Numbered from the stretch's first letter, positions 1 through 64,000 are shown. The stretch: 64,000 bases of DNA from Tubulanus polymorphus (GCF_964204645.1 NC_134035.1:3782001-3846000), one strand, 5' to 3'. Numbers and translations: made by a program. Notes: generated by a model from the sequence alone, not told the origin.

Positions 1-1657
1 AAAGTTTCCCAAATTTAGAGGGTTGTTTTTTGCTCTTTTTTAAAATCTATACACTGCGGCTATATACTGACCAGTGACACTCATAGACTGGTATTAACAT
101 TTTATCTCTAGCCTATAATCTGTGTAGTGACTGGGGAGTAGTAACTTCCGAACATCCGGGCCTGCAGCGGAGTGGGGGGGGGGGGGTATAGTTCAGGTAG
201 TTTACGACAAACCGCCGGAAATCCCAAAAAGGTTCGCTCTGAAAAATGAATTTGCTGGAAATGAATAACATCCTAGGCTTGTCGTATGTCCTACCCGATC
301 TTATAGTGCTACAGATACCTAGGACTAGCGTTGGACTCCGTAGGGAGCCTTGCATTGCTAACACATAATGCCGTTGTCACTAGGCTCCGTTTTTACCTTC
401 GAGCGCCTTTTCAAAAAGGTCCACTTAAAAGTCCACATTTTAAGGAAACTTTTATTTATAGGGAAAGCAAACTGCCTATAAAACCGGCCACGTTACAGGC
501 CTGGCTACGATATCAATCATCTATCCATTTACTCCGGAGAATGAAGCGGAGAATTTCTCCTGCCCCGATAGGAAAATACTGCTTCCCGGAATTAAAACCA
601 CCATCGATCACCATTTCTGAGGCTTAGTGCGTATTGGATTACTGAATAAGTAATACGTATGATTCAGTCTGGTGCCACCTTTTCTCCTTCGAATACGCTT
701 CATTCATTTTGCACAGTTATTGACGGGGTCCAGAAGTCTATGTCTCAGATCCCCGCCTTAAGGGTCCTCTGTGATTTCTGCATTTCCTAGATTGTATTGT
801 TAAGAATATCTCATCAATCAGTCGCTCGGTCATTCGGTCACCAGTCATCCATTTATCCAGTCAGGCATCAGACCATAATTGTAATGAAGAGGGACCCCAA
901 ATCCATTGGTCCTGAGAGACAGATTGATGATAAAACAAGGGATTTTCTGGACTTTTTCGCCTGGAGAAAGAGTACCAAACTGGTGGGGAATTTCCTTCTA
1001 TATTCGGCTCGGATGTACTGGCATACCTGTACTGGGATACCCCTCTTTCTAAAGGTTTGATTATTTCAAAAGTTAGTTTGGGTATGTGGGGCGAAAACCA
1101 TTATCAGCCGAACCCAACTTTCGTTCGACAATGAATGGCCAAGGAATGGTTTTGGCCGTTGATGATAGTGATATTAAAAAGTAAAATAATCATTCCTTAA
1201 CTATAATCGAAATTAAGTTTTTTAAGGGTTAAGAGGCGCAAGCTGCATACGTATTTGAACAAAATGTGTCGCGCACGACTTAACTGGAACCATGGCCGTG
1301 ACCGGGACGTGATTAGTCTTTATATATTCTGTACATGAGTCAGATCGGCTGTCATACGAGACGCACGTAGAGTTTTGTGGGGATTTAGGATATTGGATTT
1401 TTGAAACGGAAATACGCTATTTAGAACTCTCAAATTCAAAAACCACCCGTCGTATCTAGGACTAATATGCTGCAACGATCAGTATATATTTGTAGAGATT
1501 CAAGATATAGACTCTGGAGCTGCAAGTTTGGTCAGAAACGGGCGATTTCAGTCTGAGTCGACATCGTCACGGCGTTGACCATTGTGACGTCATGGTCTTT
1601 TGTCCGAATGTGAATGGCCGTGGAATATGTTCGAATGTTTTCCTGTCACAATCGGGC

Positions 1658-1882
1658 GGACCGGATGGCTTAGTCGGTCGGCGACTAGCGTGTCACCGCT
1701 GTGGCCCAGGTTCGAGTCTCGGAGGAGGCGGGTCAGGATGTGGCAAGTGATATCCGGTAAGCGGGCGAGTCGAGAGTACTGTCCTCCCTGGAATGAGGTT
1801 GCTAATGCGTGAGTCCTACAAAATAACTGGTGTGGGGTAAATTATGTTTAATTCAGTCGTTTCTGGCTGAATTATTTATTTA
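1658..1882 (+). mobile_element. tRNA-derived SINE
   Basis: Pol III A box TGGCTTAGTCGG (1666-1677), tRNA-Asp-like loop TGTCAC, B box GGTTCGAGTC (1709-1718), about 150-bp body, (TATT)n tail. No acceptor-stem pairing, so not a true tRNA. Confidence 0.75.
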
Positions 1883-3317
1883 TCCCACAATACCGGTCCC
1901 GGCAGCGGAGTAATTCCACCAGGGGCTTCGACTTTTTTACAATATTAGTTTGTTATTTTAAGTTTAGTGGTGAGGGTTTGGGAAACTTTTTTATTTCCTC
2001 GAACTGAAGAAATCCAAGCGACTATTCGGTGCAAGCAGCGCGCGGTGATCAATCACAGTTCTTTCTCAACTGATGATAAAACTTTGAGATAATTCTTTAA
2101 CATCACCAGATTTCAATTAAAGAAGATGTGTACGCGGCGATGTCTGGTGTACTTGTGTATAAATTCGGATTCAAAACGACTCTATCTAATAGAGAATAAC
2201 TCACTGGAGAAATGCCATACGCTCTACTACACAATAGTGCCGCGTGACTGCACAAACCCTTAAGCAAACTTCAATATCCTAAAGCAAAACTCGAAAAAGT
2301 AAAATTGAGCCGGTATTACAGTTCAAAACCAGACTTAAATAGAAGGGAAATCTACACTAAAGTTTGTTGGAGTTTATCTAAACCATTAGATAAAATTTCA
2401 GCATACAATTTCAGCCTAAAATCGTCGCATTCGATATTTCTATCTTTAACAATGTGTGCCTCTATGAATAGTCGAATTAAACTCGATGACCTGTAGGCCC
2501 CATTGAAAATGTTTGGCACGAATTGAATGGTTCTTGCGGATTAGCGTCACGGACTCGGGTCTGTCACAGGAATGCGCGATCGAGCTTTCTGATTGATCCA
2601 ATCCGGTCGCATCGATGATGCACCGTCGCTGATTGGTTGACGTAGGTATTAGAAGCGCGGTTCGAGCCGCCCGATGCCAGTCCGAGAACTGATGTCCAGT
2701 GATGAAGGTCAACCTATAAGAGCTCTGAAACAAGGCGTGAAGAAAGTGTGGCTTCAAGCGAAGAACCAACTAATAAGCGGCTGATGATGTAAGGAGAGAC
2801 TGGAACGTGAAGGAATTTGTGACGCCTAGCGATTGAGAACGCAAGATGAGACTGGCGGCTGTTGGTGCTGACGATTGCGGAGGAGATCCCGATACTGCTG
2901 CTGCTGCTTTTACTGGTGTTGCTGCTGCTGTTGATGTCGGATTTCAACTACAAACAGATGACGGCTAATTTGCTGATGAAGACGAGTTGCTGTTGTCGCT
3001 GATTTCCGATGTTCTATTTCGCGCACATTCATACATTATGAATATTGTGTCTTTTTAGGGTTAAACCGAAACCAGTTCGCTACTACTGACAACTACATGT
3101 ACACACAATTCGTTTGTCGCAACGTCCTGAACTAGTCTGCTGCTGCTGCTGCATTGGAAACCGCATCAACTCACATTTTGCCGTTTCGGTATCTTTACAT
3201 GAAGATAAGGTAATTATATTAAACTACACCCATCCGTACATTTTGCATATTCAATCTTCTTCATTAGCTTGACGATTATCCGATTTGTTTTTCAGCCGGC
3301 AATATTTGACGGCAACA

Positions 3318-3771
3318 TCTTCAAACCTCGAGACGCAGACTCTACTCCGACTACAGTACCATCGTCAAACCTTGAGACGCAGACCCTACTCCGACTACAG
3401 AACCATCTTCAAACCTCGAAGCAGACTCTACTCCGACTACAGAACCATCTTCAAACCTCGAGACGCAGACTCTACTCCGACTACAGTACCATCCTCAAAC
3501 CTCGAGACGCAGACTCTACTCCGACTACAGAACCATCTTCAAACCTCGAGAGACTACAAAACCATCTTCAAACCTCGAGACGCACAAACCTCGAGAGACT
3601 ACAAAACCATCTTCAAACCTCGAGACGCAGACTCTACTCCGACTACAGAACCATCTTCAAACCTCGAGACGCAGACTCTACTCCGACTACAGCACCATCG
3701 TCAAACCTCGAGACGCAGACTCTACTCCGACTACAGCACCATCGTCAAACCTCGAGACGCAGACTCTACTC
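3318..3771. repeat. 44-bp minisatellite, about 10 copies (CTTCAAACCTCGAGACGCAGACTCTACTCCGACTACAGAACCAT)
   Basis: Direct tandem repeats, some internally deleted; explains ORFs 3269-3805 and 3285-3818. Confidence 0.95.
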
Positions 3772-4085
3772 ATTATTTCGTTTTGCCGCATGTTATAAAA
3801 AGTAACGTAAATAAATAAACGTCCATTTATAAAATGCTCTCTTTAATAAAATCTCTTTGTCCCGGAAAGGACTCTCCCCTCTCACAACTTCCACTTGCCC
3901 CGGAAAGGACTCTCTTACAACTCACGTTCAAGGAAAAGTCAAAAAGGAAAGGACAAACGCAAAGTACAAATCAAAGGATTTATTCCACATTCAAAGTAGG
4001 AATTTGTTACAGCTTGTTACAAATTCAACATTTTATTGAAACGAACAAAATCAAAATTCAACATTTAATCAATAAAATATTATTT

Positions 4086-4156
4086 GAAAATACGGGATTT
4101 GAACCACCAACCACTGATCTAGCAGTCCAGCAGCCTACCCACTACGCTATAGGGAC
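4086..4156 (-). mobile_element. tRNA-like (SINE-head) remnant
   Basis: Minus strand TCCCTATAGCGTAGTGGGTAGGC...GGTTCAAATCCCG carries A and B boxes but lacks a complete cloverleaf. Confidence 0.55.
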
Positions 4157-4277
4157 GTACTGACATCCTGCAGGGGAACTCATATTTATCCATTGCTTAA
4201 GCAAATTTTATTAAAAAAATAATGCCATCTACCGGGCGAGACAGGAACTAGTTCCTATCACAACCCGGTAGATGGTG

Positions 4278-4862
4278 GAGAATGAGACCAGAAGAAGGAG
4301 ATGAGTATGAGATGAGGATGAAAGAGTGAGATGAGAGATGAGTATGAGACCAGAATTAGAGAGTGAGAGAGTGAGATGTGACTATGAGAATGAGACAGAC
4401 AGATGAATGAGAGATGAGTATGAGATGAGTGATATGAGAATGAGATGAGTGATGAGAGTGAGATGAGAATGAGACAATGAGACAAAGAGATGAGAATGAG
4501 AGATGAGAATGAGAGATGAGAATGAGAGATGAGAATGAGAGATGAGAATGAGAGATGAGAATGAGAGATGAGTATGGGAGATGAGTATGGGAGATAAGTA
4601 TGAGAGATAAGAATGAGAGATGAGAATGAGAGATGAGAATGAGAGATGAGTGATGGGAATGAGAGATGAGAATGAGAGATGAGTATGAGAGATGAGAATG
4701 AGAGATGAGTATGAGATGAGGATGAGAGATGAGTATGAGAGAGTGAGAGATGAGAGATGAGTATGAGAGATGAGTGTGAGAGATGAGGATGAGAGATGAG
4801 TATGAGAGATGAGTGAGAGATGAGGATGAAAGAGTGAGAGATGATAGAAAGAGAGACAGAGG
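4278..4862. repeat. GA-rich low-complexity tandem repeat (ATGAGAGATGAGA-type, about 13-bp period)
   Basis: Visible directly; produces the spurious Ser/His/Leu/Ile ORFs. Confidence 0.95.
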
Positions 4863-6561
4863 ATAGGATTGTATATCACCTGAACTTCTATGTTCCTCGT
4901 TGTTTTCTATCCGGCAGATTCTAGATGCCGTCAGTAGTTTTAGTTTTACAGTTTTTAGTTCAAACAGATATTTATCCCATCAGCAGCAAAGTCATCACAT
5001 AGTTAGTCCTCGTGGACATAAAGTTCACTATAACTGAAGTCAAGTTCTCTCAATATGTGTTCGTTTGTTTGTTTATCCTCCCGGTGAGTTCTAATGCTGC
5101 CAACACATATTTTATCCAGTTCATCTGATGTAGTCCTGATCATCAAACACAAACGTCAATAATTCCATCCTAGTGATGACAAACATCCTAAAAGATATAA
5201 ATGAAACTTTATAGATTTGAGGCAACCAATCAGTTATACACAGTGTAAGAGTTAAGTCTAGTTACCGGTGTATCAGAGAAATGGCAATCTCAGGTAGGCT
5301 GGCTACTCCCCAAAATGAGTGTCAGGGGTCAAATATTTTTTGTCTCCGATTTTGATGAAATTCAGTATAGACATGTATCCTTGGGTGCTGATTACAAATC
5401 TGAAAGAATTTTTCGGATCTGAGGCCCAGAAAATGAGAAATTCGAATTATTGGGGGACCCCCCTATATTTTCAAAAGGCCTTGGACCCCAGAGTTTTCGA
5501 GATATTCAAAATCTGATTGCAGATTTGGAATCAGCACCCCTGAAAATATAAAGGACTAAAATTTCAAGCAAATCGAAGAGATTCGGTTTTTTGGCCAAAA
5601 ATGGCAAAAATCTAAGGTGTTTTTTTTCGGCGAAAACTTTTTTTTCTCTGATTCCTTCTAAAATTGGTAGGAATATGTATTCTAAGGTGTAGATTCCGGA
5701 TCCGCAATCAGATTATGAATCGGAATTCATCTTCTTGGGCAAATATGGGTTTTAATGCCCAAAATATGCACCCCAAAAATGGGGTACAAAGTCAAAATTT
5801 TTTTTGGGCCCAATTTTAATGAAACTTAGTGCAGACATGTTTTTTGGGGTGCTGATTACGAATATGGGGTTAGATTTTGGATCCGAGGCACCTAAAATGA
5901 GATATTCAGGATTTCGTGTTTTGACCCCCTTAATTTCGTCACAAATTTTGATGAAATTTGCCTGGGAAATTCGGCCCAAAATCGAATATTATTCAATGAT
6001 CAAATATTCAATTAATTTTTAAGGTAGAAATTGATGCTCTTACTAAAACCCTGTATTATAACTCCTGCAACACAATTACAGGCTGCCTCAAATAACCACA
6101 TTGAAAATTCTTATGAAATGCAGAAAACAGTGTTTACAGATAAACTGCTTTCTCATAATTGTTTTGGAAACTTATAAGAAATTCTACTCACACACTCACT
6201 AGCCCTTGTCTAGCAGTAATGGTAGTCCACTGAGTTCCACAAATCCACATACACCTCCTGGAGTCCACCACTGACTGTTTTTTTATCCACTTATAGTCCG
6301 GTTAGTTGACTAAATAGTCCAGTTAGTTCACTAATAGTCCGGTTAGTTGACTAAATAGTCCAGTTAGTTCACTAATAGTCCGGTTAGTTGACTAGTAGTC
6401 CAGTTAGTTCACTAGTAGTCCGGAAGAAGTTGACTGAAGAAGTAAAACTGTGATGAATTTCAGTTGAAGTCAACGTCCAGTATTCGTGATGAAGTTTACA
6501 CAACAGCCCGAAGAAAACCTGAAATATAAAATTGAAATCACATTAACAGGGAGACTAACTG

Positions 6562-7037
6562 AGAAGTTGAGGGAGGATGGGGTGAGAGGTTGGGGAAGGA
6601 TGTGGTGAGAGGTTGAGGGACAATGGGATGAGAGGTTGGGGAGGATGGGGTGAGAGGTTGAGGGAGGATGGGATGAGAGGTTGCGGAGGATGGGGTGAGA
6701 GGTTGAGGGAGGTTGGGTTGAGAGGTTGGGGAGGGTGGGTTGAGAGGTTGAGGGTGGATGGGGTGAGAGGTTGGGGGAGGATGTGGTGAGAGGTTGAGGG
6801 ACAATGGGATGAGAGGTTGGGGAGGATGGGGTGAGAGGTTGAGAGAGGATGGGGTGAGAGGTTGGGGGAGGATGTGGTGAGAGGTTGAGGGACAATGGGA
6901 TGAGAGGTTGGGGAGGATGGGATGAGAGGTTGGGGAGGATGGGGTGAGAGGTTGAGGGAGGATGGGGTGAGAGGTTGAGAGAGGATGGGGTGAGAGGTTG
7001 GGGAGGGTGGGTTGAGAGGTTGAGGGAGGATGGGTGA
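6562..7037 (+). repeat. G-rich 21-22-bp minisatellite (GGGAGGATGGGGTGAGAGGTT); shorter versions at 11035-11158 and 14254-14376
   Basis: Visible directly; explains the Pro/Ser/His ORFs 6470-7059. Confidence 0.95.
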
Positions 7038-10000
7038 AAAGGGAAGCAAAGCAGCACAATTACTCAGGCTTAAGCAAAAGTTTTCAGCAGTTTTCAGTCA
7101 CGCTGGATTAACAGATTCACGTTTTACACAAGAGCCCAGTCTGTGGCAGTGGGAGAAAGCTGGTGTAACTAACTGGTCGAGTCAGCTGGTCTTAACCTGC
7201 TAAACAAGATGTGGTGCCGGAGGAAGTTGAAGAACAGTTCATCAAGATTTGTGAAACTATCGCCTGCTGCACCATGTGCAATGCAAGCGGCTAGGGTAGT
7301 GCGGCCCGTGTAGGCTAGAAAGTGGTTTTTGACACCGAGTGAGGTCCCTGTTAGTCTAGCACCAAGCCGTCGTTCCCTAAACAACCCGGAACCCGTAGTA
7401 AAAACGACTGACTGATTCAGACTAAATTTGAGTAGGTCCCGGCCTCCACTGACTGTCGTGAAGTGTCTGCGAAGTCACTGGAGTGAGGTCCCCCTAAACT
7501 GTGTGTGTACCTGAGGACATGAAAATGAAATATCATGTATGAATTTTTATCTTTTTTACCAATATCAAAATTCGTACATTTAGAATCATCGCGGCTTTAA
7601 AGTCTTTATCAATTGAGGGAATAGTTCACTGTAAATAAAGAATTAGCGATTGAATTGAGCCCGCTCCACAGTAAAATAGCGCGATTAATTCAATCTCGAC
7701 CGTCTAGTGCTGCCGCTACGTATAACGATAGCGTGGAAAATGTGAACTAACATAATACTCGCTTGCCAGAGTCTTCGAACGGCAGGAGTGGACGAACTAA
7801 TTACCGATTTGCGGGCCGGATTCCGAGGAAAATTCTCAAACTCTGAAAACTGCTCTGAAACGTTCGAACCAAACAATTTTTCTATAAGAGAATGAGCCTT
7901 AAAAGAGTTAATTTGAATCGGGGTATTTCTAGTATGGTCTGGGAGAGAGCGACAGGTGTTTGTATGTTCCCTGATTATTTGCGTGCAAATAGACTATAAT
8001 CGAAGAAAAAATATGGACATTTTGTCAATTCTGATGATAAATTGTCATTAAAAAATGAAAATGAATAATTTATTCTGTATACAAATACTATATTGATTGA
8101 TAAGTAAGTGAATTTTAGCTAAAAAAATTAAATATGTTACCTAAAAATAAGGAAATATCATACAAAATTCAGAACGTATTCATAGTATCATATTTAATCA
8201 GAATTAGACGACACACTGGTCTGTATTGTACGTAATAAGGACATTTAAATTCCGGCGGTAAATATGCGCTACTATTTTAGTTCACAGAAATTCCGCTATC
8301 GTTATTCATAGGAGCAGCACTGTACGGTAAATATCTAACTCAGCCTCGCAATCTTACTGTGGCATGCGAGCAATACAGATATTTTTCTTAGCCGAATTTC
8401 GTTGATTATCTAATACGATTCCATTGTATATGAATAATTCGACTATCGTTTAAGGTTTTTAGAAGGGGATTCTCTTTCTAAAACGAATTTCAAACCGTTT
8501 GTGATAGAACTCTTTTGTCTGCGGAATGTATTAGCATCCAGTAAAGCGCTAAGCTCACATGCCAAAGGAAGAATTTCAAGCAAATTTAATTTTATTCTCT
8601 AAAATAGTGCATTCAACTACCACTAACACTGTAACCAGAAATAATGCTCGGAAACTATTAAAGAAGAGTAAATTTGAAGTCAAGTTCTCCCAATATTTGT
8701 TCGTTTGTTTGTTTATCCTCCCGGTGAGTTCTAACACTGCCAACACATATTTATCCAGTTCATCTGATCCTGATCATCAAACTCAAAAAGTCAATAATTC
8801 CATCCTAATGATGAGAAACATCCTAAAAGATATAAATGAAACTTAATAGATTTGAGGCCACCGAACAGTTATACACAGTGTAAGAGTGTCTAGTTACCGG
8901 TATATCAGAGAAATGGCAATCTAAGGTAGGCTACTCCCCAAAATGAGTGTCAGGGGTCAAATATTTTTTGTCTCCGATTTTGATGAAATTCCGGTTAGAC
9001 TTGTATTCTGGGGTGCTGATTACAAATCTGAACGAATTTTTAGGATCCGAGGCCCAGAAAATGAGAAATTCGAATTTTTTGGGGGACCCCTAAATTTTCA
9101 AAAGGCCTTTGACCCCAGAGTTTTCGAGATATTCAAAATCTGATTGCAGATTTGGAATCAGCACCCCTGACAATATAAATGACTGAAATTTCAAGCAAAT
9201 CGAAGAGTTTCGATTTTTTGGCAAAAAATGCCAAAAATCTAAGGTGTTAGTCCAGGAGTTTTTTTTCGGCGAAAACTTTTTTTCTCTGATTCCTTCGAAA
9301 TTTGGTAGGAATATGTATTCTGAGGTGTAGATTCCGGATCCGCAATCAGATTTTGAATCGGAATTCATCTTCATGGGCAAATAAGGGTTTTAATGCCCAA
9401 AATATGCACCCCAAAAATGGGGTACAAAGTCAAAATATTTTTTTGGCCCAATTTTAATAAAATTTAGTGCAGACATGTTTTTTGGGGTGCTGGTTACAAA
9501 TATGAGGTTAGATTTAGGATCCGAGGCTCCTAAAATGAGATATTCAGGATTTTGTGTTTTGACCCCCTTAATTTCGTCACAAATTTTGATGAAATTCGCC
9601 CGCGAAATTCGGTCCAAAAACGATTTTTATTCAATGATGTCAAATATTCAATTAATTTTTAAGGTAGAAATTGATGCTCTTACTAAAAACCCTGAATTAT
9701 AATTCCCGCAACACAATTACAGGCTGCTTCAAATAACCACATTGACAATTCTTATGAAATGCAGTGAACAGTGTTTACAGATAAACTGCTTTCTCATAAT
9801 TGTTTGGGAAACTTTTAAGAAATTCTACTCACACTCACCAGCCCTTGTCTAGCAGTAATGGTAGTCCACCGAATCCCACAAATCCACATACAGAGTTCAA
9901 CACCTCCTGGAGTCCACCACTGACTGTTTTTTATGAGTATCAATCTAGATGGTCCTAAATGGACTAAATGGTCCGGTTAGTTCACATATAGTCGGGTTAG

Positions 10001-10144
10001 TTCACTAGTAGTCCGGAAGAAGTTGACTGAAGAAGTAAAACTGTGATAAATTTCAGTTGATGTCCACCACGTCCAGCATTCGTGATGAAGTTTACACCAC
10101 TGCCCGACAGAGGAAAACCTGAAAAATAAAATTGAAATCACATT

Positions 10145-10996
10145 TTTTTTTTTAATCTTAAAATAGGGATTGTCCCCATTATTTATTTATTTGGCTGGTA
10201 AATTTTGTTTGATTTTTCGATTGAGTGTCCCTTACAGACCCACCACACCTGCCGGGAGCGAAACAGGGGGTTTGATTTTGAAATCGGAAATCGAAGTACA
10301 GATATAGATGTGTGATCGGCGGTCGAGTAAACAGAATATTTTAAAATCGAAGTACATAATTGGAAATTCGGTTCCGGTTCATCCAAACAATCTTCCATTC
10401 AGTCTGAACCGGCAAGCGACTGATTGGGATGAATTTTTCTGGCTGCCTAATTTAATACAATGAGATTCTGGAAATAGCTATATTACAAGATCATTTTGTC
10501 CATTTTTATATTTTTTTGGTCGTTTTCTACGTGTAAATAGTCCGATAGTTTAGTGTGGTTTTTTTCCTCAGGTAGATGTTGATGTAGAAGTCCTCTAAGT
10601 TGATGATTCCGCGTGTTGACTAGATAGGAAGAAAGCACATTTCCAAACGCAAATTTTCCAGATGAGAGTATGGCCCTGGGGTATCCGAAGTGTAGTTGTA
10701 TGACATCGACGGTGCAGCTCCAATGAGGATGGGTTTCTCCGTCAAGGGGTGCGCAGTTGGTACTTCACATCTGGTGCTGAATTTGCCTAAAAGTATAAGT
10801 TTTACACTGGGAGCAGTTATGTGTTTCTAATATACAGTGAGTTAGGTCCGTGAATGTATCGCAATCAAACGGACAGTGCTATGCGTATTGATAGACCGTC
10901 AGTAAGAAAGCGGCACAGACACGTGAATATTGAATACATGTTTGTACACTTACATATATACAGTCTTGATCGGGTTTTATTTACATTGTCACGATT
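10145..10996 (-). mobile_element. 5'-truncated non-LTR retrotransposon (L1/Tx1-like 3' end) inserted in array copy 2
   Basis: 16-bp TSD AAATTGAAATCACATT (10129-10144 and 10997-11012); poly(T)11 at the left end, i.e. poly(A) on the minus strand; absent from copies 1 and 3; degenerate minus-strand peptide '...IQLHFGYP...HTLIWKICVWKCAFF' resembles an L1/Tx1 ORF2 C-terminus. Confidence 0.85.
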
Positions 10997-13900
10997 AAAT
11001 TGAAATCACATTAACAGGGAGACTGACTGCGAGAAGTTGGGGGAGGATGGGGTGAGAGGTTGAGGGAGGGGGGGGGGTGAGAGGTTGGGGACAATGGGAT
11101 GATGAGGTTGGGTGAGGTTGAGGGAGGATGGGGTGAGAGGTTGAGGGAGGATGGGTGAAAAGGGGAGCAAAACAGTACAATTACTCTGACATAGTAGCCT
11201 AAAGGCTTCAGCAAAGGTTTTCAGCAGTTTTCAGTCCCCTGGTCACACTGGTTTAACAGATTCTCGTTTTTCACAAGAGCCCAGCCTGTGGCCGGGAGAA
11301 AGCCATTGTAACTAACTGGTCGAGTCAGGGCCTGGCCGGCCTCACTAAGTGTGTCGTGACGTGTTTGCGAAGTCAATTGGCGTGAGGTCTCCCTGTGGCT
11401 GTGCGTCCCGGGCCCTGAGCCCGTGAGGACATAAAATATGATGAATTCTTATCATTTTACCCAATTCAAAAGTCGTACATTTAAAATCATCGTGGCTTTA
11501 AAGTCTTTATCAATTGAGAGAATAGTTCACTGTAAATAAAGAATTAGCGATTGAATTGAGCCCGCTCCACAGTAAAAATAGCGCGGTCAATTCAATCTCG
11601 ACCGTCTAGTGCTGCCCCTATGTATAACGATAGCGTGGAAAACGTGAACTAACATAATACTCGCTTGCCAGAGTCTTCGAACGGCCGTAGTGGACGAACT
11701 AATTACCGATTTGCGGGCCGGATTCCGAGCAAAATTCTCAAACTCTAAAAATGCTCTGAAACGTTTGAACCAAACAATTTCTCAATAAAAGAAAAGCCTT
11801 GAGAGAGTAAATTTGAATCGGGGTATTTCTAGTATTGTCTGGGAGAGAGCGACAGGTGTTTGTATGTTCCCTGATTATTTGCGCGCAATTAGAATATCTC
11901 GAAGAAAGAATATGGACATTTTGTCAATTCAGATAATCAATTATCATTCAAAAATGTAAATGAATAAGTTATTCTGTATATAAATACTATATTAATTGAT
12001 AAGTAAGTGAATTTTAGCTATAAAGTTTTAAATATGTTACCTAAAAAATAAGGCAATATCATACAAAATTCAGAACGTATTCATAGTATCATATTCAATC
12101 AGAATTAGGCGCCACACTGGTCCGTATTGTATGTAATAAAGACATTTAAATACCGGCGGTAAATATGCGCCACTATTTTAGTTCACAAAAATTCCGCTAT
12201 CGTAATTCATAGGGGCAGCACTGTACGGTAGATATCTAGCTCAGCCTCGCTATCATACTGTGGCATGCGAGTAATAAAGATATTTTTCTTAGCTGAATTA
12301 CGTTCAATGTTTAATACGATTCCATCGTTTATGAATAATTAGACTATCTTCTAAGGTTTTTCGAAGGGGAACATCTTTTTAAAACGAATTTCAAAACATT
12401 TTTGATAGAACTCTTTTGTCAGCGGAATGAGTTAGCATCCGGTAAAGCGATAGGCTCACATGCCAAAGGAAGAATTTCAAGCAAATTAAATTTTATTCTC
12501 TAAAATAGTGCATTCAACTATTAATAACACTGTAACCAGAAAAAAATGCTCTGAAACTATTAAAGAAACAATTTTCTATGACAGAATTAGGCTTAAGAGT
12601 GAATTTGAATCGGGGATATTCCTAGTTTCGTCTGGGAGAGAACGACAGGTTCTAGATGCCACGAGCAGTTTTATTTTCTGTTGCCCCAGTTCAAACATAG
12701 CCAATCGGTAGTGTCACAATTTAGTCCTCGTGGACATAAAGTTCACTATAACTGAAGTCAAGTTCTCCCAATATGTGTTCGTTTGTTTGTTTATCCTCTC
12801 GGTGAGTTCTAACGCTGCCAACACATATTTATCCAGTCATCTGATGAGTCCTGATCAACAAACAGAAACAATAATATATACATGTAGTTCCTAATGATGA
12901 CAAACATCCTAAAAAAATTCATGAAATTTTATAGATTTGAGGCCACCAGTCAAACATACAGAGTTAGAGTAAAGTCTAGTTACCGGTGTATCTGAGAAAT
13001 GGCAATCTAAGGTAGGCTACTCCACAAAAGGAGTGTCGGGGTCAAATTTTTTTTTGTCTCAGATTTCGATGAAATTCAGTATAGACATGTATTCTTGGGT
13101 GCTGATTACAAATCTGAAAGAATTTTTCGGATCTGAGGCCCAGAAAATGAGAAATTCGAATTTTTGGGGGGACCCCCTAAATTTTCAAAAGGCCTTGGAC
13201 CCCAGAGTTTTTGAGATATTCAAAATCTAATTGCAGATTTAGAATCAGCACCCCTAAAAATATAGAGGACTAAAATTTTAGGCAAATCGAAGAGATTCGA
13301 TTTTTTGGCTAAAAATGGCAAAAATCTAAGGTGTAAGTCCAGGAGTTTTTTTTCGGCAAAAAATCTTTTTTCTCTGATTCCTTCGAAAATTAGTAGGAAT
13401 ATGTATTCTGAGGTGTAGATTCCGGATCCGCAATCAGATTTAGAATCGGAATTCATCTTCATGAGCAAATAAGCGTTTTAATGCCCAAAATATGCACCCC
13501 AAAAATGGGGTACAAAGTCAAAATTTTTTTTGGCCCAATTTTAATGAAATTTTGTGCAGACATGTATTTCGGGGTGCTGATTACAAATATGAGGTTAGAT
13601 TTCGGATCCAAAGCTCGTAAAATGAGATATTCAGGATTCCGTGTTTCGACCCCTTTAATTTCGTCACAAATTTTAATGAAATTCGCCCGCGAAATTCGGT
13701 CCAAAAACGATTTTTATTCATTGATGTCAAATATTCAATTAATTTTTAAGGTAGAAATTGATGCTCTTACTAAAACCCTGAATTATAATTCCTGCAACAC
13801 AATTACGAGCTGCACAAATAACCCCATTGAAAATTCTTATGAAATGCAGTGTAAACAGTGTTTACAGATAAACTGCTTTCTCATAATTGTTTTGGATACT

Positions 13901-16351
13901 AATAAGAAATTCCACTCACACATTCACTATTCCTTGTCTAGCAGTAATGGTAGTCCACCAAGTTCCACAAATCCACATACTGAGTTCCACACCTCCTGGA
14001 GTCCACCACTGACTATTTTTTTATTAGTATCAATCCACTTATAGTCCGGTTAGTTGACTAAATAGTCCAGTTAGTTCACATATAGTCTGGTTAGTTCACT
14101 AGTAGTGCGGAAGAAGTTGACTGAAGAAGTAAAACTGTGATAAATTTCAGTTGAAGTCCACCACGTCCAGTATTCGTGAAGTTTACACGACAGCCCGAAA
14201 GAGGAAAACCTGAAATACTAAAATTGAAAATCACATTAACAGGGAGACTGACTGAGAGGTTGGGGGAGGATGGGATGAGAGGTTGGGGAAAATGGGGTGA
14301 TGAGGTTGGGGGAGGATGAGGTGAGAGGTTGGGGTGAGGTTGAGGAAGGGGTGAGAGGTTGATAGACGATGGGTGAAAAGGGAAGCAAAACAGTACAATT
14401 ACTCTGACATAGTAAAGGTTTAAGCAAAAGTTTTCAGCAGTTTTCAGTCATACTGGATAAACAGATTCTCGTTTTACACAAGAGCCCAGCCTGTGGCAGT
14501 GGGAGAAAGCCATCCGTAGACGTAGTCGAGTCACTGTGTCGTAACGTGTCTGCGAAGTCAACTGGAGTGAGGTCCCCCTGTGCGTCCCTGATGACATGAA
14601 ATATCATGAATTCTTATCTTTTACCCAATATCAAAATTCGTACATTTAACATCATCGTGGCTTTAAAGTCTTTAACAATTGTGAGGGAATAGTTCGCTGT
14701 AAATAAAGAATTAGCGATTGAATTGAGCCCGCTCCACAGTAAAAATAGCGCGATCAATTCAATCTCGACCGTCTAGTGCTGCCCCTATGTATAACGATAG
14801 CGTGGAAAACGTGAACTAACATAATACTCGCTTGCCAGAGTCTTCGAACGGCCGTAGTGTACGAACTAATTACCGATTTGCGGGCCGGATTCCGAGGAAA
14901 ATTCTCAAACTCTGGAAACTGCCCTGAAACGTTTGAACCAAACAATTTTTCTATAAAAGAATAAGCCTTGAAAGAGTAAATTTGAATGGGGGTATTTCTA
15001 GCATGGTCTGGGAGAGAGCGACAGGTGTTTGTATGTTCCCTGATTATTTGCGCGCAATCAGAATATATCGAAGAAAAAATATGGACATTTTGTCAATTCA
15101 GATGATAAATTATCATTAAAAAATGTAAATGAATAAGTTATTCTGTATATGAATACTACATTAATTGCTAAGTAAGTGAATTTTAGCTATAAAGAATTAA
15201 ATATGTTACCTAAAAAAATAAGGCAATATCATACAAAATTCAGCACGTATTCATAGTATCATATTCAATCAGAATTAGGCGCCACAATGGTCCGTATTGA
15301 ACGTAATAAGGACATTTAAATTCCGGCGGTAAATATGCGCCACTATTTTAGTTCACAAAAAATCCGCTATCGTAATTCATAGGGGCAGCACTGTACGGTA
15401 GATATCTAACTCAGCCTCACTATCATACTGTGGCATGCGAGTAATAAAGATATTTTTCTTAGCTGAATTTTGTTCAATGTTTAATACGATTCCATTGTAT
15501 ATGAATAATTCTACTATCTTTTAAGGTTTTTCGAAGGGGTACATCTTTTTAAAACGAATTTCAAAACATTTTTGATAGAACTCTTTTGTCAGCGGAATGT
15601 ATTAGCATCCGGTAAAGCGATAGGCTCACATGCCAAAGGAAGAATTTCAAGCAAATTAAATTTTATTCTCTAAGATAGTGCATTCAACTACCAATAACAC
15701 TGTAACCAGAAAAAAATGCTCTGAAACTATTAAAGAAACAATTTTCCATGAAAGAATTAGGCTTAAGAGTAAATTTGAATCGGGGATATTCCTAGTTTCG
15801 TCAGGGAGAGAACGACAGGTTCTAGATGCCACGAGCAGTTTTTTTTCAGTTGCCCCGTTTTTAGTTCAAACATAGCCAATCGGTAGTGTCACATATTTAG
15901 CCCTCGTGGACATAAAGTTCACTATAACTGAAGTCAAGTTCTCCCAATATGTATTCGTCTGTTTGTTTATCCTCTCGGTGAGTTCTAACGCTGCCAACAC
16001 ATATCCAGTTCATCTGATGAGTCCTGATCAACAAACAAAAACATGTAGTTCCTAATGATGACAAACATCCTAAAAAATACATGAAACTTATATGAAAAAT
16101 ACATGAAATGCAGTAAACAGTTTTTACAGATAAACTGCTTTCTCATAATTGTTTTGGAAACTTATAAGAAATTCTACACATTCACTAGCCCTTGTCTAGC
16201 AGTAATGGTAGTCCACCGAGTTCCACAAATCCACATACAGAGTTCCACACATCCTGGAGTCCACCACTGACTGTTTTTCACCACTGACTGAGTATCAATC
16301 CACTTACAGTCCGGTTAGTTGACTAGTAGTCCAGTTAGTTCACTAGTAGTG

Positions 16352-16680
16352 CTAAACACAATCCGTTTTTCGTTTATAAGTCCCCACTTTGATCACTGTG
16401 ACATTCTTTGTCATAACGCATCAGCATCATCATTAAATGAATTAGAACAGATCGACTACAGCGGGAGTCTTAGCGCTAAGGGTTGTATATTCGTGGTTCA
16501 AATCGTCCTTAAGATTCTTAACTGACAGGCGTTGGAAACTAAGCGCTCAGAAAGCCTGCAAGCATACATGTAAGAAATATCAAAAGAAATTTCGCCAACT
16601 TATGCCCTCTCAGTATTCGACCGCTACAAATCAAACTCAACCCACCCACGCTGTTAGAAATCATCTACCAGAATTTTGTA
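16352..16680 (+). mobile_element. Degenerate CR1/L2-type LINE ORF2 C-terminal fragment
   Basis: Translation FISPHFDHCDILCHNASASSLNELEQIDYSGSLSAKGC matches the pattern F-I-R-P-H-L-D-Y-C-D...LE.IQY.A.L...GC that follows the RT domain in CR1/L2; frameshifts and stops follow. Confidence 0.7.
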
Positions 16681-16849
16681 GCTACCGATTCGAGAAGATA
16701 CACAATATCCGTGTAAAATAACAAGAGGAATCCTAATATGAATTCAGCCAAAAGAAATGAAAAGGTTTATGGTAAAAATATATGTATTTCGAGCAACGTT
16801 TCGGCAAAATACTATAAGCCATCATCAGGCGTGCTGCGTACATCACCAG

Positions 16850-16893
16850 TACGCCTGATGATGGCTAATAGTAGCCGAAACCTAGGTCGAAAA
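16850..16893 (+). ncRNA. Minimal hammerhead ribozyme motif of the outer element (mirror copy on - strand at about 16791-16832)
   Basis: CUGAUGA-U-GGCUA(auag)UAGCC-GAAA-CCUAG-GUC^: intact core and palindromic ACCUAGGU stem III; stem I is poor. Confidence 0.55.
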
Positions 16894-17020
16894 ACATATC
16901 ACTTTATAGAGATAATCCCACAATTATAACGAAAAAGTCCGAAAATGTTACTTCGAGATAGTAGTTTATTTCAACGTTTCGACTATACCCTAATAGTCAT
17001 CTTCAGGAATAATTCTTCCA

Positions 17021-17067
17021 TTATTCCTGAAGATGACTATTAGGATATAGTCGAAACGTTGAAATAA
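17021..17067 (+). ncRNA. Minimal type-I hammerhead ribozyme motif (mirror copy on - strand at about 16966-17012)
   Basis: UUAUUC-CUGAAGA-U-GACUAU(uaggau)AUAGUC-GAAA-CGUU^GAAAUAA: conserved core, 6-bp stem II, palindromic ACGU stem III, partial stem I. Confidence 0.7.
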
Positions 17068-18691
17068 ACTACTATCTCGAAGTTACATTTTCAGACTTTT
17101 TCGTTATAATTGTGGGATTCTCTCTACATCGCGTCAACACGGATATAGTGTTCTATCAATCGTGAACATATCACTTTACCATAGAACTTTTCTTTTTTGG
17201 CTGAATTCGTCGTGGGATTTCTATCGCTTTGTAACCAAATCGCCAGTTGTTAAATTGCTGAAAAAAACAAACTAGATCATAATGTTCGTGATATTCCATT
17301 TCCATGTTCCTTTAACATTTCAAAAGCAAAATACTCAGTCTTTGAGCGCAAAAGGCACGTCGATTGTCATATCTAAACCTGAAATCAATTTGAACCAAAC
17401 TACAATCAGTTGAGCAGTCATTAGTTTGTCGAGTACGCCAATGGTCAAATTATGATGTATCCGAAACGATAGAGGGATAGAAATGGTGGAGCAACTGTTC
17501 AAATTCCGACTGACAAGAAATCGCCTGATGAAACTGAAATGCAAAGATGCGGAGGCAAATTGAGAATTGCCATGTGTACGACTCGTCCAATGTGTTAGAT
17601 TTCGGTTAGATAACGTTAGATCTCATTTTCGATTTGTCCGTCGCCTAAAACTCATTCCTATCAACAGGTTCGCTGGATAGCTCGTTGACTCCGACCACGC
17701 CACGCAACGGGAAAATTAACGCATTCGTTTCGCGTTGATAAAATGTGCCATATGCGTCTCAGCAGTCTATATATCGGATCGGTGTACGGTTCCTGCGTCC
17801 ATCTCGGGTAACAGTTTGAGCGTCGCTAGGCCCGAAACAACCACCACAAATTCGAGACGAAATTTACATTATACGTCAGGAAATACAACGCATATAATCT
17901 AACTATCGTACGCGAGAAATCGCGGTCAGAAACAGCGATATTTTATCGACTAAGGCAACGACAAGCGGCGGGTGAGGTGTACCTCTTTTTATCACGAATC
18001 GTCGCCAGCTATACGATGACTAGTGTGGACTAGTAAACTGCAATTAATCGGCACAAAATTGTAAGTAATCTTCTATGAATTATACATAGATGTAATTTGT
18101 ACGACCCTCTGATATTTACGGGGGGGGGGGGGGGTAAACAAGAAATTATCGTTATTGACTATTATAAATACATTCAGTAATCACACGCCTGAATCGTTTG
18201 CGGTAAAAGCAACACAGTTTTGATGGATCGAATACGTACGAGCTTAATCTAAACCGGTTTTGGAAATTATCGCTATATAAGGTAAAGGGTTGCAGGGGCG
18301 GATCAAAGCTATATATCATTGTATTCCAGATTATAGTCGGAAAAAAATTGACTAACATAGTACCTAATCAATCAGGTCCAGAAAGCCTTAGATAAAAGGG
18401 AAACGATCATCGTGTTTCTTGTGGAGAACCCCTAAACCCCTCTTTAGTGATAGTCTTCGCTGTCGGCAGGAGCAATCATTTCTAGGAATATAGTCAAATT
18501 TACCCGCTGGGTCCGCCTTGTATATGCAGCGCCAATATAGGATCCAACGATGCCCTTTTCTTTATGATAACTCTCCAGCGAAGTTGCGAGACAACTTATA
18601 GTAAAATTCATCCTAAAAGTCGGAAGAATTCGAATATGATGCGGTTAAAAACAGTTCTGTAATGACGATAACGATCCCTGCGCTTCAAATA

Positions 18692-19009
18692 CAGTAGAAG
18701 TTCTTTATAACGCCACTGTTGGGACTAATTAAAAATATGGCATGTTATAACGAAGCAGCGTTATAAAGAATGATATTCCCATTGGATTTGAGTTAGATTT
18801 GGCAAATCTCTTCTCTGAAAAATGTTGGCGTTAAAGTGAGCAGTGGGTATTAAAAAGGACAACGAATTTGGCAGCTTTATAAAGTAGGGTATTTCCAATT
18901 TCCGTCAAATTTGAGTTAGATTCGGCAAATCTGCTTTCTGAAAAATGTTTGCATTATGATGGGCAGTGGCATCGAAATGGATAGCAGCGTTAAAAACCGA
19001 CTTCGAATG
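18692..19009. mobile_element. pogo/Tigger-type MITE (degenerate)
   Basis: TA|CAGTAGAAGTTCTTTATAACGC ... GCGTTAAAAACCGACTTCGAATG|TA; internal duplication of about 128 bp. Confidence 0.6.
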
Positions 19010-20016
19010 TATAAAGCGATGAAGAAACCGACGAAATCTGTTATTTGTCGAGCCTCATCGGTGCTCATTAAGCTCCAGCTTATAGTTAGCTCTAATCGTT
19101 ATAAGAACATGTTCCCCGGAGAGGGATGAACGGATGGTTAGACTTTGAATTATCATCGCAATATGAAGTGATGCCACCAGAGACGTGTTCACAGTTGTGA
19201 TTCAAGCCAGTAATTGATTTCTGCTTATACATTATTTCCTATACACGTTCATATATATATAAATATGGTTAACAATAAACCCAACCAACTGTTTGAATCT
19301 ATTGACTTTCAGGCACCTGTTGCGTTTAGTGTGTAACTTCGCGTTCATCGACTCAATTACGTATCAATACAGGAAATATATATATTGTAATTTTGTGAGC
19401 GTAGGAAATTAATTCTTTTCCGCGCTAGCAGCTTGCGCCCGCCCGCTCGGTAAATACGCGCGCAAAACACCTCAACTACAATTTTTGAATAATGATGAGG
19501 CATTTCAGTTGCACCAACAACTTAAAGATAACGCCCGCACATATAGCGACGGTAACTGGTGCGATTTGACTCATTAAGTTGACTCATTTGACTCGTGCGA
19601 GTTAACTCATTGAAAATGAACTAATTTTAACCGTTAATCTTATTTTAAGTGTTAATTCTAACTCATGACTGTGGAACTGGATCCTGTATCGTTACCACCG
19701 GCCAAGTGGGGAATGAATGGATTTTTATCCTACTTTATGGGTATTACCCTAAGATATGGGTATTTTTACCTACAATCATAAAAAAGAAGTGGTCTACGAT
19801 ACCGGGAAGTATTTCTTACTCTGGACCCCCCAGTTATCGTTAAGCACCCGTGATACAGACGACCGGATCGGTGGAAAACCAAAGCTTGGACTGTAAAACC
19901 CTTAATGGCCTTCAACGTCCCGTATAACGAGAAAGAATGATAGCAGTCATGTTTTCCGTTCCTTTTGATACAATTTGGGTATTTCTTTCTTTTTGTTGTT
20001 CAAAACAGATTGAAAG

Positions 20017-21221
20017 ATGACCGCGTCGCAACAGCAACAACAACAACAACAACAAGAGCATCAACAACAAAATGACGACGCCTGCGTCAAAACACTAGAC
20101 ATCGGATCGACGACTTTCAAAGTTGTCGGATCGTTGCAAGTCATCTGCGCTTTGTGCCTGGTCGTGTTGACAATTCTGGAAATCATCCGCTATATCGGTA
20201 ACCCGTTCTACTACGGGTTCTGGGGCGGTGTATTTTTCGTGATGGCCGGCTTCACGACGATCTGGGCCGGAAACACGTCGACGAAACACGCTCTTCGCGC
20301 TTGTATCGCCGCGTCTTTTATCGCTGTCATCATGGCCGTGTTCGCTACTTGTTCGGTTGGAATTCTACTGGAAAGGTAAATGACTTTATAGAATATACTG
20401 CATGACTGGGACCTGTTGCACAGCCGCCAATTATGTCCGAAAGTGGTCTCCAATTATTTGGATTAGCCTACCTATCGTGCTTAATTTTCGCGAATTATAT
20501 CGTTGGGTTTTCAAAGACTATATCCCATCTAGCTGGACTCTTTTCATGGACTTTCTGAAACACTATTCGTTTTAGAGACCATGATTTACCCTAACGGGAG
20601 GTCTTTGCAGTGGATTGGCCGTATACACATCATATACACATGATCACTCGATCAGATTGGTTACAGAACAAAAAAATGAACTAAAACTGGTCTCAAGTTG
20701 TTAGAATGGTTATAGAACTAAAATGAGCTTAAACTGGTCTTAATTGTTGTTAGATTGGTTATAGAACCAGAATAAGTTAGACTGGCTGTAGAATTAAGAT
20801 GGTCTTAGACTCTATGGTCTTACCTCTGAGCCGTAGCGAAAGTGAGCCCTGGGTGTCTTCATACGACTCCGGTGGAGGCTTTAGAGCTGTAATAATGAAA
20901 GTATAACCATTCAAAACTCATTGCGTTCTATTTTTGTCCAATTTTTCTTGCAGGTATTTTCAGATGGAAGGAGTTTGTTACAGCGAGTTCCCGCCGTCCC
21001 ATCCGGACTTCGATACGTACAGCCCGCTCTGCGACAAACTCAACGATAAGCTTCTATTCGTTGTAGCCGTTCTTTACGGTTTAGACTTATTTTTCATTCT
21101 ATTCGAATTGGGACTAGCTCTCGGTATCAGTATGAAATGCTGCAAAGCGCTCAATCCGCTCAGACCAACGAACAAGGGAGAATGCCAAAAACTAGTAGCT
21201 GGAAACGACAAATCCCCCTAG
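20017..21221 (+). CDS. MS4A/CD20-like four-transmembrane protein; coding exons 20017-20375 and 20954-21221
   Basis: The two ORF segments join in frame over a GT-AG intron (GAAAG|gtaaat...cttgcag|GTAT). Four hydrophobic helices; TM2 'NPFYYGFWGGVFFVMAG' resembles the MS4A G-x-P/x-W-G-G signature; Cys pair in the second extracellular loop; N-terminal polyQ. An acceptor just before the ATG suggests a 5'UTR exon (candidate donor at 18061). Confidence 0.75.
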
Positions 21222-22452
21222 CTATCGATGGCCGATTCGGGCCACCTTATTGAAATAAACAGGATGGCCGCTTTCCGCCCATTCATAAATCCTCCGATAT
21301 TTCCATGTGATTACACAAAATTCCCTGTGAGCGATACAGACAAATTTCTAGATTTAAAATGTTACAATTCATTAATTTTTCATTGAATCACGTATTGATA
21401 AAGAAACACGAGGTCAATAGCGTTATCCGAATTCCCTGAGTTTCCCATGTTTTTTTGCTAAATTTGTCAAATTCCCTGGGTTTTCCAGATTTGTCAGATT
21501 CCCCGAGTATTCCAGGATTTCCAGGTCAGTGGCCACCCTGTTAAAACAACAAAAGTATAATCACTCAATCTCCACCGTTTGTTTTTTTAAAAATCTTACT
21601 CTTTGCCTCAAGCGGCATCAAAAATGATTTTCATTTATATCTAAAATCGAACAAGAATTACACACGCGTTTTCATTTCCTTCGTTTTTTCATGCTGTTAG
21701 TTCGGTGAAAATCCGCTAGGTGGCAAATATATGGACATACGAAAAACCCCAATTAAATCAAAATAGACATGTCCTCGAATGCATCGACGAATTCAAAACC
21801 TCTTCGAATTACTCGTAAATCGATAACTTGATTCCATTATTGTCCAACTCGTATAGAAACGACTGTACGACAACGTGTAATTGACGCATCATATGGCGCA
21901 ATTTCCTTGATGCGACGAAGCTAGTCGTTTTTAAACGAGCTCAATAACCTTAGACATATAACAACGTTTCCATATTGACTAAATCGCCAGTAATTCGAAT
22001 GGCGTTTGAATTCGAAGTTGACATTGTCTTGTTGTTTTGTTTTACTCATTCTCGTCACAAGATCATCTGTACACGATTCATGTTTGTCACAATTTGATGA
22101 AAAGTAGCCTACATTGTTCGTTTAAGAATCTTATTCATTTACACGCTCTATATTAAATCGTATATTGTTGAATGAAACGTTGTTTGTTTTTCGTCGCGTC
22201 ATGGTTAGATTGCCATGTCCGTGTTCGATTCATCCATTTTTTGACCACCCGGATTAAGGAATTTCAATTAACAAATCGACTACAAATGCGAAAAGCTGAT
22301 CGTCCATATACTTCACACATGAAGCGTTCAGAACTTCACCAGACATTTTTAGTTGAAAATGAACTACCAGACATAAAGCATTTTATCAGCGCACCTCCAG
22401 CAAGGATACAAAATAGGGATGATTATAAGGCTACGATATTAGATATGGGCTA

Positions 22453-22646
22453 CAGGGCTGCCAACCCCTGAAAAGTGACAAATTCAAATTTTTTTCGATA
22501 ACATTTCATTGAAATATGGAAAATGTTAAAATTAGCCAGTAATCAACAGTAAAACCATCAGTAACATCTTTCATATTTCTGTATGCATAGAAATGTTAAT
22601 CAACAGAGGAACAAATACTGAAAATCAGGAACAGTTGGCAGCCCTG
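22453..22646. mobile_element. MITE family with CAGGGCTGCCAAC TIRs (hAT-like termini); other copies at 43349-43723, 60025-60361 and a degenerate one at 61430-61925
   Basis: TIR CAGGGCTGCCAAC / GTTGGCAGCCCTG and shared internal sequence (CAGTAACATCTTTCATATTTC, TACTGAAAATCAGGAACAGTTGGCAG). No clear 8-bp TSD. Confidence 0.75.
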
Positions 22647-23080
22647 CATAGGGCATTTTGTTGTTTATCAAACCTGGTACATCAACTGACAAAAAATGAA
22701 AGAACGCCAACAACGAAAGGTTTCATTGAAACATCATCACAAGCGTTTATGATTACATTTTACATCACATAAATTGGTATTATATTCGTTACACACCGAC
22801 GTAGAGGGATATTATTGCTGAACAGTTTTCGAAAAGAACTATCCTTCAGAAACGTTTTCACGAGCGGTCTTCTCGGATTATGAAAATTTGAGGCAGAATT
22901 TTCCTATTCCAACGGTGTAAATGAGCACGATTCAAAAAATGTCCCCCGTTCAGTGATTCAGTTTGTTTTCCTCTTTTTTAATCTCAAACGCATCTTGACA
23001 TCAGATAGAATTAATTATAGTTAATAGTGCATATCACATTTCTATACACACACACATGAAATTAAAATTAATTAATATGG

Positions 23081-23113
<33 letters not shown>

Positions 23114-24675
23114 TATATATATATATATATATACCATGTTAATTCTAATTTCATTCACATATTTCACGAGTGGAACAGATTATATGTATATATTATTTAT
23201 ATTATGTGATATAAGTACATGTATTATGTATCTACTCTCAATCTTATTTCAGAAAATCTTTAGAAAGGGGAGCCCTTTTTACGACAAACACACCGAGGTG
23301 TCTCTTCCACCTCCTTCGCATCCGGAATGAAATGGAAAAACTTTTTTGTTGGTAAATGAAAAATGTCGAACTCGAAGTTTGTTATAACAAGGGTTCCCCT
23401 TATCAAAACCTAATACATATGTATTACCGGTATGCAATGTAACGAAATGAATTTATGGTACGAAGAAAATTTTGTCAATTCGATGTGGCAATATCATTCT
23501 ATTTTCGATGATTTTTATCATTACTTTTTTGATTTTAGCTCTTCTAGACCTATACCTTGCCAGGTACGATAGAGTCGACCAGATTTGAAATGGAGAATTA
23601 GGGAAATCTTGAGGTCGAATCAAGAGAAAATCTCCGTAAAATTCATCGATTAAAGTGCAAAGTAAAGAGAAGTCTACTGTCGCGATTGTATGATGGCTTT
23701 AGTAGAGAGCAAAGCGCTTTCTAAAGCAGATTTCGACTGAAGTTCTGTATTACTTTTTTAGACAGTTTCCAACTGATACCAGCAGGAGACTTCACAATAC
23801 TTTAAAAAATAGATTTTCAAGATTTCAAAAAAATCGCATTCGCACTCCGTCCTGAGATGACCATGATTGCGACGTCGATTTCGCGGGTAAATTTTGGCAC
23901 AAAAATAAACACAGATTCGAACGTAATTTCGCACAAGATTGTGGTTGATGATGATATTCGATTAATCTATCGAACTATGATGACGCGCGATCAACGTAAT
24001 TTCACGCGTTTTTAATTGCAGTCAATTTGTCATGTCATGTCATGTCATGGTACGTGAAGCTAACGCGAGATTACTTTTTCTTCGTGTCCATCAACTTGAA
24101 ATAGAGAAAAAGAAAACGATATTACGATAAAATGACGACCGGTAACTTTTGGTCGTAAACATTATTATCAAACAGCTAATTTTCGTTTTTTTTCTTTTTA
24201 ATAAGAACCGGGGAAGGCGATTATTACGACGAAAAGTCTTTCCTTCCCCCGACGACACACGCAAACATGCACTTCTAAACAGTTATCAGTCGGAAAATTC
24301 AATACCAAAAAGGTACTAAAGACACCGATTCATGCAAAAACCGCTGAAAGTTAAATGAAAAATTGAGAATATTTGAATTGTTATGCAGTAGACTCGGCAT
24401 TAATTCGATAATTCGTAAATATTTCACTGAGTTAAGAAATAAGGCAAACTGGTTTTCCTAATTTATCCCAGTAAAATTCACCAATTTGAACAATTTGCCG
24501 ATCGAGACTTTGCGAGAACGTATTCGTAACATATCTACCGAATTAGAGCAGCTTATACCGCCTGTCGAGTAAGGCCGAGTCTTCTGTAGAATGTAAAGCT
24601 ACAAAAAATGTGTGATGAAATTCAAGAAGATCCGACTACCATAAATATGTAGATAGGTTAAGAAGCTTTTTATTA

Positions 24676-25084
24676 CAGGGTCCCTATCGATCAGCCATTC
24701 CTGGATGTAAGGTCAAGGGGTTGTTAAGGAGCTTTAAAGGAGAAAATTGAACATCTAACGAAGCGCCTGACCATTTTGAAATCCCAATTACGAGAGACTC
24801 AGCACAGTTTATCGCAGTAAACCATTAATTCAGTGGTTTTGTAGGCGAATTTTTATCCTTTTACTAGCTGAACTTTCTAATTAGGTAACCACCTAATTGC
24901 GTAATGAATTGGTTCCAACTATACTGATTTGGCGTAATCTACAGTAAACTTCTAATAGTCTCTTTCTCAAAATTGAAGGGGTTTCAAGCATTTAGCTCAA
25001 ACTAAAGGAGTTTCAAGCACCTTTAAAAGTATTTAACGTTAAGAAGGAGTTTCTAAGGAATCAAGGAGTGTTGTAGGGACCCTG
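24676..25084. mobile_element. MITE with CAGGGTCCCTA TIRs flanked by TA
   Basis: TA|CAGGGTCCCTA ... TAGGGACCCTG|TA. Confidence 0.65.
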
Positions 25085-25289
25085 TATTAAAACCACGAGG
25101 AAATAGTTATCCATAATTTGAAGTTGCTTCAGGGTTAGGAACCGTTAAATCGAATATTCGAAGCGTAGAAATATTGTTATCGAAGTTACATAGTACCTTT
25201 AACCATCGCGACCAATAAACCGGAATACACCAGAGTTTTAGATGAAAGCGCAACGAAGAAATTGTGAGCTTTTTGTTTTGGACGTATGC

Positions 25290-32069
<6,780 letters not shown>

Positions 32070-32677
32070 CGTGTCAATTTACAGCAATTTACTAAAATAC
32101 CGTAATTAATCAGACAATTTCACTGAACCCGGAAGTGAATGATTGGTAACTGCAGTATGACGACCCTGGACGCATGGAGTTTCAGAGCACTTCACTTACA
32201 GGCCTTTCGGCGTCCTTTTAATGTTTAAAACCTTTTACTGAATGGGCCAAGTATGCCCATTTTGATCGATAAACTGATGAGATAATCTCTTCTAAGTTTA
32301 TTTCAAAGATGATATGTGAATCCCCAATTGATCGCGCTTAAATAGGCTTAATTCTTCTAACATTTCGTAGTTTTAACTAAACCTCGTCATCAGCCAGAAA
32401 AAAAACGAAAAATGGGTTCACTTATCAACAATAAATCACTTATCAACCATAAATAGCTGAAATTACATCAGTCTACCAGTCAACTAGTCTATTCGTAATT
32501 TTTTCAGGTGATCTGCCTTTAGGCCTCAGCTATCTCCCGGTCTAAAACTCTTCAAACGCGCCGTCGCTGTTTCGTTCAACGGTCCGGATAGATTAGTATT
32601 ATCGACTGTTGTGTCCTGGTAGCGGCGTCGCGGCGTCATCCTCGGCCCGGTCTAACCGTGCTATCCGCAGTGGTTCA
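32070..32677. promoter_or_regulatory. Probable bidirectional promoter between ALDH3 and DNAJC25
   Basis: Divergent start codons about 610 bp apart; ETS/GABP-type CCGGAAGTG at 32129-32137 and an inverted CCAAT (GATTGG) at 32141-32146. Confidence 0.6.
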
Positions 32678-35600
32678 ATGATGGCGACGTCGACGACGTT
32701 GACGTGTTTACTGCTGGTGAATATTTTCGTGTTTAGCCCTGTTAGCGGTTTGTTAGAGGGCATGTACTGCGGTAAAGACAACTGTTACGATCGTAAGTTT
32801 CAATCCTCTAAACCGATTTAACATCGTACAAACGACACGTATTTATTTTGCCAATTTTGTTAATGTTATTGGACCCAGTTCCAGTTTATTTATACACCTG
32901 GCCGCAGTGAGTGCTGCAAACGCCAAGGCCCCCTACCCTCTCTGGCCCTGGTCTTACCCTACGGCTACTTGGCCTACCCTACCAACCACCTACGATCACT
33001 AAGGTCAGATTTTATTTGAATCTGGTTAAAAGAGGCCTGCATCAGATTCTGTCCTGTAGATGGAAAGCACTGACAGTGACAGGCCGAAAGTTAGTTACTT
33101 AAGTTAGGCCTGTGTAGCGTACGTTACGTCGTAAATGGTCGGTGGTAAGCTTTCATAATCGGATGGGCTCATACCAACTGTGAAAATATCCCCTTGTCGA
33201 ACTAAACCATAGACAGGTTACTGACTAATAAGGCCGGAGGGTTGTAGGCCTACATATTCCGAGCTTCCGGGACCCAGCGAACCTTTCCAGGGTTTAATGT
33301 GTTAGTTGTTGCTTAACCAACAAACCAGATCGCTTTGATCACTCCGACACTACCATATTCAGCTAGCTTTGTGCTGTACCCCATTAAGGGCCTGTTGATG
33401 ACGTAAACTAACTCGAAATTGCTTTCTTATTTCAGTGCTCGGTATGACGAGGGATAATACGAAGGTAAGCCAGCTAAAATAGACTGTACGACTATTTAGA
33501 GAACGCTTCGTAAAACATTTCTTGGAAAATTTTCAAAAAAATCTATTTCGAATTCGTTTTCAGACAGAGATAACGAAGGCGTATCGAAAGCTGGCGCGAA
33601 AATGGCATCCCGACAGACACAGGGACCCGGTGATGAAAGAAGAGGCGTCTGTGATGTTTCAGAATATCGCAAGAGCCTACGAAGTATGTAAGCCTTTCAC
33701 GACGGAAACACAGTTTTCATACGCGTGTAGACTTTAAAGTGTCTATAAGTGGCAGTGTTCAAACAGTGTTCTTGACTACGATTAGTTTCCCATTACACAA
33801 AATCAATTACCATCGATTTGAAATGAACTGAATTAATGACCAAATTAGGGATGATTGTAAAGTTTTGAAACAAGGTCCTGGGGCCCAGTTTCACAAAAGG
33901 TTTAACTCTTAAATCGATTTAATTACTTCATTATTTCAGTTTATCTTTAATCGGTGATTTAGGCCTTAAACCTCTCTGTGAAACTGGGCCCTGGGCTTAG
34001 CTTCATGAAGAATTAGGCCTAAATTAACTTCTTAAATAAAGGAATTAAAATGATTAGAGACTCGATCCTTTTTGTGAATCTAGGTCCATGGCCGAGTTTC
34101 ACAAAAATGAATAGCAACTTAAACTAATTTACGATAAGCTGAATTAATGTAGAAATTGAATTGAGGTTTTATTTCTCCATGAAATTTGACTGTGGGTCCC
34201 ACAGAGCTCGAGTTACTAAGTCAAATACATGTACCCGGTAATTAATCTTAAAATCTGGATGATCTTTGGCAAAAAGAACATTATTTAGGCCTAAACCAGG
34301 CGAAACCCACAATTGATGATATATAACTACCGTATTCATTTTCTGACAATTTCGAAGTTTTGACTAAACTTCCATCATCGGAAAAACCAAAATTAATTTG
34401 GTTTCTCCGACGATGGAAGTTTAGACTGTCTCAGAATAAACAGTTAAATCATCAACTCTGCGGTTTTCGCTCCTTAACTCTGTGAAATACTGAGATTTAG
34501 ATATGATATCAGTCATTATTCATAAGCCACTTTTCACTAATAGACACGTAATTTACGATGACTTAGGTTGCAAGAATATCTCGTATTAATCGTGACACCT
34601 GGTCATTATTAGCAGACTTGAGTGTGCGACACGACATCATCACAGCTGTGACGGTTTAACATCTGTATCCGTCTTCATCGTACTTTCAGGAATTACTTCA
34701 GGCAAATTCACACTCGCATAACCGTTTGTGTAACATCTGGAGTTAATTGCATTTCCGATAATGCAACAAGTGCTCACACGGCGCGCGCGCGATAGATTTT
34801 GCATATTTAACTATTTTATTGATTTGCTTCGAACAAAAGGTATCCTCAGGTCGCGTGGCAGCTGGCTAATTGTTTAGTTATCGGATTAATGATTATTAAC
34901 CATTTCAATGTCGCACTTGACTTGGCGTAAAAAAAATTGTGCGATAGATTTTGCATATTTAACTATTTTATTGATTCGCTTAGAACAAAAGGTATTATCC
35001 TCAGGTCACACGGCAGCTGGCTAATTGTTTAAGTTATCGGATTAATGATTATTAACTATTTTGATGTCGTACTTGACTCGGTGTCAAAATTCAACTGTTT
35101 TGTGTGAAAAGAATTGAAAATGATATGAGATTTGAATTGAAACTGCAGAACTGAGTTGAGGAATTTAGCGTATTTTATCTATCCAAGGACTGATCTATTG
35201 TTCGGCTTTGGGATGCAAAGAATAAGCTAACATTTTAGAATTGCTGCTCTCTATCAGCCCACGGGCGATTTTGAGATCCCATAGAACTTTTGGTCAATCT
35301 AATTGAACCTCCCCCCCTATTTCCTTAATTAAGACATTTTGCATTTGCAAATAATTTCTTCGCAGATTTTGAAAGATGAAGGCGCCCGTAGTGAATATGA
35401 CTATATGTTGGATAATCCAGGTAATCAATCCACGATTTAGAACTGCCCCCTTTCTGACATTTCAGCACTTATGCGCTGATAAAATGTCTAGTGTTTATGG
35501 TTCATTTTCAAGTGAAAATTGAAAATGTCTCGGGTGAAGTGCTGACCGCATGTGAAGTGTGAATGATCAGTTTTCGAAAGTGTGTCGATAAATGTCTAAC

Positions 35601-38531
35601 ATCTGGCGTTTGTAGTTATTTTCAATTGAAAATGTCTCAGCTGAAATTCGGAACACGTGTGAAGCATGAATGATGTTTGTGAAAGTGTGCTGATAAGGTG
35701 TCTAACACCTGGTGTTCGAAGTTCATTTCTAATTCGAAATCGTGACCACATGTCAAATGTGTACGCTATCAAAAATTGATAGATCGATGATCAAATATCG
35801 AATGCCTTAGGGGTGTGGGCTCTGTCCAATGTTGTATAATTGTAATAATATATAATATAATAATGTTACAATATATGTTTATATATATATATTTTCAGAG
35901 GAAATGTGGATGAATTATTATTACTATTATCGCCGCCGGATGGCGCCACAAGTCGACGTTCGTATAGTGTTAGTCGTTACTATATCGATAGTTTCTGTTA
36001 TACAGGTAAAACAATGAATAAATCAAGTCTTCTAAATCACCCTTTCAGTGCTGAATGAATCATAGGCGATAGTGCTAGAGGGTGATTTGAAAATTTTGAA
36101 AAATTCCACCAGTGTATTCAATGACAGACTTACTGCTATAGCGCGTCTACACCGCGGTGCGGTGTATCAGTAGTTACTGATATTTCACCATATTTGACAT
36201 GTATTGCCATCTTTCAATATAGATAAAAACTAATTACTAATAACGTCAATACTCCACGATGCGGTGTATTAGCCAAGTCCATCACCGATTTATACACTGC
36301 ACTGTAAGGGTCTCTACGGCCTTTTTATTGCGATTTTCAAATTGACAAAACTAAATCTTTGTGAAAATGTGTTGAATTCGTTGTTGAATTGTTTGTAGTA
36401 TTACGGAGCGTGGAGTAACTATCACACGGCTATCAGTTACCTGGCGACCGTACCGAAATATCGAATACGCGCTTTAGACATCGCGAAAACGGAGAAACTA
36501 CTCGACGATATACGCAATAAAAAACTAAACCGCAAAATGACGAAGGTATTCTTCGATCGATTTTCAGCGTGAAACGGTTGAATTTCCGCGTTGAATGATT
36601 GATATGTTTTCTTTTTATTCTCTTTTCTCAGGATGAGATTAAAGAAAAAGAAGAAACTGTTATTAAAAATATCATAGTAGAAAAAATGGATATACGGTAA
36701 TGATAAGAGATTTGAATCTCGGCGGGTAGGGGTCTGCTAATGAGTTAGGGGTTAATAATAGGGGTCTAGCTAGGGGTTAATAGGGGTCTAGCTAATGAAT
36801 GACATTCGCATGAGTCTCATGATGGTATCCCTGGTTCAAATATGTGTGAGTGAGGAATATGGCTGAGTCTCATGATGCCGTCAGGCTCAAAATATCTGCG
36901 AGGGAGGAACACGGCAGAGTCTCTTAATGCCATCAGGTTTAGAATAGTTGTGAGGGAGAAATGCGGCCGAGTCTCTTCAAATCCCTGCGAGACGGAGGAA
37001 CATAGCAGAGTCTCTGTTGATGCCATCGGGTTTGAAATAGCTGTGAGGAAGGTACACAGCTGAGTCTCTTCAAATCCCTGAGAGGGAGGATGCATATGTA
37101 ACGATCAAGAGCCAGTGAAATTGCGCGCACTCACCGCGGATCGAACCCGGGTCTCGTACGTAGAAAGCAGCAGGCGCGCTAACCAGTAGACCAATAGACC
37201 TAGTCTACTTGGCGAGTGGTTATACAGCTTTTTGTATATGCATAACACATATGTTTAAAAAGTCAATATCAGCCATTAATCGAATGTTTTGTCTCTGATT
37301 TACAGCGGTGGTTACAGTAAACCTAGCGTATTGAATACACTGTGGTTACAATTAGCGTGCAGTCCGTATTATCTAGGCGTTTATATCTGGTGGTGGCTGC
37401 GCTGGATATTCAAGTACTGGATTCTAAAAGAAGAATACGGAGACGCCGAGAAAGAGTACATCATACGTAGAAATATGGGACTTAGTCAAACGCAATGGGA
37501 GGTAAATAGACATTGTCGCTCGTCGAAATATCTATACCTTACACTCCCTCTATCACCTCCTATTCCCCCTCTCTCTTATCTATGTCCTTGAGACTTATCT
37601 GCTGAATGTCCTGGCCCTATTTTATAGACCCGGGGTCAGTTCTACAGTCGAGACAAAAGACCAAAAGTAGTCTTGAGATCGAGACCGGTCTTTAAGATGT
37701 TCAATGGGCTATTATAGAACTAAGATGAACGTAGATTGGTCTTAAGTCTAAACCACAAGGAACAAGGGTCGGTTATTAGGTTGAGACTTCAGTCGCGAAG
37801 TCGGTTATGGTTGGTCGTAAGTTGTTTGATTAGCTATAGAACGTAGACGGTCCAAGACTGGTTTAAAATGTAAGCTATAACTGTGCAACAGACCTCAGTT
37901 TTGACTTGATGTTTAGTAGAGTTACGGTTATTTTCACTCGTCAGTCACTCGGAGTTTATCAACCCCACAGTGTTCAATAGTTAGGCTAAAAAAAATTGAA
38001 ACCTTGTTTCTCCGCTCTGCTGAGCTTTAATGTTGACCCGGCCGGCCGCCTATCTACCCTATACATTACTTTTTTTAAAATCGTGATCAATTTTACCATA
38101 ACAGACCCGGCCGCTATAGAAATGAACTGTTTACCGATTTTATCAAATTTTACAAAAATGACCCGGCCGCTGCGGAGAAACAAGGTATCATTTTTGTTTA
38201 GCCTTACTTGAATTTCTTATTATTATCTGATTACAGGCTTTAGAAGATTACGACAAAACGTATTATATGAAGAGAGAACTGTGGATTAAAGAGCATTTTC
38301 AGGTATTTGTCCGTACGATAATTTTCTAAAATACTCGCGGCAACGTCTGCCATGATCATCGCTACGAAACCGGCTGTAATTTTCTGATGCTTTGATCATC
38401 TTTTCCAGGAATGGAAGGAGGAACGCGAAGCCGAAATGAAAGTAAAAATGGCCGAAAATGCGAAATATAAAAGTTACCGCCGATACATGAAAAGCGGAGG
38501 TCCCGGACAGTTATCATTCGGTCCCGATTAA
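32678..38531 (+). CDS. DNAJC25: DnaJ homolog subfamily C member 25. Exons: 32678-32792, 33436-33464, 33564-33683, 35366-35420, 35899-36005, 36399-36545, 36632-36696, 37306-37501, 38237-38302, 38409-38531
   Basis: Signal-peptide-like N-terminus then [17 protein letters not shown]; J domain with HPD ([12 protein letters not shown]...YDYMLDNP); [18 protein letters not shown] plus a TM segment; GGYSKP; C-terminal [15 protein letters not shown]. All junctions are GT-AG and in phase. Confidence 0.93.
33881..33991. mobile_element. Short PIF/Harbinger-like MITE
   Basis: Perfect 15-bp TIR GGGCCCAGTTTCACA / TGTGAAACTGGGCCC; CTG present on both flanks (boundary ambiguous by 1 nt). Confidence 0.7.
34298..34452. 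mobile_element. Degenerate Penelope-like inverted repeat with a hammerhead remnant, DNAJC25 intron 3
   Basis: Hairpin CTAAACTTCCATCATCGGAAAAACCAAA / TTTGGTTTCTCCGACGATGGAAGTTTAG. The minus strand reads CCGAUGA-UG-GAAGUUU(aguca)AAACUUC-GAAA-UUGUC-AGAAA. Confidence 0.55.
34788..35082. repeat. About 153-bp tandem duplication in DNAJC25 intron 3
   Basis: GCGATAGATTTTGCATATTTAACTATTTTATTGATT at about 34789 and 34941. Confidence 0.9.
37124..37200 (-). mobile_element. tRNA-derived SINE head or tRNA pseudogene in DNAJC25 intron 7
   Basis: Minus strand GGTCTATTGGTCTACTGGTTAGCGCG...GGGTTCGATCC carries A and B boxes; acceptor and anticodon stems do not pair. Confidence 0.6.
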
Positions 38532-38650
38532 TTGAATAATGAATCGTTTATAATACAGCTGTTTGTTTGTGTGTAATTTGAATTAGTCCCAGTCAGTGAA
38601 GAATTGATAATATGCATTTATAGAGATCTATCCAAGTTGTTCTTCGAGTG

Positions 38651-39325
38651 CAGGGTCCAGATGTACAGTCGAGATTTGAGTTCGAAATGATTATTGGTCT
38701 TACGTTGTTGTATTTATTATAGAACTAAAATGAACTTAGACTGTTCTTAAGTTGTTAGATTGGTTATAGAATCAAAATCAGCTTAGATTGGTCTTGGTTG
38801 TTAGATTGGTTATAGAACCAAAATGAGCTTACACCGGTCTTAAGTTGTTAGATTGTCTATGGAACCAAAATGAACTTAGACTGTTCCTAAGTTGTTAGAT
38901 TGGTTATAGAATCAAAATCAGCTTAGATTGGTCTTGGTTGTTAGATTGGTTATAGAACCAAAATGAGCTTACACCGGTCTTAAGTTGTTAGATTGTCTAT
39001 GGAACCAAAATGAACTTAGACTGTTCTTAAGTTGTTAGATTGGTTATACAATCGAAATCAGCTTAGACTGGTCTTAAGTTAGATCGGTTAGAACTAAAAT
39101 GAGCTTACTCTAGTCTTAAGTTGTTAGATTGTCTATAGAACCAAAATGAGCTTACACTGGTCTTAAGTTGTTAGATTGGTTATAGAATCAAAATCAGCTT
39201 AGACTGGTCTTAAGTTGTTGGATTGTCCATGGAACCAAAATCAGCTTACACCGGTCTTAAGTTGTTAGATTGGTTATAGAATCATTAAGTAAGCTTTAAT
39301 CAAAGCCTTGACTGTGCAACTGATC
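38651..39325. mobile_element. Harbinger-like MITE whose internal 47-bp unit is amplified to about 12-13 copies; low-copy relatives at 20650-20815, 30720-30790, 30907-31044 and 37632-37896
   Basis: Unit GGTCTTAAGTTGTTAGATTGGTTATAGAACCAAAATGAGCTTAGACT; termini approximate GGCCAGTTGCACAGTC...GACTGTGCAACTG. Confidence 0.8.
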
Positions 39326-40144
39326 ATTGAGGGTTCTCAAATATTGTTCTTCCTCTATTTTACTGACTGTTGATTCAAACTGGAATCTCATATCGTAACA
39401 AACTCAAATAAGTCCAGGCTGTATGATGATTTATTGGATAAGACGAACGGAAATTTTCGCCCCGAATGAAAAATTTACTCAACTCACATCTAGAACTGGG
39501 GATTTAACGCAGTTTGTTTCTAATGAGATTCCGCTATTTCTTCACTCAAACGCGGGGTATAAATCTGCTGCTCAGATCCACGCTCCTCGAGAAAAGCCAT
39601 TCTTCCAAGATTTCACACATGCGTTTAGGTGCGGTTCCGGGCTACAGATCGATCATGTACCTATACTATTACTGTTTTCTCCGGTATTAATCACTGACTG
39701 GCGACACCTGGTGACCATTTTTTGAAATGTTTATACGTTGTCGTGCTTATACGATAGTAAATCTCCCGATCGTCCGTTTATCATTCCGTTTACATATCTC
39801 CCCCCCCTCTAAACGGCTCATAAATCAAGTCCAAACTTACGAAGGTTATCGATTGTCTCGATGTTAGTTCGGCTATTGGCCTAGCAATTGAACGTACAGT
39901 ATACGAATTCACAGCCATATACATGTATTAGTTACAGAAAATGCAAAAACGGGGATTATCATGTCCTGTTCATTTCTTATTAATGTAAAATACAGCGGTT
40001 CAGATGCAATTCCTACTTAAGCTATCTATTGGAAATATACCTAATTTGAAGAACAACGTTTTTTAATAACGAAATTCAATTAATATGACTATTTCTTTTT
40101 GTACCATCATCGAGGTTTGAGGTTATAGACCGGGCAATAGCCGT

Positions 40145-41028
40145 AATATTGGTGCATCTATGATTCTGAATATTGGTGCATCTATAATTCTGAATATTGG
40201 TGCATCTATATTTCTTAATATTGGTACATCTACAATTCTGAATATTGGTGCATCTACAATTCTGGATATTGGTGCATCTATAATTCTGAATATTGGTGCA
40301 TCTACAATTCTTAATATTGGTACATCTACAATTCTGAATATTGGTGCATCTACAATTCTGGATATTGGTGCATCTATAATTCTGAATATTGGTGCATCTA
40401 CAATTCTGAATATTGGTGCATCTATAATTCTGAATATTGGTGCATCTACAATTCTTAATATTGGTACATCTACAATTCTGAATATTGGTGCATCTACAAT
40501 TCTGGATATTGGTGCATCTATAATTCTGAATATTGGTGCATCTACAATTCTGAATATTGGTGCATCTATAATTCTGAATATTGGTGCATCTATAATTCTG
40601 AATATTGGTGCATCTACAATTCTGAATATTGGTGCATCTACAGTTCTGAATATTGGTGCATCTACAATTCTGAATATTGGTGCATCTATAATTGTATAAT
40701 TCTGAATATTGGTGCATCTATAATTCTGAATATTGGTGCATCTACAATTCTAAATATTGGTGCATCTACAATTCTGAATATTGGTGCATCTATAATTGTA
40801 TAATTCTGAATATTGGTGCATCTATAATTCTGAATATTGGTGCAACTATAATTAAGAATACTGAATATTGGTGCATCCATAATTCTGAATATTGGTGCAT
40901 CTATAATTCTGAATATTGGTGCATCTACAATTCTAAATATTGGTGCATCTACAATTCTGAATATTGGTGCATCTATAATTCTGAATATTGGTACATCTAT
41001 AATTCTGAATATTGGTGCATCTACAATT
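40145..41028. repeat. 24-bp minisatellite, about 36 copies (TCTGAATATTGGTGCATCTAYAAT)
   Basis: Visible directly; explains ORFs 40076-41057. Confidence 0.97.
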
Positions 41029-41357
41029 CCTATGGGCGATGAAGCTTTTGTTGCCACCTGTTTGTTTCATAATGACTTTAATAGATTGTGTTATTTAAAT
41101 AGATTGTGTTACGTTAGTAAGCCAAACCTCAAAACATGTTATACAGTAGAACATATGATATTTATATTGAAACGAAGACAGATCTTGGAGCACATGACTT
41201 GATAACGCGTAGATTTTTATGCGTTAAAACGGTTTTTTATTACGGGCATTATTTGTTCATTTTTCGGATGAATTATTGCCAATTTTGTTTCATCGTTCTA
41301 AGATTGTGGAACTAGATCCAAACTGAGACAACTGTCGAAACTGAGACGAGAGTCGAG

Positions 41358-41525
41358 TTAAAACCCACCCAACCGTAGAACTGGGTACAGAATCAAATTA
41401 TACCCACACAACTGTGGAACTGGGTACAGAATCAAATTAAACCCACACAACTGTGGAACTGGATCTAGAATCAAATTAAACCCACACAACTGTGGAACTG
41501 GATCCAGAATCAAATTAAACCCTGG
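41358..41525. repeat. 39-bp tandem repeat, about 4 copies
   Basis: CCCACACAACTGTGGAACTGG at 41403, 41442 and 41481. Confidence 0.9.
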
Positions 41526-42110
41526 ATCCTGAAAAGATGTCCATAGATACTTTGAAACGTTTTTTTTCTGGTGGTGGATTAAGAGTTGTTCGAATTGGAT
41601 CACATTCAAAACTTCTATTTGTTTCTTAGAATTTTACCGAAATCAAACGGCTGTTAACGATAGGTAATTGATGCATGTGTGTTGTATGTATGTGTCTGGT
41701 GTACGTTAAAATCTTTCGTGTCACTCGAGAACTTTTTTCGAAAACTGCTGGTTGAATATAGTTTTTTTTAGCTGTAACGAGCTCACTCCTTTCCCTCTCT
41801 CCATTTTCATGTGTTGTATTATTGTTGATAATCTAGAGAAGTCGTTGAGAGTAACGAGTAAAATTTCTTATATAAAAATCGTGTATACACAGTTACAAAG
41901 CTAGGGCCGGTTCCGTAGATTAGTTTTAACTTTAAAACCCGGATGGGTCTGAACTGAATTGATAGTCTATTCGGCTGAAACCCAAGGCCAAGTTGCATAC
42001 AGTGATTCCTCATGATATTGAACCCTGATGAAAACATTTATTTGGAATTTCACTCTAACATAAGAGGATTTGATTGATTTCAGGAACATATTTTTCTGGT
42101 CAAATTCTAT

Positions 42111-42487
42111 GTAACAAGGTTCCGCTGTATCAATTATAACAAACCGATTTTCTGGTCTCCTGAAGTTCGTTGTAACGAGGTTCCGCTGTATCAGTTATAA
42201 CGAACAGATTTTTTGGTCTCCTGAAGTTCGTTGTAACGAGGTTCCGCTGTATCAGTTATAACGAACAGATTTTCTGGTCTCCTGAAGTTCGTTGTAACGA
42301 GGTTCCGCTGTATCAGTTATAACGAACAGATTTTTTGGTCTCCTGAAGTTCGTTGTAACGAGGTTCCGCTGTATCAGTTATAACAAACCGATTTTCTGGT
42401 CTCCTGAAGTTCGTTGTAACGAGGTTCCGCTGTATCAGTTATAACGAACAGATTTTCTGGTCTCCTGAAGTTCGTTGTAACGAGGTT
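42111..42487. repeat. 61-bp tandem repeat, 6 copies, built from a pogo/Tigger-type transposon end
   Basis: TTCCGCTGTA recurs every 61 bp from 42120 to 42425. The reverse complement gives TA-CAGCGGAACCTCGTTACAACGAA. Confidence 0.9.
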
Positions 42488-44382
42488 GCACCGAAGTCTA
42501 CGAGCAATCATCGTTGAGATGATTGCTCCTAGCTGTAGTCAATGCCAGGAAAGATGATCTTCAATCGATTTCAAGACCCGTCCTTATTGGATCGGTTTTA
42601 CATCTACGATGGTCTAATGGTCTAAGATTACGCCTTTAGTCTAAGCATCGACTGCAAAACTGGCGCTTGGGTTTTATAGTTAAAACTGGTCTATAAAAAC
42701 GGCCTCCAGTATAGTATTAATAGACCAGACCCGAATCTTAAAAGCGAGCTCTCGTTACTTGGAGAGCTGCCTGGTGATTCGGGGCCTACAACGATTTGTT
42801 TTTGATCATGTCACAAAGTTTGCGTGCCCGGTTCCTTCGTGAAAAGAGGTGCCGAGTCGCGATAGAATATTTTATGAATATTAATAAATTATTTCAAGTA
42901 ATTTTTCATTCGTTGTTGATGATTATTTTTCCAGAATTGAGGAGGACATAATAAAAAAGGAGAATCAGTATTTATTAATTTTTTCTCTGAGTAAAGTCGA
43001 GGAATTTGAATGTGTGGTTCCTGCTGGTGATGAGTGGTGCAAGGAACCTCTTGCTAAGTAACAGCCCCCACTGAGGATATCTTATAATCTAGTCAAGTAA
43101 TTTGAATCATGGTGACGACTGGCACAAGGAACTTCTTGAGAAGAAATAGCCCCCACTGAGGATATTTTATAGTTTAATGAGGGAAATATATCAGGGAATT
43201 TGGAATTCGTTCCCTGATTTGTAAGAACCCTGAGAGGACAAAACTGAGCCCGAAGAAGATCTGAGATTTTTAGGTGACCAGTACCGAATAAGGAGGAGAC
43301 GACCGTGTTAAAGATCTAAAGAAAATCCGATCGCTATGACGCAGTTAGCAGAGCTGGCAACTGTTCCTGATTTTCAGTACTGTCAAGATTTTGAGAAATA
43401 TTGATTTGATTTGTTTGATCCGTTAAACCTGACGCACACGGCTTGAGTCTTAAGTTTCATTAGAACAGAAAACACGTTTCGCTGCTCACAAACGTTGAAA
43501 TGATCAACGCACACGGCATAACAAAGCACATCGAACATGTTCTTCGGGGAAAAAACGTTACTTCGATGGCATATGCGTTGGGCTTTGTAAAATTTGAAAG
43601 ATGTTAATGCGAGGGTCTTGTCCCCTTGATTACTGATTCATTTGATATTTCAAAGAAAATGTTCCTTAAAATCATGAAATTCAACTTGTTACTGATAGCA
43701 CCGAAAAGAGGTTGGCAGCCCTGCAGAAGATGATAAGAAGAGATATGTGGTTGAGTAAAGGAACGTTTCCCGGGTTCTGGTCAATGGGTGGTGAGAAACC
43801 GAGGTGTCTCACAGATCGTCATCAGAAACGTCTAGAAAATGAGTAAAATCCAATAAGAAGTCAAGGTGTCGACCATTCTTGAGTCCAATCGTGGTTTGGT
43901 TTTAGTGTCCAATATGTAGCGAATTTAAAGGAGCGCGGTTGAATATATCTATCATGGCCGCCTTAGATCGATTTGCAGAACTCTTTCCGTTATTGAGAAC
44001 CATTACGTTAAAGAGAACGAGCTTTTAGAACGACACCTACCAATAATGCGCTATATCACTTCAAGATTCCGCGTCACGATTATCCGTAATAAATCAAATG
44101 TTCTCTCTAAATGTTCCCACTTACGCGGACACTTTTTATTAATTAAAAATCAGAATCGATTTCTTATCGAATATTCTCCACGAAAAATAGACGTTTCGTT
44201 CGATAATCGTGTAAGCGAAATGACACTCGACAAGCACTTTTTCATGTCCTGCCTATCGAATCGGTCATTTTCAGTGGTTGAAGTGCTATTTTAGATGCAC
44301 GTGAAGTTTTCTGTCTGTATCTATATATAATGAATGGTTGGTGAATGGATTGCATTTTTTCATGGAAACGCGAACTGAAACT

Positions 44383-48327
<3,945 letters not shown>

Positions 48328-48874
48328 ATTCTGAGATACTCAGGGCGAGGGGATACAATAGACAAACATTATGATATTTTTCATATACTAAAAAAGTTGC
48401 CGAATCATGGAGGCCCTACGCAGCCTACTAAACATATAGGTAAATTGCATGAAGTTTTGCAAAGATATTACAAAAGTTTCACTTGTCTATTACTGTTGGA
48501 ATAATAAAGAGAGAAAACTACAGTAAAGATGTTTGTTTTTTTTATTTTTCCGTCTTTCATGGCGAATAGGACAGATCTTCCGCTCCTCTTCTAAAGTTCG
48601 GGCATCGGGCAAGGTTTGAGACTTTGGTGGCATTACAGTTCACAGAAAGTCGGCTAGAGGTGCTCGGAAAATCTAGAATTATGATAGACCTTTCTTGATG
48701 CATTTTATTCATGAATTTAGAATATATTCAAAATCAGTTAAACAGGGGCAACTCTAACGTCACTGAGGAACGACTGTAAGACGATGGCATTTTACACACG
48801 ATCAGCTTATTTTGATTAGATTTTTAATCCGTCGTATTCCAGAAATTCTCATTCTAGTTTCTGGCTAGAATAAA

Positions 48875-49018
48875 TAAACAAATAGATTGAATATAGAAAA
48901 TGAGGAATACGCTTTTTGAAGTCACGGTAAAAATCTATGGAACATATAGTAATATTCAAATTATACAAATTAAAGTTTCAATAACGGATTAAATTATTTG
49001 AACACATTGCTGGGCAAC
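48875..49018 (+). promoter_or_regulatory. Candidate ciliary/flagellar gene promoter elements (RFX X-box and forkhead site) upstream of CatSper4
   Basis: ATTGCTGGGCAAC at 49006-49018 (X-box-like, perfect GGCAAC half-site) and TAAACAAA at 48875-48882, within 250 bp of the putative ATG. Confidence 0.45.
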
Positions 49019-49111
49019 GATGAGTAATCCGAGGGCACCTGAAACGCAAAATCCATTGCAGCTGATCTAGATGGGATAAAACTTCATAAAAGAGAAAACG
49101 CCCGAAACGAA

Positions 49112-52100
49112 ATGCAGCCCTCGACCACAGACGACGAAAGTCGGCCCGCCTCGGCAGCAGCGACGACTGCTGGAGCGGCTGGAAAATGGAAGGGAATGAA
49201 AAGCGGAGCAACTTTTCAATCAGTAAGTTTAACGACCTGCTGATAGGCCTACTCGACCAAAAGATAGCGCAAATCGGGATCCTTTCGAGATATCAGGGTA
49301 GGATTTTGGTAATATCTATACTTTTCTATCTATCGTATAGCAAGTGAAAAAGGTTATCATGGCGAATAGGTTTTTAACTAAGAAACCAGCAACCGAAGAG
49401 CCGGAGGAAGAGTATGATAAAATCTAGTTCTACCCGATTTCAACGAAAATGTGACTATAATATGCTGCTTACATTGTTTTTTTTTGCATTTGTCTTTTTT
49501 AAGTCCTGATGAATCTGACTCGAATAGAAAATTCCTGTTCGACGCTGCAGCTGTAAGTATTCGATTGGGGTCGAAGAGAAACGGGTAAGACTGGACGGTC
49601 ACTCTACTGTATATAGAATCTGTGCCGGTTTTTTCCTTTGTCAGTTGAAAAAAGGAAAATTAGGAGATCTGTTCACCGAAGAGGAGCCGCCGGAGGAAGA
49701 CTTCAATGAGATCGTCCACTGGGACGACGAACGCGTTGAGAATTACATATCGACAGAGCTGGTCGGCAGTTTCATCGAAAGTCTACCGTTTCGTATGTTC
49801 ATTTTCGGGGTCATTATCGTCAATTCGGTTTTGATCGCTATTCAAACTAACGAGGAATGGGTAAGCTCGTCACATTTCTATAGTATCTTACAGACCCAGT
49901 AAAACTTTTACATCCCTTTGCTATAACGCACTTTTCATTATTCTGATTAAGGCTACGTTCAACCAACCTTTTTTACTGACTATACAGCAACTGGTATCAT
50001 AATATGAATCCCAATTCCATAATTCCGATTACATATTTCAGTTGGCTCAGAATTCGTTGATGTTTTCGATATTGGAACAGATCGTCTTGACGATCTACTG
50101 CTGCGAGATACTGCTGAAATGGTATTATGGATTCTGGATTTTCTGGAGGTCCGGCTGGAACATTCTCGACTTCGTCATCATCTTAGCTTTGGTTCTGGGC
50201 CCCAGTAAGTGCGAACATCAATCCCTAATTCGTCGTTAAATCTTGTCGATGTAACCATATATATTTCATGAAATATCTTTTAGCTCTGACGTTCCTGGGC
50301 AGTAGTAGAATTCTGAGGATTCTGCGTGTTTTGAGGGCATTTCGTAGTTTGAAGAGGTATGTATAGCACTTTTTAGGGAGAACGTCTACCAAATTCTGAA
50401 TCGCCTTGGAATAATCCGATCTTTCTTGAATTCTAGCATAAGTGCACTCGCAGGGCTTTCCATGGTCGTTCAGACTATACTTCAATCAATCCCAGGTCAG
50501 ATTTTTCATAAGAAAAGTACGATGTCCCCAGGACGCTTTCAAACATTTTCATAACATTTCCTTTCATTGATTATGATATCATCCACAGATATGATCTATA
50601 TTGGATTGCTGTTGACGATTATTCTGTTGGTTTTTGCCGTGGCTGGAGTGATTCTATTCGGCAAAGAGATACCAGAAAACTTTGGAACATTACTAACAGG
50701 TAAGGATGGCTGCATCGCAAATCTAGTGTAATTCATATTTACTTTCATATTTATATACATGCCAGAAACTAAGAAAACCAACTATAAACAAATAACACCA
50801 TCTCCAAGGCCGAATCCAATCCGCCGAAGATTCGCCGAAGAAAACTTTGCTCATCTATTTAGAGTGGCCTTTGGTGAAAATGGGTTACGGAAGTTGAACC
50901 GTGGACCCACGACGACGTGACGACGTCCACATGATTCTGGAATCTGCAATGTCATGTTTTCAATTCATATTTCAGCGTTGTTTTCGTTGTTCATTTGCGT
51001 GACTCAAGACGGTTGGATTGGAATCTACAATTCAGTTAAGGTTAGTTGGCTAAGCTGGGCAGGGACTACTACAACGGACACTTTCAGCAACAACGTCGTC
51101 AATGCGGTCATACTGTCTTAGATACCCATGTAGTCAAACATCTGATTAACTTCATATCTGAGATGTTCCCTGTTCTATTTAATCCAGGCATCAGATGAGG
51201 CCGGTATACAGATTACCGGGGCTATCTACTTCTCATTGGTCATCATGATCGGAGCGTTCGTATTCGCTAACTTGATCGTGGCCGTGGTCGTAACGAACCT
51301 GGTAAGTCCACTGATTACTCCAACGTCTGTAGTCTCCGCGTCATAGTATTGACAATATGCAAGTTTCTTTCTAGGAACTAGCCATGAAAGAAATGCGAGC
51401 TGAACAGCGAGCTCGCCAGGATCTACTCGCCACTAATACCAAAGAGCCAACCAATCAAGAACAACAAGACAAAGATCCCGATGCAGTCGGTGCGTACCTT
51501 AACGATGATATTCACAAGTAATTTTTCATACACGTAAAAACTTGTTGATATCAAAAAAGGATGGAATGATAGTAATAAGTGGTAATAAGCCAGATTTCTA
51601 CAGCCTAGGTTGTTGAATTTGTACTACAGATGCTGCCCTTCTGGATGATGTGCCATTAGTTGGAATCGAGGAAGTTTTAAAGGACATTTCGGTCAATTTC
51701 TCATTGCAAAATCCTCTGCAAAAACCGGTAATCTTCTCAGTTTCATGTATATAATGGTAATCCTGCCCCTCAGAATCCCTTGGGCATGATAGGAAACTTG
51801 CAATCAGAGAATGGTGCATTTTAAAACCAAATTATAAGACCAGTTAAACCACCTGACTGGTCGCCAGCCTAACGGATATCCAGCTTGAACAGACAAACCT
51901 GCAGGCTCCGTACATCACCAAGAGTCGGTGGTCTAGTGCTATAAGTACGAAGGCTTTGAGGCTTTGGAAAATATCCTGGCTATAACGGATCTGAAATTCA
52001 ATGAAATTGTTTAGTGAAGACGATAGTTACAACAGAAAAAGGGATTCACTTACTGACTCTTATTTTTACACGGGCAGGATCTCCGCCATTTGACGATGGA

Positions 52101-53312
52101 AAAAGCTCAACACTATTTTCTCATCCTGAGCGTCATACAAGAAAACTTGGCAGAATACAAGAAAATCCGAGCTGATTTCGATATGGTATTTACGTCACGT
52201 ATTCAGATACGTGCACAGCGCTTAGGGAGTGAACAGTTCTCATGAATTAACAACACTTTCTTTTCATTCATTCGCCATAAATTCTATGGAACTTTATCGG
52301 CAGATTTTCGAGTTGATTCGAGACATGAATCTGAATCTGGAAGAAGCTGAAGACGCTGAAGAGGAAGTGATGGAAAGTACGACTCATTTGATCCGCAAAT
52401 TCTCGGGAATGCTGACCGTGAGTATCATCGCAGTGGCCGAGTGGTTTAAGCCGTCTGTCACTGGTCTCATCATCAATCCAGGGTTTATGGGCCCAAACCC
52501 TGGTGGCGACAGAGTTTCTTTACCCATTGGGAAAGGGAAACATCGAACCCGCTTATAATGCCCTGCGTGGCGCTTAGCGGGTTGAGGGTGTTAAAAAAAG
52601 TATCATTGATATCTTATACGCGTTAAAACCCACGATAATGGTCATATTCTAGCGTGTTCATTTTTCATATATAGACGAAAGGGGACATTCTGTCAAACTT
52701 GATCAAGATGGAAAAAGAGCAACTTGTATCATCGCATAACGCTAGGAATATCCACGAAATCATCAGACCGATGAGAAATCAGGTAAGATACAATAACTAC
52801 CGGTATACTATATTGCAGGGCTGAGAAAGTTAAGTGCTTTCTAAGCAAGTTGGAACATTTCATTGAACATGGAAGATAATACATGTAAATATTCTTCAAT
52901 TACTACATGAAGCACCAAACCAGATATTTCTCAGGACAAAATACTGAAAACATCAGCTCTGAGCATTAGTTCAACCTATAAGCCCTTTTATTACGTAAAA
53001 CATAGACGGAAACTGTTTGATGTTGAAACCGCGTGATCTAGCAATCTCAACAAATTTCCCTGACTTATCCTTAGCTCTTTTACGAAATCCCCAGACTTTT
53101 TTAAAGATAATCGAATTCCCCTATTTTCAGGTAAGTGGCCACCCTGAATTAGTAGTATTCCTTTCAAGTTAGATGGGGTAGAGATAAATCGCGATTTTTG
53201 GTCGTTACAGGTCGCCAAACTTCAGGCGTTTACGCGCCGAGCTTCGAGGAAGAGCGTAGATGTAGGTTCGATGTCAGTCGACCCTAAATCGCGTAAAGAC
53301 AGTCATCGGTAA
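49112..53312 (+). CDS. CATSPER4: CatSper4-like sperm cation channel alpha subunit. Exons: 49112-49222 and 49383-49411 (N-terminus tentative), 49504-49552, 49645-49860, 50042-50204, 50284-50356, 50437-50495, 50589-50699, 50976-51040, 51188-51301, 51375-51489, 51630-51727, 52078-52185, 52304-52417, 52675-52782, 53211-53312
   Basis: Single 6TM channel domain: S3 'GWNILDF', S4 'RILRILRVLRAFRSLK', pore 'LFICVTQDGW' (TQDGW is the CatSper4-type filter), S6 'IGAFVFANLIVAVVVTNL', C-terminal coiled coil. Exons are in phase with GT-AG; AATAAA at about 53412. Confidence 0.88.
52428..52599 (+). mobile_element. Degenerate tRNA-derived SINE in a CatSper4 intron
   Basis: A box TGGCCGAGTGG, degenerate B box, A-rich tail at about 52593. 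Confidence 0.45.
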
Positions 53313-56263
53313 TTCAGGAGCGAGGAGAACGTAGAACTGGAACTCGTTGCACAGAGAAGTTGTCTTGTCGTTTTGAACTGAATACACGTTTGTTAATCGT
53401 AAAACTTCATCAATAAACGTTGATATTTTCATGTTTCGTTTCAAATACAACTCGACCACAGGGAGGGGTGAAGTTTACGACATCTTCCCTAAGTTCGTTA
53501 GTAAGCAAGCACAGTAAGCAACCAGGGGCCAGCTGCTTAAAAGTTTGTTAAAGATAACCCGCGGATAAATACCATAGTAGTAACAATAAACTTTTAATCA
53601 TCACTATGTCAACTATCCACCGGTTAACTCTAACTACCAACTTATGAACAACCGCAACCCCCGATAAGCTAACCATGCTTTCATGAATTCGACCGATGCA
53701 ACTCACTAATGTACTAAAACACTGTTGTACAAAGTTAAGGATTTTTATTTAAAAAATTAAAATTGGTGGGAACATTATCATCATCATCATCATCATTATT
53801 AGAATCATCACGAGCGTATATTAGTTATTGATAATTTTCATTTTTTGTAATCAATATATGGCAGATGATTTAAGCTATTTAAAAAAACGCTGTCAGTAAC
53901 GTTCGCAAAAACACGTACATAATACAATGTGACCCGACTTTTTTAAGAATTCGGATTATCATCGCTAAACCCCTGTTTACACTGTAGCCTAAACCCTACA
54001 CATTATCTAACTCGATTCTCATTACACAATGCAATCTCATACATAATTCGCAAAGCGAAAAAAAAAAAAAACAACGCGATCCGGTTCGACAACCGCGAGT
54101 TTAATTTCGATTCTACCGAGTTTACGCAATTGAAAATGAACTGATTTCAACTCCTTAGAATAAAATTAAACTCGCGACTGTCAAAGCGGATCCTAATCTT
54201 CATTCAGACCCGATTTCCAATTATCCAACTGTACACAAAGTTGAACTCCTACAAACATGCTCTAATTAGCGATATTCGAATGATTTCATCATGAAGTCAT
54301 TCACGACGATGAATTGGAAAAATATATCAACGTTGGATCGTCGAATAATCATAACACATGCAATTGGGTTTTATTCATATTCAACAACGACCAACGCGTT
54401 TCAATGCCAGCTTATAATCAATTTATGGAATCTCTCTCCTTCACGACACTTTTTGCCAGTCAAAAACAAAAATGAAAGTTTCTACGAATTCTAGATTTGT
54501 TTAGAATGAATAACGGATTCTGCAGTTCCACGGTCGCGAGTTAGATTCCTCTTCAACGATGAATATCAACTTTGATTTCGGTATTGCGTTTACTCGCCAC
54601 TGCAGAACTGCAGATATTCAAGTCATTTCCAAAAGCAGAATAACATTTTGTCCACGGCCTTTTACAGACATGACTACTATTTGAGAGCAGTTACTACCCT
54701 TTCAGAATTACTCCAAAGATTTACAAAATACTCTCAAAATCAGAACGGTTTCTAGCAATTGAGACTACTATTTCAGAAGTCAAATTCAGGTGAAAACTAC
54801 TAAGAGGGTAGAAGATACCAAGGTAGTCAAGTCTGCCTAATCCGGTATCCCAAAATTCATCAAATCGAGATAATTCCAATTCTTTGAATCTAAAAATCAT
54901 TCTGACTTTTTTAAAGAAATAAACACGATCTTCCCGGTTAAAGAAGGACGAGGGAGATGCTATTAATGCCCTCACTTGAACGTAAGAGGAGTGAACTGAA
55001 AAGTATTTCGAAATTGCTCCTTGAAGGAACAACGATGCTGCCATGAATCAGTCTACCGTCCTATACAGCCTACTACCTATACATATGAGACATTCTATAA
55101 ATAAACGCTATAATATTCGCTAATCAGTCGTTATTCTTTGATGAGAAAATCGTTTGTTGTTGAAATTAATCTCAATTACTGGCGCGTCAGAATTTCATTA
55201 GTGACCAAATGCTTTTTTCTTTTATTTCGACGAACGAAAATCAATCTCACGTAAAAAATGAATGAACGGCACGAGACGCGTCTACGCGATGACGAGAATC
55301 CAGGTTTTTAGAGTCGACAGAGTTTAATTCCGGGGTTTGCATGACCCCACCTGCTTACTAACCCCCAAAAAAGGTAGCATTTTTCATCCACTCACAGACT
55401 CAGACTTACCCCAATCACTGCCAAGAAATGAATTAGATCTTACACTTCTACAGTAAAAGGCTACGTGAGGGTTAAATTTGGTTTTGTATCTAGTTCCACA
55501 GTTGTTGTTTTGAATTCTTTCGTTCGGTAGAAATGAAATATGGAGATCATTTGGGACCAGTTTATCTGGATTAATCATTGAATTTTACATACATTTATGT
55601 ATAGCTGGACCAGATTAAAATCCAGATTACAAAGATCTACATTAAAGGGGTTCGGCTGTATGATAAAAACATCATTAGCCTTTAAAGCGATTCATTGCCA
55701 ATGTAGTTAACCCCCTGATTAGATTTTTAACTGCTTTGTACAGCCGGATCTTAGAGGATAGGGAACTCTCTCTCTCTATCAATAGGTTTGCACAGCAGCT
55801 TTACCTTTACCTGATTAGCAGTACTTAACCCTTTCCTGTCCTTGTACAGTGTATCGCCTTTTCCAGTAAACACATTTTTGCAGAAAATGAGGTGCTAGCT
55901 TCTATATACTACCTACAATTGACGGTAGGTAGTATTTTGGTTTAAGATTACGATTTTATCAATGTTTGATAATTTAATAAAGAAAAGGGGCCAACAACAA
56001 ATCACCATGACAGGGTTAAGCACTAGACAACTCTAAAACCCGAGATTAAAGACAATCGCGTAGACGTGGCTAAAACGTGCTAATATATATACGTATATAA
56101 CCGGTATACACGGGTAAAATTAACATTTTCAAACATGTCGTAACGTAACAAGGTACGAAAAAACAAACCTTCGTCGTATGTTATATATAAATATATAAAA
56201 AGCCATAGATTTTTAAGTCTGAAAATCGTTTATCTTCGCGTGAAAATACAAATAAAAAAGAAA

Positions 56264-56294
<31 letters not shown>

Positions 56295-56656
56295 TTAACA
56301 TTTTATTTACTTTCAAAAGATGATAAAAAACCAACTGCAAATAAAGTATTTTTTACCGTAATCTCGAAAAATGGACAAATAAGGATGTCACGTCAGTTTC
56401 TTTAGAAAAAAATTCGAGAAAAAAAATTGTAATTCGCTCTTTTTTTGACGACTGATTTAAAAACAACCTTTGTTTCTGTAACTACAAACAACTAAATAAA
56501 TCGAGGAGGCTAAATAGAAAATTTTACACAAGTATTCGCTATTTTTACAGCGCGCGCGAGAGAGAGAGAGACATTTCGTTCTCATTCGATACACAGCAGA
56601 ACTCGCTTAATTCGGATCATTTCCAACCGACGGAATTACGAGAAATCCGCATTTAA

Positions 56657-56926
56657 CCCTTTCAGCGGATCTACACCGCAATACGATGTATTAATCAACG
56701 ATGGACTTTTCCAGTACACAGCGCCACGGTGTATTTATGTGATTTACTTTTATCTCCAATGAAAGATGGAAGCACCTATCAAACAGTGAAATATTAGTAA
56801 CCAATGATACACCGCACTGCGGTGAAGACGCGCCATAGCAGTATACCTGTTACACCATGCATTGGGGTGGATTTTTTCAAATTATCTCCAGCACTTTCGG
56901 ATATTAATTAGTCAGAACTGACAGGG
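56657..56926. mobile_element. piggyBac-type MITE; family members at about 36040-36310 and 59068-59270; another TTAA-flanked element at 55829-56015
   Basis: TTAA|CCCTTTCAG ... CTGACAGGG|TTAA; internal sequence shared in inverted orientation with the 36.1-kb and 59.1-kb copies. Confidence 0.8.
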
Positions 56927-57673
56927 TTAAACTCCTTGTTTTAGACGGTGTACATTTACATATAGATGGACCGTAAATATTAATACATCCACGTGGATCC
57001 AGAATCAGGTTAAAACTAATCCGAATTAAGTGGGTTTCGCTGCATATACATATATAACTATATATATATATATATATTTATTATCATCAATAATAATAAT
57101 GAGTCGTGAAAACAAATCGTTTTTTTTTAGTTTTGTTTTCGTTTTTGTACACATTGCACTCGTCCTCAAGAAGTAACGTGATTAATACTTTCAACAACGT
57201 TTTGTTTTTTGCGTTTCGTTTTCGACGAAGAATTCATTAGAGCGTTTTTCCCCAGTCTAAAGTATTTTTCCATTTTTCATCCGTAACGGATGAGAGAAAA
57301 TTCCACGAATTCCGCGAACTCGCGCGGCATTTCTAGTCGACGTTTTTGCATAAAGTCCGAGTACGCTATACGGGAACACAAAAGCGCGAACGGTTTTTCG
57401 CCGAACTGCCGGGTGGTTGCGCGGTGTAAGACAAGTTCTGTGCGTCTGCCTCGCGAAAAAACAACAATAAATTCCAGCGAGATTTATAGTCACGCGATGA
57501 TCGACGCGATTCGAGTGATGATATAAGGCAACTTTGTTGGATAATCCAGTCTGGCGGTGATATAAGAACCGGTGGTAAGAACAAGATGGAATAGAGGTTA
57601 TCGATATTTCTTTATATCCAAGCGCGCGTAGCGTTTCACAACCTAAAAATAAACGGGATAGTAATCCTAGCGT

Positions 57674-62122
<4,449 letters not shown>

Positions 62123-64000
62123 TTAAAATCATAAAACTCATCGATAACTTCTTCATTCAAGTTTTTGTCCTTCGCCAGTTAGAGGGACATTTTTGAAGCC
62201 TAATAATGTACATGACGTAGGGAAAAGCGAAACAAGAAATATGGAATCAGTTTGCCTTGCGTGGGTTGGGCTTTTTGTACACAAGATGGATAGAGAGAAA
62301 GGGATGGAGTGGGAGTATAGAAGGGGGAAGAAAGGGAGATGGAAGAAAGGATGGAGGTAGGCAGCATCTGTATCTGTATATACACGTTGACCTGGCATTA
62401 ATTGTCAAAGGTGGAGATAGGGTGAAAATGTCTATACAGAATCCCACAATAATAACTACAAAAATAACATTAGGTCCGAAATGTTTTGAGCTAGTTGTTT
62501 ACTCAACGTTTGGACTTTATCCTAATAGTCATCTTGTGGAATACTACATTCCAGTATTCCAGAAGACGAATATCTTAGAATATCTCGGAATCTATCGATA
62601 ATCTATAGATTATCGTTATAACGCCGACATAGCGTTTTATCAATCGTTAAGGACGGAGGTAGTCGAGAATAAATCGAATTTCAAGCACGTTTCACGTTCG
62701 TACGGAATGACGAGGGGTTATTCGGTGCGAGGAAAAAATACGAAAATCTAAAAAGAATTTCGAGACGACGTCATCCGCTCGTAAAATCGCGTCGTCGTCT
62801 TCTCGGTGTACAGTTCGTTCGATAAAACTACCGCTACGAACGATCATCAATGAGTTGACGAAGCTTTATTCGGCGAGCGATTAAAAACCGACGACGACAA
62901 TTACTTATAAAACATACGAACAAACGAACGTACCGATAAAACGAGGCACACGCGCACGAGCGTACCATCGGGTACGATGTTAAAAACCGCAAGGAAAAAA
63001 AATTTTACGGACGAACATCAAAGAGACGAATCGTCGAACGGTATTAATTTCTTTTTTTTTCGTTTCATCTTGTCGGATCTTGTCTCGAGGAAGATTCACT
63101 TTTTTGTTCGATCGAGTAAAATGTCGGTAAAAACTACTCGCCCCGATTTCGACGGATAGACGAATGTTATATCAGCAGGCGCACCTGACGACCTGAAACT
63201 ATATCTGATTTGAGTTCGTCGATGCTTGGTGTTTTTCAAACTGAATTTTTGACAATTTTCCACGACGAATTACAGAATAAAGCGTGTGATTTTTGAATTT
63301 CTCTTTCCAGTCATTGAGCGCGTACAAATGCTGGTTTAATTTGCGACTTCGCATTAGGGGGGCGGATTTCATCGAATATTTATCGGCGCGTCGTCGTCGC
63401 AAAACGGCCGCATTGTTGACCGCGTTTGTTATTTCAAAAACATCTTGCACCTCAACGAATCGAACGACAAGTGTCCGCGATTGTGCTGAAGTCGCTTAAT
63501 AGCGTTAAAAGCCATTATCCGTCTGCTGACGAAACGTTAATTTATCGCCTTAACGTCGTCGCGCTCGGAGCCGAGTTTGTGATCTTTTTTTAACCAAATG
63601 ATAAAAGATCGTCGTGCGTAAAAATGTTTCCGAGTACCGTCGTTTATCTTTTCGTTTTTTGAAATCTTCAAAAGCCTTTATCGAATGCATTTGTTGCGTC
63701 AACGGAAAACATTCGACGCAGTCATCGTCGACGAGATAATTATTCGGCTGAACTCGATGCGTTAATCGGGCGAAAAAACTCGAGTACATCGACAAGAGAA
63801 CGGCTTGTGACCTGCTCAAAACCTTTGATAAGGCGATGCAAGCTTCGTACAATGCATTCCATGTTGTAGTAAGAGATCTCTTCTCATTTCTGCCTTCGGT
63901 TTGATCTTGAAATGAGATGAGTATTCTTTTTTGGAAAAAAAACGAACATCCACTCTAAATAATTATTCTATGAGCTTTGGATCCCAGGCGCTGTTTCAAA

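Follow-up and report, generated by a model that had tools for sequence, protein, structure and literature searches.

Penelope-like elements (PLEs) of the EN+ type leave characteristic inverted structures in genomes. Their hallmark is an inverted pseudo-LTR (pLTR), that is, a head-to-head inverted copy with a tail of 30 to 40 bp at one end only and short target duplications (Arkhipova et al. 2013, PMC3846280; Craig et al. 2021, PMC8557442). The pLTR carries a hammerhead as well as a TATA box and an initiator, both noted in the terminal repeats of rotifer PLEs (PMC3846280). The hammerheads of metazoan PLEs are of a minimal type, and in Schistosoma they occur as dual motifs on opposite strands, 100 to 700 bp apart (Cervera and De la Pena 2014, PMC4209133). 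For the Anolis element PAc, the PLE protein nicks and extends both target strands in vitro, and two internal reverse-transcription start sites bracket the tail (Frangieh et al. 2024, PMC11167929). The non-LTR retrozymes of animals also bear hammerheads and have kinship with PLE pLTRs; they are noncoding, with one type-I motif per repeat unit, and their tandem head-to-tail arrays yield circular RNAs of unit length (Cervera and De la Pena 2020, PMC7229834; Li et al. 2026 preprint, 10.64898/2026.07.22.740005).

Here, we analyzed a double hairpin within a 64,000-nt stretch of the Tubulanus polymorphus genome (GCF_964204645.1, NC_134035.1:3782001-3846000; referred to below as the window) and searched the whole genome (268 Mb in 77 contigs) for its relatives. 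The original prediction for this locus proposed one ribozyme-bearing PLE-derived unit inserted into another and took the result for a ribozyme-processed mobile unit. The first of these proposals stands, with the 3′ end of one PLE lineage (PLE2) matching the inner unit and that of another (PLE1) matching the outer unit. The double hairpin is not an RNA gene cut by ribozymes but a pair of nested PLE insertion scars, structures of a known kind. We consider it highly probable that two EN+ PLE lineages each made a miniature palindromic insertion here, with the palindrome produced afresh in every copy and the hammerhead carried along.

The inner unit is a 258-bp insert (window positions 16907 to 17164) made up of two inverted arms and a one-sided 38-nt tail, and it is flanked by a perfect 14-bp target-site duplication (Table 1). 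Repeat analysis recovered this insert as it had been proposed. Its arms are 107 nt each, 96% complementary (four mismatches), and separated by 6 nt, and the direct repeat AACATATCACTTTA is present on both sides at 100% identity. With its target-site duplication intact and four mismatches between the arms, the inner unit is fairly young. Its tailed arm and tail are 92% identical to the corresponding segment of a PLE2 copy (L053:447-590).

The older, diverged inverted repeat expected around this insert is present as three pairs of segments (I2, I4, and I5; 73 to 93% complementary). The outer unit is old: it is 79% identical to PLE1, its motifs are decayed, and its target-site duplication is doubtful, the possible decayed copies being TTTGTAGCTA (16675 to 16684) and TTTGTAACCA (17228 to 17237), which match at 8 of 10 positions. 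The inner unit was inserted in the tail-less arm of the outer unit, 18 nt past the outer hammerhead site. The inner unit reads in the sense direction on the plus strand of the window and the outer unit on the minus strand, so the two tails run in opposite directions; the 15-nt tail motif common to both units, part of the original prediction, lies at 16700 to 16714 and, inverted, at 17137 to 17151. There is no open reading frame (ORF) at the locus itself. Another old, decayed hairpin copy lies elsewhere in the window, at 62438 to 62660.

As a result of the nesting, two same-sense hammerhead motifs lie 172 nt apart on each strand, close to the distance of about 175 nt first reported for the plus-strand pair. 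The earlier suggestion that this geometry serves the excision of a small RNA is not supported, as the same-sense pair exists only through nesting; the spacing is an accident of this locus and not a property of the family. A second nested case was found (L041), in which a PLE1-type unit lies within a PLE2-type hammerhead. Nested cases account for 2 of the 39 copies examined, which is not clearly above the expectation from the PLE content of the genome.

Table 1. Features of the nested PLE-derived units, in window coordinates
Feature	Position	Strand	Basis or remark
Tail of outer (older, PLE1-type) unit, with conserved ACAC..GTGT stem-loop motif	16685..16712 (left boundary approximate)	-	Alignment to PLE1 3′ end; motif pair I6
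Tailed arm of outer unit	16713..16836	-	79% identity to PLE1 L052:8888-9038
Decayed minimal hammerhead in outer tailed arm	16787-16836, C3 at 16828	-	Helix I only 2 bp; helix II with 2 mismatches
Outer palindrome center (junction), 10 nt	16837..16846	.	Pair I5, arms 16810-16836 / 16847-16873
Inner part of tail-less arm of outer unit	16847..16906	+	Interrupted by inner insertion at 16906/16907
Decayed hammerhead motif in outer tail-less arm	C3 at 16855; GUC 16886-16888	+	Sequence
Left target-site duplication copy of inner unit, 14 bp	16893..16906	.	Family D2, 100%
Tail-less arm of inner (younger, PLE2-type) unit	16907..17013	-	Pair I1; maps to PLE2 L053:448-550
Intact minimal hammerhead in tail-less inner arm	16965-17014, C3 at 17006	-	Descriptor match
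Inner palindrome center (junction)	17014..17019	.	Center hypervariable among copies
Tailed arm of inner unit	17020..17126	+	With tail, maps to PLE2 L053:447-590
Intact minimal hammerhead in tailed inner arm	17019-17068, C3 at 17027	+	Descriptor match; predicted cleavage after GUU, 17062/17063
Tail of inner unit, 38 nt, one end only	17127..17164	+	Contains ACACGGATATAGTGT; ends ..ATCGTG as in PLE2 unit
Right target-site duplication copy of inner unit, 14 bp	17165..17178	.	Family D2
Outer part of tail-less arm of outer unit	17179..17235 (end within 17227-17235)	+	Pairs I2, I4; boundary ambiguous through decay

Both units belong to abundant families. For the inner unit, a first look at the genome gave 1349 candidates; the best-scoring 30 of these 1349 are all full length and 88 to 95% identical, have target-site duplications of 11 to 17 bp (mode, 13), and contain no poly-A. 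Fetched copies were the best-scoring matches, so shorter or odd copies are under-sampled. The outer-unit family gave 713 candidates, and some of its matches are spaced 2,856 bp apart. An intact ORF of 796 amino acids (L052:6190-8580) with RVT_1 (E value, 8.8e-12) and GIY-YIG (E value, 1.4e-05) matches defines PLE1 as a coding element. PLE2 is a second lineage at 68% amino acid identity, likewise with an intact 796-amino-acid reverse transcriptase and GIY-YIG ORF; PLE3 and PLE4 are more distant. A protein search of the genome yielded 60 scored ORF matches, many of them without internal stops. The inner arm plus tail is nearly identical to the final ~145 nt of PLE2, and the outer unit matches the final ~150 nt of PLE1; young PLE1-type hairpins are 98 to 100% identical to the PLE1 3′ end. 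Multiple copies, target-site duplications, and coding partners, proposed earlier as checks on the insert, are all present in the genome. The full-size pLTR form is also found in this genome (L052, described below). Compared with it and with published EN+ PLEs, the units described here are a minimal version, with no ORF between the arms and about 145 nt per arm including the tail, and they are very abundant.

The inner motifs contain CUGAAGA and the outer motifs CUGAUGA, each box starting at the C3 position listed in Table 1. A minimal-hammerhead descriptor (helix I of at least 3 bp, CUGANGA, an optional bulge, helix II of at least 4 bp closed by G-C, GAAA, a palindromic helix III, and UH) matched the 64-kb window exactly twice, once in each inner arm and once per strand, and had no match in 100 Markov shuffles of the window. 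Of the four hammerheads first claimed, the two inner ones are thus intact, but the two outer ones are decayed: they keep the CUGAUGA and GAAA boxes, their helix I fails at 1 to 2 bp, and in one of them loop II is shortened and helix III is altered. Covariance models, also proposed earlier as a check, did not recognize the motifs. The Rfam hammerhead families (types I, II, and III, HH9, and HH10) gave no match on the window at the gathering score and none at an E value of ≤10 on positions 16500 to 17500, and permissive thresholds produced only spurious, hairpin-driven, miRNA-like matches. A likely reason for the miss is that the motif is almost without helix III.

Feature by feature, the motif agrees with the published description of the minimal hammerhead in metazoan PLEs (PMC4209133), a likeness of sequence with self-cleavage as a prediction. 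The core boxes CUGANGA, GAAA, and UH occur in type-I order and are invariant in 9/9 sequences of our alignment (A3). All lineages have an unpaired U between A9 and G10.1, a closing G10.1-C11.1 pair, and CG at positions 15.2/16.2; this CG is palindromic, which means that ACGU pairs only between two ribozymes. Helix II is 6 bp long and helix I is 3 to 6 bp. In a covariation test, 90% of cells pair, versus 67% in shuffles and 27 to 44% in slid controls. Compensatory changes on both sides, foreseen for stem II among genomic copies, were found in 8 of the 10 helix I and II pairs, from a sample of only 8 distinct sequences representing four lineages of one genome. Pairing together with compensatory changes across lineages indicates that the hammerhead fold is under selection in the elements. 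Judged by its sequence, the motif is a genuine, evolutionarily maintained minimal PLE hammerhead and a predicted ribozyme.

The ends of the units are strikingly regular. In 30 PLE2-type copies, both arms begin at PLE2 positions 446 to 449 (the inner ends); the tailed arm extends to 588 to 590, which is the element end, and the tail-less arm extends to 550 to 552, or to about 555 where a templated ATG is present. In nine young PLE1-type copies, the inner ends fall at 8893 to 8895, the tailed arm ends at 9042 to 9044, and the tail-less arm ends at 9006 to 9012 (at 8995 in one copy). The two outer end points are 35 to 40 nt apart in these 39 copies, a distance that corresponds to the “tail” described for PLEs in the literature. 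At the junction of the tail-less arm, the extra (A)TG is the reverse complement of CAT in the PLE sequence ..CATCGCG..; untemplated bases were considered as its source and ruled out, as the PLE sequence templates it. Two end points 35 to 40 nt apart that bracket the tail, and a stem-loop in the tail region, are shared with Anolis PAc (PMC11167929). In PAc, however, the reverse-transcription start is located within the ORF, at 111 to 118 nt, and the hammerhead spans the start codon; here, the element ends a few nucleotides short of the ATG, which the hammerhead precedes by about 100 nt.

The arms have their inner ends at the A of TCATT (PLE2) or TCAGT (PLE1), and in 4/4 PLE lineages the first T of a TATA box is located ~31 nt (29 to 31 nt) upstream of this initiator-like A. 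Such spacing is the standard geometry of animal promoters. From it we infer that each arm represents a complete cDNA of an RNA made from the terminal-repeat promoter; the geometry and the positions at which copies end both point to the inner ends as the putative transcription start. The ends of the units are set by this predicted start and by the region where reverse transcription begins, not by the ribozyme site, and the inner ends differ in this respect from the random truncation points of other EN+ PLE copies. In the more distant lineages, for which the queries included upstream sequence and the top matches were long copies, the few inverted partners start 4 to 9 nt past the cleavage site in PLE4 and between 17 nt before and 9 nt past it in PLE3. 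Separately, PLE2-type hairpins contain a TATAT, supplied by the reverse complement of helix II, about 32 to 36 nt upstream of the start of the opposite arm, and some transcription may arise from the hairpin copies themselves via this motif.

A foldback or MITE-type DNA transposon, with the hammerhead-like words present by chance, would also be small and abundant, with long terminal inverted repeats and direct repeats on its flanks. The details of the ends make this explanation negligible. Target-site duplications range in length between 11 and 17 bp, the presence of a tail at just one end makes the unit asymmetric, and the arms are collinear with the 3′ end of elements that encode reverse transcriptase and GIY-YIG domains. 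Furthermore, the variable part of the units is the center rather than the termini, and the hammerhead motif is absent from shuffles and covarying.

The hammerhead occupies the first ~50 nt of the predicted PLE transcript; the minimal-hammerhead literature that we compared describes no such position, right at the predicted transcript start or only a few nucleotides from it. The predicted cleavage site falls within the arms, 43 nt from their inner ends. The arms run through this site in all 39 copies examined in detail, and an exact-pattern count of PLE2-type hairpins found the site spanned uncut in 41 of 42. The remaining copy (L060) has both arms starting at the nucleotide right after GUU and has its own 11-bp target-site duplication. 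No PLE1 hairpin with arms starting at the cleavage site was found in the exact-pattern search. The ribozyme, with its site 43 nt inside the arms and uncut in 41/42, does not shape the units, although cleaved templates may be used occasionally, as in L060. The uncut copies fit the low in vitro activity of minimal hammerheads (PMC4209133) and the observation that PLEs insert without any need for cleavage by the ribozyme (PMC11167929). Anolis PAc likewise uses unprocessed RNA as its template, the parallel here being one of genomic footprints. In a full transcript of the inner unit, the 107-bp duplex is predicted at −165 kcal/mol, compared with about −7 kcal/mol for helix II, and the long hairpin would sequester the ribozyme in any read-through transcript.

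Several observations indicate that the palindromes are not inherited as such. Almost every copy has a center of its own length (between 0 and about 25 nt) and sequence; these centers between the arms are often partial duplications of arm ends and remain variable even where the arms are 98 to 100% identical to PLE1. When differences among copies were counted against a majority-rule line of the 258-bp noncoding unit, high-frequency diagnostic substitutions in one arm had their complement in the other arm of that copy (13/13, 12/12, 13/14, and 4/5). Few one-sided changes were shared among copies, and these were either limited to two or three copies each (clearest at CpG) or located at the junction. 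Both hairpin subfamily variants also occur in longer, promoter-containing PLE2 copies (18 and 49 loci), so no hairpin-only lineage is needed. Conserved arms, mirrored substitutions, and unique centers together indicate that the palindrome is generated at each integration. Inheritance of whole hairpins was rejected on the grounds that the centers are unique per copy.

These observations bear directly on whether the hairpin could be a self-propagating, noncoding retroelement resembling a SINE or retrozyme, with its own hammerheads yielding a small linear or circular RNA template. The family is indeed a high-copy, discrete unit with target-site duplications, the minimal hammerheads of the inner arms are intact and covarying, the arms of L060 start exactly at the cleavage site, a TATAT-like motif precedes each arm start in PLE2-type hairpins, and animal retrozymes have been proposed to be PLE derivatives (bioRxiv 10.64898/2026.07.22.740005). 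Nevertheless, we regard this possibility as very unlikely. Apart from L060, the arms in the exact count, like those of every copy studied in detail, reach 43 nt upstream of the cleavage site, the unique centers show that the hairpin is not passed on, and every hairpin variant tested is also found in longer PLE copies. The units are inverted rather than tandem, with a same-sense pair only at the nested locus, and the predicted long hairpin out-competes the ribozyme fold. In contrast to retrozymes, these units do not end at ribozyme sites, and a single unit would not be expected to yield a circle. The proposal of a ribozyme-processed mobile unit is not upheld on these same points: the position of the ends, the uncut copies, and the burial of the ribozyme in the hairpin.

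How the second arm of a freshly made palindrome arises is suggested by L052, a single 7.9-kb PLE1 insertion in which two perfect mirror arms of 3,939 nt adjoin without a spacer, one side carries a tail of ~36 nt, and the target-site duplication is 13 bp long. A zero-nucleotide center within the ORF is hard to obtain from two independently shortened cDNAs, which suggests that the second arm was templated on the first, presumably by fold-back copying of the first cDNA. LINE-1 twin priming, reportedly described by Ostertag and Kazazian in 2001, is said to produce an inverted duplication within one duplication pair in one retrotransposition event, and the PLE palindromes share this single-event layout; L1 inversions are partial and asymmetric, whereas PLE palindromes are mirror images with a defined outer offset of 35 to 40 nt. 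Alternatively, the second arm may be primed from the second target strand at a second start site, a route backed by the in vitro extension of both nicked strands by the Anolis protein (PMC11167929). The genome data fit both routes.

Our preferred explanation, nested miniature insertions by two PLE lineages, can be put as the following sequence of events. PLE1 would have given rise to the outer, older unit and PLE2 to the inner, younger one. In each case, a short RNA of about 145 nt would run from the predicted promoter start (TATA at −31 and a TCA(G/T)T initiator) to the 3′ end of the element. The PLE enzyme would integrate this RNA by target-primed reverse transcription, producing a target-site duplication of 11 to 15 bp. 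A mirror-image second arm would be made in the same event and end 35 to 40 nt short of the element end, which would leave the one-sided tail. The hammerhead would be a passenger, and the RNAs behind these copies would not have been cut by it.

A different role for the hairpins, as sources of long double-stranded RNA (dsRNA) that is diced to small RNAs silencing PLEs, could be exapted or incidental and would sit atop an origin as insertion scars. The arms, which form near-perfect 107-bp duplexes, have the same sequence as the untranslated regions at the 5′ and 3′ ends of active PLEs, the copies number in the hundreds to thousands, and PLE-derived small RNAs are known from a rotifer (PMC3846280). 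We judge it unlikely that this is mainly what the hairpins are, since no exon was detected within 2.8 kb of the locus, and hairpin copies carry no sign of selection and decay when old, as seen in the outer unit and in the copy at 62438 to 62660.

For annotation, hairpins of ~260 bp in this genome are to be masked as PLE insertion products, and not treated as ribozyme genes, microRNA precursors, or MITEs. The genome holds a large, young, and well-assembled set of PLE integration products, with palindromes from 260 bp to 7.9 kb that coexist with PLE lineages whose ORFs lack internal stops. To what was known of PLEs, this analysis adds a very large set of young minimal palindromes, inner ends that coincide with the predicted start site, evidence for a hammerhead at the 5′ end of the transcript, and a rough estimate of how many templates are uncut versus cut in vivo. 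The set could be used to test the two-start-site and fold-back models, both of which derive from one in vitro system, and to address whether the minimal hammerhead cuts in vivo.

More tentatively, the mini-palindromes, in their thousands, could be a natural record of PLE integration, in which transcripts start at the first nucleotides of the hammerhead, short start-to-end RNAs are frequent templates, the second arm is an exact mirror with a fixed 35- to 40-nt offset, and cleaved RNA is rarely used (about 1 in 40; L060). We think this broader proposition possible rather than probable. If it is true, L060 would be the first in vivo footprint of cleavage by a minimal hammerhead, and the hairpins could supply dsRNA against PLEs or fire divergent transcripts from the fortuitous TATAT.

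A 7.9-kb palindrome elsewhere in the genome (L052) is one single PLE1 insertion, its arms of 3,939 nt being identical at 100% and joined with no spacer. A tail of ~36 nt is present at one end only, the target-site duplication is 13 bp (TGATTCGTGACAT), and both arms are partial tandems, each with an intact 796-aa open reading frame (ORF).

The strongly decayed PLE2-type hairpin near the end of the window retains a left arm with 75% identity to PLE2, a partly deleted right arm, a mutated hammerhead core, and a tail-like end (..TATCAATCGTT). A young hairpin at another locus (L041) represents a second nested case resembling the window's nested hairpins; because the nested cases number only two, no claim can be made about target preference for nesting. 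The detectable coding exon closest to the window's nested hairpins is the CD20-like ORF. The window also contains a minisatellite that carries CUGAUGA followed by a stem on the reverse complement, and BLAST of this minisatellite against the four PLE 3′ ends found no similarity.

Features in the window and at loci elsewhere in the same genome (G000)
Feature	Location	Strand
Minisatellite, 53-bp unit, 5.4 copies	window 28992-29279	
ORF, 120 aa, CD20-like (PF04103) match, E 1.9e-06	window 20017-20379	+
PLE2-type hairpin, strongly decayed	window 62438-62660	
Young PLE1-type hairpin nested in the hammerhead of a PLE2-type element	L041 (G000:C2:31379258-31382449), around 1427-1696	
PLE2-type hairpin, arms starting at the predicted cleavage site	L060 = G000:C8:14016560-14016940	
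PLE1 insertion, 7.9 kb, perfect palindrome	L052:1131-9044 = G000:C5:7313130-7321043	

Only one of the 42 exact-pattern hairpins, at locus L060, has arms that start at the predicted cleavage site: the first nucleotide of both arms is the G directly after GUU, the centre is TT, and the target-site duplication is 11 bp. Either this arrangement is the footprint of a ribozyme-cleaved template, or the centre of the palindrome has undergone a symmetric deletion.

Using the PLE4 and PLE3 3′ ends as queries against the genome, we read from the matches the short inverted partner arms that lie next to long copies of these elements. Partner arms start 4 to 9 nt after the predicted cleavage site in PLE4 (three cases) and between 17 nt before and 9 nt after it in PLE3, and these starts nearly coincide with the ribozyme site. 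In PLE3, the tail-less arms fall 38 nt short of the end of the element.

The window copy (L001) and a hairpin of a different subfamily (L009; G000:C11:3654511-3654764) have an identical centre of 5 nt, TCTTC, and pieces of AGTCATCTTC or GAAGATGACT are present in many other hairpin centres. This suggests that hairpin junctions arise at favoured microhomologies and do not consist of random filler.
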